A DNA stretch of 64,000 nucleotides from a virus: IMG/VR virus record IMGVR_UViG_3300045988_162372. One strand, written 5' to 3'. Position 1 is the stretch's first letter. The number at the start of each line of letters is the position of its first letter. The notes under the pieces are model-generated. The model made no database searches and was not told where the DNA came from. It saw only the letters and a program-made list of their open reading frames with translations. This document shows positions 1 through 64,000 of the stretch, piece by piece. A program made the position numbers and the translations under genes.

Positions 1-859
1 CCAAATGATGATTTTGCATCATCCCTTGCACATTAAGGTTCTCAAGGCAGATTGTATCGTATTTTCGGATAAGACATGTTGTCAACTTGTGCAGGAAATC
101 CGACCTGCGGTTGGATATCCTTCTGTATTGTTTTGCGGCTTTAATTCTCAACCTTTCCCTTCTTTTTGAATTTTTCTGGGCTTTTGAAAACCTGCGTTGC
201 AGTTTTCTCAAACGGATTTGTCCTTTTTCAAGGAATTTGTTATTTCCGTATTTTGTGCCATCGGACAATATGGCGAAGTCCTTGATGCCTAAGTCAATTC
301 CCACTGCTGTTTCCTCACAAACTTTGGCTTTCGGCTTGCAAGGCTTGTTGTCCTCGACAATGATTACACACCAGTATTCTCCACATTTGTCCTGTGACAC
401 TGTAAGAGTCCCAATCTTGCATTTTGACAAGTCAAATGCCTTGTTAAGGCAAATCTTTGTCCACCCCATCTTTGGAATCCTGACTTTCCATTTGTCAAAG
501 TCAAACCTCACGTTATTGATAAACTTGCAGACGTTTTTGCTATGTTTCTTTGATTTGAATTTTGGAAAACCCTTCTTTGCCTTGAAGAACTGCGTGTAGG
601 CATTGTCAAGATTTCTTAGAGATTGTTGCAAACTTTCGTTTGCTACATCTTTGAGCCATTTGTGTTCTCCATCATTCTTTAACAGTGTCAGTTCCTTTGC
701 AAGTTGGAGATACCCGATGGATTTCTTCTCCTTTGTCCATGCTTCCATCTTTCGGCTTAATCCCCAGTTATATATGAAACGGCAACAACCAAAATGCTGC
801 AACAGCAAACGCTGTTGCCTCATCGTTGGTTTGAGTTTGTATCTGTACGCTCGTTTCAT
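1..859 (-). CDS. tnpB: TnpB-like RNA-guided endonuclease (IS200/IS605-family OrfB). Only the N-terminal 286 codons are present, and the 3' end lies beyond the window start.
   Basis: Hand translation of the minus strand from ATG 859..857 gives MKRAYRYKLKPTMRQQRLLLQHFGCCRFIYNWGLSRKMEAW... The frame stays open for 286 codons to position 2 with no stop. It is absent from the ORF track because no stop codon falls in the window. There is a RuvC-I-like motif AVGIDLGIKDFAILSDG and a RuvC-II-like motif DTICLENLNVQGMMQN. The + strand ORFs 87..599 and 603..962 are low-complexity antisense artefacts. Confidence 0.85.
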   Translation of the reverse strand, partial: MKRAYRYKLKPTMRQQRLLLQHFGCCRFIYNWGLSRKMEAWTKEKKSIGYLQLAKELTLLKNDGEHKWLKDVANESLQQSLRNLDNAYTQFFKAKKGFPKFKSKKHSKNVCKFINNVRFDFDKWKVRIPKMGWTKICLNKAFDLSKCKIGTLTVSQDKCGEYWCVIIVEDNKPCKPKAKVCEETAVGIDLGIKDFAILSDGTKYGNNKFLEKGQIRLRKLQRRFSKAQKNSKRRERLRIKAAKQYRRISNRRSDFLHKLTTCLIRKYDTICLENLNVQGMMQNHHL

Positions 860-906
860 ATCTTTTATCGTTTCTCTTACATTTATAAATATCTGTTACT
901 TTTCAA

Positions 907-940
907 AAATTGATAGAAAACTTTGTTTTCTTATCAATTT
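907..940. terminator. Strong hairpin with a 15-bp stem and one bulge. It could be a bidirectional terminator-like element or an IS left-end hairpin.
   Basis: The sequence is AAATTGATAGAAAAC-TTT-GTTTTCTTATCAATTT. A T-run follows it on both strands (TCATTTTTTT on +, TTTTTG on -). It lies 41 nt after the clpP stop and 48 nt before the tnpB ATG. Confidence 0.45.
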
Positions 941-980
941 TCATTTTTTTATTCCTGGGTAAACTGGTATATTATTACCA

Positions 981-1646
981 TTATTTATTTGTAATAATTT
1001 TATCAATAAATCCATTATCAACAGCTTCTTGCGCTGTCATAATTGTATCTCTATCACACATTCTCTCAATTGTTTCATAATCAAGATTGCTATTATCAGT
1101 AAGAATTTGTGTTAGTTCCTTTTTCAGTATATCAATTTCACGTGCATGTATTTGAATATCCGATGCCTGTGTTCCTGGGGATATACCTGACATTGGTTGA
1201 TGGATCAAGAATCTTGCATGAGGAAGGATAAAACGTTTCCCCTTTGTTCCACTGCTTGCAATTATTGTTGCCATTGATGCCACCATTCCCATAGACACTG
1301 TTGAAACATCTGGTTTGATATAATTCATGCTATCAAGTATGACATAGCCCGAATATATGCTCCCGCCAGGAGATGCTATTTGGATTGTTATGTCAGTATC
1401 ACCTTGTTGCTCAAGCCAGAGAAGTTGTGCCGATATGATATTTGCCACATCACTATTGATTTCTGTGCCAAGAAAAACAATTCTATCCATCATGAGTCGT
1501 GAAAAAATAGATAGGCTTATGAGCGGTGAATTTCTTTCCTCAATAATTGATGGTTCAATATAGTTACAATAACTATCCAACATATTTGAACCAATCCCTC
1601 TGCTTAGAGCAAACTTTTGAAAATCTTTATATTGTTTATTTTCCAT
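981..1646 (-). CDS. clpP: ClpP-family (S14) serine peptidase. It could act as a prohead or regulatory protease.
   Basis: 221 aa. The catalytic-triad contexts match ClpP: GMVASMA (Ser), FLIHQPMSG (His) and MCDRDT (Asp). Collinear similarity extends over the whole length. Confidence 0.85.
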   Translation of the reverse strand: MENKQYKDFQKFALSRGIGSNMLDSYCNYIEPSIIEERNSPLISLSIFSRLMMDRIVFLGTEINSDVANIISAQLLWLEQQGDTDITIQIASPGGSIYSGYVILDSMNYIKPDVSTVSMGMVASMATIIASSGTKGKRFILPHARFLIHQPMSGISPGTQASDIQIHAREIDILKKELTQILTDNSNLDYETIERMCDRDTIMTAQEAVDNGFIDKIITNK

Positions 1647-2367
1647 CGTAAATTCTTTCTTTTGCTATATTATAATAATTTTCATCAATCTCTATCCCCA
1701 CAAAATTCCTATTCGTATTTTGACAAGCAATGCCCGTGCTTCCACTACCCATACAAAAATCCAACACATTTCCATTCTCAGGACAGTAGGATTTAACCAA
1801 GAATTTCATTAATTCCACTGGTTTCTGTGTAGGATGTACTTGGTCTTGTCTTCTCCATTTTTGAGGAAAATCAAGTATTGTTGTGGGGTGTCTTGTTCCT
1901 TTGTTATCCGTTTGAACTCCCTTAATGCCATATTTCAAATTATTCACCTTGTTTGGTGTATATTTCCTTTTATACGGCTCTCCTTTTTGCATTTGTGGCT
2001 CATAATAACTGCCACTATCCCCAAACACTAAAATATTCTCGTGTTTCTTCAAAGGCATATATTTGGCAGTCAATGGTGAGCCACATTTTGACTTCTTCCA
2101 AATAAGTTCGTATCTGAATTTACTGATATTGCTTAAAGCAAGTTCAAACGTATATGTTCCAGAACTAAACAAGACAATATTTCCTTTGGGGACAATAAGT
2201 TGATTCAAGCACTCCCACATCTTATCGAATGGTATCTTTGTATCAAACTTATTATTATGTATCCCATAAGGAGGGTCACAGATGATTGCATTGAATTTAA
2301 TGCCTTCTGTAATTAATTTGTGCATTTCCTCAATACAATCACCTAATATTAACCTTATTTCACTCAT
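1636..2367 (-). CDS. Beta-class DNA methyltransferase, probably N6-adenine (N4-cytosine not excluded)
   Basis: 243 aa. Motif IV (ICDPPYG) precedes motif I (FCMGSGSTGIAC). The gene overlaps the clpP start by 11 nt, and its ATG overlaps the upstream stop as TAATG. Confidence 0.8.
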   Translation of the reverse strand: MSEIRLILGDCIEEMHKLITEGIKFNAIICDPPYGIHNNKFDTKIPFDKMWECLNQLIVPKGNIVLFSSGTYTFELALSNISKFRYELIWKKSKCGSPLTAKYMPLKKHENILVFGDSGSYYEPQMQKGEPYKRKYTPNKVNNLKYGIKGVQTDNKGTRHPTTILDFPQKWRRQDQVHPTQKPVELMKFLVKSYCPENGNVLDFCMGSGSTGIACQNTNRNFVGIEIDENYYNIAKERIYDGK

Positions 2368-2834
2368 TACTTGCTTTTTCTTTTTGCTGCACGTTCCGCT
2401 TTCTGACGTTCTTTCTCTTCTTTTTCTTCCTCTTCAATCTGAATGATAGCATGTACACCTGCCTCTGCTGCGTTGAGTAATTCTTCACCCCATTTTGCAC
2501 GTCCATCAATAGATACCTCAATGTGAGGACAACCAATTGTAATCTTATCTTTTTCTGTGTCGAAATTGATTTGGTTAAATGCATCTCTAATAAGAATTTC
2601 CTTCTGTCTGTCTTCAAGCATATCAAACGCACGTTCATAAATGAAGATATTCACAGTGTCGGGTTTATTTGTTTTCCATTTAGTTACAGCATTGTCAAGT
2701 TGTACCTTAATAACTTGTTTGTCCTTAACCTTTCCAATACCCTCAATACGAACATAATTATACAAACCAAGTTCTTCTGAAATTTTCTGAATCAATTCCG
2801 CATTCACTTCCGATAAATTACTAAATTGTGCCAT
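2367..2834 (-). CDS. Hypothetical protein, 155 aa, with a Glu/Lys-rich tail
   Basis: Clean ORF with an ATG start. A consensus promoter lies 40 nt upstream. It is the first gene of the operon ending with clpP. Confidence 0.7.
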   Translation of the reverse strand: MAQFSNLSEVNAELIQKISEELGLYNYVRIEGIGKVKDKQVIKVQLDNAVTKWKTNKPDTVNIFIYERAFDMLEDRQKEILIRDAFNQINFDTEKDKITIGCPHIEVSIDGRAKWGEELLNAAEAGVHAIIQIEEEEKEEKERQKAERAAKRKSK

Positions 2835-2874
2835 AATTCAATCACTTTTTTAATTGTTAAACCTTAATTTTTTG

Positions 2875-2882
2875 CAAATGTA
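2875..2882 (-). promoter_or_regulatory. Bacteroidota-type promoter, -7 box TACATTTG
   Basis: The minus strand reads aagTTTG-19 nt-TACATTTGCAAAA. The box is preceded by GTAG as in the other family members. It is 40 nt upstream of ATG 2834. Confidence 0.7.
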
Positions 2883-2887
2883 CTACT

Positions 2888-2895
2888 TATTTTTG
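2888..2895 (+). promoter_or_regulatory. Possible divergent -7 box TATTTTTG for the + strand gene at 2959
   Basis: It matches TAnnTTTG on the + strand 64 nt upstream of ATG 2959. No correctly spaced -33 TTTG was found. Confidence 0.35.
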
Positions 2896-2958
2896 TAACC
2901 ACAAACTTTCAGTATGATATTTATTTCTAAATAATGATTGTTTAACAAGATTTAATAT

Positions 2959-3858
2959 ATGAAAAGTTTAGCAAGAATGCTTAGAGAACAAGCTGAACGT
3001 GAACAGCGAAAAGCTGAAAAAGAGCGCATTAAGAAAGAAAAGGAAGAAGAAAAAAAGCGTTTGAAACGTATAGAACATAAAAAGAAACTCAAACATAAAC
3101 AAAATCAAAGATACTATAAAAAAGTAAAAGCGAAACGTTTGCAGGAGAGAAAGGAAAAAGGTGATAAGAAAGCCTATCATATGGTTGTGATTATGAAAAA
3201 CTACAAACGTAAAAAGAGGCTTGGTTTTTCATGGTGGATGACTGATGCTTATGACATGTACAATAAAGCTATTGAGGAAAATCAAGCGACAGTTAAATTT
3301 CCCGTTCAAATACATGAGGGAAATGAAAAAAGACAAAAAGATGGTGAACGAAGCATTAATGCAACCTATGAAATAATGATATTACAGAGAACTCCTGAAG
3401 GGCAGCAAATAAACAGTTTTCGAAACAAATCGGGCAAATTCATTCCTAATATTATTATAGATGATGAGAATTACACTATCATTGCAAAACATGAATGGCT
3501 TGTAGAGGAAACTTTCAATGTCTATGGCTATCACCCTGTAAAAGATAGAAAAACTTTTGATTTCGTTCTCAATGAAATGGTATTGAAAGATTGTGAAAGG
3601 GATAATATAAAACGTATATTCTCATTCAATAATAGGGTTTTAATTCAGTATGACAGTGATATTGATATTATAACGTGTAAGACTGCTTCCGACGCAAAAA
3701 GGCTTTATAGTGAGCTTAAAAAAGCTACTGATGGTAACAAATTCCTTATATTTACAGAAGGTATGACAAGCAAGAATATCTCTACTTGGGTATTGAATAA
3801 ATTGGAGGAGAAAACTGGATGGAAACGTTCCTCTTGCAAAAGAATTCACACGTTATAA
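2959..3858 (+). CDS. Hypothetical protein, 299 aa, with an N-terminal 70 aa Lys/Arg/Glu-rich stretch
   Basis: ATG start. It is one of only three convincing + strand genes. A hairpin plus T-run follows it. Confidence 0.75.
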   Translation: MKSLARMLREQAEREQRKAEKERIKKEKEEEKKRLKRIEHKKKLKHKQNQRYYKKVKAKRLQERKEKGDKKAYHMVVIMKNYKRKKRLGFSWWMTDAYDMYNKAIEENQATVKFPVQIHEGNEKRQKDGERSINATYEIMILQRTPEGQQINSFRNKSGKFIPNIIIDDENYTIIAKHEWLVEETFNVYGYHPVKDRKTFDFVLNEMVLKDCERDNIKRIFSFNNRVLIQYDSDIDIITCKTASDAKRLYSELKKATDGNKFLIFTEGMTSKNISTWVLNKLEEKTGWKRSSCKRIHTL

Positions 3859-3863
3859 TATAT

Positions 3864-3897
3864 AGAAGACGGGGATTATTCCTCTTCCTCGTCTTTT
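3864..3897 (+). terminator. Rho-independent terminator-like hairpin for the gene at 2959..3858
   Basis: AAGACGGGGA at 3866-3875 pairs with TCCTCGTCTT at 3886-3895 (one G-U pair). It runs into TTTTTCT. It lies 8 nt after the stop codon. Confidence 0.55.
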
Positions 3898-4112
3898 TCT
3901 TCCAGTCTAAAATTAATCCCGTTTATTGTTGCGGTTACAACATTGGTGTGTTTGAATTTCGTACTTGGGCTTGTCATTCTGTGTAGTTCCAAGTCTATCA
4001 TTTCCAAATCACGACTTGACATTTTCATTACAATCTGAATGTCTTTTGATATATGTTCTACTTTGCTATCTTTGAACAACTCTGCCACATTATATAAATC
4101 ATTGAATGTCAT
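3876..4112 (-). CDS. Hypothetical protein, 78 aa
   Basis: The ORF is in an operon-like series and overlaps the upstream gene by 14 nt. Confidence 0.55.
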   Translation of the reverse strand: MTFNDLYNVAELFKDSKVEHISKDIQIVMKMSSRDLEMIDLELHRMTSPSTKFKHTNVVTATINGINFRLEEKDEEEE

Positions 4113-4341
4113 CTTTCGTAATCCCCAATATAATTTTTATTTTATCAACAAATTCTCTCCACTTTACCTTAATAGGTTTTTTCTTTTTAATAGGCTTTAT
4201 ATAAGAAGTAATCGGTACATCTTTCATTTGCTGCTTAAGTTGTTTTGCTATTGCAAGTTTTGAAACTTCCAATTGTATTTTTATTGCTTCCTTATCTTGT
4301 TTGACTGCCTCTAATTCCCTATTCAATAAATAATCACTCAT
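4099..4341 (-). CDS. Hypothetical protein, 80 aa, Lys-rich with probable coiled coil
   Basis: The ORF is tightly spaced in the minus-strand series, 1 nt after the upstream stop. Confidence 0.55.
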   Translation of the reverse strand: MSDYLLNRELEAVKQDKEAIKIQLEVSKLAIAKQLKQQMKDVPITSYIKPIKKKKPIKVKWREFVDKIKIILGITKDDIQ

Positions 4342-4342
4342 T

Positions 4343-4717
4343 TTATTGTTCTTCGTCTGTATAAGTTATTCCCATTCTTTCCAACGCTTCATCCAAATGA
4401 TGTAACAATAATGTCATTCCTGCTGTCACAGCCATGTCAAGAGGTATTATCAGCCACCATAACCCAGTTGAGCCTAATATGATATTGAAAGGCGTAAATG
4501 GAACTGATATCCACAAATAATTGATAGTTGAGAACATGATACCAAGCCAACACGAACAACAAGCAACGCAAGTAAACAATTCTCCTATATGAGGATGTAT
4601 CTTATGTGCTATTGCCCTAATGTATTCAAATATATGTAGAAAGCCATCATAATATATGAGTAGTTCTGCCAATCCGAATACGCAAATAAAATAAATGATA
4701 ATCGTTACAATCTCCAT
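4343..4717 (-). CDS. Integral membrane protein, 124 aa, about 4 hydrophobic segments
   Basis: Hydrophobic stretches are present, plus a CVACCSCW motif. That motif is reminiscent of DUF1360-type membrane proteins (from memory only). Confidence 0.6.
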   Translation of the reverse strand: MEIVTIIIYFICVFGLAELLIYYDGFLHIFEYIRAIAHKIHPHIGELFTCVACCSCWLGIMFSTINYLWISVPFTPFNIILGSTGLWWLIIPLDMAVTAGMTLLLHHLDEALERMGITYTDEEQ

Positions 4718-4745
4718 AATATTCCCTTTATATATTTTGCGTTAT

Positions 4746-5327
4746 TTATTTTTTTTCTTGTTTTTCTTTGACTGCTTGTTCTATCATCTTATCAATCTCT
4801 GTCGGTTCTTTAACCTTGCTGTTTGTTTCTTCCAATGATACCATATTTTCTTCTTTTACTGGTTCTGTTATCACTTCTTCCTGTTTGTTTTCAAACTGGG
4901 TTTGTTTGCCATTGGCTGCATCATTTACTTCTGTTATATTATTCTCTTTTTCTTCTGTTACCTTTTTCTTTGGAAGTTTTTTCTTTTTCATCTTAAATTC
5001 CATAGTTCTCAACGTTTGCAAATCTGCTTCCAAGAAAATCTTTCTCATTTCATCGATCTTCTGCTTGAATAACTCGGATTTGGCCTCAATATCCTTATTA
5101 TATTCGATCGTTTCATCTATAAGTTCAAATACTTTCTCTACATCCATTTGCAAAGGCACCCAGTAGAATTGTCTTCCGTTTTCCGAAGTAGTTTGGATAT
5201 CACTGGAATTTATTTCCAATATAGTCCAATCTTTCGGATATTCCAAACTGATTATGACAGTACCTTCATATATGTTGAAATTTATCTTGTATGAAGATAA
5301 ACGTATTAATTGTTCATTTAAAGTCAT
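4746..5327 (-). CDS. Hypothetical protein, 193 aa
   Basis: ATG start with non-repetitive composition. The antisense ORF 4768..5166 is low-complexity. Confidence 0.65.
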   Translation of the reverse strand: MTLNEQLIRLSSYKINFNIYEGTVIISLEYPKDWTILEINSSDIQTTSENGRQFYWVPLQMDVEKVFELIDETIEYNKDIEAKSELFKQKIDEMRKIFLEADLQTLRTMEFKMKKKKLPKKKVTEEKENNITEVNDAANGKQTQFENKQEEVITEPVKEENMVSLEETNSKVKEPTEIDKMIEQAVKEKQEKK

Positions 5328-5330
5328 ATA

Positions 5331-5516
5331 TTATATTATTGCAATTAACAAGGTTATTATATATGAAATGGAACACCACACAAAAAATGTTCTCCATGCA
5401 CCTATCTTGTATTCTTTCAATAGTCTGAAACATTTGACAATATGAAGACTTTCCCTTATGAGATTCAATATTGCCATCACCAACAGAAAAATTATTAAAT
5501 TTGTAATAGTAATCAT
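5331..5516 (-). CDS. Small membrane protein, 61 aa, 2 hydrophobic segments (holin-like topology)
   Basis: MITITNLIIFLLVMAILNLI...FFVWCSISYIITLLIAII. ATG start. Confidence 0.5.
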   Translation of the reverse strand: MITITNLIIFLLVMAILNLIRESLHIVKCFRLLKEYKIGAWRTFFVWCSISYIITLLIAII

Positions 5517-5619
5517 CGTATATTAAAATAAACTTAATATCAATATACGAAAAAGGACAATCATAATCAATGTTTTTGACTATAAATTATCCTTCTAAAA
5601 ATATATAATATATGGAAAC

Positions 5620-6252
5620 TTATTTATTGAAATTCCATCCAATGCTAAAACCAACGAATATGTCTGGTTTCTTGTTGAATACTCCATAACCGACACTTAT
5701 TGACGGCCCATAATAGACGTTATCCCAAAATTTCTTCTTGTTATGCCATGTTGTGACATCTTCAATCTCCGCATTGGGGGAATGTCCAATTATTGTAGTA
5801 ACATTACCATTGTTTTCAGTATTGACTATTGTAAATTTGTCATTTAACTCAAAATTTGTCTTATGCCATTTCAATTCTTTGGCTTTGATTGCCAAATCAT
5901 ATCTTAACGTGTCATTGTCGTATGTATACTTATAAACAGAATCATTCCCTATGTCAATGGAAGAAACATAAACAGTGTCAGTTTTAAACCTATATACATA
6001 TTTTATCTCAACAGCACTCTCCAAGTTGCTCAAATTTTTAATGGAATCGTATAAGGCTTTATTTTCTTTTTCCAATTCCTTTAATTTCTGACTTTCATAC
6101 GTTTTGACATAAGTATTGTCGGTTTGTACAATAGTTTCTTGTTTTGTACTGTCTTTCCTGTCATTGAAAAACATATACACACAAGTCCCTAATAGAATTA
6201 CTATTACAATCCATTGCACTATGGTTATTATTTTTTTGACACGTTCCGACAT
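5620..6252 (-). CDS. Membrane-anchored protein, 210 aa, with an N-terminal TM helix
   Basis: The N-terminal hydrophobic segment is IITIVQWIVIVILLGTCVYMFF. The C-terminal part looks beta-rich and ends in GFSIGWNFNK. Confidence 0.65.
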   Translation of the reverse strand: MSERVKKIITIVQWIVIVILLGTCVYMFFNDRKDSTKQETIVQTDNTYVKTYESQKLKELEKENKALYDSIKNLSNLESAVEIKYVYRFKTDTVYVSSIDIGNDSVYKYTYDNDTLRYDLAIKAKELKWHKTNFELNDKFTIVNTENNGNVTTIIGHSPNAEIEDVTTWHNKKKFWDNVYYGPSISVGYGVFNKKPDIFVGFSIGWNFNK

Positions 6253-6272
6253 AATATAATTACAAACCTTGA

Positions 6273-7136
6273 TTACTTATTGTTTTTCTTCTCCATATCC
6301 TTTAACTCATTAATAAGTTTGGGAAGTGCTTCATCTTCGTGTTTTCTACTTTCGCAAGTGGTATCTTTAAAGTAATCAGAACTCTTATAACCACACAATT
6401 CCTGCATACGCTTGATTTGTTCTTCAATCTGTTCTTTTGTATCTTTCTTCGTTACCTTGATTTGTGTAAATGATTTCAAATTATCATCAACCTTGCATTC
6501 GATAAGATATTCATTGTTGTTCTTATCTTCCATAATGAAACGGCTTCCATCAAATTTGTAATCATCGGGAACTTTCTTGATTATTTGTGCTTCGCTCAAG
6601 AAAACAGTATTTTTAAAATGCAATTTCTTCATCTTTTTACTTTCGTTTTTATAAATTGTGTTATCTTCAAATTCTTTTTTGTCTTTGTTATGAGCTTTCA
6701 AACCTGCATGTCTTTCTTCGGTTTCTTTCTCGTTTTGCTCTTTGGATATATTTTCTCTTTCATCATAGAAATCTTTGTTTCCTGATACATCAATTGAATC
6801 ATCGACATCTGCATTTTTTTCATGTTCCTTTGATGCGAAACCATGTACTTGGGACTTAACTCTGTCCTTATATTCCTTACTGGGTACATACGCAAAGTTA
6901 ACATCCAAAGTTGTCTTGTTTGTGTCATATAGATTTTCAGGGGGTGTATCTCTTTTTTCATTGGTTGCCTTATCTTCCATTGCCCCTGTTTCTTTCATTA
7001 TGTCCTTAACAGCCTTTGCGTTGTTTTGTGCGTCATCTCTGATTACCTTCGGGTCAATTTTTGGTTTTGACTCATTGGCACTTTCCGCTAAGATGCGCTG
7101 TAATTCGCTAATAGTATATACTCCTTCTGAAAGCAT
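6273..7136 (-). CDS. Hypothetical acidic protein, 287 aa
   Basis: Long ORF in the minus-strand series. The overlapping + and - ORFs are shorter and low-complexity. Confidence 0.7.
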   Translation of the reverse strand: MLSEGVYTISELQRILAESANESKPKIDPKVIRDDAQNNAKAVKDIMKETGAMEDKATNEKRDTPPENLYDTNKTTLDVNFAYVPSKEYKDRVKSQVHGFASKEHEKNADVDDSIDVSGNKDFYDERENISKEQNEKETEERHAGLKAHNKDKKEFEDNTIYKNESKKMKKLHFKNTVFLSEAQIIKKVPDDYKFDGSRFIMEDKNNNEYLIECKVDDNLKSFTQIKVTKKDTKEQIEEQIKRMQELCGYKSSDYFKDTTCESRKHEDEALPKLINELKDMEKKNNK

Positions 7137-7167
7137 CTTTATATCTATTTTTAATATATTAATTTTT

Positions 7168-7368
7168 TTACCAAAATCTGTAGAAGCCTGTTGATAGTTT
7201 CAATCCTTCCATAAATTGCCTGTTTATCAGTTTGAGTTGTTTTTCCCTATCTTGTTCTTCTGTAGGTTTAGATTGTTCCTCTTTCAACTCGTTTGATATA
7301 TTTGCAAGATTTTCAAGAATGTTCATTTTATCAAACTCATCTCCTATACTACTATAAATATCTGCCAT
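7168..7368 (-). CDS. Hypothetical protein, about 66 aa
   Basis: The track start at 7407 is GTG and overlaps the upstream gene. The ATG at 7368 (MADIYSSIGDEF...) starts 10 nt after the upstream stop. Confidence 0.45.
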   Translation of the reverse strand: MADIYSSIGDEFDKMNILENLANISNELKEEQSKPTEEQDREKQLKLINRQFMEGLKLSTGFYRFW

Positions 7369-7378
7369 TTTACAAAAA

Positions 7379-8563
7379 TTACACCTTATTAACTGAAACT
7401 GAGCCACCTACTCCATTATGACGTTTCATTGTTTCGTCATCCGATGGAAATGGCACATCGTATTGATAATCACCAACTGTTGAAGTTGTTGTAGCTTCTT
7501 CAACGTTATAAATATCCCGTCGTTGCATACCGAATACTGGTTGGGAATATTGTCCTGAAGCGTCACTGCCAGTTGCTCCACTTGCTTCTCCATCTTCTGA
7601 TACGACTTCTGTCTGAGGCACATTTCTTTCAAACAGCCTAATGTATAGCCTTTTAAGTTTTCTATCAAAATTCTTTTTAGGAACTTTGAACTTTACTTTC
7701 ATTGTTGCTGCTTTGGGGTTTCCGTTTTCATCTGTATCAATGATTTTCTCATCTTTTTCGACAATATTGTATCTTAAAAGATATTGAAGAAGTTTTCCTC
7801 TTGTATAACCATATGCGGTCAATATCGAAGATGGCTTTGCGTATACTGGATCAACTAACAAATCATGTAAGAATGATTTAATTGCATTGTAGAACTTGTA
7901 TTCTGACATTTGAAGTTCCTCTGCAATCAATTGTGCTGTCTGTTCGTCTATAATGAATACCTTGCCCTCGTTGTTTCTCTGTCTAATAATAAACATATCA
8001 TCATCCAAAAACAATCTACCAGACTTCAATCCTTTAATAACGTTATTGGTATTTATTTTCTTCTCTTTAGCATATTTTCTTACTGCAACAATGGCCAAAC
8101 TAATAAATACCTTTGATGCATTAGGATACATATTCCTTATCTCCTGACCAATATCATATAATTTCTCTTCTGTTTTCTGGTATGTTTTCTTAACTTGATT
8201 ATCACTCTTTCTGTATATACTAGGATTCTTGTCCATCTTCTGACCTTTCAAAGGTAATGGATCTGCATTCTCATATCCTTTCAATATCAGTTGTCCATCG
8301 CCATTAGTAACAATATCCATCTTTGGAGTAATATTGTCTGCATATACTTGTGTTCTACCATATATTTTCCTTTTTGCAGTAAGGTGTGAGATAATATCAT
8401 CCATTGTACGGAAATTACCCTTCGCATAGTCATATATGCATTCAAGAGCATCAATAACCTTGAACGGTTTTACATTCAAGTTTATCCAATTCGCCAAAGC
8501 CATAACCTTATTACGGCTTTTTGAATTATATTCCTTTAATTTATTCAACTTTTCGTTATCCAT
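7379..8563 (-). CDS. Hypothetical protein, 394 aa
   Basis: Long clean ORF with no recognisable motif. Confidence 0.75.
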   Translation of the reverse strand: MDNEKLNKLKEYNSKSRNKVMALANWINLNVKPFKVIDALECIYDYAKGNFRTMDDIISHLTAKRKIYGRTQVYADNITPKMDIVTNGDGQLILKGYENADPLPLKGQKMDKNPSIYRKSDNQVKKTYQKTEEKLYDIGQEIRNMYPNASKVFISLAIVAVRKYAKEKKINTNNVIKGLKSGRLFLDDDMFIIRQRNNEGKVFIIDEQTAQLIAEELQMSEYKFYNAIKSFLHDLLVDPVYAKPSSILTAYGYTRGKLLQYLLRYNIVEKDEKIIDTDENGNPKAATMKVKFKVPKKNFDRKLKRLYIRLFERNVPQTEVVSEDGEASGATGSDASGQYSQPVFGMQRRDIYNVEEATTTSTVGDYQYDVPFPSDDETMKRHNGVGGSVSVNKV

Positions 8564-8774
8564 TCTTTATCCCACTTTGCCAGAAACCTTTTCTTTGCCA
8601 CATCTGCCTGAAAAAATCTTCAAGTATTTCGGCTGAAAGTTCCCTTATTCTTTTTCGTAATTCCCTTTCTTTAAGAAAATTATCCAAAGCTGTAGTAATC
8701 ATACTTCTAACTTCACTTTTGGATAGTTCCTCTCTGATAAGGTTTCTTACATATCTTTCTTCATTTACAGTCAT
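8556..8774 (-). CDS. Hypothetical protein, 72 aa, charged and helical
   Basis: ATG at 8774. It is the first gene after the intergenic repeat region and overlaps the next gene by 8 nt. Confidence 0.55.
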   Translation of the reverse strand: MTVNEERYVRNLIREELSKSEVRSMITTALDNFLKERELRKRIRELSAEILEDFFRQMWQRKGFWQSGIKNG

Positions 8775-8790
8775 TTTTTTAAATTATAGA

Positions 8791-8862
8791 CTTAATTACT
8801 TATATTCGTCACTTATAGGCTTAATTACTTATATTTGTTACTTATAAGGAAATTCACTTATA
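8791..8862. repeat. Tandem repeat of about 30 bp, 2.4 copies, containing five ACTTATA heptamers
   Basis: Unit A at 8791-8819 is cttaattacttatattcgtcacttatagg. Unit B at 8820-8849 is cttaattacttatatttgttacttataagg. ACTTATA occurs at 8798, 8811, 8827, 8840 and 8856, with spacings of 13, 16, 13 and 16. Confidence 0.8.
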
Positions 8863-8914
8863 TTATTCAGCTGTTCCTTATATATCATAAATATATATTT
8901 GCAAAAAGAAAACA

Positions 8915-8934
8915 TCCTACCTTTATAGGTAGGA
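8915..8934 (-). terminator. Rho-independent terminator after the gene at 8977..9522
   Basis: TCCTACC-tttata-GGTAGGA forms a 7-bp stem. On the minus strand it is followed by ATGTTTTCTTTTTGC. Confidence 0.6.
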
Positions 8935-8976
8935 AATTAAAAAAAACTATCTATGTATTAACTGCGAAAGCCGTTT

Positions 8977-9522
8977 TTAGTAATCATCACCAGGAGTTAA
9001 TTGTGGCTTAGGCTGTTGTTGCTCTTGTGTTTCTTGTACCTCTTGAGTGTTTGCCTGTACCTTTTGACCTTGCATACCCATAGGTTTTTTATCTTCTGCT
9101 GTTTCCAAATCTGTTTTCCAATTCTTGAACACACCATATACAATTTTCAACTGATTGATATTTGTTTCGGTTAATTGTATAGGTTCAGTCCATATAAAAC
9201 ATCCTTCACCAGTAGGATCTTTTAATCTAAATTGAAATTTAGCATTATTTAGGCCTCCAATTTCTCCACTTAACACAACATCACCATCTTCGGGATAATA
9301 CAACATTGGTGTCTTGAAATTTTCAAAGTCAGCACCAAATTGTTTTTTACAAGTTTCAATTGATGAAGCCATTAATTCATCCTGCATATTATATGGTATG
9401 CTCTCAATATTCTCCTTATAACCAGAACTCCATTCGGTAGCTTCTTTTATAATTTGTTTAGATTCTTGCAACGCTCTTCTGAGTGCCTTAAAATCATTTT
9501 GTATTTCGGTATATCTATCCAT
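8977..9522 (-). CDS. Hypothetical protein, 181 aa, with a Gln/Glu-rich C-terminus
   Basis: Clean ORF with an ATG start. Confidence 0.7.
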   Translation of the reverse strand: MDRYTEIQNDFKALRRALQESKQIIKEATEWSSGYKENIESIPYNMQDELMASSIETCKKQFGADFENFKTPMLYYPEDGDVVLSGEIGGLNNAKFQFRLKDPTGEGCFIWTEPIQLTETNINQLKIVYGVFKNWKTDLETAEDKKPMGMQGQKVQANTQEVQETQEQQQPKPQLTPGDDY

Positions 9523-9549
9523 ATTTCCTTTTTAACAATAAATATTTGA

Positions 9550-10002
9550 TTAATAATCATAGTTGACACCAAGCCAATCATATCCGAACATTTCTCTCAT
9601 AGTCTTCCTTTTCTTTGGCTCTTTCTTGTCTTTCGTTACAACTGGTTCTTCTTGTTTCTTGGTTTCTTCAACCTTTTTTTCCTCCTCAACAACAGGTTCT
9701 ACTTTTTCTGCCTTTGCTTCTTCGACAGTTTCAATTGGTTCTGCAACTTCTTTTACTGTTTCTTCTTCTTGCTCTACTATTTCTTGTTTTTCTTCTGTCG
9801 GAGTGGTTTCATCAATAATTTCAGTTACCTTGTCTTCTTTGTCAATGACAGGCTCTTCTTTCTGTACTTCCTCCACATCTTCCGTTGAAATGTCTTTCAT
9901 TATATCCATATATTCCTCTTCTATATTCTTTTCAACAGATGTAACAGTTTCATTCTGTTTTGTTGAGGTGGTATTTTTGATTCTTATTCTATTTCTTGTC
10001 AT
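9550..10002 (-). CDS. Highly acidic Glu/Val/Lys-rich protein, 150 aa
   Basis: The core is low-complexity (EEVQKEEPVIDKEDKV...VEEEKKVEETKKQEEP). The C-terminal end is MREMFGYDWLGVNYDY. It lies immediately downstream of the sigma-factor gene. Confidence 0.6.
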   Translation of the reverse strand: MTRNRIRIKNTTSTKQNETVTSVEKNIEEEYMDIMKDISTEDVEEVQKEEPVIDKEDKVTEIIDETTPTEEKQEIVEQEEETVKEVAEPIETVEEAKAEKVEPVVEEEKKVEETKKQEEPVVTKDKKEPKKRKTMREMFGYDWLGVNYDY

Positions 10003-10016
10003 AATATATAATTTTT

Positions 10017-10718
10017 TTACCTTAATTCTTTATATGTTTCAAATTCATCAGACATTAATGCTTCAGTCCTTAATTTAACTAATGCATTGTCTTTTATCTG
10101 TCTTACTCTTTCATTGGTAAGATGTAATTCGTTACTTATTTCTTCCAATGTCTTTTCCTTCCCGTCTTTCAAACCGAAATAATCAATCAATACTTTGATT
10201 TCCCTATTTTTCAAACATTTCATCAAATCTGTGATTGACGCTTTTCTGCTTTGTAAGTCCATTAGTTCATTTTCAAAATTTTCGTTAATGTAATTGGTTT
10301 CATCATATTTTGTATTTGTACAATTTGTGAAAACATAATCATCAATTGCGTTTATTTCCATATTCTTCTGTTGGTATTCCTCTATACATTCTTGGATAGA
10401 ATTTTTCACCCACCATACAGCATACGAAATAAATCTTATATTCTTGTTTCCATCAAATTTTTTAGCGGCTTTCATTAGTCCGACATTTCCTTCTGAAATC
10501 AAGTCTGAAAATGGAACTCCACTTTTTCTGTAAGCCTTAGCGATGTTCACTACGAATTTCAGATTTGATGTAACCAATTTATTCAATGCCTTCTCATCAC
10601 CTTGCTTTATCTTTTCAGCAAGTTCTTTTTCCTCAGCATTTGTCAAATGTTTATATTTCTTTATTTCACTGAAATAACTATCAATTTCTTCAAGTTTCTC
10701 ATATTTCTTTAATTTCAT
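10017..10718 (-). CDS. Sigma-70-family RNA polymerase sigma factor, compact, with regions 2 and 4
   Basis: Region 2 reads LVTSNLKFVVNIAKAYRKSGVPFSDLISEGNVGLMKAAKKFD...RFISYAVWWVKNSIQECI. Region 4.2 has the HTH LEEISNELHLTNERVRQIKDNALVKLR. Confidence 0.8.
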   Translation of the reverse strand: MKLKKYEKLEEIDSYFSEIKKYKHLTNAEEKELAEKIKQGDEKALNKLVTSNLKFVVNIAKAYRKSGVPFSDLISEGNVGLMKAAKKFDGNKNIRFISYAVWWVKNSIQECIEEYQQKNMEINAIDDYVFTNCTNTKYDETNYINENFENELMDLQSRKASITDLMKCLKNREIKVLIDYFGLKDGKEKTLEEISNELHLTNERVRQIKDNALVKLRTEALMSDEFETYKELR

Positions 10719-10755
10719 TTATAAAACAACATATAACCTTTATTTAAATAAATAG

Positions 10756-13137
10756 TTACGATAGAATTAATTTGCTAACATTGGTATTCTCATCTTTTGT
10801 AACTGTGATAGTTTGTTCATGCCAATCCCATACTGCTTCAACGTGTGAAACATGTAATATGAACTGGTAATTTGAACACATACGTTTAAACAATTCATGT
10901 AAATTGTCATAATTTGAAATACCAACAGTGCCAATAATTTCATCCATCGTACAGAAATTAGGACGTGAGATACTTGAAATTGAACATAAAGCGGTTCTAA
11001 GTGCAATAGATGCCATTGTTGTCTCGTAGCCAGAAGCACAGATACCTAAATCCATTATCTTACCATCACGTATCATATTCAAGCAAACCTTATTATCTTC
11101 TGATACTAACAACTCTACATCAAAATCGCATAAGCCATTCAATAATCTTTTAATTTCATTATTAATAATAGGCAATGCCTTTCGAAGAACTATTTTAACA
11201 ATACCATCTTTGCCGACCAATTGTTGATAAATCTTCCAGTTTCTTATTATTTTTTCCTCCTCTGAAAGTTTATCAATGAGTTTCTTTCTGTCTTCTATAT
11301 TCTTCGTGTAATTTTTTATCTCATTCTTATATGCTTCTATCTCACGAATTACTTGCTCCTTAGAACGTGTTTCCGTACTTATGTTTACATCAACGTTTCT
11401 GATCTTTATATCAATCTCATTATTCAGCTTAATGTTTTCCTTGTTGGTTTCAATTTCTTCTTTAAGTTTGTTAAACTCAGCAACCTTGGACTTGCATAAT
11501 TCGATATTTGCTTTTAAAGCTGTTAACTGCAACTCTATCTTATGTCTTTGGTTTGTCATTTCCTGCTGTTTTTCCATTTCCTTAATTTCAGCATTCAATG
11601 CATCAATAGTTTTCTTGTTTTCTACTCCCTGCTTGATAAATTCATTTATTTTCTTGTTGTTTTCTTCAATAAATGAATTCTGTTCAGAAACCTCAATAGG
11701 ATGATTACAAGTAGGACAAATTCTCTTTTCAATAAGACTATTTATCCTCTTGTTATCTTCTTTAAGGTGATTGATTTCTACTTTTAATTCCGATTGTTGT
11801 TTCTCATAATTAAGGACTTCTTTGCGTTTTTGGTTATATGTATCAACATCAAATGTAGAGTCCTTTACACTTTTGTAATCTTCCTTCAACTGTTTGAATA
11901 TTGCACGTTTTTTCTCTAACTCAGCAGTATAAGATGTAATGTTATGTTCAACAGTTGAAACATCTTCCTTGATAAGGCTTTCCTTGATTTCCTTTCTCTC
12001 CAACAGAAATTCTGTACGTTGTTTGTTGAGTTTCTCAAGGTTATTGGTGAATGAAATCAACTTTTCTTGTGATTTGGTGATTTCTTTATTGTCACTTTCG
12101 ATACATTTATTGAAATCCTCAATTTCACTGATAAGGGTAGCCTTATTGTATGAATTTGACAAAAGAGTATTGCTTACTTTCCTTTTCCATAAATCTTTCG
12201 CAATTTCTTCTTTCTTCTCCAAAGACATCAATCCGAGCCATCTTGAGAACAGTTTCCCTTTATCACTTTGCCCCATTCTTAACAAATCACCAAGACTGTA
12301 TGCCGTTGCCGAGATCACAAGATTAAAATCCTCTACACTACCAATGCTCTCTCTAATAATATTATTAGTTTGTTGTGTACTTTCAGCTTCACAATTCTCA
12401 ATCAACTCATAAGAACCGTTTATAAGCTTGAAATATTCAACTTTTTGTTTGCATTTACTCTTTGAAGTACGCTTTTTCAGTGCAGGTCTTGTAATGGTGC
12501 GTCTGATAACATAATCCACGCCGTCAATTTCAATTCCTGCTTCTACCATTACTTCTGTTTCTTCTGGTAAGAAAATATTAAATACACTATCCAATGTAGG
12601 TGACTTATCAGCTTTCCCAAACAATGCAAAACGTAGCAAGTCAATTGCGAATGTTGTTTTGCCACACATATTCTCAGGCATACCATTTAACAATACAAGA
12701 CCGTGCAGTTTAGTGAAATCCATATAATTACCTTTTCCATAAGAAAGATAATTATCCCACTTCATATATTTAATTTTATATGATTTGTATTTTGAATAAC
12801 TGTCAAAATCAACATAGGCATTTACCTGTGCATCAATCTTTTTAATATCCTCCATATCAACGTCTTCAATCTGTTTCAATTTCAGATATTCTTCAAAAAG
12901 ATTAATTTGAAATTTTGGATCCTGAATGTCCTTAATAATATTTGACGCAAGGGACATCTTTTCACCATTCTCATCTACTGTAATGGGAATGAAATTGATT
13001 TCCACATTTTTCAATGGTACTCCGTATTTGTCCGCAATTTCATGTCTCAATGCTTCTTTTTTCTTATCATTGTAATCAATCTGAAGCATTCGCAAATCAA
13101 ATATGAGTTTATCTGTCTGTTTTATATTTTCTACCAT
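10756..13137 (-). CDS. SbcC/Rad50/T4 gp46-like recombination ATPase
   Basis: 793 aa. The Walker A context is NGMPENMCGKTTFAIDLLRFALFG. A long coiled coil carries a CxxC zinc hook (RICPTCNHP). The C-terminus has Walker B (FCTMDEIIG) and an H-loop (LHVSH). Confidence 0.75.
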   Translation of the reverse strand: MVENIKQTDKLIFDLRMLQIDYNDKKKEALRHEIADKYGVPLKNVEINFIPITVDENGEKMSLASNIIKDIQDPKFQINLFEEYLKLKQIEDVDMEDIKKIDAQVNAYVDFDSYSKYKSYKIKYMKWDNYLSYGKGNYMDFTKLHGLVLLNGMPENMCGKTTFAIDLLRFALFGKADKSPTLDSVFNIFLPEETEVMVEAGIEIDGVDYVIRRTITRPALKKRTSKSKCKQKVEYFKLINGSYELIENCEAESTQQTNNIIRESIGSVEDFNLVISATAYSLGDLLRMGQSDKGKLFSRWLGLMSLEKKEEIAKDLWKRKVSNTLLSNSYNKATLISEIEDFNKCIESDNKEITKSQEKLISFTNNLEKLNKQRTEFLLERKEIKESLIKEDVSTVEHNITSYTAELEKKRAIFKQLKEDYKSVKDSTFDVDTYNQKRKEVLNYEKQQSELKVEINHLKEDNKRINSLIEKRICPTCNHPIEVSEQNSFIEENNKKINEFIKQGVENKKTIDALNAEIKEMEKQQEMTNQRHKIELQLTALKANIELCKSKVAEFNKLKEEIETNKENIKLNNEIDIKIRNVDVNISTETRSKEQVIREIEAYKNEIKNYTKNIEDRKKLIDKLSEEEKIIRNWKIYQQLVGKDGIVKIVLRKALPIINNEIKRLLNGLCDFDVELLVSEDNKVCLNMIRDGKIMDLGICASGYETTMASIALRTALCSISSISRPNFCTMDEIIGTVGISNYDNLHELFKRMCSNYQFILHVSHVEAVWDWHEQTITVTKDENTNVSKLILS

Positions 13138-13148
13138 ATTTTATTTCT

Positions 13149-13520
13149 TCACTTACTTTTTATTGTTCTACGTCTTCTAACCTTTGGTTTTGCATCAGTT
13201 GTAACTTCTTCTTTTTGCTGCAATGAAACATTATCTACTTCTTTTTTTTCTTCTTGTATAGAAGTTTCATTGATTTCAAGAACTTTAGGTTTATATTCTA
13301 TTGTATAATCATTGATTTTTTCTTCTTTTTTCTTTTTAACCTCTGAAACTTTATTATCATCCCCATATTTTTTATTCAAATCTCCATACCTATCAATATT
13401 GTTCTGTGTAACAATACAATTGGAAATATATTCTTCCAATATCAGATTGTTCATTTCGCAATATTGTTTAATTGCATCCATTGAACGTTTGGGTATGTCG
13501 ATTTTTATCTCTATTTCCAT
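13149..13520 (-). CDS. Hypothetical protein, 123 aa, with a basic tail and a possible ribbon-helix-helix N-terminus
   Basis: The internal ATG at 13520 (MEIEIKIDIPKRSMDAIKQY...) is preferred because a consensus promoter box sits at 13539-13546, inside the longer track ORF. Confidence 0.55.
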   Translation of the reverse strand: MEIEIKIDIPKRSMDAIKQYCEMNNLILEEYISNCIVTQNNIDRYGDLNKKYGDDNKVSEVKKKKEEKINDYTIEYKPKVLEINETSIQEEKKEVDNVSLQQKEEVTTDAKPKVRRRRTIKSK

Positions 13521-13538
13521 CACAAACAATACTTTGTG

Positions 13539-13546
13539 CAAATATA
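13539..13546 (-). promoter_or_regulatory. Bacteroidota-type promoter, -7 box TATATTTG
   Basis: The minus strand reads aaaTTTTG-19 nt-TATATTTGCACAAAG. It is 19 nt upstream of ATG 13520. Confidence 0.65.
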
Positions 13547-13588
13547 CAACTTTATTATCAAAAAGCAAAATTTCTAACTGATATTTAT

Positions 13589-14170
13589 ATGTCAAAAAGC
13601 ATTCAACAAATGGATAGTAAAGCAATAAAACTTATCAATATGATACTCAGACAAGAATCTGGTTATGCAAATGTATCAGGTGATTTGGGTGGTGAAACAT
13701 ATAGGGGAATAACTCGTAAGAATTTCCCCAAATGGGATGGATGGAAGATTGTTGATGAAAATAAGCCTTTAAAAAATAGACAAATCATTGACAATGAAGA
13801 GTTGGAGAATAATGTTATGGATTTCTATTATGATAATTTCTATACCCCAATGAAGATTGACAAGGTGGAAGATATGCTTATTTCTGGACATCTTCTATGT
13901 CATGGCGTAAATGCAGGTATCAAGACCTCAGTTAAATTGCTTCAAAAGGCTGTAAATAACGTTTATAACGTGAAAATATCTGTTGATGGTATAATTGGTA
14001 GTACCACACTAAAATATACCAATGGAGCGAAAGCAAATCAGGTTGCAAGGGAATTTATTGAACAAAGAAATCAGTATTATAAAAATCTTGTGTCTAAAAA
14101 TCCCTCACAACGCAAATTCTTAAACGGATGGTTGAATAGGGTAAAGAACACCACCGCTGAATGCAGTTAA
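13589..14170 (+). CDS. Endolysin: GH108-type lysozyme with a C-terminal peptidoglycan-binding domain
   Basis: ATG at 13589 (MSKSIQQMDSKAIKLIN...). The GH108 signature is RQESGYANVSGDLGGETYRGITRKNFPKW. The C-terminus resembles PG_binding_3 (NGWLNRV). Confidence 0.75.
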   Translation: MSKSIQQMDSKAIKLINMILRQESGYANVSGDLGGETYRGITRKNFPKWDGWKIVDENKPLKNRQIIDNEELENNVMDFYYDNFYTPMKIDKVEDMLISGHLLCHGVNAGIKTSVKLLQKAVNNVYNVKISVDGIIGSTTLKYTNGAKANQVAREFIEQRNQYYKNLVSKNPSQRKFLNGWLNRVKNTTAECS

Positions 14171-15168
14171 TATCTCATTAATGTATATTCATCCAATTTA
14201 ATTGCATTCCTAAGTAGCTTGATTATTCCTTTCTTGCCAAATTTCTCGTTTATCAATGACGCATCATAACCTTGTGGGCATTGGATAAGCCTTACTCTGT
14301 CTTTGAAGCCTTTACTGTTAAGGAACTTGTACATTCTATAAGCGTTATCATAGGCATCATCATCCAATAATATATTTATATTTGCGTGTGCTTTTTCCTT
14401 TAATGCTTTATAGACTGCATTTTCCATAGTTAGTGACTTTCCCAACAATGGTATCGAATTTGGCACAACAATATGGTCAAAAGGCCCTTCTACAAGGGTT
14501 ATATTCTCATACCAATTAACTAAACCTTCATTAAATACTATACTTGTCTTATGAATTTTTGGATTGCAATATTTTACCTTGTTTTTGCCTGTGTAATCTC
14601 TTCCAACCCAGTAATTAAGATCTCCGACTTCATCGTAAGAGGGTATTATAATGCGATTTCTCTGAGTAAAATCATCACAATAATATGTTGTGTACCCTAT
14701 GTTATATTTTTCAATTATATCGTCTGTAATTCCCCTTTTGCGAAGATATTGCAAAGGCAGTAACAAAGGATTATCACTTTTATGAAGCTTTTTGTAGCCA
14801 TTTGGTAGGGAAACACAAGTTTCAATATCAATCATTTCCACTTCTTCGCCATTTCCTCCTATCTGATATAGTTTGGAATTGCGAATAGTGTTAAGGATTT
14901 CCCTATATTCGGACATTTGTGCTATATTACCAAAATCTCTTATCAATTTTGATAATTTTCCACTTGTTTCGCATTTCCAACAGTGAAAATAGCACCCATG
15001 TTCTACATTTGTTTCAAGATTGTATTTACCATCACTTTCAACCCCTTCATTTGCCGCACAATAAGGGCAACAAAAGCTTTGCCACCCTGAACTATAAGGT
15101 TCGTTCTTGGGTTGCCCTAAGACATCAATCAATATGGAGCGTATTTTATCAATCTCGTATTCAAACAT
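14167..15168 (-). CDS. DNA primase with zinc ribbon and Toprim domains (DnaG/T4 gp61-like)
   Basis: The zinc ribbon is CPYC...CWKC. The Toprim domain has LVEGPFDHIV and ILLDDDAYDNA. The ATG at 15168 is preferred over the TTG at 15195 because a promoter box lies at 15193-15200. Confidence 0.7.
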   Translation of the reverse strand: MFEYEIDKIRSILIDVLGQPKNEPYSSGWQSFCCPYCAANEGVESDGKYNLETNVEHGCYFHCWKCETSGKLSKLIRDFGNIAQMSEYREILNTIRNSKLYQIGGNGEEVEMIDIETCVSLPNGYKKLHKSDNPLLLPLQYLRKRGITDDIIEKYNIGYTTYYCDDFTQRNRIIIPSYDEVGDLNYWVGRDYTGKNKVKYCNPKIHKTSIVFNEGLVNWYENITLVEGPFDHIVVPNSIPLLGKSLTMENAVYKALKEKAHANINILLDDDAYDNAYRMYKFLNSKGFKDRVRLIQCPQGYDASLINEKFGKKGIIKLLRNAIKLDEYTLMRY

Positions 15169-15192
15169 ATTAGTGTTACAGTATTTTGGACG

Positions 15193-15200
15193 CAAATATA
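15193..15200 (-). promoter_or_regulatory. Bacteroidota-type promoter, -7 box TATATTTG
   Basis: The minus strand reads ...attgTATATTTGCGTCC, 25 nt upstream of ATG 15168. The -33 element is imperfect (TTGG). Confidence 0.55.
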
Positions 15201-15261
15201 CAATAATTCCCTCACATAACCAATATGCAAGGGGATTATCTTTCTATGGTTTAACATTATT

Positions 15262-16038
15262 TCAATATAACTCAATAATCTTTGTATATTTCATGCCACA
15301 AAATTCTGTTATATAATAGATTTTCACTTTCCCATCCCCAATATCTTCTTCTTTGTATTCTACAACCTGCGGTTTTGGGTAGTCTTTGTATATTTGTTTC
15401 CTTACATAGCCTATAACGCACACCAGACTATCGCTTGCATCAAAATTTTCTTTCTTTAATTCTTGTTTCTTGTCATATACCCAATGAATATTAGGGAACA
15501 TTTCTGAAATTTTATTCCAAAGTATCTGTTTCTTCGCACAATTCCAATCATAACCTCCAAATAATACCAATTCGCTGTTTTTCAATGCATGTCTAATCTT
15601 ACTTAACGGATAAACATCACCTTTTTTGTTGTATTTCCTTATGGCTATCAGTTCTGGAAAAGCATATTTTCTTGCATCATATGATGAAATAAATTCTGGT
15701 ATCACGTTCAATATCGAATATACTGACTGAGAAATCATGCCGTTGAAACGTAGTAATGTACTTACTGTCTCACTATTGTTGCTACTTACTAACGGTTCTT
15801 CTATGACAACTTTTGTAACGTGTAAGTCAAGATTAAACCTTGATAAATCCTTATATGTTTCCAATACTCCACTAAAATACGAACTTTTATGGAATAATGC
15901 TTCAGTTCCCTTTATCTTTGAGGGGACTTTCAACCTAAAATAAGTTACTTCTAATATATCTATTTTCCCATCTTCTTCTTTTGCAAGGGTTAACCCTATA
16001 CATGCAGTAGAAACGTCTAATCCTAATATAATATCCAT
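15262..16038 (-). CDS. RuvC-like Holliday junction resolvase / RNase H-fold nuclease
   Basis: The N-terminus is MDIILGLDVSTACIGL. Acidic residues occur at VVIEEPL and DASDSLV, consistent with a RuvC-like D-E-D-D arrangement. Confidence 0.6.
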   Translation of the reverse strand: MDIILGLDVSTACIGLTLAKEEDGKIDILEVTYFRLKVPSKIKGTEALFHKSSYFSGVLETYKDLSRFNLDLHVTKVVIEEPLVSSNNSETVSTLLRFNGMISQSVYSILNVIPEFISSYDARKYAFPELIAIRKYNKKGDVYPLSKIRHALKNSELVLFGGYDWNCAKKQILWNKISEMFPNIHWVYDKKQELKKENFDASDSLVCVIGYVRKQIYKDYPKPQVVEYKEEDIGDGKVKIYYITEFCGMKYTKIIELY

Positions 16039-16127
16039 TTATATAAAATATTTTATCTACATACCTTTAATGTAACGTTTGTTGTCTGAAAAATCAAGTT
16101 GTATTTGGTTATATCAAAATATTGTAG

Positions 16128-16135
16128 TATATTTG
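16128..16135 (+). promoter_or_regulatory. Bacteroidota-type promoter, -7 box TATATTTG
   Basis: The + strand reads gtaTTTG-20 nt-TATATTTGCACAAAAG. It is 18 nt upstream of ATG 16153. Confidence 0.7.
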
Positions 16136-16152
16136 CACAAAAGTTTAAGATT

Positions 16153-16980
16153 ATGATTAAGAAAATATTTCATATTTCGGATATACATATCCCTAATTCA
16201 GAAGATAACCGCCCATACTCCAAAATGGTAGACGGGTTTCTAAAAGACTTAGTAACCCAAATAACACAGTGTGGTTGCAAACAAGATGAAGTAAGAATTG
16301 TTATTGTCGGTGATATATTCCATCAAAAAATCAAAGCATCCAATGAAGCGAAAAACACCTTCCATAAAATGCTTAATATATTAAACGCCCTTGCTAAAAC
16401 CATCATTGTGGCAGGTAATCACGATATGTTGGAGAACAACACTGATAGAATGGATTCAATCACTCCTACATTTGAAATTGCTGGAGCATATCCTAATATT
16501 GTCTATATAGATAAGGAGTTGAATTATAAGAGCGGATGTATTGTAGATGAAAATGTGACTTGGGCATTATTTTCAATGTTTGATAAATTCGCAAAACCTA
16601 TAATCCCTAAAAAAGAAAACAACGATAGCAGAATTATTGGATTGTATCATGGCGATGTGGCTGGTGCTGTCACTGATTTGGGAAGAATGACTGAAGATGG
16701 AATTGATACAAATGAATTTGAGGAATGTGATTGTATAATGGCTGGACATATTCATAAATTCCAGGAACTAAAAAAGAATGGAGTTTCTATTGTTTATCCT
16801 TCATCATTGTTCCAACAAAATGCAGGTGAGAATATTTCAATGCACGGTTATGTGGTATGGGATTTAGAGAATATGACTTATAAATTTCACGAAGTTCCAA
16901 ACGATTATAAGATATATAAATTTGAAATTGCATCTTATGATGATGTAAATAATGATGAGGAAAGATTATTGAATTTATAA
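16153..16980 (+). CDS. SbcD/Mre11/T4 gp47-like metallophosphoesterase nuclease
   Basis: The ATG at 16153 (MIKKIFHISDIHIPN) is preferred over the TTG at 16099. Calcineurin-like motifs are present: DIH, VGDIFH, GNHD and GHIH. Confidence 0.75.
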   Translation: MIKKIFHISDIHIPNSEDNRPYSKMVDGFLKDLVTQITQCGCKQDEVRIVIVGDIFHQKIKASNEAKNTFHKMLNILNALAKTIIVAGNHDMLENNTDRMDSITPTFEIAGAYPNIVYIDKELNYKSGCIVDENVTWALFSMFDKFAKPIIPKKENNDSRIIGLYHGDVAGAVTDLGRMTEDGIDTNEFEECDCIMAGHIHKFQELKKNGVSIVYPSSLFQQNAGENISMHGYVVWDLENMTYKFHEVPNDYKIYKFEIASYDDVNNDEERLLNL

Positions 16981-16983
16981 CAA

Positions 16984-17011
16984 AGAAGGATAGCCATTTG
17001 GTTATCCTTTT
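16984..17011. terminator. Bidirectional terminator between convergent genes
   Basis: AAGAAGGATA-gccatttggt-TATCCTTTT. On the + strand it is followed by ACTTTT. It overlaps the stop codon of the minus-strand gene at 17002. Confidence 0.6.
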
Positions 17012-18117
17012 ACTTTTAAGACGGTTTTTATATATTGCTTTCTTCTTTCTTTATTATATACTGTCATACCACAATATCTTATACCATTGAATTTCGCAGA
17101 ATCGGACTTACTTACATATATTACTTTATAATCCATTGTATATTCTTCTTTTGCATATCTTACTGTCGCAATTGAAGAAGATAGTCTTACATATATGTCA
17201 GAATCAGTTTCTTTTACACCATTATTATCTATTGCAGTATATACCTTTATTCTAACTTCATTACCATTCAAATCTATAATGTCAGGGTTCATAACTCCAT
17301 TTGTCTCCATACTAATATTTTCCTCAATGATAGGTTTTACAACATCAATGCTTCTTGCTGCCATTGTCTGTACTGATAATGTATTTGCCGTAATCTCCAT
17401 ATTCTCCAAGTCTGTACAATATACAAATTCTTCACTCTCTATTTTCGGTAATGTCAAATCAATTCCCTCATATTCTATAGATAATACAGCGTATATATTC
17501 CTTAAATCACTATGGGTTAAAATTACTTCATATCTTACTCCTGTAGTGATTATACCATGAGATGATATTGCCAAATTATAAGTCTTACTTTCTTGATTAC
17601 CAGTGTCATCATCCAATGGAGTTACTGAAAATTCAAAGGCGTTGTCGTATGATAGCCTTATATTTTCTTCCGCATCATATTCATTAATAGCGTTTATGTA
17701 AAAACCTTTTCTTCCACCTTTAACTGTTACTTTTATAACTTGGCTATTCTCTATTTCCGCTGGAAATGTCAATTCTATTATTTCTGGTGTTACTTCAAAA
17801 TTAATATTCTCTTGTGTTATATCCAATACTTGAAAAACTTCGTGGTCTGCCTTGTGATAGAATACAATATATCCTTCTTTCGTATAATTAGTGATATTAT
17901 TGGTTGACGGAACGATTGTAACTTCCCCTAAATTCCCGTTTGAAGAATTTCTCTTGACTGTTATCCAATCCATATCAGTTACAATGTCGTAACACTTTGA
18001 ATTACTAGATCCGTTCACGGTAACAGTTATTGTCTGTGGTTCAGGATTAAGCGCATCGAATGTTAAAGTATTCATACTTAATGCCAATGTATATTTACTA
18101 ATATCACCTTTCATCAA
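17002..18117 (-). CDS. Virion-associated protein, 371 aa, with Ig-like/BACON-like N-terminal pattern
   Basis: The pattern is TITVTVNGSSNS...DMDWITVKRNSSNGNLGEVTIVPSTNN...EGYIVF, which resembles BACON domains (from memory). It is the last gene of the structural operon. Confidence 0.5.
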   Translation of the reverse strand: MMKGDISKYTLALSMNTLTFDALNPEPQTITVTVNGSSNSKCYDIVTDMDWITVKRNSSNGNLGEVTIVPSTNNITNYTKEGYIVFYHKADHEVFQVLDITQENINFEVTPEIIELTFPAEIENSQVIKVTVKGGRKGFYINAINEYDAEENIRLSYDNAFEFSVTPLDDDTGNQESKTYNLAISSHGIITTGVRYEVILTHSDLRNIYAVLSIEYEGIDLTLPKIESEEFVYCTDLENMEITANTLSVQTMAARSIDVVKPIIEENISMETNGVMNPDIIDLNGNEVRIKVYTAIDNNGVKETDSDIYVRLSSSIATVRYAKEEYTMDYKVIYVSKSDSAKFNGIRYCGMTVYNKERRKQYIKTVLKVKG

Positions 18118-20618
18118 TCAAAATTCTCAAGTATTAATATGGCAGTAGATGGAATGACTTGCATAACATAATTCAATATTACATCATTAAAGTATTGTTT
18201 ATATAACCTACTGCTATGATTTATATTTCTCATTCTTATTACCTTACTGTTAAGATAATAGTTCTGTTTCAATTCATCTTTTGATACGATTTTAACCTTT
18301 CTATCACTATCTATTATTGCATTTGTAACGTCAAATGAATTGTCTTCTGCTTGTTCCACATATTCTTGTGCCAAATTATTAGTGTCTATTGCCCACTTGA
18401 AAGGTTGTGCCATATACTCGTAATAACTCTTTCCATTGTCATATTTTCCATATCCAACATGAGGATTATTTCCTATATTGATAGATATGACATTTTCCAA
18501 GTAATCAGCCTTTTTCTTAATATTCTCATCCGTTGCAAATGCTGTATTTTCCCATCCAGTAAAACTTGTGTCTGCCAAGTTATATTCATTGGTTACATAG
18601 AATGTATGTTTTACAACTGAAAGGTCTGTTATATCAGGGTAATAATCTATTATATTATCAATGTTTACAACATAATAAATATCCCCATTGCTTGCATCAT
18701 TTCTTGTTACATTCAACAAATCACTAATAGTTGATACAACTTTAAGATAATTGAAAGTTTCATTATAGGTAGTCATATCATCGCTTCCGTCCGAACCCCA
18801 TCCACCTGCTGTTTGGAAATATAAATATCCATCGTATTCCTTTGAACTGTCATAATAAGGAACTGTTATCAAATCATCTTCGTATGTTGTTGTAGTACCC
18901 TCTGTTACGGCCTTAGTTCCTATACTTACATCTTTCAACGGAACACCACTATACGGGTCTTCTTCATCATCATATAATCTCGGCTCTTGCTTATTGTAGT
19001 TTATATTGTAGAAAATGCCATGTACAATATCTGTATTTGCAGGAACAACAGAGCCATATTCTTCTTCTATAACATAGTCGCCTTTATCACTTCCAAAACC
19101 AAACATACCCATTACCATGTCAATGGATTGAACCGTTCCTTTGGTTGAGAATATCCTTTTGGAATTCAATATCATTCTTCTCATAAACTCGTTGTCCATT
19201 TTCTGAGGGGTTATGTTATCAGTGTTATATGCAGAATACCAATTCAATCCTTGCTCTTCAAGGAATTCCCTTGTTAATTTCATGTTGCTGACATCAACTA
19301 CCGCTGTATCATTCTCATTCTGTTTTAAGGCTGGTATTGTCGAATATGCCTCCCATCCTAATAATTCTGCTTTATCTGAAAGAAGTGCGTCAGCTTGATT
19401 ATTGAAACCGTCATAAGTTACACTATTCGTAAATTTGATACCATCTATTTCCCTTTTCAAATCATCAAGACTTCTTCCATACAGCCTTAATAATTGTTCA
19501 ACCCTTGTACCACCATCTATATTATCTTGTTCTTCTCCGTCGCTATATTCTCTTGTATAAGTCCAATCATAGTTCTTAATTGCTTCATGCGTCATACTTC
19601 TATACAAGTTGTCACATTCAGTGTTATCAAAATACGTTGCAATAGAAATAAGATTGTTCACAAATACCGTATAAGAAGGAGACTCTATATCAATCTGATA
19701 ACCAACTGACGGCCAAATATAATCACGATTGACATATTTTGTACCTGTTTGTCCTTCAATCGGTGTAATAAAAGTATTCTTGTATAATGGCGTTGTACTT
19801 CTATTTAATAGCTGTCTTTCAAACCCTTTAAGATTATTAAAATATTCCTCTATAATTTCATCTTTTGGCTTCACTACGAAATTTTGATTATCTGAAATAT
19901 AAATAACCATATTCTCAATCCACAATCCCTTTATTTCTAACGAATTGTTAATTGTAATAGTAAACAACACTCTTTCTCCATAGGAAAAATTTTGAGGGCA
20001 AGCCATGATCTCTTGATAATTATCACTTACTTTAATGTAGTAATCTGTTATATCATTTCCGTTCAACTGATAATTTTGGTAAGAATATGACATATATCTC
20101 ATTGGATTAATATCATCAGTAATCTCTATCTCTTTGTGATGCAAATCAATATTGAATGGATTACTAATAAAATAACATCCTGTTACATCCTTAAACTCAT
20201 CACCATCAACTTCTTGCAAGATTGAATTTGTTCCATTGAATTGTGCAGGAAAATCACGAATAATGCTTTCTATTGAAGCCCTTACCAGTTCAAGACATGA
20301 GCCAAAATAAGCATAGTCACGCAAATCATTACTTGAAGTATTTACTTTTACCTCGTTAGTATCAGCCTTTGCATCTTTTACATCATTATAAGAATATGTA
20401 CCAACCCAAGAACCATACTTGTGCTTCTTTTGATAATCTGAAACATTACTAATTGTGAATACGAAATTACTATCCTGATAATACGGTTTTTTACCAGGAA
20501 CGAATCTATTCAAACTACCAGTAGTTACCCAATCCCTATATAAAATAGTACCTTTGGTAGTCTGTTGGTGTTTCTTGCGTAGAATATAACTGCTATTATA
20601 TTTTATATATCTTGCCAT
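18114..20618 (-). CDS. Large structural protein of the baseplate/tail-fibre module, 834 aa
   Basis: Long ORF in the structural operon. It shares an ATGA overlap with the downstream gene. Confidence 0.7.
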   Translation of the reverse strand: MARYIKYNSSYILRKKHQQTTKGTILYRDWVTTGSLNRFVPGKKPYYQDSNFVFTISNVSDYQKKHKYGSWVGTYSYNDVKDAKADTNEVKVNTSSNDLRDYAYFGSCLELVRASIESIIRDFPAQFNGTNSILQEVDGDEFKDVTGCYFISNPFNIDLHHKEIEITDDINPMRYMSYSYQNYQLNGNDITDYYIKVSDNYQEIMACPQNFSYGERVLFTITINNSLEIKGLWIENMVIYISDNQNFVVKPKDEIIEEYFNNLKGFERQLLNRSTTPLYKNTFITPIEGQTGTKYVNRDYIWPSVGYQIDIESPSYTVFVNNLISIATYFDNTECDNLYRSMTHEAIKNYDWTYTREYSDGEEQDNIDGGTRVEQLLRLYGRSLDDLKREIDGIKFTNSVTYDGFNNQADALLSDKAELLGWEAYSTIPALKQNENDTAVVDVSNMKLTREFLEEQGLNWYSAYNTDNITPQKMDNEFMRRMILNSKRIFSTKGTVQSIDMVMGMFGFGSDKGDYVIEEEYGSVVPANTDIVHGIFYNINYNKQEPRLYDDEEDPYSGVPLKDVSIGTKAVTEGTTTTYEDDLITVPYYDSSKEYDGYLYFQTAGGWGSDGSDDMTTYNETFNYLKVVSTISDLLNVTRNDASNGDIYYVVNIDNIIDYYPDITDLSVVKHTFYVTNEYNLADTSFTGWENTAFATDENIKKKADYLENVISINIGNNPHVGYGKYDNGKSYYEYMAQPFKWAIDTNNLAQEYVEQAEDNSFDVTNAIIDSDRKVKIVSKDELKQNYYLNSKVIRMRNINHSSRLYKQYFNDVILNYVMQVIPSTAILILENFD

Positions 20619-20639
20619 ATCCTTATAACTGCTATTTTA

Positions 20640-21551
20640 TTAACTATTAATTAACTCATTATAATTTGCACTATTATCAAAACTATCCCTAATGCGTTTT
20701 CTTACCTCATACAAATCAGTTGTATTATATGTACTCTTCACTGTATAATGTTCAGCCTGATGGTAAATCTCTCCATTCTCGTTGTATGTGGTAACAAGTC
20801 CTTTGTCAAGGCTTCTAATCTGGTCACCTTCCAACATTGTTGATAACGTGTCCATATCATGTTCAACCATTTCAATCTCAATCATAATAGGGTCAAACTT
20901 TGTATTTGTGATAATTATCCTTTGGCTTGCGTTGCCTATAAACGGAGTTTGATTTGACTTGTATGAAGGGCTTGTAGATGGTGTGACGGTGAGAAAGCTC
21001 AATGTTCCACTATCATTGAAACGATATCCGTTTGAATTTGTATTGGCAGACGTAAGATTTTGTGAAACTGGTTCACATCTATTATTGCTTGTTATAATCC
21101 TATAATAATCCTGTCTTAAACTATCCTCATAATATTCAACACGATAGCCTATGAGATTATCATTTTCAAACATAGTAGAATTGTCGCCTGTTGTATTTAT
21201 GTCCACAACTATTCCTTTAATATCGGGATATGCTGAGAGAGTACCAATATCTTTTATATCACAGTAAAACTCAATAGGTTTGATAAAAACTGTATAAAAA
21301 CCAGTTCTACCAAATATATCAACTGGTAGTGATAATTCATACATACCAGGCAATCTATTATCACTTTCACCTGCTGAATCATCTGTTTCAAACACTGAAT
21401 TATCAAGCATAGAAGTAGGATTATCGACTTTTCTGAATCTTCTATACTGTTCATCCTCATTATTCCTTGTAGGTGTATATCTGTACCATATCTCAACGTC
21501 TTGTTCTACATTTATCAAAGACGGTCTTACAACGCCATATGTTCCGTTCAT
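20640..21551 (-). CDS. Structural-module protein, 303 aa
   Basis: Clean ORF. The nested ORF at 21254..21496 is rejected. Confidence 0.7.
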   Translation of the reverse strand: MNGTYGVVRPSLINVEQDVEIWYRYTPTRNNEDEQYRRFRKVDNPTSMLDNSVFETDDSAGESDNRLPGMYELSLPVDIFGRTGFYTVFIKPIEFYCDIKDIGTLSAYPDIKGIVVDINTTGDNSTMFENDNLIGYRVEYYEDSLRQDYYRIITSNNRCEPVSQNLTSANTNSNGYRFNDSGTLSFLTVTPSTSPSYKSNQTPFIGNASQRIIITNTKFDPIMIEIEMVEHDMDTLSTMLEGDQIRSLDKGLVTTYNENGEIYHQAEHYTVKSTYNTTDLYEVRKRIRDSFDNSANYNELINS

Positions 21552-21603
21552 TTACGTCAATTTATATATTCTATTATAAAAATAAGTAGCTGAAAAATGT
21601 TTT

Positions 21604-23334
21604 TCAACCAGTAACATCTTCTATTTTAAAGAATGATTGATTTTGATATAAGAGCATATCGTCAAGTGTCTTTACTTCACCCAATTTAATGTGCTTCTCC
21701 ATTGCTGCCGTGCTTCCCCTATCAATAAACACATCAACATTCGTATTGGGTATATAAGAAATTCCGTTATAATAATCACTTCTTAATAACCAATTATGTT
21801 CATAATCTCTCTCGCCTTTTACTTTTGCCGATATTTGGCTTTGTATAGAGGTTATCTGTACTATTGAACCATTAATATTCTTATCATGTGTCTGATTTGC
21901 TGTATATGTAACAAATTCATATTTCTTACTTCTACTTTCAATATCACCACGCACGTATGCATTAAAATTTTCTATATCAATAATATGTCCGTATGGATTA
22001 ATTACAAAATCAGTTATAATTTCACTATCTGATTCAACTGTATATCTATCCACATATTTTACACCATGATAACCATCTTCTGTATCCCTTTCAAAATTCT
22101 CAAAATAATACAATAGATTTCCGTCATCATCATATTTCTTGCCACTACAAGTTGCTTTGAAATGACAGCCTATATAATAGATGAACACTATTTCATAACG
22201 GTTGCTATCTTCGTTATATTCAAAATTTATTTCATCAATTATATCACCGTAAGCGTATAAATCTGTATAGACTTCACCTTCTTTTATCTCTTCATCTACT
22301 TTGTCTGTAAAAAACGCAATGTTTCCTAAATCATCATTTAACGTGTTATAAGTAATAACTTGTCCTACACGGTAATAATAAAGCCAATCGTAGCCATAAT
22401 CAGGATATGAGGTATTTCCAAGAGCGTCAGTATATTCCTTATATCTTCTTAAAGATTTCAGTTTGCTGTCAGTTGTAACAACTTCATCAACACCAATTAA
22501 AATATCCTCGTTTGTATCATCGGGTAATGCTTCCTTTATTAGTTCAAAGCAATTTTCCTCTTCATCTATATTGTATGGGAACAAGATAACATCCAACTCA
22601 TTATCCCAATACCCAGTATTTTCTTTTATACATACATATGTTTGATAGTTATAATAAACCAAATCCCCTACATTGTATTTTTTACCTCCTTCCCATACAT
22701 CTAAATAAGGAGTTAGTAAACCTAAATCATTCATTGTACAATTAAGGTTTATACTGAAATGCAAGGTTAATCTATCATCTGAAACGTATCCATAATATTC
22801 ATTTGCAACAGCGTTGGCTTCTTGAATACATTCTTGAAGAAATAACAACATTTTATCACCACCCATTTTTTCATATTTCTCACAATCACAACATATACTT
22901 TGTACACTCTCCATACCATTATTTATACCTGTTTCATAAGCATCACAAAGCTTATTCAGCTTCTTCATTTCATCGTATTGACTTTGTGCTGTCGCAATAT
23001 ATATGTAATCTGGTACTAACTCGTAAACATCTCGCGGATATTCTTCCTCACTTATCTCTTTCTTACCGATACCCTTATCAATAAAGGCAATTAAATTCCT
23101 ATCACCTTCTGTTGTGTCTTTATATCCGTAATAATAATTGATGAGTTCCCTATATGTATATGTCTTCCCATTATAAGTTATATTCTCAATAACTTTTCCA
23201 TAACAACCGTCAATGCTGTCAGTTGCTTTATGTATCGCAGAATTACCGTTTGCCTCATAATCAATATATGCAAATAATGCAGGTAGTCTTGACAATAACG
23301 GCTCTTTTGATATTTCATAAGAATATACTTTCAT
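21604..23334 (-). CDS. Structural-module protein, 576 aa, possibly a receptor-binding or fibre component
   Basis: The motif WEGGKKYNVGDLVYYNYQTYVCIKEN resembles carbohydrate-binding CBM5/12-type motifs seen in phage fibres (from memory). Confidence 0.6.
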   Translation of the reverse strand: MKVYSYEISKEPLLSRLPALFAYIDYEANGNSAIHKATDSIDGCYGKVIENITYNGKTYTYRELINYYYGYKDTTEGDRNLIAFIDKGIGKKEISEEEYPRDVYELVPDYIYIATAQSQYDEMKKLNKLCDAYETGINNGMESVQSICCDCEKYEKMGGDKMLLFLQECIQEANAVANEYYGYVSDDRLTLHFSINLNCTMNDLGLLTPYLDVWEGGKKYNVGDLVYYNYQTYVCIKENTGYWDNELDVILFPYNIDEEENCFELIKEALPDDTNEDILIGVDEVVTTDSKLKSLRRYKEYTDALGNTSYPDYGYDWLYYYRVGQVITYNTLNDDLGNIAFFTDKVDEEIKEGEVYTDLYAYGDIIDEINFEYNEDSNRYEIVFIYYIGCHFKATCSGKKYDDDGNLLYYFENFERDTEDGYHGVKYVDRYTVESDSEIITDFVINPYGHIIDIENFNAYVRGDIESRSKKYEFVTYTANQTHDKNINGSIVQITSIQSQISAKVKGERDYEHNWLLRSDYYNGISYIPNTNVDVFIDRGSTAAMEKHIKLGEVKTLDDMLLYQNQSFFKIEDVTG

Positions 23335-23337
23335 CTG

Positions 23338-25572
23338 TTAAATCATTTTTGCTTCATATAAGTTTATTGTCATAACATTGTCTTGGTAATGAACCCCACC
23401 ATATTCAGGGTTTGTGCCATAAAACTCATCATCCAAATAATATATATGTTGTTTGTGTATTTTATCATACTTATATTTGAAATGAATATAAGAATATTTC
23501 ATATATTGTCTTGCTCCATATTGACCATCAGTAATATTGCCTTCATTTCTCCATATCTCATTCTCGTCTTTTGTGGAATTCCAATCATTCAATATTTCCT
23601 TAAACGTCTTTATCCCTCTTTCCTTTAAAGGTTTGTCAGTTGCTTTTTCAAATTTAACTGGATCCCAAAAAGGCATCATAAAAGGAATAGTTCTACCATA
23701 TCCTGCGTGGTTAAATTCAACCTTCATATAGATATCTGACGGTATTACTCCACTTTCATTATCTTTCCATAAATACAGATAGAAACCATCACTTGAGGCA
23801 TTAGATTGAAATTTATCCTGTACGGTAAATTGACAACTTAACCTCAATTCTTCTATCTGGTCAATGTTGTCAAAAGCAACATCGTCCTCGTCTTTCAATA
23901 AATCTCCAGTAGGTTCTCTATCTACTCTTATCCCTACCAATTCTGTTTGGCTTTTTTCTGCATTGATAGTTTCTGTCTCAGTCTCTTCATCTGTTTCATA
24001 TACAACACTATTATAAGGAGTATCCTCGATATGGTTAATGTATTTACCGAACAATTTACCAGAATCTACGAATATAGTTGAATAATACAACAAATTCTGA
24101 TTACCTAAATTAAGGGAATCATAAAACATTATCCTAATAAAAGAACGACTTAATTTGTTCTTCTGATAACGTATATCAGAATTTTCAAATCCTAAATAGG
24201 TTAATAAATCAGATTGTTTGCTTCTATATATCTCTTTTTCTATATCGTCATCGGCTATTTGATTATACGAAAAATAATTTGGATATTTACCTTCATATTC
24301 TAATTCACCTACTTCGTCAATAAACTTAATCTTATTATTAGTTGTGTCCACATAACATCCATTCCAATATGTATCAGGTTCAACCAACCAATCATCACCT
24401 CTATGTTGTCTGAAATGCAAGTTGAAGACAATTTTCTCCACTTCCTTGTTTATTCCATCAACATAATCTCCTATTTTATAACCATTTTCATCTTCCTTGC
24501 TACTATCCCATATAACTGGATGATATACATCCTTCTCCATATCTGTAATCTTGTTGATTGCCTTGTTTCTTTCATCTTCAACATACTGTTCATTCAGTAT
24601 ATCTGATTGATATGTGTTAGTTTCAAAATTCATAGATAACGGTATGGAAATACGATATAATGGTTTTTCAATATAAATGAATATATTATTCGTATTCGTA
24701 AGAAAATTAGAATTTACAGATTTTTGGAAATATGGAGTTTCCCTATAAACTTTCAATCCGTTCACATCACCGAAAATAAGGTCGTTATCTTCTGTCTGTT
24801 CCTCATTGGTAAACACAACACTTCTTAATTTATTTATTGTTTCATCAGAACCATCAAATACATACGATAACTCATAAGGGTTTTCATACTGACATTCTAA
24901 TTCAACCAAACCATTCACACTACTTCCTTCATCACCTATATATGAAAAATCTATGAATATTGTAATCTTGTAATTTAATTCTTCACTCCCCTCTGTGTAT
25001 TCCCTTTCTTCAATAGGCGGATTGAATAAATGAGGTTGGTCGAAATATAAATACCATCTCTCTTCATCTGCATTGTAATCCTCAAAGTAACCTTCTGCTT
25101 TTAATTCCTCTATTGATTTGTCAATTGGCGTATCAGAGGTTTTTATACATTTATAGTATCTTCCATTAAATGAATAATAATTTCCTTTAATCGGATATGT
25201 ACTATTCTGTACATATTCTATAACTGTGAGGACTACCGATTGTCTGTTGAATGAATCTAATTGTAAATCATAATACTTATCCACTTGACAGGTGAATAAA
25301 CCTTTTTCCTGATTTACTTTCAAAAGGGTGTATGTGTCTTTGTATGTATAAGTTGTGCTATTCAAATCATTGTTATTGTTTGTTTCACAATTGACTTGAA
25401 TCTCAAGTTCCTGTCCTTCCTCAAATTTATAGTCCTTATCTGTAGGATAATAAAATATCATCAGGCTTTTATCACCTGTTTCAGACGGAAAATCGACCAT
25501 CTCAACCATATCAATATCCAACAGTTGTCTCTGTGATTGGACTTGTCTTCTATTTATCTGATACTTTAACAT
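23338..25572 (-). CDS. Structural-module protein, 744 aa
   Basis: Long ORF starting 4 nt after the stop of the upstream gene. A similar short motif is present (GNYYSFNGRYYKCIKT). Confidence 0.7.
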   Translation of the reverse strand: MLKYQINRRQVQSQRQLLDIDMVEMVDFPSETGDKSLMIFYYPTDKDYKFEEGQELEIQVNCETNNNNDLNSTTYTYKDTYTLLKVNQEKGLFTCQVDKYYDLQLDSFNRQSVVLTVIEYVQNSTYPIKGNYYSFNGRYYKCIKTSDTPIDKSIEELKAEGYFEDYNADEERWYLYFDQPHLFNPPIEEREYTEGSEELNYKITIFIDFSYIGDEGSSVNGLVELECQYENPYELSYVFDGSDETINKLRSVVFTNEEQTEDNDLIFGDVNGLKVYRETPYFQKSVNSNFLTNTNNIFIYIEKPLYRISIPLSMNFETNTYQSDILNEQYVEDERNKAINKITDMEKDVYHPVIWDSSKEDENGYKIGDYVDGINKEVEKIVFNLHFRQHRGDDWLVEPDTYWNGCYVDTTNNKIKFIDEVGELEYEGKYPNYFSYNQIADDDIEKEIYRSKQSDLLTYLGFENSDIRYQKNKLSRSFIRIMFYDSLNLGNQNLLYYSTIFVDSGKLFGKYINHIEDTPYNSVVYETDEETETETINAEKSQTELVGIRVDREPTGDLLKDEDDVAFDNIDQIEELRLSCQFTVQDKFQSNASSDGFYLYLWKDNESGVIPSDIYMKVEFNHAGYGRTIPFMMPFWDPVKFEKATDKPLKERGIKTFKEILNDWNSTKDENEIWRNEGNITDGQYGARQYMKYSYIHFKYKYDKIHKQHIYYLDDEFYGTNPEYGGVHYQDNVMTINLYEAKMI

Positions 25573-28500
25573 ACGATTTCATCCTCTGTCTTATAAACAT
25601 AATTATCTTCTTGTCTATGATTGCCTTCAACATCATTAGGAAATGCTTGAGAACAATATAATCCACTATATCCGTATGGGTCTTGACGTTTCAGAAAGAA
25701 ATTAATTTCCTTATTAATATAGAAAGCATTATTGGCAAATGGATATTGTGTCAAATCACTATCAAGCAATTCTCCTGGTCTATACAAATCTCTCCACAAG
25801 AACTTATTATGGTCTATTCTTGTTGCATAGTCTGGTATATTGTTGTTTTTTCTTCTTAGTTTCAATTGTGTATAATCTTCATTTGCTGATGGTGCTACCA
25901 ATACTTTTGACAATGTTATCCAATTATAATCTACTCCTACACTACTCTTTATTTTGTTTTTCATATCCTGCCACGACATATTATATGGCTGCATATAAAA
26001 TTTGTTTTTTCCTTCGATATAAGCAACAGTAAATTCAAACCATTTGTCATTTCTGTAATTGTTTTCATCGTCAACACAAACATATATGATATCTCCTGCA
26101 ACAACTCCGTAATTAAGTGTTGTTGTAACTTCTATGTAAATGCCGTTTTTTTGCGAAGGCTTTGCTTCCCTTACTTTTAATTCATTATGAGCATTTTGAT
26201 TCAGACTTCCAAATTCTTTCAATGTTATAGGATAATGTGCTTGATAGAAATAACCTTCTGGCCGTTGCCATGTAAATAAATTTTCCTTAGTTTCGTCATA
26301 GGTTACTTTATCTTCTTCACCTACTACATAATTCCTAACTTCCATACCATCACCTAAATCATAATCATCTCTATATATCTCTTGGTATTGGAAAGTATTA
26401 TACATATTATTATCCTTTGGCAATTCTCTTTGTGCTGTATTAAATCTATGACAAATAGGTAATAATATATGTTCTAAACATTCATTAGGATTGTATTCAA
26501 CTAAATCACCATAAAACTCATCTGCATTATATTCTCCACTATTAGGATTTACTGCTCCTTTATCTGTGATTTTAGTCTCATAAGGAATAGGCGAGAATAT
26601 TCCTAATTCATTTAAGACTGAGATGTCTCCTATTTTTCCTTTTTCCTTTTCAATGTCTATATTTCCTTTATCAGACTCTATACTTGAAAATTCAAATCCA
26701 CTCGTTAAATTCCCAAAACAATGAGAAAATTCTATTTCTTCATTAATTCTATCTATATCACCTATAACATATTGATTTAATGGCTTTTCATTTCTATTAT
26801 CATCTTTGGTAATCCCATACCACTTATCATACCCTTTGTTATTTTTTATAATTGTTACATAAAATTCATGTAATGGTCTTCCTATATTATCAACTAGATG
26901 CTCAATATCTATTGTATCTGTAAATGTAATTTGTGCAGAATTATCATTATAGATAGTTCTAGCAAAACCTAATCTATATTGTTCATTATTGAAATCAATC
27001 ATTTGCCCATTTATTGAGGCATTTGGACTTTCATTAAAATCATTTAACCCATATATATAATCTTCAAATGGTGTTGTTTCAGAATTATTATCGGGTTGAG
27101 CTTTAACTATTTCATCTGTTAAGTTTTGTCTTTTATTTTTTAAATTGGGTAATTTCCTAAAAACTCTTAGATAATAATCGCTCTCAACACCGTTTATAAC
27201 TCTCCTAAAACGGTATTCACCCTTTTCTTTTATTCTGTTATTAATGTCTGCTGTTGTTATAACACCACCTGCATCACTCCATTTGCCACTATTTGTGTCA
27301 ATTGTCAAACCCAAAACTTCTGTTAATATAATAGTGTCTGTCGTATAAAAATAAAACAATGCATTGTCATCATTATTAGATGACATATTACCTACATTGG
27401 TAACTTTAATTGTTCTTGATAAAGGTGTACCATTGATGTACAAATTTATAAAATCACCTCTTTGTAAACCGTGTTTAGCATACGATCTGAATATAATTGC
27501 ATTACTACCTGAACCATTCAGTGATTTTACAACCGACATCAATTTTAAACCGTTTGTTTTTCCATCTTCACTTGTCACAATATTGTGACAATAATCATTC
27601 TTATAAGGATATGTTAATATGACTTTCCAATTATATTCTAGACGTTTTCTAAATGTATTGATTTTAGGTTCAAACGAGAACAAACTTCTATCTGGATACA
27701 TATCAACGAATTCGCAATTTTCATAATTGTTCAATACTCTACTTATATCCAAATCATCCCATATTAATACTTTGCCGTCTGTCAAAGGCTTAGGTTTATC
27801 TGTTTTCTCTTTTGCTGATGTTGTTGAATTATTAACAAATCCAAACCACCCATTCTCTTCTGATAGATTGTTATTTATACTATCTTCAAAAGAAGATATA
27901 TCATCATAAAGATATAGATGTTTATTTAAGTCATTCTGAGGATTGGTGCTTATATTTACTCTTTTCCTGTATTTAACAACAGTACCGTCAGAATAACGCA
28001 TAAAATCTCCTATTGTATTAAATGCTAATTTAACCAGTCTATTATCTGTTTGAGTTAACGTATCATCACATAATGTATCTTGTATGCCATTATTCACCAT
28101 ACTACTTACGGTATTATTTCCTAGAAGGTTTACCATTTTAAATGATAAATTTCTTAAGATATGATTAGTAAATATATCATAACCAGGATGATAAACATAA
28201 CCTATTTTATCTCTTGAATATTCTGTATTCATTAACATTTGTCTTCTGTTTGGCTCTGTAACCCCTAAACACCCATCAGTACGTTGTGCTTTTGAATTTT
28301 CCTCATCTGTGATAACTTCTAGACAATTACTATTATTTACATCATTAATATTACTTCCTTCGTTTCGTATGATTTCAGTCAAAGTGTTGAATAACACATT
28401 AGTACAATACGGATTAATTGTGATTATTAATCTATATTTTTCACAGCTATTTCTTTCTTCTTCAAAAACCTGATAAGCATCCACTTCCCCTACCACACTT

Positions 28501-28613
28501 GGATAAGGGAGTAATTTGGATGTCTGTTGCAAATCAACACCAATAATATTATTCGTATTAATACTGTTGATTGAATCTGTATCGCCTAATCTTATTTTGT
28601 ATTTACTATCCAT
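25566..28613 (-). CDS. Large structural-module protein, 1015 aa
   Basis: Long ORF that overlaps the downstream gene by 7 nt. Confidence 0.75.
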   Translation of the reverse strand: MDSKYKIRLGDTDSINSINTNNIIGVDLQQTSKLLPYPSVVGEVDAYQVFEEERNSCEKYRLIITINPYCTNVLFNTLTEIIRNEGSNINDVNNSNCLEVITDEENSKAQRTDGCLGVTEPNRRQMLMNTEYSRDKIGYVYHPGYDIFTNHILRNLSFKMVNLLGNNTVSSMVNNGIQDTLCDDTLTQTDNRLVKLAFNTIGDFMRYSDGTVVKYRKRVNISTNPQNDLNKHLYLYDDISSFEDSINNNLSEENGWFGFVNNSTTSAKEKTDKPKPLTDGKVLIWDDLDISRVLNNYENCEFVDMYPDRSLFSFEPKINTFRKRLEYNWKVILTYPYKNDYCHNIVTSEDGKTNGLKLMSVVKSLNGSGSNAIIFRSYAKHGLQRGDFINLYINGTPLSRTIKVTNVGNMSSNNDDNALFYFYTTDTIILTEVLGLTIDTNSGKWSDAGGVITTADINNRIKEKGEYRFRRVINGVESDYYLRVFRKLPNLKNKRQNLTDEIVKAQPDNNSETTPFEDYIYGLNDFNESPNASINGQMIDFNNEQYRLGFARTIYNDNSAQITFTDTIDIEHLVDNIGRPLHEFYVTIIKNNKGYDKWYGITKDDNRNEKPLNQYVIGDIDRINEEIEFSHCFGNLTSGFEFSSIESDKGNIDIEKEKGKIGDISVLNELGIFSPIPYETKITDKGAVNPNSGEYNADEFYGDLVEYNPNECLEHILLPICHRFNTAQRELPKDNNMYNTFQYQEIYRDDYDLGDGMEVRNYVVGEEDKVTYDETKENLFTWQRPEGYFYQAHYPITLKEFGSLNQNAHNELKVREAKPSQKNGIYIEVTTTLNYGVVAGDIIYVCVDDENNYRNDKWFEFTVAYIEGKNKFYMQPYNMSWQDMKNKIKSSVGVDYNWITLSKVLVAPSANEDYTQLKLRRKNNNIPDYATRIDHNKFLWRDLYRPGELLDSDLTQYPFANNAFYINKEINFFLKRQDPYGYSGLYCSQAFPNDVEGNHRQEDNYVYKTEDEIVC

Positions 28614-28652
28614 TTTTTACACTTTGTTTAATAATAAATAAGAAATTCATTA

Positions 28653-31600
28653 TTATTCAACGACTTCTTGTATATCAATATTGTTAATTATAAAACAATT
28701 ATGTCTTAAGCCAGTATAATCAGTCGCAATGACTTGTGTTCTTTCAACAAGTATATGTGATAACAATGGATTATTTGCCATTGATACTAAAGCATCGTAT
28801 ATATTTTTGCTTATTTCTGTATATGCTATACTATCATCACCCTTTTGACTTGTAACATTAAATGTTATATTATTACCTTCTGATGCAGTACATGTAACTT
28901 CTGCACTGAAATCATAATTTTTGAAATAATACAAATTATCCATATTATTTATTTTTATTCCAAAACGATATGTAGTTACTGGTGTAGATGTATCAACTGT
29001 TACATCGACTTCAACATCGCCAGTTACGGTTTCAGTTGTTTCCTCTCCACCTTCTTCTGTTGGAGGAGTTGTTATTTCACTTGTAGAAGTTCCACTTCCT
29101 GTACCTTCACCAGTACCTGCTGTATTTACTGTGTATTTCATTAAAATAATCTGTACATCTACTCTTATAAAATCATATACTGGTGAAATACAACGGCAAT
29201 TATTTTCAGTTATTGCAATTATATAGACAGGATTATTTGGAACTGGTGTAAAACTACCAGTAGTTCCATAACCATCACTATTAATTAAGGAATTCGGATC
29301 TTCCTCACTTGGTATCTGAGAATGACAATTAGTATATTTTATATTTTCAATTAATTCTTTAGAAACTTCATAGCGCATATAATCATAATCAGTATATGTT
29401 CCTGCATTAAATTGATAATTTCCTGCATTTTCATATATTTTATTCAAGATAAACGGATGTTGATTATGATTTACAATATATATTAATTCATTACCATCAC
29501 CATTTGATACCGATACCTTTAATACTGAATTGTTATTATTTTTACAATCATTTATGGACGTATTGTTCAATATAATTCTCATATTACCATATATAGTTTC
29601 TTCTATCTGGCATCCATTATCGTCTTCAAGTGTCAATTTTGTCTGAATATTAGGAACACTTATGTATTGGGTGGTATCATTTGCTTCTTCTGATACGCCA
29701 TCATAATTTGGATATTCAGGTGGGTCTAAATGTTCTCCAATAACAACTCTTTTTGTTGGAATTGCATCTTCGTTAGGTGTTCCATCTCCATTAAGAGTAT
29801 AAGTTTCAATGATGATATTTTTATTGTTATACAGTTGTTTTACAAATTCAGCATATTCATCAGTTGATGTAGAAGCACCATTATAGATAATACCTGTAAT
29901 GAAACCATTCATATTTATTGATTGCCCGACCTTATCTGCTTCATCTGGTTTATAATAAGGTATGTCGTTTATATATGACCATGACATCATATTAAATCTA
30001 AACGATTTATCAATAATATGGAAACCAAAGTAATTTACAACACTACCTTCTAATCTCCATTCATTATTACCGTTTTCTCCAACTCCATCAGGTGCAACAT
30101 TTGACGGTTTTGTTTTTCCTTTGCCATTAATTATGGCAACAAAATATGGGTGTTTATATTCACCATCACCAGAACAACCTATTCTTTGATTTGCTGTTAC
30201 GTCTTTGGCATAGCATATATCTCCTTCAATTATTCTGTCTGAAGCAAAATCAGTATTATCTATATTAGTAATAGTAGGGATACCAATATCATTTATTGTT
30301 GAATCATCAGTTATATTGCTACTGCAAGAAGAAATAACATTCATATTATCATCATTCTCACTTGTCATTTCCTCTTTATAAACAATTTTTGTTGAAACTG
30401 GATAATCATCCGTCTGTGCTTGTATAGTAATACTCTTCTTATCAGTAGGACAATTGATATAGAATGTTTCTTTCATTGCAGATATAAATGCATCCTTTGC
30501 TGCTTGAAGTGCTTCCTCTGCACTATTATATCCATCAAAACCATTTTCTTCATAAAATGCTAAAGTATATCTTTCATTTGCATCCCAATTATAATTACTT
30601 TCATCACTAATATGCAACCATGCGTCACTGATATTCCCATTGTAAGTAACACTATAATTAGAAGTGTCACCGTTTATAGTCCAACCAGTATCACTAAATT
30701 TATCTTTAATAACATCGTAGTCGATAACCGAACCAATAAACATTTTAAATGGTATAGGTTCATTAACGGTTACATCTTGATATATGGTGTTATTGCTCTC
30801 AGTAAAATTACCATCTTCATTACATAATTGTGTTACAGTCACTCTGTAATCAATATCCCCTCTTGGAACGCCAAATGCAAAATATTGGTTTCCTCCATTA
30901 TAAGTCATTCCATTATACTTAATACTATTTTGCCAATTTCCACATGTTCTATATACTTCATCATCATCTTCAATATTGTCATCTGGTATTATACTTCCAT
31001 TTTCATCAAAATATATATGGTTTTCATAAGCAAAACTTTCATCTACCGAAACAATATCAATCCTAAATGCATATTTCTTATACATTGGCTCATTATTGTA
31101 ATACAAATCATATACACCTATTATACCTCCAATTTCCCTATACGGTATATTTGGATTATCTGGTGTAGGTTCTTGAAATGGCGCGGTTTTATCAAGTATA
31201 TCCGTATTTCCACTTTCGTCACTTTGTGTATTAAGATTTACATCGGTCATTCTATATGTTGCGATAGTACAATCATCACCTATTTCATCAGATAATACAT
31301 TATTTGGCTCGTTAAAATCTTCGACATATGTTGAAAAACTTAAATATTTACTATTCATTGATATTGTGCTTTCTGTGACATTCCCTTCTGCATCAGTTAT
31401 TGTAATGTTATATGTATTATTCGTGAGTACTATAGTATGGTCATCTATACGTTCATAACCTATAAAATTTTCATCATTTTCACGTTCGTCAACATACATG
31501 CTATTATATATACATATTTTTTCACTATTTATGTCATTTATCTGATAATTCAGACTAGTATCATAAGGGCTATATAATTCTAATGTATAAGGAGTTGATA

Positions 31601-34600
31601 TGCCTGTTAAATCTAATTTAATATATCCGTCCCAATCTTCTTCTTCATCAGTACACCAAGAATTTGCCATAACCTCATTATCTATCATCAGTTCTTCTCC
31701 TGTTGTATTCTCACAATTACTGAAGAATTGGCTGTTAAATTTTTCAATAGCAGTTTTGCCTGATTTTAAGCCAAAATAAAAGTAAAATGAATTTTCATAA
31801 CGTGGTAATCTTCCATTATTGTCATAATAGAAAGGAACATCACCCATTCTAAATATATAATAATCACGACTAAAACTTTCCAAGTTGTAATTGTAACGAT
31901 AAGTTTTATCACAACCACTACTTTGTCTTTGTCTCATTGATTCATACAAAGAACCGTCAAAATTTTCAGGATATAAATATCTTAAATCGTATTCATACAG
32001 ACCATTCTTATTATTAAGTCTTGTTCTCAGATTATTGCTATTTAATGTAGCAAACATACTTCTTTCATCAAGGTTATACAACTCATCATAAGATATAAAC
32101 CCATCTGGTATTAACAAACTTTCTGAATAGTCATTATTGTCACCACTTTCTAGTTTTGCCAAATCCTCTATGTATTTTGTTTCATCAAGCGATACTCCAA
32201 ACTCACATATTCTCATCAAGTTAATACAAGATTTAGGCATTAATTCAATGGTTGAACATCCAATACCATAGAATAATCCTCCATCTGGTCTATCACATTC
32301 ATCTGTTTTATTAACATTACCCCAATCTCTACCAGTCATTTCTGTATGAGAACTATAATCAACTACATATGAACCATTTTCATCTATTGAAGTGCTTACT
32401 TCATTATCTGTAAATAAGATGGCTTCTGGAAGTTTATATGTAGTCCCATCCAAATTCTTAAAGAATTGAGGGATACCATTCATATCACAATCATTTAAAC
32501 TACCTAATAAAACAATATCCGTAGCAAATAGTAAAACTACGTCACCTTGATTATTATTCAATGAAGGTAAATATTGCAATGCCTTATAATAATACACTGT
32601 TTGTCCATACATATTTTCACGAGTAAGAACTACTCCATAATCGACGTTTTGTGATTGTTTTGATTCATGACAATCATCTCCACATCCAGGATTAGAACCT
32701 ACTTTCATTGGCGTTATATTAGCTGTTGTACTATTAAAACTTGCATATTTTGCATCATTCATTCTTTCTCTGTTCAATGCACAGAATTGCCATATATTAA
32801 GGTTTCCAAACTGTCTATCGGCACTGCACCATTCATCCTTTGCCTTACGACTAAATAACCCAAATAAAAATGATTTCTTAGGTGTTATTTTTCTATACCA
32901 TAATGGCGCATATAATGTGCCATTTACCCAGTCATTTTCAAAATTAAAGTTTACACAATCATTCTCTTGTGCAAGGCTTGTTTCGATACATGTCATAAGT
33001 GTACTTTCTGCAATAGAGCCAAGACTAGAACATTCTGCCATCGTCTGCTCTTCTACAGGTAAATTCATATTTTCTTTGTTATGTTCTTCTGTACTTAAAT
33101 CACATACACATCCTGTACATCCAGGGTAATAAGTTTTCTTATTAACCCCATCATCGCAAAATTCTGAGCTTAATTTAATACATTTAGGGATTGCCTTTTT
33201 CAAGAAGCCAAATGGACATACCTTGAATTTCCATATACCTATACAAAGTTCTGACAACCAGCAAGGTATTAAGCCTATGATACTAAAAATAGTATTAATG
33301 AAACCAATGATATATATAATAACCTTAGTTATTACACATATCAAACGGTATGTAAATGACAATTTAATACTTACATTAGTATATGGGAACGGGTTGTTAT
33401 CGCCATAATAATTAATAGCTTTTACACCTGTATGCTTTCTATTTGTTTCTTTACTGTTTTTCTGTAATCTTGGGATATAACTTTTAACTGTATATACTTT
33501 ATTCCAAAATAAATCTTTATATGATTCCTCTCTCGTTAAACTGCCAAACTCATAATCCACTTCCTTTGTTTTATAAAACATAGGAAAATCCTGCTCATTA
33601 TTCCTTGGATTATTCGGAACTAAAAATCTGCATCTTTTTCTTGCTTCTGCATCATTAGGTGTTTCATCAAGACTAATCCTAAACCTAACTCTTGTTCTTG
33701 TAGGAATACCTCTATTCGGGTCATCTGTAGGAACAATGTTCCCATATTCGTCTGTTCTTACATAATCCAAATTCATAGGTATTTGATAACACCATATTCC
33801 ATCCCCATCTATAAGTCTGTTACCTTTGATTTGAAATTCCTCTACCTTACCATCAAGTGTTTTTCTAATCATTTCGATAGAGCCTTCTCCTGCCGCCATA
33901 TTTTCCATGCGGCCACAACCTTCCGTTGCTGCACAGCTTTTTCCTATAGCATTAGCGCCAGTGTCTGTTATAATAGAACCCATAAAAATGCAAGTAGGTT
34001 CAAACTTATATTCTAATTGGATGTCACATCTTGTAATTGCAATTGTTTCTTCTGTATTTGAAGTATCACCCCAATAAGGATATACATATACACCCTTATT
34101 TTGTGAAAATATTTGTGATAACGAATCAAGATTTTGAGATTGTCTAAATTTATTAGGACTTTCAAAAAGCTCTGCATTATAACCCTTATATATCATATCA
34201 CGGGGTCTTTGACTTAGAACCCCAATATCCGACAAATCCACATCTACATGTAATTGTTGATCTCCTGTCGGAATACCAAACAACATATAATCACCTGCTT
34301 CATTTGTAACAGTTGTATATTTCCAATATTTATCAAATATCTCTATAATATCATTGTTATCCAATACAAGTCGCTTATTAGGAAAAGTACCTACATTCTG
34401 ATAACAAGCACTTATTTGCTCATCTGGTAATAAATTGTATCTTACACCATTTGCATCAGCATCTCTTATTGAAGTAAATGGGTATATTCCCTTTGCTACA
34501 ATACTTTCAGCATCATCTACTTCAATAAAGATTGAAACTTTTGCATTGGGTATTCCAAATGCGTCATTTGCTAAAACACGTCCTACAACAATGCCGTATG

Positions 34601-34754
34601 ACGATTCATAAAAATTATATGTATTGGTTTGATTTAATTTTAAACTTAACACCTCTAACATATCGTAAGTCTGCTGTAATTTAACATTTAATACATTAGG
34701 TGCATCTGAACCAATACCAGTATGTATTCTATAAGTGCTAATATTATCTTGCAT
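28653..34754 (-). CDS. Giant virion protein, 2033 aa, baseplate/fibre module
   Basis: An N-terminal carboxypeptidase-regulatory-like motif is present (GRVLANDAFGIPNAKVSIFIE). An internal hydrophobic segment at aa 466-508 is followed by a Cys cluster. A Thr/Gly/Glu-rich linker lies near the C-terminus. Confidence 0.8.
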   Translation of the reverse strand: MQDNISTYRIHTGIGSDAPNVLNVKLQQTYDMLEVLSLKLNQTNTYNFYESSYGIVVGRVLANDAFGIPNAKVSIFIEVDDAESIVAKGIYPFTSIRDADANGVRYNLLPDEQISACYQNVGTFPNKRLVLDNNDIIEIFDKYWKYTTVTNEAGDYMLFGIPTGDQQLHVDVDLSDIGVLSQRPRDMIYKGYNAELFESPNKFRQSQNLDSLSQIFSQNKGVYVYPYWGDTSNTEETIAITRCDIQLEYKFEPTCIFMGSIITDTGANAIGKSCAATEGCGRMENMAAGEGSIEMIRKTLDGKVEEFQIKGNRLIDGDGIWCYQIPMNLDYVRTDEYGNIVPTDDPNRGIPTRTRVRFRISLDETPNDAEARKRCRFLVPNNPRNNEQDFPMFYKTKEVDYEFGSLTREESYKDLFWNKVYTVKSYIPRLQKNSKETNRKHTGVKAINYYGDNNPFPYTNVSIKLSFTYRLICVITKVIIYIIGFINTIFSIIGLIPCWLSELCIGIWKFKVCPFGFLKKAIPKCIKLSSEFCDDGVNKKTYYPGCTGCVCDLSTEEHNKENMNLPVEEQTMAECSSLGSIAESTLMTCIETSLAQENDCVNFNFENDWVNGTLYAPLWYRKITPKKSFLFGLFSRKAKDEWCSADRQFGNLNIWQFCALNRERMNDAKYASFNSTTANITPMKVGSNPGCGDDCHESKQSQNVDYGVVLTRENMYGQTVYYYKALQYLPSLNNNQGDVVLLFATDIVLLGSLNDCDMNGIPQFFKNLDGTTYKLPEAILFTDNEVSTSIDENGSYVVDYSSHTEMTGRDWGNVNKTDECDRPDGGLFYGIGCSTIELMPKSCINLMRICEFGVSLDETKYIEDLAKLESGDNNDYSESLLIPDGFISYDELYNLDERSMFATLNSNNLRTRLNNKNGLYEYDLRYLYPENFDGSLYESMRQRQSSGCDKTYRYNYNLESFSRDYYIFRMGDVPFYYDNNGRLPRYENSFYFYFGLKSGKTAIEKFNSQFFSNCENTTGEELMIDNEVMANSWCTDEEEDWDGYIKLDLTGISTPYTLELYSPYDTSLNYQINDINSEKICIYNSMYVDERENDENFIGYERIDDHTIVLTNNTYNITITDAEGNVTESTISMNSKYLSFSTYVEDFNEPNNVLSDEIGDDCTIATYRMTDVNLNTQSDESGNTDILDKTAPFQEPTPDNPNIPYREIGGIIGVYDLYYNNEPMYKKYAFRIDIVSVDESFAYENHIYFDENGSIIPDDNIEDDDEVYRTCGNWQNSIKYNGMTYNGGNQYFAFGVPRGDIDYRVTVTQLCNEDGNFTESNNTIYQDVTVNEPIPFKMFIGSVIDYDVIKDKFSDTGWTINGDTSNYSVTYNGNISDAWLHISDESNYNWDANERYTLAFYEENGFDGYNSAEEALQAAKDAFISAMKETFYINCPTDKKSITIQAQTDDYPVSTKIVYKEEMTSENDDNMNVISSCSSNITDDSTINDIGIPTITNIDNTDFASDRIIEGDICYAKDVTANQRIGCSGDGEYKHPYFVAIINGKGKTKPSNVAPDGVGENGNNEWRLEGSVVNYFGFHIIDKSFRFNMMSWSYINDIPYYKPDEADKVGQSINMNGFITGIIYNGASTSTDEYAEFVKQLYNNKNIIIETYTLNGDGTPNEDAIPTKRVVIGEHLDPPEYPNYDGVSEEANDTTQYISVPNIQTKLTLEDDNGCQIEETIYGNMRIILNNTSINDCKNNNNSVLKVSVSNGDGNELIYIVNHNQHPFILNKIYENAGNYQFNAGTYTDYDYMRYEVSKELIENIKYTNCHSQIPSEEDPNSLINSDGYGTTGSFTPVPNNPVYIIAITENNCRCISPVYDFIRVDVQIILMKYTVNTAGTGEGTGSGTSTSEITTPPTEEGGEETTETVTGDVEVDVTVDTSTPVTTYRFGIKINNMDNLYYFKNYDFSAEVTCTASEGNNITFNVTSQKGDDSIAYTEISKNIYDALVSMANNPLLSHILVERTQVIATDYTGLRHNCFIINNIDIQEVVE

Positions 34755-35022
34755 CTTTCTTTTTGAAAATTTTCTTTGGATTTCTTATTCTAACAGACGG
34801 CTCTTTTCCTAAAATTATACACGCAATGATGTAAATTATGAGAGGAATTATAACAACTATAAATACACAAATGGTAATAATCCCAAAAATGAATTGGCTT
34901 ATCCATCCTGCAACAGAATTAACAATTCCTTGATTTAATTCGTTTTCTTCTTGTTCCAATTCTTCCTTGTTATCAGATATGCCCTTTAACTGGTTATATC
35001 TTTTCTTGCAATTACATCCCAT
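34744..35022 (-). CDS. Small membrane protein, 92 aa, inside the baseplate operon
   Basis: It starts MGCNCKK and has a long hydrophobic stretch (ISQFIFGIITICVFIVVIIPLIIYIIACIIL). It overlaps the giant gene start by 11 nt. Confidence 0.6.
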   Translation of the reverse strand: MGCNCKKRYNQLKGISDNKEELEQEENELNQGIVNSVAGWISQFIFGIITICVFIVVIIPLIIYIIACIILGKEPSVRIRNPKKIFKKKDAR

Positions 35023-35059
35023 ATTTATAAATTTTATATGAATACTTTATTATAAATAA

Positions 35060-35093
35060 AATGACTATCTCTTTCCTTATAAAGATAGTCATT
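35060..35093 (-). terminator. Rho-independent terminator after the Baseplate_J-like gene
   Basis: The stem is a perfect 11 bp (AATGACTATCT/AGATAGTCATT) with a 12-nt loop. On the minus strand it is followed by TTATTTATAAT. It lies 27 nt after the stop at 35120. Confidence 0.6.
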
Positions 35094-35119
35094 CCCATAT
35101 ATTTTATCAATATTTTCTT

Positions 35120-37153
35120 TTATCTTTGTTTTACTCTCACCTTGATATCATTGTCATTCAAAATTTCAAACATTGAATTAGCTTCGCTGAACAGTACCAT
35201 ATCACTTGCTTTTAAATCAATCTGTCTGTCAAAATTCTCGCCTGCTTCTGCATAATCATAGCAACAGTCAGAAATATCAATCAATTGCTGTGTAATTGCA
35301 TCATCCGAATAACCATCTCCTACAGGATTATATGCTCTCAGTTCAATTACGTTGTTTACACCATCTAATTTCCCGATTTCTTTTTGTAAGTCGCCCAAAA
35401 ATATATCTTCCCCCATTTGATGTCTTCTTATATCCATATAGTCTGTTACTGTCTCAATTACACGTTTAACAACCTCACTCTTGTCGTATGCCTTATCAAC
35501 AAATATATCTATTTCAAATTTGATATTAATGATTTTTCCTGATTTTATCTCAATGAAGTCATTAATCATCTTATAATTTGTAAGATATTCCTTAATATTA
35601 TCAGCAACTGGTTCTGCAAGCTCTCTCATAAGATTTCCATTATAATCCAATCCAAGCGTATAAATGGCAATCTTATTATTTTCTTCAATAATACCAATCC
35701 TGAATGGGCAACCATATCTTGCGGGAATTTGGAGTATCTTTGAATAATAATCTCTCAATGTAACACATCTGTTCTGACTTGCATTATTATACTTAATCAA
35801 GTATCTCAACTCATCAGCCGTAGGTTCGTCTTTGCCTCCATAAGACGGTGTGGTATTTGTTACAGAAATCGAATTCTGCACATCTTTCATTTTCTTGGCA
35901 TTATCTGGGTCTGATGAATTACCACAAATGGTATAATTGATATATACAATATTTGTTAATGTATCTCTTGCAATGTTGCTTTCTTCGCCACCACCTACAC
36001 GATACATGATGTATATCGTATTTCCACTTTCAGGAAGAACACCCATATAGTCATTGGCTTGCATTCTTGACATCATGTATTGAGTAAATTTCTCAATACC
36101 TTCATCTTCGTTTGGAATTGTTCCATATTGATTTCTGATACCTGCTCCGAAAATTACCTTTAATTGCCAATTATTGGTATATTCAGTAATGAATTTGTTT
36201 TTCAATCTCTTCCATTTACCTTTCGTAACACGTCTATACGTTACCTCATTACCTTCTTCATCTGTATAATTACAATCTTCCCATACTGGATTATAATAGT
36301 AATATGTACTTCCATTTCCACCGTTTACTTCTACTTTTTCTTCCTCGTAACCAAACCTATATTGGTCAATAAGGGCATCCACTTCAAAAAACCTTTGTAT
36401 TGGTTTACCTGTCGTATCAACATATTCTTCATCATCTACAAAAAATTCATTCGTTGATGGGTCTGTATTCAAGTTTGTACCCTCTTTAACAATAATTGAT
36501 TCAACTCCCATAATATTTTGGTCTTGAATAAGTATTTCCATAAACGGCTCTATGTCACTTGAATCCAAGACTTTCTTGTATATCTTGCTTTGACCTGCCT
36601 GAACAACTGCCAATTTTGAATAATTGTATGATATAATATTGCCATTTGCATCCCTTACTGGTGCTATTATTCTATTTGAAACACCGTTTTCGTCAAATTG
36701 TTCCCTAAAATCAACATCCTCAGTAAGTTCAAATGTAACCATGCCAGTTGAAAATAGCGTTCCTCTTTTTATAACTGGTGCGTAACTTTCATCCGCAAGT
36801 CTTAAATCACCTGTACTTGCATCTCCTTGTTGATTTAATGGAAGATTACATGAAATCTCGACTTCACATAAAGCACCCTTTTTCCCTGGTACTTTTAAAC
36901 CATTACTTCTTGCAAGTTGTAACAATGAACTTGCCTGTTGTGCTGAATTAATGTCTGTTTCTTGAAATATCCTATCGAGATGATAGCTTAAATCATCACT
37001 TGAAGCTGCCAATAATTCAATAAACCATTGTCCTATCGCTGCATCGCTGAAATCCTTGACTATGTTAGGGTAATATTTCCTTGTAAGTTTCATAAACTCA
37101 TCACGGAACTCTGAATAATTCCTACTCGAATATGGTATTTTTGTTTCACTCAT
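35120..37153 (-). CDS. Baseplate wedge protein, Baseplate_J family (T4 gp6 / P2 gpJ-like)
   Basis: 677 aa. The N-terminal pattern is FRDEFMKLTRKYYPN...DAAIGQWFIELLAASSDDLSYHLDRIFQETDINSAQQASSLLQLARSNG. It lies directly downstream of the gp25-like gene. Confidence 0.7.
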   Translation of the reverse strand: MSETKIPYSSRNYSEFRDEFMKLTRKYYPNIVKDFSDAAIGQWFIELLAASSDDLSYHLDRIFQETDINSAQQASSLLQLARSNGLKVPGKKGALCEVEISCNLPLNQQGDASTGDLRLADESYAPVIKRGTLFSTGMVTFELTEDVDFREQFDENGVSNRIIAPVRDANGNIISYNYSKLAVVQAGQSKIYKKVLDSSDIEPFMEILIQDQNIMGVESIIVKEGTNLNTDPSTNEFFVDDEEYVDTTGKPIQRFFEVDALIDQYRFGYEEEKVEVNGGNGSTYYYYNPVWEDCNYTDEEGNEVTYRRVTKGKWKRLKNKFITEYTNNWQLKVIFGAGIRNQYGTIPNEDEGIEKFTQYMMSRMQANDYMGVLPESGNTIYIMYRVGGGEESNIARDTLTNIVYINYTICGNSSDPDNAKKMKDVQNSISVTNTTPSYGGKDEPTADELRYLIKYNNASQNRCVTLRDYYSKILQIPARYGCPFRIGIIEENNKIAIYTLGLDYNGNLMRELAEPVADNIKEYLTNYKMINDFIEIKSGKIINIKFEIDIFVDKAYDKSEVVKRVIETVTDYMDIRRHQMGEDIFLGDLQKEIGKLDGVNNVIELRAYNPVGDGYSDDAITQQLIDISDCCYDYAEAGENFDRQIDLKASDMVLFSEANSMFEILNDNDIKVRVKQR

Positions 37154-37173
37154 TGCCTTATGATTAAAAAGAA

Positions 37174-37557
37174 TTAAAGTTTTGTTATAAGTTGATAAGT
37201 ATTGTTGAATGTACTATCCTTTACGCTGTATTTGATATCCGCTACAAGCCCTCTACCATCATTCACTTCATAAATCTCTATATCATCAAGACTTGCATTA
37301 GGAACAAATTTTGAAACAGCTTCCTTTATATCACTTTTCACCTCTCCCCACGTCTGTGTGTCATTCGGATTGAAAATAAATTGTATAAGGTTTGTTCCAA
37401 ACTCAGGGTCTCTTATCTTCTGCCCTTTTGGAGTGAAAATAAGGTGCATTATGGCACTTTTTATAGCGTCAGGTGGAGTTGTGTCCAAATCGAGAAAAGT
37501 CTTCTCTATAGACTTTATATTAAACGGAAATTTTATCCCATAATGTGTAATTGCCAT
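37174..37557 (-). CDS. Baseplate wedge protein, gp25/GPW family
   Basis: The ATG at 37557 (MAITHYGIKFPF) is preferred over the TTG at 37596. The family motif AIMHLIFTPKGQKIRDPEFGTNLIQFIFNPND is present. Confidence 0.75.
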   Translation of the reverse strand: MAITHYGIKFPFNIKSIEKTFLDLDTTPPDAIKSAIMHLIFTPKGQKIRDPEFGTNLIQFIFNPNDTQTWGEVKSDIKEAVSKFVPNASLDDIEIYEVNDGRGLVADIKYSVKDSTFNNTYQLITKL

Positions 37558-37606
37558 ACTTATCTCAATATTTTTATATAAAAATAAATATAGCAAAATC
37601 TGTTTA

Positions 37607-38134
37607 TTAACTCAAGGAGTAATCCAACTTAAACTGTGCAATACATTCAATATCTTCAGTAGGAACTTTTACAACAATGTCCTTTCTACCCCATCTTTGA
37701 TAGGGAACATAACACTCTTTCGGACATTTATACACAAGTTCCTTTCCTGCAATATTCCATAGAATATTTCCATATAAATCACAAGGTTTGACAAATAACA
37801 CTTGTTTTCTCGTCATAAAAGCAATATAGTCCATTTCCCCAAATATCCATCCTTTATAACCAGTAACGCCTTGTATCTCTATCCAATGAATTGAATCATC
37901 AGCTTCCTTGTCCTTTCTATTGTTTTTCTTAATACCTTTGACATCAATACCTAATCTACCTTTTTTTGGTGAATTCCACCATATATCAATATGTTTCAAT
38001 TTATCTTCATTGGTTGTTGATTTCTCACAAGTTCCACCACATAATTCCTCTATAAGTTGTCCTACGAAATCTTCTGATTTCTTTCCATTTGTCAGGTAAT
38101 CTTGTATTATGTCATATAGTCTTTTGTTTTCCAT
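37607..38134 (-). CDS. Hypothetical protein, 175 aa, possibly a PD-(D/E)xK-fold nuclease
   Basis: The arrangement is E..(HIDIWW)..GIDVKGIKK. It has its own consensus promoter and sits at the junction of the nucleotide-metabolism and baseplate modules. Confidence 0.45.
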   Translation of the reverse strand: MENKRLYDIIQDYLTNGKKSEDFVGQLIEELCGGTCEKSTTNEDKLKHIDIWWNSPKKGRLGIDVKGIKKNNRKDKEADDSIHWIEIQGVTGYKGWIFGEMDYIAFMTRKQVLFVKPCDLYGNILWNIAGKELVYKCPKECYVPYQRWGRKDIVVKVPTEDIECIAQFKLDYSLS

Positions 38135-38156
38135 TAAAAACGATAATATATTTTTG

Positions 38157-38164
38157 CAAATATA
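38157..38164 (-). promoter_or_regulatory. Bacteroidota-type promoter, -7 box TATATTTG
   Basis: The minus strand reads cttttTTTG-19 nt-TATATTTGCAAAAA. The -33 TTTG is the U-tract of the nrdG terminator. It is 23 nt upstream of ATG 38134. Confidence 0.7.
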
Positions 38165-38186
38165 CTATTTTCCAGTAATATAACAA

Positions 38187-38217
38187 AAAAGTAGCCTGAT
38201 TAATTCAAGCTACTTTT
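38187..38217 (-). terminator. Rho-independent terminator of the nrdDG unit
   Basis: The 9-bp stem AAAAGTAGC/GCTACTTTT spans the nrdG stop codon. On the minus strand it is followed by TTGTTATATT. Confidence 0.65.
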
Positions 38218-38682
38218 AACAAATTTACCATCTTTATTTTCCCATATTGTTTGATTGGAAGAACCTCGAAAGTTTAATGTTAAATCTCTTTTATTTTCTT
38301 CGTATCTCCCATCAACAATATAATCACATAAATTGATTATCTCTTTTTGTTCGTCATTTAATTCTGATAAATAATAACCCGTCCATAACCATATATCTTT
38401 ATCAAGGAATTTATTTCTCACCTCTTTTAACAAAGACAGCAATCCTTCTCCTTGTTGTAAAGGTTCTCCGCCTAATATACTTAATCCTTTAATATGCTCA
38501 TTTGATAATGCTTCAAACAATTCTCTCTTAGCATCATCTGAAAATATTTTTCCACTATGAAAATTCCACAACTCTTTATTTTGGCAATTATGGCAATGAA
38601 AGTTGCAGCCACAGAAATAGATAACGGTTCGTATTCCCAAACCGTTAACTATATCCATTTTTTGTATTTTTGCGTAATTCAT
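38200..38682 (-). CDS. nrdG: Anaerobic ribonucleotide reductase activating protein (radical SAM)
   Basis: 160 aa. The N-terminus is MDIVNGLGIRTVIYFCGCNFHCHNCQN with a CxxxCxxC cluster. It lies directly downstream of nrdD. Confidence 0.9.
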   Translation of the reverse strand: MNYAKIQKMDIVNGLGIRTVIYFCGCNFHCHNCQNKELWNFHSGKIFSDDAKRELFEALSNEHIKGLSILGGEPLQQGEGLLSLLKEVRNKFLDKDIWLWTGYYLSELNDEQKEIINLCDYIVDGRYEENKRDLTLNFRGSSNQTIWENKDGKFVKSSLN

Positions 38683-38693
38683 CTTTGTACTAC

Positions 38694-40841
38694 TTAAATA
38701 TGTTTAACACGATGCTTAAATTCTGACATTTTTCCTTTGTTTATATCCATACTTGCGTTTAGATAACCACAAACACGCCTACAAGCAGACAACTTATTTT
38801 TATCTCTGTTTCCACATTGGGGACAATACCAATTACTTTCCTCGTCTATCTGAAGTTCTCCCTCGTATCCACAAGCTGCACAATAGTCTCCACCAGTTGT
38901 GTTTACTTCTGCATATTGAATTGTATTATACATGTGTGTAATAATTTCAGACAGTGCTTCAAGATTATGATTCATATCAGGAATTTCAACATAGGATACT
39001 GCACCACCTTTACTCATTTTTTGATATTGGCTTTCAAAAGATAGTTTATCAAACGCATTACATTCTTCACATACATTGATATGATAGCTATTTGTAAACC
39101 AATCTTTATCTGTTATACCACAAATTTCACCAAACCTATTTCTTGTTTTTTGTGCAAACTTATATGTGAGGCTTTCAGATGGTGTTCCGTAAAGACTTGC
39201 ACCATTGAGTCCTGGTATATTTCTCCATTCAATAGTTTTCTCTTCAAGATGTTTCATTACTCTTTCTTGAAATTTTGAACCTATTTCACTTGTATTACTT
39301 TCTCCTGTCATTACTTTACACATTTCGTAACAGCCAATATAGCCTAATGATATAGAAGAATAACCGTCATCAAGATACTTGTCAATGATATCATTTTCAC
39401 CAAGTCTTGCAACACTTCCATAACGCCAGTGTATAGGTGAAACATTTGCACTTGCGCCTCTTAATAAATGGTCTTTTATTAACATTGCTTCCTTGCAAAG
39501 TTCAAGACGTTCATCAAGAATGTTCCAAAACTTTTCTTCATCACCATCACTTGATAATGCAACGTCAACAAGATTAATCGTTACAACGCCTCTATTAAAC
39601 CTTCCATACCATTTGTATTTGCCATTTTCATCTTTCCACGGTGAAAGGAATGATCTACATCCCATACATGGAAAAACCTCATTATCAAACTGTTGCCTCA
39701 TTATTTTAGCCGAAATATAATCTGGATTCATACGTTTGGCAGAACATTTAACAGCTAAATCAGTCAAATATCTATATTCACTATCTTTTGGCACATTGTT
39801 TTCATCGAGTACATAGAGTAATTTAGGAAAACTAGGCGTAACATAAACACCATATTCATTTTTCATGCCTAAATATCTTAAATTCAGCATCTCTTCAATT
39901 ATCATTGCTGTTTCTTTAACATATTCAGGTTCTTCGTTAAGATACATAAAAATACTTACGAAAGGTGTCTGCCCATTATTACTGCTAAATGTGTTTTCCT
40001 GAAACTGTATAGTTTGGACACCATCTTTTATTTCCTGTTTAAGGAGTTTCATTGCTTGTTGTTTTATTTGCTCATCTGTTGCATTAATACCTATTTCAGC
40101 AAAATTATTTTTTAAGTGTTCTATATACTTGTTATAAGACACTCTGACAAAAGGTGCTAAATGAGATACTGAAAACGTTTGCCCGCCATATTGACCATTT
40201 GCAACTTGTAGACTAATTTGAGTAGCAACAGTGCAAGCCGTTTTGAATGATTTAGGTGTTTCTATCATTTTGCCGTTAATTACAGTCCCATTTTCAAACA
40301 TGTCTTTTAAATTTATTAACTGACAATTGAACATTGGCTGTATCATATAATCCATGTCATGAATATGAATTATACCTTCATTATGAGCGTTTAATATATG
40401 TGTAGGAAGTAATTTTCTTGCAGCATAACTTATTGATTCTGCACCAGCAATCAAATCTCTTTGCGTGGAACTCATTCTTGCATCTTTGTTAGCGTTTTCT
40501 GAAATAGCTTTTTCATTAGAACCATCAATGATGCCAATAATATCCTTATCTATAATGCCGTCTTGCTTTTGAAAATGTTTTGTTGTTTTATATCTTTCAT
40601 AAGCATTAGCTGTTAAATCCTGCCCATAATCAAACAATTTTTTAAGGACAAATTTATCAACATCTTTAGAATATACTACATCTTTTTTACCAAATCTTTC
40701 TTCTGCTTCCTCTGCTATTATATTTGCAATTCTGGGGTAGTATACCCCACTGCCAGTTTTCATTGCTTTTGAAACTGACTTTCTTATCTTGGAACTATCG
40801 AATGTTCCCTCTCTTCCATCACTACTTATATACTTTGTCAT
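38694..40841 (-). CDS. nrdD: Anaerobic (class III) ribonucleoside-triphosphate reductase
   Basis: 715 aa. The C-terminal glycyl-radical motif RRVCGYL is present. A zinc site CAACGY...CPQCGN is present, and there is ATP-cone-like N-terminal context. Confidence 0.9.
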   Translation of the reverse strand: MTKYISSDGREGTFDSSKIRKSVSKAMKTGSGVYYPRIANIIAEEAEERFGKKDVVYSKDVDKFVLKKLFDYGQDLTANAYERYKTTKHFQKQDGIIDKDIIGIIDGSNEKAISENANKDARMSSTQRDLIAGAESISYAARKLLPTHILNAHNEGIIHIHDMDYMIQPMFNCQLINLKDMFENGTVINGKMIETPKSFKTACTVATQISLQVANGQYGGQTFSVSHLAPFVRVSYNKYIEHLKNNFAEIGINATDEQIKQQAMKLLKQEIKDGVQTIQFQENTFSSNNGQTPFVSIFMYLNEEPEYVKETAMIIEEMLNLRYLGMKNEYGVYVTPSFPKLLYVLDENNVPKDSEYRYLTDLAVKCSAKRMNPDYISAKIMRQQFDNEVFPCMGCRSFLSPWKDENGKYKWYGRFNRGVVTINLVDVALSSDGDEEKFWNILDERLELCKEAMLIKDHLLRGASANVSPIHWRYGSVARLGENDIIDKYLDDGYSSISLGYIGCYEMCKVMTGESNTSEIGSKFQERVMKHLEEKTIEWRNIPGLNGASLYGTPSESLTYKFAQKTRNRFGEICGITDKDWFTNSYHINVCEECNAFDKLSFESQYQKMSKGGAVSYVEIPDMNHNLEALSEIITHMYNTIQYAEVNTTGGDYCAACGYEGELQIDEESNWYCPQCGNRDKNKLSACRRVCGYLNASMDINKGKMSEFKHRVKHI

Positions 40842-40989
40842 AACTTCAAAAATTTTATATTAGGTATTAAATATATAGTCTCCAAAAGACGAAAGTTTAG
40901 CACCTAAATTTTAAGATTTCTTCTAAGTCGCTGACTATCATAGCGAAAATTTTTTAAAATTTATTTTACTATAAATTCCTGAGTTCTCG

Positions 40990-42447
40990 CTATTTAGATA
41001 GCATATTTTTAGCCTCTGCTCTTGCCTTTGCAGCGGCAATCTCCATATCTCTTTCCATATCATTTGCATTCTCAATAGCTGATGTGTCTGCATCAATGTT
41101 ACTCATATCAAATTTACAAGTACCGTTGTTAAACGCAACATTATAGAATTGATTTCTGGTTATCTTACCACTTCTTAGTTTGGCTAAGAATATGTTCATT
41201 CTACCTTGCGTTTTTTGATCATCTGTTTGTGCAAATGTAATAACGACATGGGCTGCTTGTGTCTTCTTAATAGAACCACCGCCTTGTGCCAAACCTACCT
41301 TATCCAAACCAATACTTTCCCTGTTACCTTGAACTGGTATCCAAATGGCGATATTATATTTATTGGTCATCTTTTCCAATTTTCTAATAGTAATGCCTTC
41401 TTTTTCCCAAGTATCTGCCTTTGAATATTGTATCCTTTCAGGCGCAAGACATTCAAAATAGTCTATAATAACCATATCAGGTCTAAATCCAACAGCTATC
41501 TCCCTTTTAATCAAGGCTTCTATATCAGATGCAGTAGTTGTCATTGATTCCATTCTGATTGCCTTAATATTCTCATACATCAACTGTCGTTTTTCTTGGT
41601 CTTCATTCATCTTTTCAAGGGCTAATTCCTTAATTTGTGGATCTGAAAGGTACATTGCATCAAAATCAGTAAAGAAACCATAATATTTGCGTCTAATATC
41701 CACCTCAGTATCTTCAAAAAAGATATGCAAGACCTTCCATCCTTTATAATTGTTTTCTTTACACTTAGTAATGGCGGCATTTGCCGCAAAACCTGTTGTA
41801 GCTGAGGTCTTGCCAGTACCCATCGGACTTATTATAATTCCAAGCTGCCCTTTACCAATACCCCCGTACAAGGCATCATCAAGTTTATCCGCGCCAGTTG
41901 GAATAGTAATACGATAATCCTCGCTCAAATCACTTTCAAGGTTCTCGAACAATCTAAAACCCAAGTCTTTCTTCTCATTTGTTTCAATTGCTTTCTGTAT
42001 CTTATCCACAATCTCATTATATCTGTTGAAATCACCCATGCGGATAATATCCTCGGTTTCCTTTAATGCCTTGATAAGATTCTGTTGTTTAAAGAACTTG
42101 AAACAAGTGTCCTCAATCAAGTCAATAGACTCCATTTTAATATCGTAAATCTCTTTAAGCATTGAAATCATAATATTACGAGATATTTCATCTGAAACCC
42201 TCGATCTTATGATAACTTTTAAATCACTATATGATGGTACAATTTCAACTTCAGCATATCTGTCTTTCATAAACCCTACAATTCTTCGCAAATTCTCATT
42301 TGTGAATTTATTTTGGTCTAATACAGAATACAATTCACCAAAATATTGTTTATCTTCAATAAGACACTTTACAAATAATTTTTGATATTCTTCGCCTAAA
42401 AATCCTAGGTCATTCTTATTTACATTTGCAATATTATTATTTGCCAT
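40990..42447 (-). CDS. DnaB-like / T4 gp41-like replicative helicase
   Basis: 485 aa. Walker A is IISPMGTGKTSAT and Walker B is MVIIDYFE. Overall RecA-fold C-terminal domain architecture. Confidence 0.75.
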   Translation of the reverse strand: MANNNIANVNKNDLGFLGEEYQKLFVKCLIEDKQYFGELYSVLDQNKFTNENLRRIVGFMKDRYAEVEIVPSYSDLKVIIRSRVSDEISRNIMISMLKEIYDIKMESIDLIEDTCFKFFKQQNLIKALKETEDIIRMGDFNRYNEIVDKIQKAIETNEKKDLGFRLFENLESDLSEDYRITIPTGADKLDDALYGGIGKGQLGIIISPMGTGKTSATTGFAANAAITKCKENNYKGWKVLHIFFEDTEVDIRRKYYGFFTDFDAMYLSDPQIKELALEKMNEDQEKRQLMYENIKAIRMESMTTTASDIEALIKREIAVGFRPDMVIIDYFECLAPERIQYSKADTWEKEGITIRKLEKMTNKYNIAIWIPVQGNRESIGLDKVGLAQGGGSIKKTQAAHVVITFAQTDDQKTQGRMNIFLAKLRSGKITRNQFYNVAFNNGTCKFDMSNIDADTSAIENANDMERDMEIAAAKARAEAKNMLSK

Positions 42448-42519
42448 TATTTATTTATATTTTTTAAAAATTGGTTAAAATAAATATGGTTAATCTTTCA
42501 GAACTGACGGTAATAAAAT

Positions 42520-42568
42520 GACAGCCTAATTTAATTATTGCGAAAAGCAATGCATAGATTAGACTGTC
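42520..42568 (-). terminator. Long compound hairpin, terminator-like, after the gene at 42590..43393
   Basis: The outer stem GACAGCCTAAT/ATTAGACTGTC matches at 10 of 11 positions. The inner stem is ATTGC-gaaaa-GCAAT. T-rich tracts flank it on both strands. It lies 22 nt after the stop. Confidence 0.55.
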
Positions 42569-42589
42569 GCTAAGTTTTTACACAAAAAA

Positions 42590-43393
42590 TTACAAATACT
42601 TGTTAATTCTCTCTATCTGTCGCTGCGAAGGATACATTGTATTGAAGTATTCCTTTGTCTTGCTTTCAGTTGCCTTTCTCCAATCGTTCACTGCTTCCTC
42701 ATTATACAATGAAAAACGGTATTTCTTATCACCATACTTTTCTTTCTTTGTATAAACTCCGTACTTTTCAGTGTATGTCGAGCTTGTTACATCACAAATT
42801 TTACGGATAATAGTATAGATTAGGTCTGTCTTGTCAATTGTCATGGCTCTTACAACTGCAACATTGAAATGAAGCGACATAGGGTCTTTATCCTTATAAA
42901 GATGGTTGGAATTTGTTAAATCCACGCTGTTCCTTACATACTTGGGATAATCTCCACCATCCCAAATTTCCTCATAAACTGGTTTGTTATCCATAAGGAA
43001 TGCGAATTTGAATGTGTATTCATAGGGTTTAGGTCTTTCAGTGTCTATATAATAATCAATAGCATTTTCTGGATATTCGAGATAAGTAGTTGTTGATGTT
43101 TTCTCATTAATTTCCTCACAAGTTTTGCCAAACCCTGTAAGTTTAAGAGGTGTATTTCGTGTAAACCATTGGTAAACACGACTCTTAGATTCCAAATCTT
43201 GCCTAATGATGCCTACTATCTCATCAATTGTCTCTCTCAATTCATAACTTTCCAATGAATCATTGTTAAAACCATTAATTCTAAAATATCTTTGGCAAAT
43301 AATATTTTCATTCAGAGATAATATAAACTGAAATCTCTCCTTATATGATTCATTATTAAGTGCGACTTCTTTTTTTTGAACTTCTTGTTCCAT
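42590..43393 (-). CDS. Hypothetical protein, 267 aa, in the replication module immediately upstream of the helicase
   Basis: Clean ORF with its own consensus promoter. No recognisable motif. Confidence 0.7.
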   Translation of the reverse strand: MEQEVQKKEVALNNESYKERFQFILSLNENIICQRYFRINGFNNDSLESYELRETIDEIVGIIRQDLESKSRVYQWFTRNTPLKLTGFGKTCEEINEKTSTTTYLEYPENAIDYYIDTERPKPYEYTFKFAFLMDNKPVYEEIWDGGDYPKYVRNSVDLTNSNHLYKDKDPMSLHFNVAVVRAMTIDKTDLIYTIIRKICDVTSSTYTEKYGVYTKKEKYGDKKYRFSLYNEEAVNDWRKATESKTKEYFNTMYPSQRQIERINKYL

Positions 43394-43464
43394 TATTCTA
43401 TAAATTTAATGCGTTAAACATAATATAACATCCACTTCAAACTTTGTTTCTCTCATCTTTTTTG

Positions 43465-43472
43465 CAAATATA
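43465..43472 (-). promoter_or_regulatory. Bacteroidota-type promoter, -7 box TATATTTG
   Basis: The minus strand reads atatTTG-20 nt-TATATTTGCAAAAAA. It is 72 nt upstream of ATG 43393. Confidence 0.65.
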
Positions 43473-43502
43473 CTACTTTATGAGCAAACTGACAAATATT
43501 TC

Positions 43503-44654
43503 TCACAAATTTTTCTTCTCTTTTTCTATTACATTCTGGAATGTAGAGAAAAATGTGCTAAACCTACCTTCATCTTTAAGGTCGTCGATACCATTATCAC
43601 AAATAATACGGTATAAATTACTCATACTTCTTCCTTCTGGATCTAATGGTGCATACATTTGGCATTCAATTCTTTCAATAGCTTCGTTAGTCATTAAAGG
43701 ATGGCTTAAATCAATAATTTTTTTATTTACCTCGTAAATATTCACACCTGCCGAACTATCCGTTACTTTTTTAATGATATTTTCAGCCCAAACAAGCGGT
43801 TTTTTCTTATTCTTAACTCTTTCTTCATTGATTTTCCTTGCCTTATCAATAACCTCTTCAAGTGTAACTTTTCTTTCTTTGAATTCTTTGAAATTATTAA
43901 ATAAAGTTCTCTCCCCAAGAAGTTTTATTCCTTTAATGTTGTCAGAATCATCCCCGCAAAGCATTTTTTTAAGCACAACATTACGATAATCATAACCCAT
44001 CTCTTCCAAATGATTCTTTGTTGTGATAAATTTCTTTAACTGTTGTATATATACAATAACATCCTCGCTTATTAGTTGGGTTAAATCCCTGTCATTAGAC
44101 ATAATAACAATTTTTTCATTTGGTTTCTTATGCAAAACGTAATAAGCAATGAAATCGTCTGCTTCTACCTCATCGTCAATACATTGTCTAATAAACAATT
44201 CTTCAAGACATTCCATGATTATCTCTCTTTGTCTGAAAAATATCTCTCTATCTTTCTTCTTTTCATCTAATTTATTGTCTTTATTAAAAAGAGTACGTTG
44301 CATAAATTTAATACGCCTATTAACCTCTTTCATGTAATCAGATAGATTTTCTTCTTCAAAATTCTTGTCACGATTTGCCTTATATTCAGCCAATTCATTG
44401 AAACGGAATTGCCCTGCTCTATCACCATCCCAAAAGACATAAACATACCTAAAATTTCCCTTTGCGAGGATAATACGAAGTTGTAGAAGGAACTGGAATA
44501 TTCCTCCTACTTGTTCTCCTTTGCTTGATAATCTTTTATCCCCACTGTGTGATAGCTCTAATACATTTGAGCCATCCACAAGTAGTGTTTTAAAAGGTTT
44601 TTCATCAATCTCAGGATTATTCTGCTTGATTTTCTTGGGGATTGGCTGTGGCAT
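43503..44654 (-). CDS. 5'-3' exonuclease / flap endonuclease (T4 RNase H / Pol I 5'-nuclease family)
   Basis: The ATG at 44654 (MPQPIPKK...) is preferred over the track start. Motifs present are LLVDGSNVLE, VFWDGD, YKANRD and the H3TH motif GDDSDNIKGIKLLGERT. Confidence 0.75.
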   Translation of the reverse strand: MPQPIPKKIKQNNPEIDEKPFKTLLVDGSNVLELSHSGDKRLSSKGEQVGGIFQFLLQLRIILAKGNFRYVYVFWDGDRAGQFRFNELAEYKANRDKNFEEENLSDYMKEVNRRIKFMQRTLFNKDNKLDEKKKDREIFFRQREIIMECLEELFIRQCIDDEVEADDFIAYYVLHKKPNEKIVIMSNDRDLTQLISEDVIVYIQQLKKFITTKNHLEEMGYDYRNVVLKKMLCGDDSDNIKGIKLLGERTLFNNFKEFKERKVTLEEVIDKARKINEERVKNKKKPLVWAENIIKKVTDSSAGVNIYEVNKKIIDLSHPLMTNEAIERIECQMYAPLDPEGRSMSNLYRIICDNGIDDLKDEGRFSTFFSTFQNVIEKEKKNL

Positions 44655-44940
44655 TGTCTGTTCCTGATTCTGAATTATAGGTTGTGTCTTTAAGAAAAAG
44701 AAATATATTTCCTCCTTTCGATACCAATACATCCTTTGTTTCATCAAACGTATTGATATCCTTATCCGTTACGGTAGAATTAAATTCTTCCATACTCTTG
44801 AATACTCTTACTCTCTGTATATTGTCAGATTTCGTAATGTTTCTTCTATCTCTCATCAAATTGAACATTTCAAAAGGCATCTTTGTCATTTTGCCTTCGT
44901 TCAATTCATACTCTGCTTCATTTACTAATAATACTTTCAT
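44617..44940 (-). CDS. Hypothetical protein, 107 aa
   Basis: It is the first ORF after the tRNA. Its 3' end overlaps the FEN start by 38 nt. Confidence 0.55.
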   Translation of the reverse strand: MKVLLVNEAEYELNEGKMTKMPFEMFNLMRDRRNITKSDNIQRVRVFKSMEEFNSTVTDKDINTFDETKDVLVSKGGNIFLFLKDTTYNSESGTDNATANPQENQAE

Positions 44941-44980
44941 GATACTTTTACTATAAATTAAACAATTTTACATTAATTTG

Positions 44981-45067
44981 TAGTCAAGGTGGGAGTCGAA
45001 CCCACACAAGTATTTCTACTTCCAGATCCTAAGTCTGGTGCGTCTCAACCAATTGCGCCACTTGACC
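44981..45067 (-). tRNA. tRNA-Leu, anticodon UAG, type II with a long variable arm, no encoded CCA
   Basis: Hand folding gave an acceptor stem GGTCAAG/CTTGACT (G1-U72 pair) with discriminator A. The D arm is GCGCAATTGGTTGAGACGC. The anticodon stem is CCAGA/TCTGG with loop CTTAGGA. The variable arm is AAGTA-gaaa-TACTT. The T arm is GTGGG-TTCGACT-CCCAC. Confidence 0.85.
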
Positions 45068-45069
45068 AT

Positions 45070-45119
45070 TGATAATATCATTATATACGCAAATATACTA
45101 CTTTTTTATGATATTATCA
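45070..45119. repeat. Perfect 12-bp inverted repeat bracketing the tRNA promoter
   Basis: TGATAATATCAT at 45070-45081 pairs with ATGATATTATCA at 45108-45119. The 26 nt between them contain the -7 box. Confidence 0.8.
45090..45097 (-). promoter_or_regulatory. Bacteroidota-type promoter, -7 box TATATTTG, driving the tRNA-Leu
   Basis: The minus strand reads aaaaTTTG-20 nt-TATATTTGCGTAT. The box ends 22 nt before the tRNA 5' end. Confidence 0.7.
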
Positions 45120-45130
45120 AATTTTGACTG

Positions 45131-45170
45131 GATATATTTTAGCAAATTTTCTTTCTTGCTGAAATATATC
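45131..45170 (-). terminator. 15-bp stem hairpin downstream of the UvsX-like gene. It could be a terminator or a processing site.
   Basis: GATATATTTTAGCAA-attttctttc-TTGCTGAAATATATC, with one U-G pair. It lies 33 nt after the stop at 45203. No clean U-tract follows it. Confidence 0.45.
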
Positions 45171-45202
45171 TCATCTTCTTCCATATAAGAATTTTCATTA
45201 TA

Positions 45203-46378
45203 CTATTCTGTTAATGTTCCTTCTTCTATGAATTGTATATCTTCAGCTTTTGCACCTTCAAATTTCTCACTACCAAATACCTCTTTCATCTTTTCAAAAA
45301 TTCTTGGAACTTCTTCTTTTTTATACTTGTCCAAATCCTCTTCCGCTATAATACCATTATGAACACAACACATAGTCCCACTATAAACGATATTAAATGG
45401 TGTAGGTAGTTGATTTTTAACAACACTTAATTTAGTTAAAGTACCATACTGATATTCTTGTCCTTTCAATACTGCTTTTAATTTCTTAGTTGCAGCCTTA
45501 GAAACACCACCACAATGAAGACCTAAACGTGCTGCATAAAACATTGCTTTTCCTCCGCTGTTTTCAACAGACACTGCACCCCCCATTGAGTTCATCACAT
45601 CCTGCCAAATTTTATTGATTACAATAAATGTATTTGTGTATGGAGAACCAATCTCTTTAGAAGCTGATATTCTTCCAAAAATAGGTTTGAATGCTGTTGA
45701 TATACTACCAGCATCAAATTGGTTATTCCCAGATTTTGACATATAAGATTTATAGGACTGAATCGAACCCACTGAGTCCCAAATAAATAACAACGGCATA
45801 GGTATCTCTCCATTGTCTTGCTTATCAAGAAAAGTATTAATAATATATGCTATATCTTCTATTACTGCTACTTTGCGTTTTTTACTTTTTCTTGTAGATG
45901 TAGAGTAATCCATGTCTCCGCAAAACTCACACATTTTTGTGTTCGTGAAAAGAAAATAATCACCTTCCCAATCCACTATTTCTCGTTTGACTGTTATTTC
46001 ACCAGTTTCTTCATCTGTATATTCTACATCATCATATACAGGTTCAATTGCCATACCGCAATCTTTTGCATATTGAAAATCAAAATTTCCTTCCGTTTCA
46101 AATATTACAGGCAAAATGCCTTGTTTCATAGCATTTGCAATTGCAAGGTTTTTTAATGTACTTTTACCAGTATCTGACCATCCTCTAATAAATGTAACAC
46201 CTCTTCCCATTGGAATACCAGGTAAATTAATTGCTTCCTGATATGCTTTAGGCATCATTATCCATTCAAGTTCTTTATCAGCTGTTTTAGACGATACTTC
46301 GCCTAATAATTCATTTTTAAAATTTTGTACACTGAATTTTTTTATTCCTGCACCTTTTTTTACTGCTTGTTTAGTCAT
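45203..46378 (-). CDS. RecA/UvsX-family recombinase-like ATPase
   Basis: 391 aa. The Walker A context is GVTFIRGWSDTGKSTLKNLAIANA. The gene is adjacent to the gp32-like SSB gene, as in T4-type recombination modules. Confidence 0.6.
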   Translation of the reverse strand: MTKQAVKKGAGIKKFSVQNFKNELLGEVSSKTADKELEWIMMPKAYQEAINLPGIPMGRGVTFIRGWSDTGKSTLKNLAIANAMKQGILPVIFETEGNFDFQYAKDCGMAIEPVYDDVEYTDEETGEITVKREIVDWEGDYFLFTNTKMCEFCGDMDYSTSTRKSKKRKVAVIEDIAYIINTFLDKQDNGEIPMPLLFIWDSVGSIQSYKSYMSKSGNNQFDAGSISTAFKPIFGRISASKEIGSPYTNTFIVINKIWQDVMNSMGGAVSVENSGGKAMFYAARLGLHCGGVSKAATKKLKAVLKGQEYQYGTLTKLSVVKNQLPTPFNIVYSGTMCCVHNGIIAEEDLDKYKKEEVPRIFEKMKEVFGSEKFEGAKAEDIQFIEEGTLTE

Positions 46379-46438
46379 AATTTTTAAAAATAATTTTTAC
46401 ATTAAACATTAAAATTTTGCATCTCTATATATTTGAAT

Positions 46439-46463
46439 GAATAGGCTAACTAATAACCTATTC
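46439..46463 (-). terminator. Short hairpin after the SSB gene
   Basis: GAATAGG-11 nt-CCTATTC, 12 nt after the stop at 46475. The U-tract is weak. Confidence 0.35.
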
Positions 46464-46474
46464 TTGTGTTTCTA

Positions 46475-47491
46475 TCAGAATGGTAAATCATCATCCTGGG
46501 TATTGTATTGCTGTTGGGCTGCTGCAACTTCTTCTGCATAAGCATCGGAATACATAGGTTGAGGTTCAATACCTGCTTGAGGTGTTGCTATTACATCATT
46601 CTGTGCATTTGCTACCTTCTCGCCACTATATGCTGAATTATCAACTTTCTCAACCCACTTTTGCAATGTAGTGTCATATACTGGTATCTTACCTTCTGCA
46701 ACAAGTTCAAGATATTCATAACTCTTCAAAGCATAGACATCTCTCCAATTTTTACTATCACTAATCCACTTGTTAGCCAAATCCACATCTCTTGATAAAG
46801 GTGTTTGGAAACCTGAATCAATAATATCAATGCTTGTTTTCTTTGTAGAGGGAATGTAATTCAACTTGATGGTAATATCACGACCATTATTCAAATCGAA
46901 AATAGAATAATTAGGTTGTCCTGCCATTTCAGCCTCTTCTTTACGCTGTTTATATATTTTCATCAGTTTATCATAGATACCTTGTCCGTCTGTACGGGCG
47001 TTAAATCGCCAAAACTTAACACCCTCATCTTCTTTTCCTCTCTCAATTACACGAACAATGTATGCTACTTTGCTTTGATAAGAGTAAGCCGATTTAATCA
47101 AAGTTTTCTTCTCGCCTTCATTTGTAACTGTATTTGCTTCCTTAAAAAGTTCTTTTGACCTATTACAAAAAGGGCATCCTCTACCATCATGTTCTGGTAT
47201 ATTTAAATCATTCAAGCAAACAAAAGTCTTAAAACCACTCTTTGATATTCCTTTATCAACCATAAGTGAATGAATATTAATAGCAAAGAATATATCGCCA
47301 TTCGTTGCGCTAACAGGTAAAATTCTTACCTTAATTTCCTTTTCGGTTTCACCTTCCTTTAATCTTGTATTAAGATAGTTTTTTACATCGAACTCAAATT
47401 TTTTTACAGTCTGTTGTTGTGTCTGTTCTTTAGTCTTTCTTTCTCTTTCTTCAATTGCATGACTGTCTGTGTTGATAATATAACCTGACAT
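46475..47491 (-). CDS. gp32-like single-stranded DNA-binding protein
   Basis: 338 aa. The segment EKEIKVRILPVSATNGDIFFAINIH...CLNDLNIPEHDGRGCPFC parallels the T4 gp32 IRFLP...H...C...CxxC zinc module. The acidic C-terminus ends in QDDDLPF. Confidence 0.8.
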   Translation of the reverse strand: MSGYIINTDSHAIEERERKTKEQTQQQTVKKFEFDVKNYLNTRLKEGETEKEIKVRILPVSATNGDIFFAINIHSLMVDKGISKSGFKTFVCLNDLNIPEHDGRGCPFCNRSKELFKEANTVTNEGEKKTLIKSAYSYQSKVAYIVRVIERGKEDEGVKFWRFNARTDGQGIYDKLMKIYKQRKEEAEMAGQPNYSIFDLNNGRDITIKLNYIPSTKKTSIDIIDSGFQTPLSRDVDLANKWISDSKNWRDVYALKSYEYLELVAEGKIPVYDTTLQKWVEKVDNSAYSGEKVANAQNDVIATPQAGIEPQPMYSDAYAEEVAAAQQQYNTQDDDLPF

Positions 47492-47544
47492 TTTTCATAA
47501 TATATAATCTTTTATTATTCGTTACTTTACACTTTTCATTTTTG

Positions 47545-47552
47545 CAAATATA
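47545..47552 (-). promoter_or_regulatory. Bacteroidota-type promoter, -7 box TATATTTG
   Basis: The minus strand reads gaTTTG-20 nt-TATATTTGCAAAAATG. It is 54 nt upstream of ATG 47491. Confidence 0.7.
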
Positions 47553-47594
47553 CTACTTTTTCTGGTTGTTACCAAATCTTTTTCATATAAAAAT

Positions 47595-47631
47595 ATATGG
47601 GAAATTTTTTATATTTTAAAACTCCCCATAT
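47595..47631 (-). terminator. Terminator-like hairpin after the gene at 47652..48413
   Basis: ATATGGG/CCCATAT forms a 7-8 bp stem with an AT-rich loop. On the minus strand it is followed by ATTTTTATATG. Confidence 0.4.
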
Positions 47632-47651
47632 TATAAATATCTCTTAACTTA

Positions 47652-48413
47652 TCAGAATAAGTCAAAATAGTCTGTTAGTTGTTTTGGAATATCGAATGTC
47701 TTATATGTGCTTCTATCATCCGAAGCAGCATTGTCAATGTCTTTCTGTTTTAAGACATATTCCTTATCTTCTTTATTTGGGTCTACACCGTTATCGTAAA
47801 TGACATTATAATTTCCGTCCTGAGATTTGTTGTTCCAATAATCTTTTGGTTTCACTGAATACGGAAATGATGACTGTGAACGGAGATTTAATTTCTCTGT
47901 CTCTGTCGGATTTCTCTTTTCAAATTCAGCTTTCAAATCTTCAATCTTACTATTGTTGGCTTCGATTGCTGGAATTAACTTATCAATCACTCTGGCTATT
48001 TTAATAAGTCTGTCATCAACTCCATCTATCTTGTATTCAGTTTCCTTTTGAGAATTTGTTAAATCGTCAACATCAATAACCTCATCTCCGTCCTGCATGG
48101 GTGTTGTTTCAATGCCTTCATTGCCCTGTCGTTGTGGCATGTCTTCCATAGTTTCGTCATCAGGCACTTCTGTTTCAACTGGGATATCTTCCTCTGCACC
48201 TTGTTGCATTGAAGTGTCCCCATTGTTATTTATGACATCCTGTTGCGGTTGTGTTACATCTTGAGGTTCTTGTTGATTTTGATTATTAGCATCATCCTCT
48301 CCGTCTTCTGAAATGGTAGGTGAAGTTATGAAAGTATATTCTACAATCTGTTGGAAACGTTTTGCCATATCTTCCAACTTGTATTCTTTCAATATATCTT
48401 TCTCCTTTTCCAT
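47652..48413 (-). CDS. Hypothetical acidic protein, 253 aa
   Basis: Clean ORF. The N-terminal half is Asp/Glu/Gln-rich. Confidence 0.7.
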   Translation of the reverse strand: MEKEKDILKEYKLEDMAKRFQQIVEYTFITSPTISEDGEDDANNQNQQEPQDVTQPQQDVINNNGDTSMQQGAEEDIPVETEVPDDETMEDMPQRQGNEGIETTPMQDGDEVIDVDDLTNSQKETEYKIDGVDDRLIKIARVIDKLIPAIEANNSKIEDLKAEFEKRNPTETEKLNLRSQSSFPYSVKPKDYWNNKSQDGNYNVIYDNGVDPNKEDKEYVLKQKDIDNAASDDRSTYKTFDIPKQLTDYFDLF

Positions 48414-48422
48414 TCCTCTGAA

Positions 48423-48770
48423 TTAATCATTTAAAAGCATTTTATTATCTTCCGTGAGGATAATTCTGTCATTCTCAGTTCTCTCGATAAGACCTTCATT
48501 CTTCTTAATTACTTTGGGCTTTCTCTTTGGAACTTTATTGGTCTTGATGTCATTGAGCAATTCCTCAACCTGAGCTAAATTTTCTTTATTTGCTGCCATT
48601 TCTTGCGTATCTTTAACTTCTTTATTTTCTTCATTAACAGTTTCTTCTACCACTTCTTCCATAGAAGGCTTGATTTCTTCCGCTACTTGAATTTTACAAC
48701 GTTGTTCAACGTATTTTCTACGTTTGACGTATTTAATTCTTTGCGGTTTTCTTATAAAACGATGAATCAT
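48423..48770 (-). CDS. Hypothetical protein, 115 aa, with a basic N-terminus
   Basis: The ORF fits the minus-strand series. Confidence 0.6.
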   Translation of the reverse strand: MIHRFIRKPQRIKYVKRRKYVEQRCKIQVAEEIKPSMEEVVEETVNEENKEVKDTQEMAANKENLAQVEELLNDIKTNKVPKRKPKVIKKNEGLIERTENDRIILTEDNKMLLND

Positions 48771-48805
48771 AATTCAATATAGTTTTTCTTCTATATAAAT
48801 AGTCA

Positions 48806-49420
48806 TCAACTCTTAAAATAACTGTAAAACACTGGTATATAATGTTTGTTTGTAAAGGATAATTCCCTTAATTTTCTGTTTAAAAATGAAATTCCGTTGA
48901 AGATTATAATATTTTCATTGTTTTTCAACTTATTTAACACTTTTGCTTTCTTAATTCCTATATACTCACATAAATCAAGTGACAAACCTATCACAGTGTG
49001 CTTGTTCTCATTGTATATATATAGGAATTTGTTTCTTTCGTTATAAACAACTTTTCTTGACTGGTTAGATAAATACTTTATGAAACGTTTTGTTTCACTT
49101 AGAGGGCAATTAATCAAGTCGAAATAAAAATATTTTATATTTTTATATACTTTCTCAATCGAAATATTATAAAATTTATCAATATCCTCGTCGTATTCAT
49201 ATTTTCTTTCAGTTTTTCCAAAAGTCCAATACAAATTCTGTTCTGGATACCATTTTTTCAAAATATCATAATCCTTTACCCATTTTTGAGCATTTTGATA
49301 CCCAATAATAAGTGTCGGTAATTGAGGTATTGTATCAACGAGTGTATTACACCTCTTGAAAGTCTTGTCAAGATTAACCTTTGAATTATCTGTTATAACT
49401 ACATTTCCTATATAATCCAT
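48806..49420 (-). CDS. Hypothetical protein, 204 aa
   Basis: Clean ORF with its own consensus promoter. Confidence 0.7.
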   Translation of the reverse strand: MDYIGNVVITDNSKVNLDKTFKRCNTLVDTIPQLPTLIIGYQNAQKWVKDYDILKKWYPEQNLYWTFGKTERKYEYDEDIDKFYNISIEKVYKNIKYFYFDLINCPLSETKRFIKYLSNQSRKVVYNERNKFLYIYNENKHTVIGLSLDLCEYIGIKKAKVLNKLKNNENIIIFNGISFLNRKLRELSFTNKHYIPVFYSYFKS

Positions 49421-49470
49421 TCTATATCTTCAATTTACTGTAAAAGATAAATGTAATATTTCTGCTTCTG

Positions 49471-49478
49471 CAAAGATA
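49471..49478 (-). promoter_or_regulatory. Bacteroidota-type promoter, -7 box TATCTTTG
   Basis: The minus strand reads gtTTTG-19 nt-TATCTTTGCAGAAG. It is 51 nt upstream of ATG 49420. Confidence 0.65.
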
Positions 49479-49523
49479 CTACATTTATCTTAAATTTCAA
49501 AACAAAATTCGTACAAACATCAA

Positions 49524-52500
49524 TTATTTGTTTTTTATGTATTCAGCAGCCAAACCATAAGCCTCGTTTAATTCACTGTCCGTCAATTTTATTCCGCCTT
49601 CATTCACTGCAATTTGTTTCGCTATTGCAATACATACATCTTTATCTGCTACAATAGAAGTCAATCTATATGTACTTGGGTTAACATTTGCCGTCCTTGC
49701 AACAGTTTTCACATAATTATCCGTATCATTCTCGTGCGATGGTGCCCAGACGCCGATTAACTTGGCGATTGTGTTATGTCCTCTAATGATTTGTGTATTC
49801 ATATTCACAAACAATGCCCTTAATCCGTATGTCATTGTCTTGAATACTGCAAATCTCGGAGACCATTCAACACCGCCATAGTCAACTCCTTCCCATTGAT
49901 CACTGTTTCTCTTTATATTAGGATAACCAATCCATTGCAGATTACCAGGATTTTTCCTTCTCTTGGTTGCATTGTCCTCTGCATTTACATATCCACTCTC
50001 ACTTGAAGTTGCAGTTCTTATTTGTCCGAAATGGTCTGCGAGTTCTTGGTCTGAGAACAAACGATAATAAGTAAATATATTCCTGAACTGCGTTGTATTA
50101 TTCAATGACATATAATATTTCTTTGCTATTGCCTTATATCCAGGAGGGACATTTGAACTGTAATAAGGAACATTCTTCTTGACTGTTGCAAAGCTTCTAC
50201 CATCATTATTACCTGATAAGAATATTGCGGGTGGGCCTACTGATATTGAATTTCCTCTATATGACAAGTGTAAACAGGTATAATCATTTTTATACCTTCC
50301 ATCCATCCATTTGCTTGCCCCAGTTCCTTCAAATATCAATTGCCCTATTTCGTCTTTATGATTGGTTGCAAGAATATCCATGACTTTGAACATTTTATCT
50401 GCATCCTTTATTCTTGTTCCACGTTTTCCGTTCTTTATAGGAACAATCTGTAAATCTATCGCATTCGGGGCTATTCCACCTCTTGCGTAATTATGTTCAC
50501 TTCTTGAACCGCTATTGCGAACAGCACTACTGATACAGATACTCCAAGTTTCTGTTGGTTTATTTTCTGGAAGTTCTTTAATTTCAGCTACAAGTGTATT
50601 AAATAAATCTTTCAGTTTTTGATACAAATTGACACCATTCATTTGCAATCTTGCGCCATTGCCACTACATATACAATCATTAATAACATCTTCTACGACT
50701 GTTGGTTTCTTGTAACTGTCGGGGAGCGTGATATCTGATATGTTTGAGCTGTATGGATTTGAACCGCTTTCACTTCTATTCATTGGGTCTATGCTGTCTT
50801 TCACTGTACATCCAAAGTAGTAATCAGCACAATATGGCTGTATGTATTTGGACATTTTCTGACCTCTAAACTTTGTTATCATATTTCCTGGTGTCATTGT
50901 ATGTTCCACATGGAATATCATATAAGCACCATGCCACATTGGTATGTTAAGCAATTGGAAATACATCAAAGGTTGTATCTGTGCATTTCCCATCATTTCT
51001 ACCTCACAAGCATAAGAATAATTCTTATAGATGTTAAATATATCCTGTCCATAAAACATTACCCTATGTTCATGGGAAGAACCTAATTCTGCGACATTTG
51101 ACAACACATTTGCCGAAATGCTTGTAATTGCAGGACTATCCATATTCAAAGTTATATTCTTGAATAATTGTTGATTTTGTCTTGCAAACGACACTCCAAA
51201 CGACGGAACGTTATAACCATATCTTGTTTCTATATCAGAAGTATCCTCGTTTGCTCCTTTTGCCTTAAACGGTGATGGTATATCATCTGGTGAATTTATG
51301 TCGAAGCCATCCGCTTTATACCCATTTTCATCTGAAGCTGTCTGTGCATCACCACCAGTCCATATTATAACAAAGTGGTTTTCATCCCTCATCTCGTTCA
51401 TTTGATTATAAGGAATTGGTCTAAAGGCGTTTTCAAGTACCTTTACGTCATCCTCTATTTTCTCATTTCCAAATGTAATAAAATCAGCCAATGAAACAAA
51501 CAAACAGTTATGTTCTTTCGCAATATCTCCTATCACGGAAAACAATGAAGCATTCAGGTCTGACATTCTTTCCTTGAATATATCAAGCAATACATCACAG
51601 TTAATTATGAACTTGTTGTACATGTTTCTGTAAAACTTGTCCATAAACACAAAATTCTTCTTAAAGAAATTATCGACTGAATAATAATCCGCTGACTTGA
51701 TTTGAACAATCCATTTATCATATAGATTTTTTAGATAATAATATATATCAATTGCAATGTTTTTCTTGAAGTTTATCTTATCACTATCTGTTTCATTCAA
51801 TGGATTTGTTGAACTCTTATTGTCTGACATTGCTTTCAATTGATTAGCAAATGCAGTTACATACGAGTTAAAGGTGTCTCTTCTTACATACACTTCTCTT
51901 TGCGCATTGGTTGAGTTCTTTACAAGTCTATATCCAAGTGAATCAATGACAATATCCTTATCATAATACAAGGATTTTAATGTTTCCTGTATCGGGTTGT
52001 CATCCCTAAGCATCAATGAGATTCCGTTAATTGTATCATCATATATATTCACATAAGCATAATTCCCATACAAATTCCCCAATCTATTTCTATAATAACT
52101 CATCATATTGCTTATAGAATATTTGTCATCATACATTCTTTTTCTGAAAAACTTGACAAAAGTATTGACAAACGTATTAGCTGTAAATGGTCTTGTATAT
52201 GCTGTACTTGTATCACTTAAATCTCTAACAAGACCTTCCAATAACTCGCATCTTGACAACACATCCCTGAAATCACCAGTTGCGTAATCCTCAAACATCT
52301 TAATAAGCCTGTTCTCAACGAAGTAATCTAATTCCCAATTTTCTCCGTTATTATAACTGAACAATGTAGATACTGGCACATTGTATTTTCTTCCGTTGAA
52401 ACCACTATCCATTACGTTGAATCTGTATTCACTTCCATCTTTACTAAATAGAGTATAAGCAGTTGTAGGCTGTGTGAAACTAATTGTTCCGTCTGAATAG

Positions 52501-55500
52501 ATAATCGGGTCGTCACCGTTATGTTTTGACACATATCTGTTTCTCCATAATAACGCTCCTAAAAACAAAAGATAGCCATGAGGAACTGCCTCTATGCTTC
52601 CATTCCTTTTGTCCTTATTTAAGAAATTAGCCTTGTAGTTTTCATAATTGTATTTGAAACTATGTAAGAATAATAAAGCCTTTACTTTTACACATCTATC
52701 ATTGTAGGTATTATCATCTTCACCCGCTTTCCTATTGTTTTGCATATAATAAAATGCATGACCAAACAAACTATATGGATTGGTAACATTGTTGTAATAC
52801 AATTTTATTTGATGTATCCTTAAATCGTCCCTTGAAAGGCTTTCAACTGTCTGTGTCTGTTTCCCGTCATTTCCTTGTGTTATTTTGGTACGCTTGTATT
52901 CTCCATTCTCACTATATGTGATACCATTTGTCTTATCACAGTCAATCCAACTTGTATCTCTTAAATTGAGAGGGTCTGCTCCACCATCTTTTTCTTTCGG
53001 AAATAAATTCTTGCTATCAAATCCATATGAAGTCGTATTTACGGTAAATACTTGTGTACTGTTTGCAAAATAATTATAATATTTGTCATCACTGACAAAC
53101 CAACATTTGTTCAATATAGGTGTGAAATCGTCCTTTGATGAATATTCCACCATATCAACGCTCCCCTTTTTAAGTTCTTCGTATCTGTTTATTACATCGT
53201 TAACAAATGTCCTGCTTGTTGATATGTTGAACAAATCATCATTGTAATAATTTTCCTTAACACTTACATCTTCTCCAACTAATAAATCGTCTGTAATTGC
53301 CCTATGAATAAAATTCTTGGCTTTATACATATTTGATTCACTACCGAACTGAGGCATAAAATAAGCGTTACCATTTCCATCGTTCCTGTAAACAAATTGT
53401 CTGCTATAATTGTCGAATTCGTCCAATTTTGCAGGTATTAATGAAATGCTGTTACTATCATAATATCTTGAGAATACATATCTATCCGAATACCTACTTG
53501 ATTGTGTCAATATAGGACATCTCTGTTTGTCGTTGTATTCAGATTTTATCTCGATGTCTGTCTCAAATCTTTGTCTTGTTTTACCAGTACTTTGATAAGT
53601 AATGCCAAAACAATCCGCTGAACTATCACAGGTCGTAATATTCTGTAATGCTGTGGCTGCATTTGTTGAACCTAATACATCAAATATTTCATTCTGTATG
53701 GCAGAGGATGATCCTAATGCCTGATAATAGTTGTATGCATCCATTCTTCCTATCAATGAAATCATTTCGTTTGATAGGTTTCCTGTATAATTTTCATTAA
53801 ATAGAATTCCAAATATCTGTGCTGCACGTATTCCTAAATATCCACTAAGAGAACTTACATCCAATTGTGTTGTATTTGCGAAAGGATTATTTGCACTATT
53901 CAAGTCGGCAGGCAATATTGGGAATAATTTAATACTTGTCTTATTGTCATTCTCTGATTTTTCCTCATCCATAATTCTTGAAACGGCTTTCCAAATGCTC
54001 AACACAACCTTTTCTTCCAAGAAATTATGGCTGAAATCACCTACCCATCCCAATACATAGTTGTCGGTATCCTCATTACCGCTTTCTTGTGCAGGTGTTC
54101 CCTTTGTATATATTGCAGGGAACGGTGGAACTTTATCTGCATTGATAACATCTGTATCTGTTATGTTTATTCCAAGATTACCAGGACTTCTTGTATTGTC
54201 TGAATTATATATATCCATCTTGCATTGATACATGATATGTATGAATGTTTCAAGATGTGCCATAATCATTTTGAAGATATTTCCGATTGTGGGTTTAAAT
54301 GGCAATGCTTCAATCCTTGCTTCCATCATCTGTTTATTAATTTTATCCTGCAACAGATTATATTCTTCGTTTAATGAAGCTACCCTATTTGCTACCAAAT
54401 TACTTAAATCTCCTAAATCAAAAAAACATCCATATTGTTTTATATTCTGACTATATGGCTTTGTTGTTATCATATTTGCAATACTTTTAGCCATATCATC
54501 AGTCAAATCTGTTATTCCTTTACTTGTCTTGAATTTAATATTAGTTTTTATATCCTGTTCTGCCTTACTTTGGCATCCAACAATCTTTACATCTTCAATT
54601 ACATTGCTATTTGTACTTCCGTCTGTCGTAATGTCGAAAATTCTAATCAGTGTAAGCGTATCAATGCTTCTCATGGCTGAATTTCTACCATTCGGAAACT
54701 CATTTGTTGAAATCGAATGTTCTGAATACTTTTGGTTATAATCATTCAGCTTGGTTATCAATTGTTCGTGCGCCCTATATATGTTTTGTGTAACATTTCT
54801 TGACGGATTTGTATCAGCATTGTTTGCTTGCGCATACATCAAGAATAATTGTGTATGTTTCTTGTTGTTTCCTTCATCTTGAGTGGATAAAATGTAACAA
54901 CCGCCTGAATCTTCCTGTAATGCCTTTACAAAATTATCATATAACGTGCTTATTTCATTCAAAGCACTTCTTTCTCCTGATAAATCTCTTAATTTCTTGT
55001 CATCTTCCTCATTTACGGCTGTTTCTTCGCTTCTTTCAATAGTATGGCTTTCAATTGTATTCATTAGTTCGTGAATTTTCACCATCGGTTTCCCGTCCAA
55101 CTGCCAAGATGGAGTATTTACGTGAGAATCCCAATATTTTCTTCCCTCATAAGAGCAGAAAGGTGCTGCAACTAAATAAACAAAAGGAATATCTGTAAGT
55201 AAAGCGTAATTATATCCTATAAATGTGGCTGTGAACTCAAAATTTCCGTTTTGAGAGTTAAAACTTCCCCTGAAATTAGAACAAGTAAGCTGATAAGTAA
55301 CTGCTTTTCCATAAAATCCCTTAACTTGCAACTTGAATTTTGGGTATGGTTGTATAAAAAAGCAACCGAATACGTTGTCTGCTGATATTTTCCCCTCTTC
55401 ATGTATTGCAGATTCTTTTCCAAACAAAGATGCACCTCTTACATCAACAAATTTAATCGTAATTGTAGGTGTATAGAAACTTTCAAAAACAATATTAACA

Positions 55501-55874
55501 CTTTCAACACCAATTCCTTCAACAATTTTCTTCCCCTTAACATCTTCATAGACAATATCAGTGTAGTATGTTGAAAGATATGAATTTCCATCCTTATCTT
55601 TAACACCACCCTCCATAAATGACTGCCATTTAGAATCACCCCTATTCCATGCACCCCAAGAAATGCTTATTGCATTTTGGTTATTAGCTGAATTACTACC
55701 AGTCGTTTCGTTTTTATTAAAACGACTCACAATTTCTGCAATAAGATTAAATCCTATGCAATAATCTTCATAATTTGGAGTTAAAGGAACACCATTTATA
55801 CTTCCATATATATCATTTGGTTCTACATACGCTATTCTGTTAGCTACTTTCTTTGCTTTTGTTTCCTCAGCCAT
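49524..55874 (-). CDS. Giant virion protein, 2116 aa, with a C-terminal peptidoglycan-peptidase-like domain. It is a candidate tail hub or ejection protein.
   Basis: A LAS/M15-type pattern is present: ISSAVRNSGSRSEHNYARGGIAPNAIDL ... YTCLHLSY (about nt 50260-50570). A further C-terminal domain starts at KNPGNLQWIGYP (nt 49527-49960). Confidence 0.7.
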   Translation of the reverse strand: MAEETKAKKVANRIAYVEPNDIYGSINGVPLTPNYEDYCIGFNLIAEIVSRFNKNETTGSNSANNQNAISISWGAWNRGDSKWQSFMEGGVKDKDGNSYLSTYYTDIVYEDVKGKKIVEGIGVESVNIVFESFYTPTITIKFVDVRGASLFGKESAIHEEGKISADNVFGCFFIQPYPKFKLQVKGFYGKAVTYQLTCSNFRGSFNSQNGNFEFTATFIGYNYALLTDIPFVYLVAAPFCSYEGRKYWDSHVNTPSWQLDGKPMVKIHELMNTIESHTIERSEETAVNEEDDKKLRDLSGERSALNEISTLYDNFVKALQEDSGGCYILSTQDEGNNKKHTQLFLMYAQANNADTNPSRNVTQNIYRAHEQLITKLNDYNQKYSEHSISTNEFPNGRNSAMRSIDTLTLIRIFDITTDGSTNSNVIEDVKIVGCQSKAEQDIKTNIKFKTSKGITDLTDDMAKSIANMITTKPYSQNIKQYGCFFDLGDLSNLVANRVASLNEEYNLLQDKINKQMMEARIEALPFKPTIGNIFKMIMAHLETFIHIMYQCKMDIYNSDNTRSPGNLGINITDTDVINADKVPPFPAIYTKGTPAQESGNEDTDNYVLGWVGDFSHNFLEEKVVLSIWKAVSRIMDEEKSENDNKTSIKLFPILPADLNSANNPFANTTQLDVSSLSGYLGIRAAQIFGILFNENYTGNLSNEMISLIGRMDAYNYYQALGSSSAIQNEIFDVLGSTNAATALQNITTCDSSADCFGITYQSTGKTRQRFETDIEIKSEYNDKQRCPILTQSSRYSDRYVFSRYYDSNSISLIPAKLDEFDNYSRQFVYRNDGNGNAYFMPQFGSESNMYKAKNFIHRAITDDLLVGEDVSVKENYYNDDLFNISTSRTFVNDVINRYEELKKGSVDMVEYSSKDDFTPILNKCWFVSDDKYYNYFANSTQVFTVNTTSYGFDSKNLFPKEKDGGADPLNLRDTSWIDCDKTNGITYSENGEYKRTKITQGNDGKQTQTVESLSRDDLRIHQIKLYYNNVTNPYSLFGHAFYYMQNNRKAGEDDNTYNDRCVKVKALLFLHSFKYNYENYKANFLNKDKRNGSIEAVPHGYLLFLGALLWRNRYVSKHNGDDPIIYSDGTISFTQPTTAYTLFSKDGSEYRFNVMDSGFNGRKYNVPVSTLFSYNNGENWELDYFVENRLIKMFEDYATGDFRDVLSRCELLEGLVRDLSDTSTAYTRPFTANTFVNTFVKFFRKRMYDDKYSISNMMSYYRNRLGNLYGNYAYVNIYDDTINGISLMLRDDNPIQETLKSLYYDKDIVIDSLGYRLVKNSTNAQREVYVRRDTFNSYVTAFANQLKAMSDNKSSTNPLNETDSDKINFKKNIAIDIYYYLKNLYDKWIVQIKSADYYSVDNFFKKNFVFMDKFYRNMYNKFIINCDVLLDIFKERMSDLNASLFSVIGDIAKEHNCLFVSLADFITFGNEKIEDDVKVLENAFRPIPYNQMNEMRDENHFVIIWTGGDAQTASDENGYKADGFDINSPDDIPSPFKAKGANEDTSDIETRYGYNVPSFGVSFARQNQQLFKNITLNMDSPAITSISANVLSNVAELGSSHEHRVMFYGQDIFNIYKNYSYACEVEMMGNAQIQPLMYFQLLNIPMWHGAYMIFHVEHTMTPGNMITKFRGQKMSKYIQPYCADYYFGCTVKDSIDPMNRSESGSNPYSSNISDITLPDSYKKPTVVEDVINDCICSGNGARLQMNGVNLYQKLKDLFNTLVAEIKELPENKPTETWSICISSAVRNSGSRSEHNYARGGIAPNAIDLQIVPIKNGKRGTRIKDADKMFKVMDILATNHKDEIGQLIFEGTGASKWMDGRYKNDYTCLHLSYRGNSISVGPPAIFLSGNNDGRSFATVKKNVPYYSSNVPPGYKAIAKKYYMSLNNTTQFRNIFTYYRLFSDQELADHFGQIRTATSSESGYVNAEDNATKRRKNPGNLQWIGYPNIKRNSDQWEGVDYGGVEWSPRFAVFKTMTYGLRALFVNMNTQIIRGHNTIAKLIGVWAPSHENDTDNYVKTVARTANVNPSTYRLTSIVADKDVCIAIAKQIAVNEGGIKLTDSELNEAYGLAAEYIKNK

Positions 55875-55912
55875 CTTTCTTCACTTACTTTTTTAATAAA
55901 AAATGCGGTAAT

Positions 55913-55947
55913 GAATACTATCTACCAACTTATAAAGATAAGTATTC
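55913..55947 (-). terminator. Rho-independent terminator after the gene at 55982..56929
   Basis: GAATACTATCT/AGATAAGTATTC forms an 11-bp stem with one bulge. On the minus strand it is followed by ATTACCGCATTTTTTATT. Confidence 0.6.
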
Positions 55948-55981
55948 AAAACCACATTTTCAACGATTGATTTCTTATGTA

Positions 55982-56929
55982 TTATTCAGGCACATATTCA
56001 ATCTTGATTTTTGCATTATTCCTGAAATTTCCTTTACTTATATAATCTACTTGCACAATATTTCCTTTTGTATCGTATTTGTAAGTAATATCATATTTTC
56101 TACGGTTTATATCCATCTGTGTTGCCAAATACTTCTCCCTGATGCCAACCCATTCAGTAAAATATAGAATATTGCAGAGTAAATCATCATTACTTGACAA
56201 ACATATTTCTCTACAATTCAATAGACCATTCAGACAAACGTTTGTGTCATTGATTGAATCTAAATAAAGAAAACTTATCTTAGTTCCATAATATTTTCTA
56301 TTTAAATTTGGTAGACTTTCGTTAAACTCATCTTCTGTGTATAAAGGGGCATATCTTTCTTCCATTTCAGGGGTTAATGAATAATGTATTTTATTCATAG
56401 ACCAACATCCATCTATAAATTTAATATGATTGCCAGTAATGCCTGGGTCATAACACCATACATTATTTTCTATCCATGAAGTATATTTCTGTATTTCCAA
56501 AATTGTATCATTAAAATATATGAAATCATTTGATACTCTATATATCTTTTGTAATTCAGTATATTCAAGTACATCAAAATGTGTCAGCTTAGAGTTTTCT
56601 CCAAACTTGTAATCATACTTATATCTATTATATGGTTTTCCATTCATATATGATTTTTGAATGATACTATTTTCGTTTCTTTCCAAAATATCCTTATATA
56701 CATCAATATACGATGTCCTATCAAGATTATAATGTTTTTCCTTGTAAGTAAAAATAAATTTGCTTAATTTGTTGTCTTTATATATAAACTCTGCGTCAAA
56801 GCAAATATTCCCATTGTTGACTGATAATTTACTCACCATCTTTAAACTATCAGAATTTAACCTCTGAGAGTAAAGATTTACCGATAATAAACACAAAATA
56901 AAAAATAATACTTTCTTCATAACCTTCAT
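55982..56929 (-). CDS. Secreted protein, 315 aa, with a signal peptide and YD-like motifs. It looks like a moron inside the tail module.
   Basis: The N-terminus is MKVMKKVLFFILCLLSVNLYSQ. YD-like motifs are YKYDYKFGEN and ITYKYDTKGNIVQVDY. The gene has its own promoter and terminator. Confidence 0.65.
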   Translation of the reverse strand: MKVMKKVLFFILCLLSVNLYSQRLNSDSLKMVSKLSVNNGNICFDAEFIYKDNKLSKFIFTYKEKHYNLDRTSYIDVYKDILERNENSIIQKSYMNGKPYNRYKYDYKFGENSKLTHFDVLEYTELQKIYRVSNDFIYFNDTILEIQKYTSWIENNVWCYDPGITGNHIKFIDGCWSMNKIHYSLTPEMEERYAPLYTEDEFNESLPNLNRKYYGTKISFLYLDSINDTNVCLNGLLNCREICLSSNDDLLCNILYFTEWVGIREKYLATQMDINRRKYDITYKYDTKGNIVQVDYISKGNFRNNAKIKIEYVPE

Positions 56930-56948
56930 ATATTTTTGTTTAACAGTG

Positions 56949-56956
56949 CAAAGATA
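56949..56956 (-). promoter_or_regulatory. Bacteroidota-type promoter, -7 box TATCTTTG
   Basis: The minus strand reads aaaaTTTG-20 nt-TATCTTTGCACTG. It is 20 nt upstream of ATG 56929. Confidence 0.65.
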
Positions 56957-56999
56957 AGTATTATTCTTTATAATTCCAAATTTTTATAGTTAAAAGAAG

Positions 57000-57317
57000 T
57001 TAAATATTCTCGTTTTTGTATTTTTGAATACCTTCTTCATATCTTGTCTTGGCTGTAGTAAGTGGATACGGTATCCTTAACGGAACTCCGTCAGGTATTG
57101 AGAATTCAATTGAACCATATTGAGGATTTGCTTGCATAATAAGCCATCCATAATTAGGGTCTCCGTAATATTTGTATGACAATGTATCCATTCTCATAGT
57201 TGATTTATTGAAAGTAATGTTTATATCTGTCGCAGATACATCAATTTCAATAAAAGGAACTATACTTATATTACCATCACTTCTAAAACTTTCATATCTA
57301 TCATAATAATCATTCAT
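57000..57317 (-). CDS. LysM-like tail protein (P2 gpX-like)
   Basis: 105 aa. The LysM-like pattern is DTLSYKYYGDPNYGWLIMQANP...IPDGVPLRIP. Confidence 0.55.
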   Translation of the reverse strand: MNDYYDRYESFRSDGNISIVPFIEIDVSATDINITFNKSTMRMDTLSYKYYGDPNYGWLIMQANPQYGSIEFSIPDGVPLRIPYPLTTAKTRYEEGIQKYKNENI

Positions 57318-57319
57318 CT

Positions 57320-60300
57320 TTATATTGTTCTATCATTTATGTTTTTATTATATGCTTGTGTAATATAAAATTCACTCGAATCTTCTTTTATATCATTACC
57401 TAATGCCCCCTGTTCTTTACTATATTCTTTTCCTATGTTGTATTCCATTCTGTCTGACCTGTTATCGAACAGAGAGTTGTTGCTATAGAAATTGAACGTC
57501 ATGGCATTTTGTAATCTTCTTACTGGGCCTGTCATATCACCACCGCCAATAAATTTGAAACTTATTGTAACATTTGCCAATAACGGAATAACACCAGCTC
57601 CACCTTCCGTATTTAAATCCCACATTAATGGTTCGTAATTTATTGAAATATTATCAATAACAATCATTTGATTGTAAAAATCACCCAATCTTAAAACGCA
57701 AAAAGGAGGTCTTCCAAATGCTAAATTAGAAGCTGTGTTGTTTGGTGTCATTGAATTTGTAGTGTCAGAAGCACCTATTGTATTTCCTTGTCTTGTACAT
57801 TGCTGTAAAAATGTCAATCTTGCAGAAAATCCTTCTGGTGTCATTGAGTGAAAGGCGGGGTCAAAATATTGTATCTTATCCATCAATCTATCGAATATGA
57901 TAGGGTCTGTTTGTTTCAATGCCTTGAAAAAATAATATTCTTGGTCATATCTAACAGTATTATTTTCCTGTGACCTTTCTTGTGATTCACTTGTCTGTGT
58001 TTCATTTATACCTACAAGATTGTTATTACTATCAACATCTACCATAACAAGTTCTCCGTAATGAGAGCTATTTTTATCTGTCACTTCTATCCATTTATTA
58101 CCGTTGCTGTCTTCATAATAAGTCTTACCATTGGTGGATGTTTTTGTTTCATAACCTATATATTTTTGATTACTGTTAGATACAGTATTACCACTCCCGT
58201 CTATTGTTGATTGGATTGTTTCAGACTGTTTTACTGTCGTACTATTTTTTAATACAATAGACATTTTTGCAGATCTATATTTCTTTGAATCTTTTTCCGA
58301 AACATCTTGTGTGCTAACTCTTTTTGATGGGTCGGGATTAACAACTTCTTTTGTACCACTTAGACTACTTTTCTTTTCATTATTGAACCAATTAACAACA
58401 GTTTCTATTCTTTGCATTGCAAGTAAATAATTTCTATTTGTATTAACTTGACCACTTGCATTGTTACCATGAGAATTAGAATAACCTATACCATTGATAT
58501 TTGTAATTTCATAATTATCCAATATATCTTTTAAGGTTTCGACTCTTTCTTGTGATACCCCTTTATTGTTGATAAGATAATTTCTAATATCATCCGAATT
58601 AGCAATAGCTGCTGCTACTTCAGCAAATGAATATATATATTCATTGTCTGTTTCATTGAAAATTTCTTTAACAGCATCTGCATTTACATTTAATCCGTAA
58701 TCTTCACTATCTTCATAGTTTGCATTAACCAATAAAGTTTGGTCATAAGTATTTTTATTTACATCCCCCCTACTTGGAACTTCATATTTACCATCAATTC
58801 TATAATACCATCTTTTTGTAGTGCTTGCAGGATATGTCTTTGTATTTTTATTTAACGCAGTTCTCCAAGCCATTCTTGTACCTATAATAGGCCCAGTTCT
58901 ACTATCGCTCCTATCTGTTACATACCCTTGACCCATTTCATAGCCATGACCATTGAAATTATTCATACTTTCATAATTAAATTGTAATGAATAATCTTCA
59001 TAAGGATTTTCATTCTTTTTCTGTGCATTTGAACCACATAATAGATATGCCATTGCCTCTACAGATTCTCCAATAGTATCATATACACCAGAATAATTAT
59101 TAGGGTAGAAAACATAGAATGTTATCTCTTTAATATCCTCTGGTATTTCAGGTTCAACTGGTGGTGGATCTAATTTTACAGGGTCTGCTTTTGTGTAAGT
59201 ATTAGTAAATTCGGGTTCTGTATATTCATCAGTCAAAGGTGTAGGTTTTACCGCATCTTTTATAGTTCCATCATCACATCCTGCAAAGAAACGTAACAAA
59301 TCGCTATCAGATATGCTATTCTCTTTTCCATTTCCCTTTCCACCATGCCATGAAACATAGTCAATTATTGACGGGTGGTCAACTACCATAAGAAAACTTA
59401 AATTTCCACTCCTTATAGTATTCGTATAAGTATAAACATCTTCACCCCTACCTATGAATGTATGGTTAGTCCAATTTGCTTGTGTTGTTTCATTGAATTG
59501 TATTCCATAAGGAGGAAACCACATTATTCTTCCACCCATAGGCCCACGTTGTTCCCAAGATAAAGCTCTTTCAAAACTATATGGATCATAGCCTTTCCAA
59601 GCAAGATTTTCTATTGAGAACATACATTGTTTTGCATGTATCTTCTTGTCTTGTTCAGAATTGAATTTAGGAGCTATGTTTACAAAACCATTGCTGTTCA
59701 ATACAGAATAATCCCATCTTGAATTATCTTTTTTCCAATAAGCGTTTGCTCCTTCACTAAACGAATCCCAATCATTAAAATCTCTTCTACTTTCAACGGA
59801 TACATTTTCATTATCACCTCTTTTACCACTAATCGTGATAAATGGACGTATTAATCTACTAAGTCTATTATATTGATAATGGTGAGTCCATACACGACAA
59901 TAAGGATTATTATATCCATTAACATTATAAAAACCTGTACCACCATCAAATTCAGCTTCTTTAAGAAGAAGATTCCTGCCGTGTGACATTCCATATTGAG
60001 ATTTAGCGTCAGTATCATCTGTTACACCACCTTCTCCATGACTTGTACAGAAACCAGATATAATGGTATTTATCTTGTTTGCATTAAATAGATTTTTAGT
60101 CTTCGATAGAATACTATCCCTATTTACAGCTTGCCATTTATGATTAGAATATCGTCCTTCAAGTCTATTAAGCTCATCTGGGACGAGATTTTGTGTTCGG
60201 GTATATAATTCATTACCGTTGCCATAATCATTGAAAGAAGACGGATTTACATCAGTTTTACGCACATAGTCATCGTATCTATACTGCATATAGTTCTTAA

Positions 60301-60616
60301 CGTAGTCCACATCACTTGTGTAGGATGGATGAACTGAGTTTGTATCCAACATCCTTGAATTACCATAAGGCATAGCATCATTACCGAGCAAATTCATTGT
60401 TGTATCCTTTTCAAGAACATTCAATCTCATCAGACGTTCCATAAATCTACGGTTTTTAAGGTTATTATCACACAACCCCTCTATTGATATGCCCAACATT
60501 GTTTCAAGCAAGTCATCGGTCTTGTTTCTAAACTTAGTTGCAAGATTATCAATTGTTGTCTGCATCGTATTATATATGCTCGTCAATACACTTCTATTGT
60601 TATTTGTACTAGGCAT
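57320..60616 (-). CDS. Large tail/baseplate-hub region protein, 1098 aa, with a possible OmpA/MotB-like peptidoglycan-binding insert
   Basis: The OmpA_C-like pattern is EITFYVFYPNNYSG ... INGIGYSNSHGNNASGQVNTNRNYLLAMQRIETVVNWF (about nt 58382-59128). The segments FPPYGIQFNETTQANWTNHTFIGRGEDVYTY and FGRPPFCVLRLGDF resemble tail-tube-junction proteins (from memory). Confidence 0.55.
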   Translation of the reverse strand: MPSTNNNRSVLTSIYNTMQTTIDNLATKFRNKTDDLLETMLGISIEGLCDNNLKNRRFMERLMRLNVLEKDTTMNLLGNDAMPYGNSRMLDTNSVHPSYTSDVDYVKNYMQYRYDDYVRKTDVNPSSFNDYGNGNELYTRTQNLVPDELNRLEGRYSNHKWQAVNRDSILSKTKNLFNANKINTIISGFCTSHGEGGVTDDTDAKSQYGMSHGRNLLLKEAEFDGGTGFYNVNGYNNPYCRVWTHHYQYNRLSRLIRPFITISGKRGDNENVSVESRRDFNDWDSFSEGANAYWKKDNSRWDYSVLNSNGFVNIAPKFNSEQDKKIHAKQCMFSIENLAWKGYDPYSFERALSWEQRGPMGGRIMWFPPYGIQFNETTQANWTNHTFIGRGEDVYTYTNTIRSGNLSFLMVVDHPSIIDYVSWHGGKGNGKENSISDSDLLRFFAGCDDGTIKDAVKPTPLTDEYTEPEFTNTYTKADPVKLDPPPVEPEIPEDIKEITFYVFYPNNYSGVYDTIGESVEAMAYLLCGSNAQKKNENPYEDYSLQFNYESMNNFNGHGYEMGQGYVTDRSDSRTGPIIGTRMAWRTALNKNTKTYPASTTKRWYYRIDGKYEVPSRGDVNKNTYDQTLLVNANYEDSEDYGLNVNADAVKEIFNETDNEYIYSFAEVAAAIANSDDIRNYLINNKGVSQERVETLKDILDNYEITNINGIGYSNSHGNNASGQVNTNRNYLLAMQRIETVVNWFNNEKKSSLSGTKEVVNPDPSKRVSTQDVSEKDSKKYRSAKMSIVLKNSTTVKQSETIQSTIDGSGNTVSNSNQKYIGYETKTSTNGKTYYEDSNGNKWIEVTDKNSSHYGELVMVDVDSNNNLVGINETQTSESQERSQENNTVRYDQEYYFFKALKQTDPIIFDRLMDKIQYFDPAFHSMTPEGFSARLTFLQQCTRQGNTIGASDTTNSMTPNNTASNLAFGRPPFCVLRLGDFYNQMIVIDNISINYEPLMWDLNTEGGAGVIPLLANVTISFKFIGGGDMTGPVRRLQNAMTFNFYSNNSLFDNRSDRMEYNIGKEYSKEQGALGNDIKEDSSEFYITQAYNKNINDRTI

Positions 60617-60767
60617 TGTTTAATCTTCCTCAACTTTTATGAAATAAATTATATCACCTTTCTCCATAAGTATCTGCAACATTACTTTTTCATATATACG
60701 CAAAAATTGCTTATCAGATTATATGAATATAGTTAAAATCAAAGTGTCATTTCAATTTTTTTCCTCA

Positions 60768-61090
60768 CCAGATATTAATGTTAACAACTAGTCGTAGACA
60801 TTAATATTGTTTTATAATAATATTGTTAACAATAATATAGAATTATTATATTTTATTTTTTATTTTTATATAATAATGTTAACGATATTATTGTCTACAT
60901 TATTGTATTATTGTTTACTCTAATATTGTTAACAATAATAAACTATATATCTATACAATATTATTGTTTATATTATTATATTATACTAGTATACATTAAT
61001 GATGTAAAACAATAATATACTATACTAGTATATAATATTAATGTTTAACAATAATAATGTTAACAACTAGTTGTATACAATAATATCTGG
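60768..61090. repeat. 323-bp noncoding island of extreme AT content, dense in palindromes and iterons, bounded by 25-bp imperfect inverted repeats
   Basis: The terminal repeats are CCAGATATTAATGTTAACAACTAGT (60768-60792) and ACTAGTTGTATACAATAATATCTGG (61066-61090), matching at 22 of 25 positions. GTTAAC occurs 5 times and ACTAGT 4 times. The 20-mer TAATATTGTTAACAATAATA occurs at 60818 and 60921. TATACTAGTATA occurs at 60982 and 61021. The octamer ATTATTGT or its complement ACAATAAT occurs at least 9 times. Confidence 0.85.
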
Positions 61091-61135
61091 AAAAAGCAAA
61101 ATATCAAAGTGCAAAACTGAACACTTGAAAATAAG

Positions 61136-61205
61136 GCGTTCTAAGAGGTTTTCTTATTCAAAGCGATAACTTGTATCCTTTTGAAGAAATAATCGCTCAG
61201 AACGC
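61136..61205 (-). terminator. Nested imperfect inverted repeats downstream of the tape-measure gene. They are terminator-like or form a structured RNA.
   Basis: GCGTTCTAAG at 61136-61145 pairs with CTCAGAACGC at 61196-61205 at 9 of 10 positions. An inner AGCGAT/ATCGCT pair is present. On the minus strand it is followed by CTTATTTTC. It lies 25 nt after the stop at 61230. Confidence 0.45.
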
Positions 61206-61229
61206 ACGAAAACAGTCAAATTTCGTATT

Positions 61230-64000
61230 CTACTTCCTTAGATAGTCATATTGTGTAACACTCCTACCTCCATTGATGGATTTTCCGACTTCATCAGAAA
61301 TCATTTGAGATAATTGCCGTATCAGCATCGGATTCTTATTTAATAATTCCATAATGTCAATACTTTGCCCATTCGCTTCAAGCCTTACACTACCAGATAA
61401 TTCAACTTTTACTGGTTTTATTATAATTTCAGTAGGCATTGCATTTACACCCATTTGGCTTGCAAGCTCATTTGCTGATACCGTCATAGGATTTCCATTG
61501 CCAAAAGCCATTGCATCATCTGAAGAAACAAACTGCGATTTTCCTATCGGTTCTGACGGAACAACACTATTATTGGATAAGTTGTTATATATTTCATCAA
61601 TACGTCCAAATACTCCATTAAACAATGTATCAAAAGGCCCACCAGTCTTTGCAAAGATGGCATTATCTTGAGGGTTTGTCTTCGCAACGCCATCATTGAT
61701 AGATTTAACAGTTTTTGCTGATACCGTCATAGGATTTCCATTGCCAAAAGCCATTGCATCATTGACTGATGACATTGAAAAATTACTATCAATAGGTTTA
61801 ATACTATTTGCAGCAACAGTCATTGGTTTGCCATCGCCTGACATAAAAGCATCATTTGCTCTTTGTGTGGGATATGCCTTTACTGATGATAATGACTTAT
61901 CAGCTTCATAGGTTGCTTGATTTTCTTTGAATTGAACATAAGAAGGTGAGCTACCATTAGGGTTATTTGGGTTGTACCCAGTTTTTTGATAAATGTCATT
62001 CAAAACGCTAACAATTGCTTCTCCATATGTTTGGATATTCTTAACCACATCATCGGCTGATGCTTGATATGCTTGTGCATTTTGGGCGAGTGAATTTTCA
62101 TATACTTGTGTGGCTTTATTTACATTTTCTGTAATTTTACTAACATATTCATCAAGTTTGGTATTAAAATCTTCCTGTTCTTTTGCAAGCCTTTCATTCA
62201 TATTAGCAGAAAATTGTCCACTTTCTACTAATTTATTTGAAAGTTCACTCAAATTACCTTCTGTAGCACCTCTAAACAGTTCTGTAAATGATACAAGTTT
62301 AGCCATACCTTTTTCCATAGTGTCTTCATATGTCTCTCCTTGTACCATACCTACATTTTGCTCATTCACATCCTTGACATTCATCTTTCGACCATCAATG
62401 GTATTCACCATCCATTCACCGTTTTCATAATAAGCCTTATTAACAAGTGCCTGCTGTTGGTCTCCTGTTAAATTTTGATTTACACCTGTTACCTTATTTT
62501 TCTTGATATTATAAGTTGCTTGCGCCCTTACATCTTCAATAGATTGCCCAGATGCTTCAGCAAAAGCTCTCATTAATTCTTGGTCAACTTGATTAAAATC
62601 GACATTACCTGTCTTCTTATTGAAACGTCCCATGCCTTTTGTCATATTATTGAAACGCTTCATAAGAGATTCTGGGTCGTTAAATGCTTCATAATACATA
62701 GCAAGAGGATCCGCATACATAGCATATCTTCCGCCTAACACCTGTATTTTAGCAGCTTTCGTTATGATGTTTTCTAAACCTCCACTTTGTATGTTATCAA
62801 GAATTTGAGGAACGTTAGCCATATTGAATCTGACATTTTGCGCCCATTTAGCCATATCAGCCAATCCCTTAACACCGTCCTTGAAAGTAAATTTATTAGC
62901 CATTTTCATGTTATTGACCATATCTTTCATATATTTTCTCCCATCAAGACCCATTTTGTTAAGTTTTTTAGCTATATCGGAAAACATATCGACAGTTCCG
63001 CTAACACCTATATTAAACAGTTCTGCATTGTTAGCTAATTCAGCAGCGGTTTGAATATCTCCACCGAGATATTTTTTAGAAAATGCAGCTTGTTTTGTCA
63101 AATCACTTTCATTCATCATCATATTTCTACCACCAGGAGCATAACTTTGTATAAGTTGCATTACATCTTGCGCAGTTAAACCGTATGTTCTTGCAAGTTT
63201 AGTGGTTATCTGATTCATATAAGACGAAAACGTTTCTAACTGTCGTCTATCTGTAATACCCTTACCAATTCCTGAATTAAAAGAAATGTCTTGAAAATTC
63301 ATAGACCATTGCTCTACTGTTTGAGCCATTTTTTGATACATCTTTTCAATTTGATTGGCTGTATCTAATACGCTTTTCTTTATCTCAGTAACATCCTCAG
63401 TTTGTTTAGTCAATGCGTCAAGTCTTTTTTGCTCAAAATTCTGTGTAATTTTTGCAAAATTTTCATAGTTAGCTTGTTGAGCATTTAAATTATTGGTTGC
63501 ATTTGTAATATCTTTTATAAGGGTGGTTTCTCCTTTTGTAATAGCAGCATCTGTAATTCCTCCAAAATCTAACCCTACGAGTCCTGTTACTGAATTCACC
63601 ATTCCAGCTCCTGTTACAGCACCCAATTTACCATCGGTTGCCATATTTTTGAAACCACCAGTCGTATTTTCTCCATATTTCTCGGCAAGTTTAGCCTGAT
63701 TTCCGAAACTTTGTACATTGTCAGCACTTGTACTACCTCCCACAGCTCTATTAATACTACTAGTCCACGGATTTTCCGCTGTTAGTCTAAGATCTTCAAC
63801 GGCAAGTTTTGCATCTTCACTTTCGGCATTTAACAATGTTTGTCTTTGTTGATATGCCCTACTTTCTTGTCCTCGTTCATATTGTCCTTGTACAAATTTC
63901 TGACGTTCAGTTTCGATTTTTTGTGTTTTGGCAATATCTTCATTCAATTTTTTTACTGCTGTATCAATATCAGTTTGAGCAGACAACCTTTCCCATGCAG
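61230..64000 (-). CDS. Tail tape measure protein. The N-terminus lies beyond the window end.
   Basis: More than 920 aa. The track start at 63986 is TTG, and the frame stays open to position 64000. Composition is helical and Gln/Ala/Asn-rich. A triple internal motif is present: (D)AMAFGNGNPMTVSA twice, plus DAFMSGDGKPMTVAA. Confidence 0.7.
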   Translation of the reverse strand, partial: AWERLSAQTDIDTAVKKLNEDIAKTQKIETERQKFVQGQYERGQESRAYQQRQTLLNAESEDAKLAVEDLRLTAENPWTSSINRAVGGSTSADNVQSFGNQAKLAEKYGENTTGGFKNMATDGKLGAVTGAGMVNSVTGLVGLDFGGITDAAITKGETTLIKDITNATNNLNAQQANYENFAKITQNFEQKRLDALTKQTEDVTEIKKSVLDTANQIEKMYQKMAQTVEQWSMNFQDISFNSGIGKGITDRRQLETFSSYMNQITTKLARTYGLTAQDVMQLIQSYAPGGRNMMMNESDLTKQAAFSKKYLGGDIQTAAELANNAELFNIGVSGTVDMFSDIAKKLNKMGLDGRKYMKDMVNNMKMANKFTFKDGVKGLADMAKWAQNVRFNMANVPQILDNIQSGGLENIITKAAKIQVLGGRYAMYADPLAMYYEAFNDPESLMKRFNNMTKGMGRFNKKTGNVDFNQVDQELMRAFAEASGQSIEDVRAQATYNIKKNKVTGVNQNLTGDQQQALVNKAYYENGEWMVNTIDGRKMNVKDVNEQNVGMVQGETYEDTMEKGMAKLVSFTELFRGATEGNLSELSNKLVESGQFSANMNERLAKEQEDFNTKLDEYVSKITENVNKATQVYENSLAQNAQAYQASADDVVKNIQTYGEAIVSVLNDIYQKTGYNPNNPNGSSPSYVQFKENQATYEADKSLSSVKAYPTQRANDAFMSGDGKPMTVAANSIKPIDSNFSMSSVNDAMAFGNGNPMTVSAKTVKSINDGVAKTNPQDNAIFAKTGGPFDTLFNGVFGRIDEIYNNLSNNSVVPSEPIGKSQFVSSDDAMAFGNGNPMTVSANELASQMGVNAMPTEIIIKPVKVELSGSVRLEANGQSIDIMELLNKNPMLIRQLSQMISDEVGKSINGGRSVTQYDYLRK
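61471..61762 (-). repeat. Exact 49-nt direct repeat within the tape-measure gene
   Basis: tttgctgataccgtcataggatttccattgccaaaagccattgcatcat occurs at 61471-61519 and 61714-61762. The two copies are 243 nt (81 codons) apart. A third, degenerate copy lies near 61811-61857. Confidence 0.9.

What the first reader, a model, noticed from the sequence alone, without database searches (positions are those of the whole stretch)
1..980. Hidden tnpB gene missing from the ORF track, in a G+C-richer patch of a phage genome
The ORF track shows only two junk-like + strand ORFs over 87-962. The minus strand, however, is open from ATG 859 to the window edge (286 codons). It translates to a textbook TnpB N-terminus (MKRAYRYKLKPT..QQ..L...FG..RFIYNW). 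It also has a RuvC-I motif (GIDLGIKDFAILSDG) and a RuvC-II motif (CLENLNVQGM). Hand-counted lines here are about 40% G+C, against about 23-32% in the rest of the window. This suggests recent acquisition. TnpB proteins are programmable omega-RNA-guided nucleases. The guide RNA and right end would lie just beyond position 1. No tnpA is visible between tnpB and clpP. A TnpB carried by an apparently lytic Bacteroidota phage next to a clpP-methyltransferase operon could be a plain IS. It could also be a domesticated nuclease used in phage competition or homing.
Basis: partly seen in the sequence, partly recalled or inferred. Interest (0 to 1): 0.75.

Follow-up and report, generated by a model that had tools for sequence, protein, structure and literature searches.

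The report
TnpB nuclease riding an IS1595-type transposon
The hidden gene is a real, intact RNA-guided nuclease (TnpB), but it is carried by a small inverted-repeat transposon of the IS1595 family that hops among large gut phages, not by a classical IS200/IS605 element; this kind of arrangement is already known, so the find is solid and only moderately new.

Summary
Window 859..1 (minus strand) is the first 286 codons of a tnpB gene, cut by the contig end. Near-identical contigs give the whole gene: 411 aa, intact D-E-D RuvC triad and zinc ribbon, G+C 40.6% against 32.1% for the window.

The interpretation needs one correction: this is not an IS200/IS605-type element. The 1373-bp unit is bounded by about 24-nt terminal inverted repeats that start 5'-GG. 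Relatives are flanked by exact 8-bp target duplications. The same ends enclose MITEs, other cargo genes and, in several viral contigs, an IS1595-family DDE transposase. It is therefore a non-autonomous IS1595-type transposon whose only gene is tnpB.

A structured RNA supported by covariation (omega-RNA-like) overlaps the 3' end of tnpB and ends in the right repeat. The guide would therefore be read from the flank.

The closest relatives of this phage lack the element. Other phages carry 87-88% identical copies at other sites, with dN/dS about 0.09. This copy sits at the clpP stop codon and abuts codon ~181 of a vWA-like gene, so about 560 bp next to the right end have been lost. A natural unoccupied allele that matches the predicted guide was found. 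Homing or allele exclusion is plausible but untested.

TnpB inside DDE transposons and TnpB in phages are both already published.

The parts
1..859 (-). 5' part of tnpB: codons 1-286 of 411. Holds the HTH_OrfB_IS605 domain, RuvC-I (D189) and RuvC-II (E273). The remaining 125 codons, the zinc ribbon, RuvC-III, the omega-like RNA and the right inverted repeat lie beyond the window edge (L001 11647-12040).
   Evidence: Translation; Pfam and NCBIfam; full gene in L001 and L002; conserved D189/E273/D355 and C326/C329/C345/C348 in 21 relatives; ISDra2 TnpB structures matched at E 1e-75.
860..955 (-). Non-coding interior of the left end (5' leader of tnpB). It contains a block conserved among relatives (...TTTT..N..GATATTTATAnATAGAAA-like, window about 872-894), possibly the element's own promoter. 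That role is an inference.
   Evidence: Upstream sequences of 25 relatives; alignment A2. The sigma-70 consensus scan found nothing convincing here.
910..937 (-). Hairpin TTGATAAGAAAAC-AAA-GTTTTCTATCAA followed by TTTTT on the tnpB strand. Possibly a terminator that insulates tnpB from clpP read-through. Function not shown.
   Evidence: Sequence; inverted repeat I9; picked up as a hairpin by a spurious Rfam match.
956..979 (-). Left terminal inverted repeat, GGTAATAATATACCAGTTTACCCA. It matches the right end (L001 12017-12040) at 20 of 24 positions.
   Evidence: The family consensus GGNAAYNATATACNTGTTG is found at both ends of 44 elements.
980..987 (-). Target-site octamer TAAATAAT next to the left repeat. 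It overlaps the clpP stop codon (981-983). The matching octamer after the right end is TTAATACT (6 of 8), so the duplication is not intact in this copy.
   Evidence: The same preferred target, CAAA|TAAATAAT, is duplicated exactly in L040 and L041. Native clpP ends in relatives are shown.

Best explanation
Window 1-979 is the left two-thirds of a 1373-bp non-autonomous transposon of the IS1595 (Merlin-like, DDE) family. Its only gene is an intact tnpB.

Shown:
- The unit runs from a left inverted repeat (window 979-956) to a right inverted repeat 393 nt beyond the window edge.
- Sibling elements with the same ends are flanked by exact 8-bp target duplications. They carry nothing (MITEs), unrelated cargo, or an IS1595-type transposase (Zn ribbon plus DDE domain).
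- The tnpB protein is under strong purifying selection.
- A structured RNA supported by covariation overlaps the last ~35 codons of tnpB and ends in the right repeat.
- The closest relatives of this phage lack the element.
- Near relatives of the gene sit at other sites in other large phages.
- In this copy the left end lies on the clpP stop codon. The right end abuts codon ~181 of a vWA-like gene, so about 560 bp next to the right end are missing.

Inferred:
- An IS1595 transposase supplied in trans moves the element by cut-and-paste.
- The tnpB transcript is processed into an omega RNA. Its scaffold ends at the right repeat, and its guide is the adjacent flank (the 8-bp duplication plus downstream bases; here TTAATACTGCAACTAC...).
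- TnpB with this RNA cuts alleles that lack the element, either after excision or in a co-infecting related phage. Recombinational repair from the occupied copy then restores or spreads the element and its neighbours. This would be a homing or marker-exclusion effect.
- The flush deletion arose by intramolecular transposition of the right end, or by recombination between two copies.
For: Gene:
- Pfam and NCBIfam hits.
- 411-aa ORF in L001 and L002.
- Invariant D189/E273/D355 and four zinc-ribbon cysteines in 21 relatives.
- E 1e-75 to ISDra2 TnpB structures.
- dN/dS 0.08-0.10 at dS 0.84 between the three phage sites.

Ends:
- Three independent insertions align only between L001 10668 and about 12045.
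- 21 tnpB loci have inverted 24-mers at both ends, matching at 15-24 of 24 positions.
- The longest inverted repeat in the L001 interval joins its two ends.

Target duplication:
- 29 of 44 elements have an exact 8/8 flanking repeat, against 3 of 220 shifted controls. This includes the non-trivial octamer TATGCTAA.

Family:
- The same ends bound elements of 165-3087 bp.
- In 8 of the 29 TIR-bounded elements in the census of viral contigs, tblastn found a homologue of the IS1595-type transposase. For two of these proteins (328 and 331 aa) Pfam gives DDE_Tnp_IS1595 at 1e-37 and 8e-45, plus Zn_ribbon_IS1595.

RNA:
- 19 base pairs in 4 helices are 89.6% paired, against 32-41% when partners are slid.
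- 15 pairs show compensatory changes, and 0 of 500 shuffles reach the observed score.
- The block is conserved whatever the reading frame.
- dS falls to 0.16-0.23 across it.

Mobility:
- Absent between clpP and the DUF5856 gene in 8 IMG/VR relatives and in relatives with 97% and 87% identical ClpP.
- Present at other sites.
- The site occupied in relative L060 maps, by flanking homology, to window ~9800-10017, where the window carries no element.

Right junction and target:
- L312 matches L001 from base 12041 onward at 96.9%. Upstream it continues the vWA-like frame instead of the repeat.

Precedent:
- DDE-associated TnpBs with inverted terminal repeats, and solo TnpBs with the same ends that are presumably mobilised in trans, are described in PMC10691335.
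Against: - No IS1595 transposase, second repeat or second tnpB occurs in the 64-kb window.
- No transposase-bearing element with this copy's own repeat subtype (GGTAATRATATAC...ACCCA) was found. The partner is therefore inferred from more distant siblings, whose repeats match at roughly 16 of 22 positions by eye.
- This copy and its two closest relatives do not have a perfect duplication (6/8, 6/8 and 7/8). Recent transposition of this particular copy is therefore not shown.
- The TAM is unknown. The bases 5' of the duplication show only a weak A-rich preference.
- No Rfam family matches the RNA.
- No expression, cleavage or transposition data exist.
- Some relatives (L030, L060) lack a recognisable left repeat.
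Confidence: 0.78

Rival explanations
1. Classical tnpB-only IS200/IS605 element (IS1341 type). It would be moved on single-stranded DNA by a Y1 HUH TnpA supplied in trans, inserting 3' of a TAM without duplication. TnpB would restore the excised copy.
For: - The protein is an ordinary ISDra2-like TnpB.
- Y1_Tnp+TnpB and Resolvase+TnpB elements do occur in related phages (L016; L183).
- The left end holds a hairpin.
Against: - The ends are inverted copies of each other over about 24 nt.
- 8-bp flanking duplications are present in 29 of 44 elements against 3 of 220 controls.
- The same ends enclose DDE transposases, MITEs and unrelated cargo.
- IS200/IS605 is defined by the absence of both inverted repeats and duplications (PMC13565253).
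Confidence: 0.05
2. Immobile, domesticated phage nuclease. The gene would now be a fixed phage gene used against competing phages or the host, and its transposon ends would be relics.
For: - Strong purifying selection.
- Imperfect duplication and a flush deletion in this copy.
- No transposase in the window.
- The exact protein is found on 5 contigs of up to 356 kb.
- A related allele matching the predicted guide exists.
Against: - Absent from the closest relatives.
- 87-88% identical copies lie at other sites, bounded by the same repeats.
- Both repeats are retained.
- The composition is still foreign.
- Being mobile and being useful to the phage are not mutually exclusive.
Confidence: 0.12
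3. Decaying remnant or pseudogene of a dead insertion, with no present function.
For: - The source contig stops inside the gene.
- The duplication is imperfect, and the repeats match at 20 of 24 positions.
Against: - The contig end is an assembly break; L001 and L002 read through.
- The ORF is intact with all catalytic and zinc-binding residues.
- dN/dS is 0.09.
- The RNA helices are kept by compensatory changes.
Confidence: 0.03

Closest known systems
ISDra2 TnpB with its omega (reRNA) guide, IS200/IS605 family (PDB 8EXA, 8BF8, 8H1J)
   Same: Same domain order (HTH, RuvC split by a C4 zinc ribbon) and the same D-E-D triad. E 1e-75 over residues 3-367. A structured RNA overlaps the 3' end of the gene and stops at the element's right end.
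   Different: The element's ends are inverted repeats with 8-bp duplications, not asymmetric hairpin ends next to a TAM. There is no Y1 TnpA. The RNA's last ~21 nt are the transposase-binding repeat itself. The TAM is unknown.
DDE-transposase-associated TnpB branches (Altae-Tran et al., PNAS 2023, PMC10691335)
   Same: TnpB sits inside transposons with inverted terminal repeats. The 3' end of TnpB lies within 250 bp of the transposon end. Solo TnpBs have the same ends as transposase-bearing copies, implying mobilisation in trans.
   Different: The paper's main text names only IS630 (branch DDE-6) and does not mention IS1595. Its supplement was not available, so I cannot say whether this clade is one of its six branches. 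Here the carriers are large gut phages.
IS1595 family / eukaryotic Merlin transposons
   Same: Repeats beginning 5'-GG, 8-bp target duplications, and a transposase with an N-terminal zinc ribbon and a DDE_Tnp_IS1595 domain in sibling elements (PMC8101967). From memory, not checked here: Siguier et al. 2009 describe passenger genes in this family and give 'ggnnatTAT' ends for the ISNwi1 group, which would fit GGGAATTAT.
   Different: This copy has no transposase. Its cargo is an RNA-guided nuclease.
Fanzor (eukaryotic TnpB homologues) in DNA transposons and giant viruses (Bao and Jurka 2013, PMC3627910)
   Same: A TnpB-type nuclease carried as a passenger in inverted-repeat, duplication-making DDE transposons, including copies in large dsDNA viruses.
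   Different: Here the protein is a prokaryotic, ISDra2-like TnpB, and the carrier is a bacteriophage.
Free-standing homing endonucleases of phages (for example T4 SegF); 'transposon non-restorative homing' (PMC13565253)
   Same: The proposed effect is the same: cut the allele of a co-infecting relative that lacks the element, then copy the element and its flanks during repair.
   Different: Recognition would be by a guide RNA read from the flank, not by the protein. This is untested here.

Membership tests
TnpB (RNA-guided nuclease, OrfB_IS605) | HTH_OrfB_IS605, OrfB_IS605 (RuvC) and zinc-ribbon TNB domains above curated cut-offs | tested here: met
   Pfam bits against cut-offs: 63.2/21, 90.5/30.5 and 88.1/26.3 on the 411-aa protein. 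NCBIfam guided_TnpB 229.8/100 on the fragment.
TnpB (RNA-guided nuclease, OrfB_IS605) | Intact RuvC D-E-D catalytic triad and C4 zinc ribbon | tested here: met
   D189, E273, D355 and C326/C329/C345/C348 are invariant in 21 aligned relatives. The protein aligns full-length to ISDra2 TnpB.
TnpB (RNA-guided nuclease, OrfB_IS605) | Structured omega RNA that overlaps the 3' end of the gene and ends at the element's end | tested here: met
   4 helices and 19 pairs, 89.6% paired against 32-41% in slid controls, with 15 compensated pairs. No Rfam match. Expression was not tested.
TnpB (RNA-guided nuclease, OrfB_IS605) | TAM-dependent, guide-directed DNA cleavage | not testable with these tools
   Only a candidate target (L312) and the 5 nt before it (TATGA) were identified.
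IS200/IS605 (including the tnpB-only IS1341 group) | No terminal inverted repeats; asymmetric subterminal hairpins | tested here: not met
   The ends are inverted copies, 20 of 24 in this copy and up to 24 of 24 in relatives.
IS200/IS605 (including the tnpB-only IS1341 group) | No target-site duplication; insertion 3' of a 4-5-nt TAM | tested here: not met
   Exact 8-bp duplications in 29 of 44 elements against 3 of 220 controls.
IS200/IS605 (including the tnpB-only IS1341 group) | Y1 HUH transposase TnpA in autonomous members with the same ends | tested here: not met
   Elements with these ends carry DDE_Tnp_IS1595 proteins instead. Y1_Tnp was seen only in a different element (L016).
IS1595 family (DDE; Merlin-related) | Transposase with Zn_ribbon_IS1595 and DDE_Tnp_IS1595 domains | tested here: inconclusive
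   Absent from this copy and from the window. Present inside the same repeats in siblings L211 and L267 (Pfam), with tblastn homologues in further elements such as L268, L222, L279, L282 and L311. No partner with this copy's exact repeat subtype was found.
IS1595 family (DDE; Merlin-related) | Terminal inverted repeats beginning 5'-GG | tested here: met
   GGTAATAATATACC... at window 979-956.
IS1595 family (DDE; Merlin-related) | 8-bp target-site duplication | tested here: inconclusive
   Met across the family. In this copy the octamers match at 6 of 8 (TAAATAAT / TTAATACT), because the DNA next to the right end was deleted.

The most novel reading that the evidence does not exclude
In large gut phages, a cut-and-paste IS1595-type transposon has captured TnpB and fused the 3' end of its omega RNA to the transposase-binding repeat. 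Every insertion would then automatically arm the nuclease against the unoccupied allele (the 8-bp duplication plus its flank). The element would behave as an RNA-guided homing or marker-exclusion cassette between co-infecting phages. Here it would target the vWA-like gene allele seen in L312. Sibling elements with mini CRISPR-like arrays inside the same repeats (L035, L038, L044, L045) would be steps from this state towards a transposon-borne type V system.
Probability: 0.3. Interest if true: 0.65.

Novelty: new member of a known kind. Interest (0 to 1): 0.4.

Why it matters
The result corrects an easy mis-annotation. A tnpB without a tnpA is usually filed under IS200/IS605, but here the ends show that a DDE transposase of another family must move it.

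It also gives a compact natural system, 1.37 kb with defined ends. The system comes with sibling transposases, MITEs and a real unoccupied target allele. With these, one can test what an RNA-guided nuclease does for a cut-and-paste transposon, and whether phages use such cassettes for homing or mutual exclusion.

The general phenomena are already published: TnpB in DDE transposons, and TnpB common in phages (401 phage records matched). The advance is therefore incremental.

Tried and rejected
- Megablast of window 1-3000 against 50,697 phage records found only a 42-bp chance-like hit. No close cultured relative exists there.
- An Rfam scan of the element gave only sub-threshold hits. The L20_leader hit is the downstream terminator hairpin, and the MIR8001 hit is the left-end hairpin.
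- A scan of 185,579 species-representative genomes found no relative above 67% identity, so no donor or host copy was identified.
- The IS1595 gene next to a 41% identical tnpB in Methylocaldum (L129) is a separate 1047-bp IS with its own repeats, not a composite.
- TAM inference from the bases 5' of the duplications gave only a weak A-rich signal.
- The predicted guide has no match in the window.
- A search for this copy's repeat subtype in IMG/VR found only one more tnpB copy and no transposase.
- I looked for an IS1595 transposase listed on a contig of the same length as the phage contigs (228,737 or 356,106 bp). None appeared among the best 120 of more than 6000 relatives.
- My first reading was that the vWA remnant starts right after the tnpB stop. 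I corrected this once the right repeat was mapped: the flank starts at L001 12041.
- The sigma-70 promoter scan of the left end was uninformative.
Full report
**1. The observation**

Reading window 859..2 on the minus strand gives 286 sense codons. They begin MKRAYRYKLKPTMRQQRLLLQHFGCCRFIYNW and contain GIDLGIKDFAILSDG and CLENLNVQGM. The mechanical ORF list shows only two + strand ORFs over this stretch, 87..599 and 603..962. By its own description it omits ORFs that run off the end of the source, so that is why the gene looked hidden.

The fragment already scores well above curated cut-offs. Pfam gives HTH_OrfB_IS605 1.3e-17 and OrfB_IS605 5.7e-26. NCBIfam gives guided_TnpB 229.8 bits against a cut-off of 100.

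The G+C claim also holds. Bases 1-859 are 40.6% G+C. 859-bp windows elsewhere average 32.1 +/- 2.2% and never exceed 38.0%. GC3 is 48% against 19-25% for neighbouring phage genes.

The neighbours are as described: clpP at 981-1646 and an N6/N4 DNA methyltransferase at 1636-2367, both on the minus strand.

**2. Extending the gene**

An exact look-up of ClpP found the source contig. It is ENA ERZ28596321 scaffold_19, 228,737 bp, identical to the window, and it ends inside tnpB. Two near-identical contigs continue: L001 (39 kb) and L002.

In L001 the gene is 10788-12023 and encodes 411 aa. It has CSCCG...CPKCG and HDRDVNAAINI, and Pfam adds Cas12f1-like_TNB.

In an alignment with 20 relatives of 65-91% identity, D189, E273, D355 and four zinc-ribbon cysteines are invariant. 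The protein matches the solved ISDra2 TnpB structures at E 1e-75 over residues 3-367.

The truncation in the window is therefore an assembly break, not decay. Window and L001 coordinates convert as window = 11647 - L001.

**3. The surroundings are a large phage**

Eight IMG/VR viral contigs of 100-282 kb keep the gene order p155, methyltransferase, ClpP, DUF5856 gene, Dam methyltransferase, TROVE.

Window ORFs match phage families for a baseplate wedge protein, an SbcC-like nuclease, NrdD and a DnaB-like helicase.

The exact TnpB protein occurs on 5 contigs, the longest 356 kb. The host was not determined.

**4. The element is an insertion, and its ends can be read**

None of the eight IMG/VR relatives has tnpB between clpP and the DUF5856 gene. 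Relatives whose ClpP is 97% and 87% identical do not have it either. In those, clpP is followed after 20 bp by a terminator hairpin and a small reverse-strand gene.

The closest TnpB proteins are 85-91% identical. Two of them, at 87-88%, were traced to two other sites in phage-like contigs.

DNA alignments of the three independent sites are similar only between L001 10668 (GGTAATAATATACC...) and about 12045.

A metagenome scan for the DNA just right of the element found L312. It matches L001 at 96.9% from base 12041 onward. Upstream it carries different sequence that continues a vWA-like reading frame. This fixes the right boundary at L001 12040.

The unit is 1373 bp: 120 bp of leader, then tnpB, then 17 bp.

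**5. The ends are not IS200/IS605 ends**

The first 24 nt are GGTAATAATATACCAGTTTACCCA. The reverse complement of the last 24 nt is GGTAATGATATACGTGTTCACCCA. They match at 20 of 24 positions, and this is the longest inverted repeat in the interval.

Twenty-one related tnpB loci show the same arrangement, matching at 15-24 of 24. Many are flanked by an exact 8-bp direct repeat, for example TAATATAT, TATGCTAA, TAAATAAT, TAAAAGAA and TAAATTAT.

The consensus GGNAAYNATATACNTGTTG hits more than 120 viral contigs. Inverted pairs of it bound elements of 165 to 3087 bp.

Over 44 elements, 29 have an exact 8/8 flanking repeat. Only 3 of 220 shifted-register controls do.

The cargo varies:
- nothing (MITEs of 165-516 bp);
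- proteins that share an N-terminal RLTESDLxxIIKESV motif and have no Pfam match;
- tnpB alone;
- tnpB plus a GIY-YIG-like ORF;
- in eight elements of the viral-contig census, a homologue of a transposase-like protein. The three read in full are 328-339 aa. Pfam assigns two of them (328 and 331 aa) to Zn_ribbon_IS1595 plus DDE_Tnp_IS1595, at E 1e-37 and 8e-45.

[quoted passage not shown] IS200/IS605 is defined by having neither inverted repeats nor duplications (PMC13565253).

The tnpB unit is therefore a non-autonomous IS1595-type transposon with tnpB as its cargo. Neither a transposase nor a second repeat lies in the window.

**6. The guide-RNA region**

From the RuvC-III motif to the right repeat, 20-22 relatives share a nucleotide block that is conserved whichever frame is open.

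RNAalifold, extended by a manual structure, gives four helices with 19 pairs:
- 89.6% of cells are paired, against 32-41% when 3' partners are slid by 1-3 columns;
- 15 pairs show compensatory changes;
- none of 500 shuffles reaches the observed covariation score.

Between the three phage sites, dN/dS is 0.08-0.10 at dS 0.84 over codons 1-370. dS drops to 0.16-0.23 over codons 371-400. That is the expected footprint of an RNA gene overlapping the coding sequence.

The last ~21 nt of the block are the right inverted repeat. Any guide must therefore start with the 8-bp duplication and continue into the flank. For this copy the predicted guide is TTAATACTGCAACTACATTA.

No Rfam family matches the block.

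**7. History of this copy**

The left repeat abuts the octamer TAAATAAT, which contains the clpP stop codon. The same sequence, CAAA|TAAATAAT, is an exactly duplicated target in L040 and L041. A similar native clpP end is seen in L005.

The right repeat abuts TTAATACT, which lies at about codon 181 of a vWA-like gene. That gene is complete (221 aa) after clpP in L005 and partly present in L312.

The two octamers match at only 6 of 8 positions. About 560 bp between the clpP stop and codon 181 are missing, flush with the right repeat.

The simplest readings are inferences, not shown: intramolecular transposition of the right end into a nearby target, or recombination between two copies.

**8. 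How it probably works**

Shown:
- an intact nuclease gene under purifying selection;
- a conserved structured RNA that ends at the right repeat;
- transposon ends shared with DDE-transposase-bearing siblings;
- presence/absence polymorphism among related phages;
- a natural unoccupied allele (L312) identical to the predicted guide over at least 25 nt and preceded by ...GATATGA.

Inferred:
- movement by an IS1595 transposase supplied in trans;
- processing of the tnpB transcript into an omega RNA;
- cutting of unoccupied alleles, followed by recombinational copying of the element (restorative or non-restorative homing, as discussed in PMC13565253).

The TAM could not be derived. The bases 5' of the duplications are only weakly A-rich.

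**9. Comparison with what is known**

TnpB is frequent in phages: tblastn found it in 401 phage records (see also PMC12607003).

Altae-Tran et al. 2023 (PMC10691335) describe six TnpB branches associated with DDE transposases. All six have inverted terminal repeats. They also describe solo TnpBs with the same ends, presumably mobilised in trans. That paper's main text names IS630 and not IS1595, and its supplement was not available.

Fanzor shows the same passenger arrangement in eukaryotic transposons and giant viruses.

The present case is thus a new, well-delimited member of a known kind. What is particular to it is the IS1595 carrier, the abundance in large gut phages, and the fusion of the RNA's 3' end with the transposase-binding repeat.

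**10. Verdict**

TnpB, foreign origin, mobility and the position of the RNA and right end are all right. The IS family is wrong, and domestication is not favoured.
- Interest is 0.4.
- The homing/exclusion reading is the most novel one left open. I give it a probability of about 0.3.

Noticed in passing
L035 1299-1400; L038 1333-1438; L044 1223-1452; L045 1245-1472 (IMG/VR viral contigs): TnpB relatives at 62-64% identity have 2-4 copies of a ~36-nt repeat (GTTGTAATTCCATTTAATTTATGGTTGACTAACACC) directly upstream, at a 65-66-nt period. These look like mini CRISPR arrays. In L035 and L038 the 3' omega-like RNA has lost helices P3 and P4. In L038 the array and the gene lie inside the IS1595-type repeats, with an exact 8-bp duplication (TATGCTAA). 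This may be a TnpB-to-type-V transition on a transposon.
   Followed up: partly
L214 7458-7826; L224 699-1418 (minus strand); L270; L211 (IMG/VR viral contigs): Other cargo of the same repeat family: proteins of 122-307 aa that share an N-terminal motif, (I/V)RLTESDLxxI(I/V)KESV. The two tested have no Pfam match. Function unknown.
   Followed up: partly
L227 9438-11553: A 2116-bp element with the same repeats and an exact 8-bp duplication. It carries tnpB (376 aa) together with a 251-aa ORF whose N-terminus looks like a GIY-YIG nuclease (GFIYKYTYPNGKVYIGQT). Pfam gave no hit.
   Followed up: partly
L183 1-1773; L016 10777-11239: Related phages also carry other TnpB elements: a Resolvase (IS607-type) gene plus a 421-aa TnpB in L183, and a Y1_Tnp gene plus a 421-aa TnpB in L016. 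Several transposon families deliver TnpB to this phage group.
   Followed up: no
window ~9800-10017, versus L060: A relative of this phage (IMG/VR 3300028048_000064) has a 70% identical tnpB inserted between the homologues of window genes 9550-10002 and 10017-10718. That site is unoccupied in the window. The L060 copy has no recognisable left repeat.
   Followed up: partly
L001 12041-12190 (beyond the window's left edge); L005 6701-7366: A 221-aa gene follows clpP in relative L005; its N-terminus (VFVVDKSGSM...) looks vWA-like by eye and was not tested against a family library. It is reduced to its last ~45 codons in this phage, is absent from the relatives with 97% identical ClpP, and carries an in-frame stop in L312. 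It is a variable or decaying accessory gene.
   Followed up: partly
window 44980-45067 (minus strand): A single tRNA-Leu gene (anticodon TAG) is the only tRNA in the 64 kb.
   Followed up: no
window 10017-10718 and 38694-40841 (minus strand): The phage encodes a 233-aa protein with sigma-70 region 2 and region 4 domains, and an NrdD-type anaerobic ribonucleotide reductase. The latter fits an anaerobic gut host.
   Followed up: no
window 1 (contig end): The 228,737-bp source contig stops inside tnpB. The 90%-identity cluster of this protein has 194 members in the collection. The break is probably an assembly collapse at a repeated or polymorphic element.
   Followed up: no

Follow-up and report, generated by a model that had tools for sequence, protein, structure and literature searches.

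Inverted initiator sites arranged around an A/T-rich unwinding element are characteristic of the archaeal ORB/DUE origins, of HSV oriS with its boxes I and II, and of lambda-type origins with dyad iterons plus an A/T block. The baculovirus hrs are imperfect palindromes centred on a restriction-site hexamer, are dispersed in multiple copies and act as enhancers as well as origins. In the pac site of phage P1, two clusters of hexamer palindromes lie on either side of a centre. In phage T4, oriE is located in the baseplate gene region. The T4 origins share no common motif, conservation of the oriE iteron cluster does not extend beyond close relatives, and the more active of these origins sit at points of transcriptional divergence (PMC3016281). 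Almost nothing is known about the initiation of replication, or the timing of late genes, in large uncultivated phages of gut Bacteroidota.

Here we describe a palindrome-dense AT island in such a phage. The element is real and non-random, occurs in single copy and is constrained, and its position and architecture have been conserved while its sequence has been turning over. Judged from these features, it most likely represents a functional, lineage-specific cis-acting DNA element that gathers DNA-binding proteins.

Setting of the island

The window analysed here, a stretch of 64,000 nucleotides, originates from an uncultivated jumbo phage of the human gut with a genome of ~313 kb and promoters of the Bacteroidota type. 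No cultured or deposited relative of the clade has been detected among GenBank phages, either by megablast of positions 60000-62000 or by tblastn with both proteins that flank the island, and a PDB sequence search with the same two proteins has given no match. The island is embedded in a noncoding gap (60617-61229) that extends from the stop of ORF 61230-63986 (minus strand) to the ATG at 60616 of ORF 57320-60616 (minus strand), the gene 3' of the gap, which encodes 1098 aa. The length of 613 bp initially given for this gap is correct, and it is the longest gene-free gap in the window; the next one, of 455 bp, holds a tRNA, and bigger gaps between minus-strand genes contain plus-strand genes.

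The genes flanking the island are structural. Downstream follow a protein with baseplate-family matches, a lysozyme-domain protein of 2116 aa, and genes resembling gp25 and gp6, and these family matches make the tail-operon setting proposed in the initial annotation plausible. The name tape measure, which had been given to the upstream gene, is weaker, being derived from where the gene lies, how large it is, internal repeats of 81 aa and a weak match to helical repeats. The replisome and recombination set of the phage comprises a DnaB-like helicase, a primase, an SSB-like protein, a UvsX-like recombinase, an SbcC-like protein and an exonuclease, and a calcineurin-like phosphoesterase and a sigma-70-family factor are encoded as well.

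The island itself (60768-61090) comprises 323 bp with 15.8% GC and is imperfectly palindromic about the GTTAAC at 60928-60933. The extremely low G+C content first estimated by hand has been borne out, with 10-14% per 100-bp window, and the poorest 200-bp window of the island (11.5% GC) compares with 21% for the runner-up in the whole window. On either strand the island has T runs before it and A runs after it, which is the opposite of a bidirectional terminator. Independent assemblies from ENA and Logan contain the island in identical form, so it is no assembly artefact. Coding potential has been rejected because the ORFs reach only 32-38 aa and the indels of relatives are not multiples of three, and Rfam 15 has given no match at E <= 1 on either strand of 58000-64000.

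Terminal sites and interior dyads

The island is bounded by 25-bp inverted ends, CCAGATATTAATGTTAACAACTAGT at 60768-60792 and the inverted copy at 61066-61090, which match at 22 of 25 positions as first reported (0 expected in shuffles). Each end forms part of a larger composite site. The left one (60768-60807), closest to the downstream gene, starts with CCAG and continues with a 36-bp near-palindrome in which the dyad AATGTTAACAAC, TAGT and the dyad CGTAGACATT follow each other; the right one (61051-61090), closest to the upstream gene, consists of the same 36-bp near-palindrome followed by CTGG and is the best-conserved portion of the island. Both sites contain TGT-NN-ACA dyads around ACTAGT, and between them lie about 240 bp of almost exclusively A/T sequence. 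With a 36-bp near-palindrome making up each end, the two can be read as direct repeats (32/36) just as well as inverted ones. The differences between them (GTTAAC vs GTATAC) keep the local dyad symmetry and not the arm-to-arm pairing, which points to protein dimers as the probable ligands over one long hairpin.

The palindromy nevertheless extends across the whole element, with arms of 101 nt each (60768-60868 and 60990-61090) that are 70% complementary and a strong self-fold of the single strand (z = -7.1 as DNA and -9.5 as RNA). A cruciform-forming hotspot had been among the first readings of this symmetry. In a more specific form, the island would be a programmed fragile palindrome that extrudes a hairpin or cruciform in replication and is cut by an SbcCD/Mre11-Rad50-like nuclease, so that the ends seed recombination or recombination-dependent replication by way of UvsX. 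Whole-element palindromy, which in the relative L140 reaches arms of 126 nt (75%, no spacer), would suit this idea together with the strong folding, and the phage does encode the SbcC-like protein, the calcineurin-like phosphoesterase and the UvsX-like recombinase. Mosaic breakpoints have been found just upstream, within the neighbouring gene, and the independent contigs L003, L147 and L085 end at or inside the island. The complementarity of the arms, however, is low away from the ends, substitutions preserve local dyads and not the arm-to-arm pairing, and in L002 the perfect arms stand 191 bp apart, a distance unfavourable to cruciform extrusion. Sequence of such extreme AT-richness is poorly covered, which explains the contig breaks equally well. 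We consider programmed breakage decidedly improbable, and of the original hotspot reading, which is weak given arms of only 70% complementarity and end differences that keep local dyads, the palindromy itself stands.

Inverted ends that enclose 251-323 bp upstream of an operon also fit the invertons common in gut Bacteroidota, and viral invertons have been proposed only recently (PMC13501310). In such an invertible switch, a recombinase would flip the segment and thereby toggle the promoter of the tail operon, and a junction motif of distant relatives, which occurs inside the island in antisense orientation, could be taken as a trace of it. No flipped orientation has been observed in eight of eight assemblies (window, L082-L084, L001, L016, L138 and L139), in which the consensus may hide a minority, and one k=31 Logan contig spans the island straight through. 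The ends are moreover as much direct as inverted, those of L140 being exact direct repeats, and since both ends of L002 carry the same outward-facing box, flipping would change nothing there. Neither a site-specific recombinase among the scanned window proteins nor a canonical promoter inside the island has been found, and a switch of this kind is hardly to be expected.

The motif counts of the initial annotation have all been reproduced and exceed chance. The island contains five GTTAAC (5/12 of the copies in the window), four ACTAGT (4/6) and nine ATTATTGT octamers, four on the plus and five on the minus strand, of 19 in the window. An exact 20-mer starts at 60818 and again at 60921, 103 bp apart (0.09 expected), with the 14-bp palindrome TATTGTTAACAATA as its core; the 12-bp palindrome TATACTAGTATA occurs at 60982 and 61021, 39 bp apart; and the symmetry centre, calculated as (60768+61090)/2 = 60929, falls within the central GTTAAC. 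In addition, A[AT]TGT is present in 20 copies on both strands (3.2 +/- 1.7 in composition-matched shuffles), and perfect palindromes of at least 12 bp number five (0.75 expected). As many as 35 of the 51 G/C bases sit in a few recurring dyad motifs, and dyads of the form WWTGT-NN-ACAWW occur at least eight times, plus half-sites. Island-type dyads are absent from the other intergenic regions of the window.

Read from the left site, the first copy of the 20-mer (TAATATTGTTAACAATAATA, with the dyad ATTGTTAACAAT; 60818-60837) is not conserved, its GTTAAC being lost in L016 and L138. It is followed by an A/T-only tract of 37 nt with T runs (TTTTATTTTTTATTTTT; 60841-60877), whose length differs among relatives through small indels and which forms the least stable duplex in the window, making it a candidate unwinding element. 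A motif search has placed the dyads AATGTTAACGAT (60875-60886) and ATTGTCTACATT (60890-60901) next, after which direct ATTATTGT repeats lie at 60899 and 60907. The second 20-mer (60921-60940) stands at the symmetry centre and is kept in the window, L001 and L016 and altered in L138, where the first TATACTAGTATA copy (60982-60993) is lost; the second TATACTAGTATA copy (61021-61032) lies within the invariant right-hand block of the island.

Several of these motifs have also been followed outside the phage. In IMG/VR the exact 20-mer occurs as a pair only in the L001 contig, and 21 single matches have been read as chance, as they lie in DNA that is no AT island and the other motifs are absent. 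The TATACTAGTATA 12-mer has been found solely at this junction among the first 58 loci (about 580 kb). As a mark of one phage-element family it has been rejected, since paired copies occur in 30 IMG/VR and 23 bacterial or archaeal stretches with heterogeneous contexts, some adjoining terminase or primase-helicase genes, others lying between Polaribacter genes with promoter-like sequence on the flanks, and others in Firmicutes or archaea; we treat it as a presumably generic dimer-binding palindrome that is not diagnostic. A full-text sequence search has returned only primers, the operator of ST1710 excepted. In the complex of this MarR-family protein, the co-crystallised promoter DNA contains the 14-bp palindrome TATTGTTAACAATA (PMC2724296), so that a dyad of this kind can evidently serve as the binding site of a dimer, although the system is archaeal and unrelated, the match is short and AT-rich, and no homology is implied.

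In some unrelated phages, terminase genes are directly preceded by paired TATACTAGTATA arrays, which bring to mind a packaging (pac) site or a centromere-like partition site whose palindrome clusters would be the target of a small terminase or of a ParB/ParR-type protein. A single-copy island with two hexamer-palindrome clusters flanking its centre, as in the P1 pac site, would be compatible with this, as would the several contigs that end at it. The contig of 312,870 bp, however, starts and ends elsewhere, no terminase has been recognised in the window and no recognised par gene lies near the island, and the TATACTAGTATA arrays of other genomes vary in context, lying by primase-helicase genes in some cases and in bacterial intergenic DNA in others. 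Packaging or partition is accordingly a very unlikely role.

Conservation, turnover and copy number

The alignment of related phages, recommended in the initial annotation, has found the island present in some and replaced or absent in others. An island occupies the same junction in most relatives sampled with a downstream-protein identity of at least 52%. About 45 relatives with an identity of <=48% lack the island and have a compact gap of 4-82 bp, and L144 and L149 (51-56% identity) carry other sequence at the junction. The junction is plastic, containing differing island types, decayed ORFs (L149), other sequence (L144, L023) or nothing, and what is extra with respect to the compact relatives is the whole 613-bp gap and not the island alone. 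Among relatives of 74-100% identity with this island form, no presence/absence polymorphism has been seen. Two AT-poor spots in other loci, L003:8880 and L010:10700, are coding DNA and not islands.

Where this form is kept, the island has diverged by 5.6% from L001 and by 7.7% from L016, whereas the fourfold sites of the adjacent gene have diverged by 16-21% and 23-38%, respectively. The leader (60617-60767) differs by 13-16% from both relatives and has changed faster than the island. By this comparison, the island is under purifying selection and evolves 3-5 times slower than fourfold sites within the sub-lineage. Within the island, 2 of 70 columns are variable at 61021-61090 (window, L001, L016 and L138) and 4 of 43 at the left end among four phages, and the interior motifs (the 20-mer pair and the TATACTAGTATA pair) are less conserved than the ends. 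The interior motifs that the initial annotation had stressed are, judged by this pattern, dispensable. Variable columns amount to 14/133 in dyads vs 34/190 outside them, which is a trend only (p = 0.08); the clear signal is that of the ends vs the interior.

The terminal 24-mer AATGTTAACAACTAKTYGTAKACA is located solely at both island ends in every relative that carries it; it occurs twice in a related 216.6-kb contig and is otherwise absent from IMG/VR. The L002-type 25-mer end is likewise restricted to its own two ends within a 282-kb contig and throughout IMG/VR, and the 64-kb window has no second copy of the element. The search for further copies that had been called for has thus found the island single-copy wherever this is checkable (64-kb window, relative contigs and IMG/VR). 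These data bear on a selfish or neutral palindromic cassette, either MITE-like, PeSL-like or expanding in situ, that would reside in a hyperplastic junction and have its ends homogenised by gene conversion. The plasticity of the junction, the terminal repeats and the extra DNA comprising the whole 613-bp gap would be expected of such a cassette. As the terminal site is present only twice in the related 216.6-kb contig and nowhere else in IMG/VR, however, the island is not a multicopy MITE, and strict single-copy occurrence with vertical inheritance, a divergence 3-5 times below that of fourfold sites and ends that hardly vary speaks against a cassette in general. Direct reading of the sequence has upheld the earlier statement that a target-site duplication is missing: none abuts the ends in the window, L001, L016 or L002, and the flanks are ...CCTCA before CCAG and AAAAA after CTGG. 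No transposase has been seen, and we regard a selfish origin as improbable.

Between sub-lineages the sequence has been swapped with the plan retained, which consists of two near-identical, palindrome-rich terminal sites of 34-60 nt around 120-270 bp of near-pure A/T. In L140, 192 bp separate two self-palindromic sites of 37 bp that match exactly, and the core between them is almost pure A/T; L002 has 34-nt arms with 94% match, 191 bp apart, and inverted ends that are exact at 25/25 positions; L145 has 36-nt arms with 92% match, 224 bp apart; and L143 has 34-nt arms with 88% match. Because the element is palindromic, local alignment of the L140 core with that of the window gives similar values in forward (66) and reverse (64) orientation. 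Sites that are matched within a genome and differ between genomes suggest a co-evolution with a binding protein.

Possible transcription control, proposed replication start and known systems

Between the upstream stop and the island lies a stem-loop (61136-61205, minus strand) that is terminator-like in the gene sense, with a 10-bp stem GCGUUCUGAG/CUUAGAACGC, an inner hairpin and CUUAUUUUC after the stem. The stem has been maintained in L002, a 56% relative, via G-U and compensatory changes. A simple scan of 60300-61500 for intrinsic terminators (G+C-rich hairpin plus T run) has called none, this stem-loop included. A direct repeat flanks the island, with AATATCAAAGTG (gene sense CACTTTGATATT; 61100-61111), whose TTTG resembles the Bacteroidota -33 box and which is kept in L001, L016, L138 and L140, on one side, and AAAATCAAAGTG (60735-60746) on the opposite side. 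From the island to the ATG of the 1098-aa gene extends the 151-nt leader (60617-60767, minus strand), which has a pre-start block of roughly 45 nt in common with L002. The canonical TAnnTTTG promoter occurs neither in this leader nor within the island, and many other intergenic regions of the window, unlike the island, have a hairpin followed by the promoter GTAGTATATTTGCA. E. coli-type promoter matches, including TGATATAAT at 60648-60656, have been discounted because host-type promoters are of the Bacteroidota TTTG/TAnnTTTG type.

As this long intergenic region has no canonical TAnnTTTG, some other signal must drive the 1098-aa gene. The terminal sites may then be operators for a phage repressor or activator that loops the flexible A/T core upstream of the baseplate operon, an arrangement that we rate as unlikely but well worth weighing; the same rating applies to the accompanying proposal that the A/T core holds a non-canonical promoter, perhaps for a phage sigma factor, and that the downstream operon is uncoupled from the upstream gene. 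Control of this kind would be in line with the position of the island directly upstream of the operon and directly downstream of the terminator-like stem-loop, and with the sigma-70-family factor of the phage. The invariant right-hand block includes TTTG, 19 nt and TATTATTG, a combination one mismatch from the host -33/-7 and overlapped by the terminal palindrome, and L002 has an outward-facing TATATTTG box at each end. A junction-specific dyad, AAACTATATATTAATATAG, in the short gap of distant relatives has a copy in the island, and on direct reading the Polaribacter TATACTAGTATA arrays are flanked on both sides by promoter-like sequence, which suggests operators. The number of sigma-70-like hexamer pairs in the region, 23 vs 10.2 +/- 3.5 in shuffles, has to be read with the unreliability of promoter calls at 85-90% A+T. 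On the other hand, more than ten dyads over 320 bp at 10-14% GC are far above known operator needs, the promoter-like features differ between island types, L140 for example being without the near-canonical box, and the putative regulator would act on one site only, since the window contains such dyads nowhere else.

The reading that we tentatively favour is an origin-like site, in which paired predicted binding sites surround an unwinding element. Of the four possibilities first put forward, an origin or a binding array is thus preferred on the basis of constraint, kept position and architecture, and single-copy occurrence, and the MITE has largely been rejected. A sequence-specific, probably dimeric, phage-encoded DNA-binding protein would assemble on the island; initiator molecules, occupying both ends and, less tightly, the interior dyads, would open the A/T core, at which the DnaB-like helicase, primase and SSB of the phage could load. 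We infer both the protein binding and its replication-initiation outcome. Such an origin might be one of several redundant and evolutionarily labile starts, as in T4, with recombination-dependent replication as backup. It would find its unwinding segment in the 11.5% GC minimum of the island, the most easily melted DNA in the 64-kb window, and its clustered repeats in the at least eight dyads plus two terminal composite sites. The island also has an insulated setting, lying behind the conserved terminator-like stem-loop and being free of a canonical host-type promoter.

Other features do not single out an origin. GC skew, proposed initially as a check, gives no origin signal, as it shows no inflection at the island and amounts to -0.21 on both sides. 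Gene direction is the same across the island with no transcriptional strand switch, DnaA boxes do not exceed chance level and none lies within the island, no Rep-like family has been recognised among the window proteins scanned, many of which have no family match, and no initiator gene adjoins the island. The interior dyads, the would-be iterons, are poorly conserved, which argues against an origin, and since the island is absent in about 45 relatives and replaced in L144 and L149, it is dispensable or replaceable. The comparison with other candidate origins covers 64 kb of the roughly 313-kb genome, in which a second gap with repeats lies at 8773-8864. In broader terms, the island may belong to a class of cis elements, rapidly co-evolving and not described before, that serve jumbo phages of gut Bacteroidota as replication start or programmed-fragile palindrome, a generalisation that is possible but rather doubtful. 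As doubtful is the definition of this class by two matched palindromic sites around a pure-A/T core, its fragile form being cut by an SbcCD/Mre11-Rad50-like nuclease of the phage so as to launch recombination-dependent replication.

If the island is an origin or a break site, this uncultivated clade would gain its first mapped site of replication initiation, and as an origin the island could serve as a landmark for peak-to-trough estimates of replication rate in metagenomes and as a part for vector building. As a control region or programmed break site, it would show a conserved tail module gaining independent regulation. The end sites, which change together between lineages, predict a co-evolving DNA-binding protein. 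A practical warning is that several assemblies break at the island.

Among the known systems, bacterial MITEs such as the Correia elements of Neisseria share with the island a size of 250-320 bp, terminal inverted repeats, a noncoding nature and a long hairpin, and the ends of L002 hold possible outward-facing promoter boxes as well, but the island has no target-site duplication, is present in one copy and is vertically inherited under constraint. With fimS of E. coli and the Bacteroides invertons it has in common a segment of 250-320 bp that is bounded by inverted repeats upstream of an operon; it differs in the one orientation observed, in ends that are also direct repeats, and in having no invertase and no internal canonical promoter. 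T4 oriE and T4-type origins resemble the island as noncoding repeat clusters in the structural or baseplate gene region of a large myovirus-like phage with its own helicase, primase, SSB and UvsX-type recombinase. The island, in contrast to oriE, has dyad repeats that run in both orientations, two terminal sites being dominant, and unlike at T4 origins, no promoter or rep gene has been recognised at the island and there is no strand switch. In the bidirectional origins, matching dyad sites likewise bracket the most meltable DNA over 200-330 bp; the likeness is one of layout, with no sequence similarity. The baculovirus hrs, finally, are similarly AT-rich palindromes centred on hexamers, as are those of the island on GTTAAC, ACTAGT and GTATAC, but the island is single-copy wherever this is checkable; by analogy with the hrs, it might conceivably act in both replication and transcription.

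Composition and setting of the gap

The 613 noncoding bases that separate ORF 61230-63986(-) from ORF 57320-60616(-) have been found to form the longest gene-free gap of the window; larger gaps between minus-strand genes contain plus-strand genes. The next gene-free gap, of 455 bp, lies upstream of the UvsX-like gene and holds a tRNA-Leu gene (44980-45067, - strand). A second repeat-bearing noncoding region, which could equally be a cis element, is a 413-bp gap in which a 29-bp tandem repeat (∼2.4 copies, TTATAGACTTAATTACTTATATTCGTCAC) at 8773-8864 immediately precedes a small unannotated ORF. The island within the 613-bp gap (60768-61090) has a G+C content of 15.8%, with 10–14% in 100-bp windows, compared with a window mean of ∼32%, and it contains the 200-bp minimum of 11.5%, the next-lowest 200-bp stretch of the 64 kb being at 21%. 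Self-folding of the island strand is far above that of shuffles (z = −7.1 as DNA, −9.5 as RNA), and the island gives neither an Rfam match nor a plausible ORF. The repeat counts of the initial annotation have all proved exact on recount: the 25-bp ends match at 22 of 25 positions, where shuffles expect 0 matches, the island holds five of the window's 12 GTTAAC and four of its six ACTAGT hexamers, an exact 20-mer occurs at 60818 and 60921 (0.09 expected), the 12-mer TATACTAGTATA at 60982 and 61021, and ATTATTGT nine times, four on the + and five on the - strand.

In gene sense, a conserved stem-loop comes after the stop codon of the upstream ORF, followed by the island and then a 151-nt leader. 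The stem-loop (61136-61205, tail to 61127, - strand) consists of a 10-bp stem, GCGUUCUGAG/CUUAGAACGC, in which 61196-61205 pairs with 61136-61145, an inner hairpin, and then CUUAUUUUC (gene sense); the stem is kept with G-U and compensatory changes in L002, a 56% relative. This stem-loop probably acts as a terminator, although another RNA element is possible; a simple terminator scan gives no call there. A 12-nt direct repeat, CACTTTGAT (gene sense), flanks the island at distances of 10 nt and 22 nt from its ends and is conserved in the closest relatives. Within the upstream ORF (918 aa), an exact 49-nt direct repeat (61471-61519 and 61714-61762, 243 nt apart) with a third copy at 67% identity (61807-61855) reflects 81-aa internal repeats, as in tape-measure proteins. 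A gap at these repeats in the alignment to the relative L001 suggests variation in copy number, and upstream of ∼61700 identity to L001 drops to 55–60%, which marks a mosaic breakpoint.

Constraint and dyad architecture of the ends

Divergence from the window amounts to 5.6% (L001) and 7.7% (L016, a further relative) in the island, compared with 13 and 16% in the adjacent noncoding leader and 16–21 and 23–38% at fourfold sites of the adjacent gene. In a four-way alignment of the window, L001, L016 and L138, only two of 70 columns vary at the right end (61021-61090) and four of 43 at the left end, compared with 15–24% of columns in the interior, where several dyads have been lost in L016 or L138, among them the GTTAAC of the first 20-mer, the central GTTAAC and the first TATACTAGTATA. 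As the ends are near-invariant and interior dyads are lost, the terminal sites are the selected parts, and the conspicuous interior repeats are secondary.

The basic unit of the repeats is the pentamer A[AT]TGT, found 20 times on both strands (3.2 ± 1.7 in shuffles) and mostly paired into 12-bp WWTGT-NN-ACAWW dyads, which are centred near 60782, 60796, 60827, 60880, 60895, 60930, 61061 and 61075. These few dyad-type motifs account for 35 of the 51 G/C bases of the island. Each end is a 36-bp near-palindrome with the layout dyad / TAGT / dyad, and consequently the two ends are direct repeats (32/36) as well as inverted repeats, only the outermost CCAG...CTGG being strictly inverted. Differences between the ends (GTTAAC vs GTATAC) are double changes that preserve each local dyad rather than the complementarity of the arms, a pattern that fits recognition by dimeric proteins better than a single long hairpin.

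Paired TATACTAGTATA with a spacing of 10–40 nt has also been found in 30 stretches from IMG/VR and 23 from bacterial or archaeal genomes, and we estimate that chance would give far fewer. The contexts are diverse: upstream of terminase genes, adjoining a primase-helicase gene, in Polaribacter intergenic DNA, in Firmicutes and in archaea. Unrelated phage contigs (L086-L114, IMG/VR) and genomes (L115-L137) contain arrays of ACTAGTAT-type repeats that include paired TATACTAGTATA; those of Polaribacter have three sites 22 bp apart, promoter-like sequence flanking them on either side. We take TATACTAGTATA to be a generic operator-type palindrome, not the marker of one family.

The junction in relatives

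Relatives of the downstream protein were drawn from IMG/VR and metagenomes, and a protein database supplied a graded series, for which the flanks were obtained separately; GenBank phages hold nothing resembling the island region or its flanking proteins. The junction gap varies with the identity of the downstream protein. At 100–74% (window, L001, L138, L016) the gap measures 611–664 bp and keeps the window's form of island. L140 (78%) carries, in a gap of 496 bp, two exact 37-bp self-palindromic sites 192 bp apart with almost pure A/T between them. Further out follow a small inverted repeat in 362 bp (L142, 60%), 11 ACTAGT and 34-nt arms at 88% in 366 bp (L143, 56%), 34-nt arms at 94%, 191 bp apart, in 615 bp (L002, 56%), hairpin-like 36-nt arms at 92%, 224 bp apart, in 374 bp (L145, 55%), and a CTAG-rich gap of 319 bp with ends CTGG...CCAG (L148, 52%). 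Other sequence fills the gaps of L144 (56%, 573 bp) and L149 (51%, 828 bp with decayed ORFs), and compact junctions are found in L150 (48%, 23 bp) and about 45 loci at ≤47% (4–82 bp). A few distant loci are not compact: L027 has a 145-bp mini inverted repeat containing TATACTAGTATA, and others hold a small ORF in the gap. From this series, the element is lineage-specific and positionally stable, its sequence being replaced between sub-lineages while the plan, an A/T core bracketed by a matching pair of palindrome-rich ends, persists. The L149 junction (L149:520-1347), with three consecutive broken ORFs, one containing ...IIIENPPPI, looks like a decayed inserted gene, which makes the junction a hyperplastic spot; a selfish cassette is considered a lesser explanation of the island.

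The terminal 24-mer AATGTTAACAACTAKTYGTAKACA occurs in a 216.6-kb IMG/VR contig at both island ends only, nowhere else in IMG/VR, and is confined to the two ends in every fetched relative of the window's island type; likewise, the 25-mer end of L002 is unique to its own island within a 282-kb contig. The search for further copies returned none in these contigs or elsewhere in IMG/VR, no target-site duplication is present, as the initial annotation had stated, and the whole 613-bp gap, beyond the island alone, is extra compared with compact relatives. The MITE-like insertion suggested at first, in its multicopy form, has been rejected on these grounds. An inverton, also a lesser candidate, is opposed by the collinearity of all eight assemblies of the window's island type, in which no inversion has been seen.

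The AT island is an assembly breakpoint: three independent contigs end at or inside their own phage's island, namely L003:1-108 and L147:1-87 (both 54% relatives) and the start of L085 (window ∼60750). Breaks or heterogeneity could be responsible, as could poor coverage of DNA so extreme in A/T. A lesser possibility is that the palindrome is fragile and that its cutting by the SbcCD-like nuclease of the phage seeds recombination-dependent replication. Identical DNA is present in human-gut assemblies, among them a 312,870-bp contig (L082, ERZ1314577 NODE_1). In this contig and in L083 (ERZ919640 k127_53856, 99,467 bp), a further assembly of this phage, one gene has identical record coordinates, so both begin at one genome position, ∼window 19,984, inside ORF 18114-20618; this position could be a physical end, or a breakpoint common to the two assemblies.

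Candidate functions and known origins

The island is a constrained, single-copy, lineage-specific cis element with conserved bipartite architecture. Single copy, constraint, the most meltable DNA of the region between the end sites, dyad-symmetric end sites matched within genomes and differing between them, and terminator-like insulation upstream are the features expected where a sequence-specific protein, here putative, builds a higher-order complex. Such a protein is predicted to bind the two end sites flanking a candidate unwinding element, and replication might then be initiated in an origin-like manner. Paired sites around an unwinding element are the classical layout of bidirectional origins.

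The main rival, rated somewhat below the origin reading, would be a looped operator or a non-canonical promoter region by which the baseplate operon is uncoupled from the gene upstream. The Bacteroidota promoter pattern (-33/-7 type), TTTG, 19–21 nt and then (GTAG)TAnnTTTGCA, is present in many intergenic regions. This TTTG-N19-21-GTAGTATATTTGCA promoter is strongly conserved 5' of many genes (e.g., 47552, 43472, 38164, 45097, 2882 and 13546 on the - strand, 16128 on the + strand), in several cases with a hairpin terminator before it. The pattern assigns the host to Bacteroidota, for which reason E. coli-type promoter hits were discounted. No canonical promoter of the TTTG/TAnnTTTG pattern lies in the 613-bp gap, and the phage has its own sigma-70-family factor (regions 1.2, 2 and 4; 10017-10718, -), both of which support the operator or promoter reading. 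In addition, distant compact-junction relatives (L017, L018, L025, L037, L044, L057, L058) share the dyad AAACTATATATTAATATAG, which lies 20–40 nt before the start codon and is confined to this junction in each locus, and the islands of the window (60939-60958, +) and L001 contain a near-copy in antisense orientation. A similar sequence, ACTATATATTTAATA, precedes nrdD near 40880. A pac or partition site is a lesser rival.

The origin-like initiation site, already among the initial proposals, is ranked first, albeit tentatively. Constraint, paired end sites and the meltable core support it, but the suggested GC-skew check has revealed no skew or strand switch at the island, DnaA boxes are absent from it, and an initiator gene is neither adjacent nor recognised in the window; these results and the plastic junction keep our confidence low. 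For replication and recombination the phage has a T4-like set of its own: a DnaB-like helicase, a primase, a UvsX-like recombinase, SSB-like and SbcC-like proteins and an exonuclease are encoded in the window, besides NrdD with its activase, gp6-like and gp25-like baseplate proteins, an N6/N4 DNA methyltransferase (1636-2367, -) and a ClpP protease (981-1646, -). In T4, oriE is located in the baseplate region. Control or origin regions made of A/T-rich dyad repeats are a familiar kind, to which the element belongs; its sequence, host clade and tail-module position are new. Origin redundancy of the T4 type would explain the absence of the island in some relatives. T4 origins have no common motif, and the oriE iteron cluster is conserved among close relatives only (PMC3016281); the island is likewise lineage-specific, in a phage whose replication and recombination set resembles that of T4.
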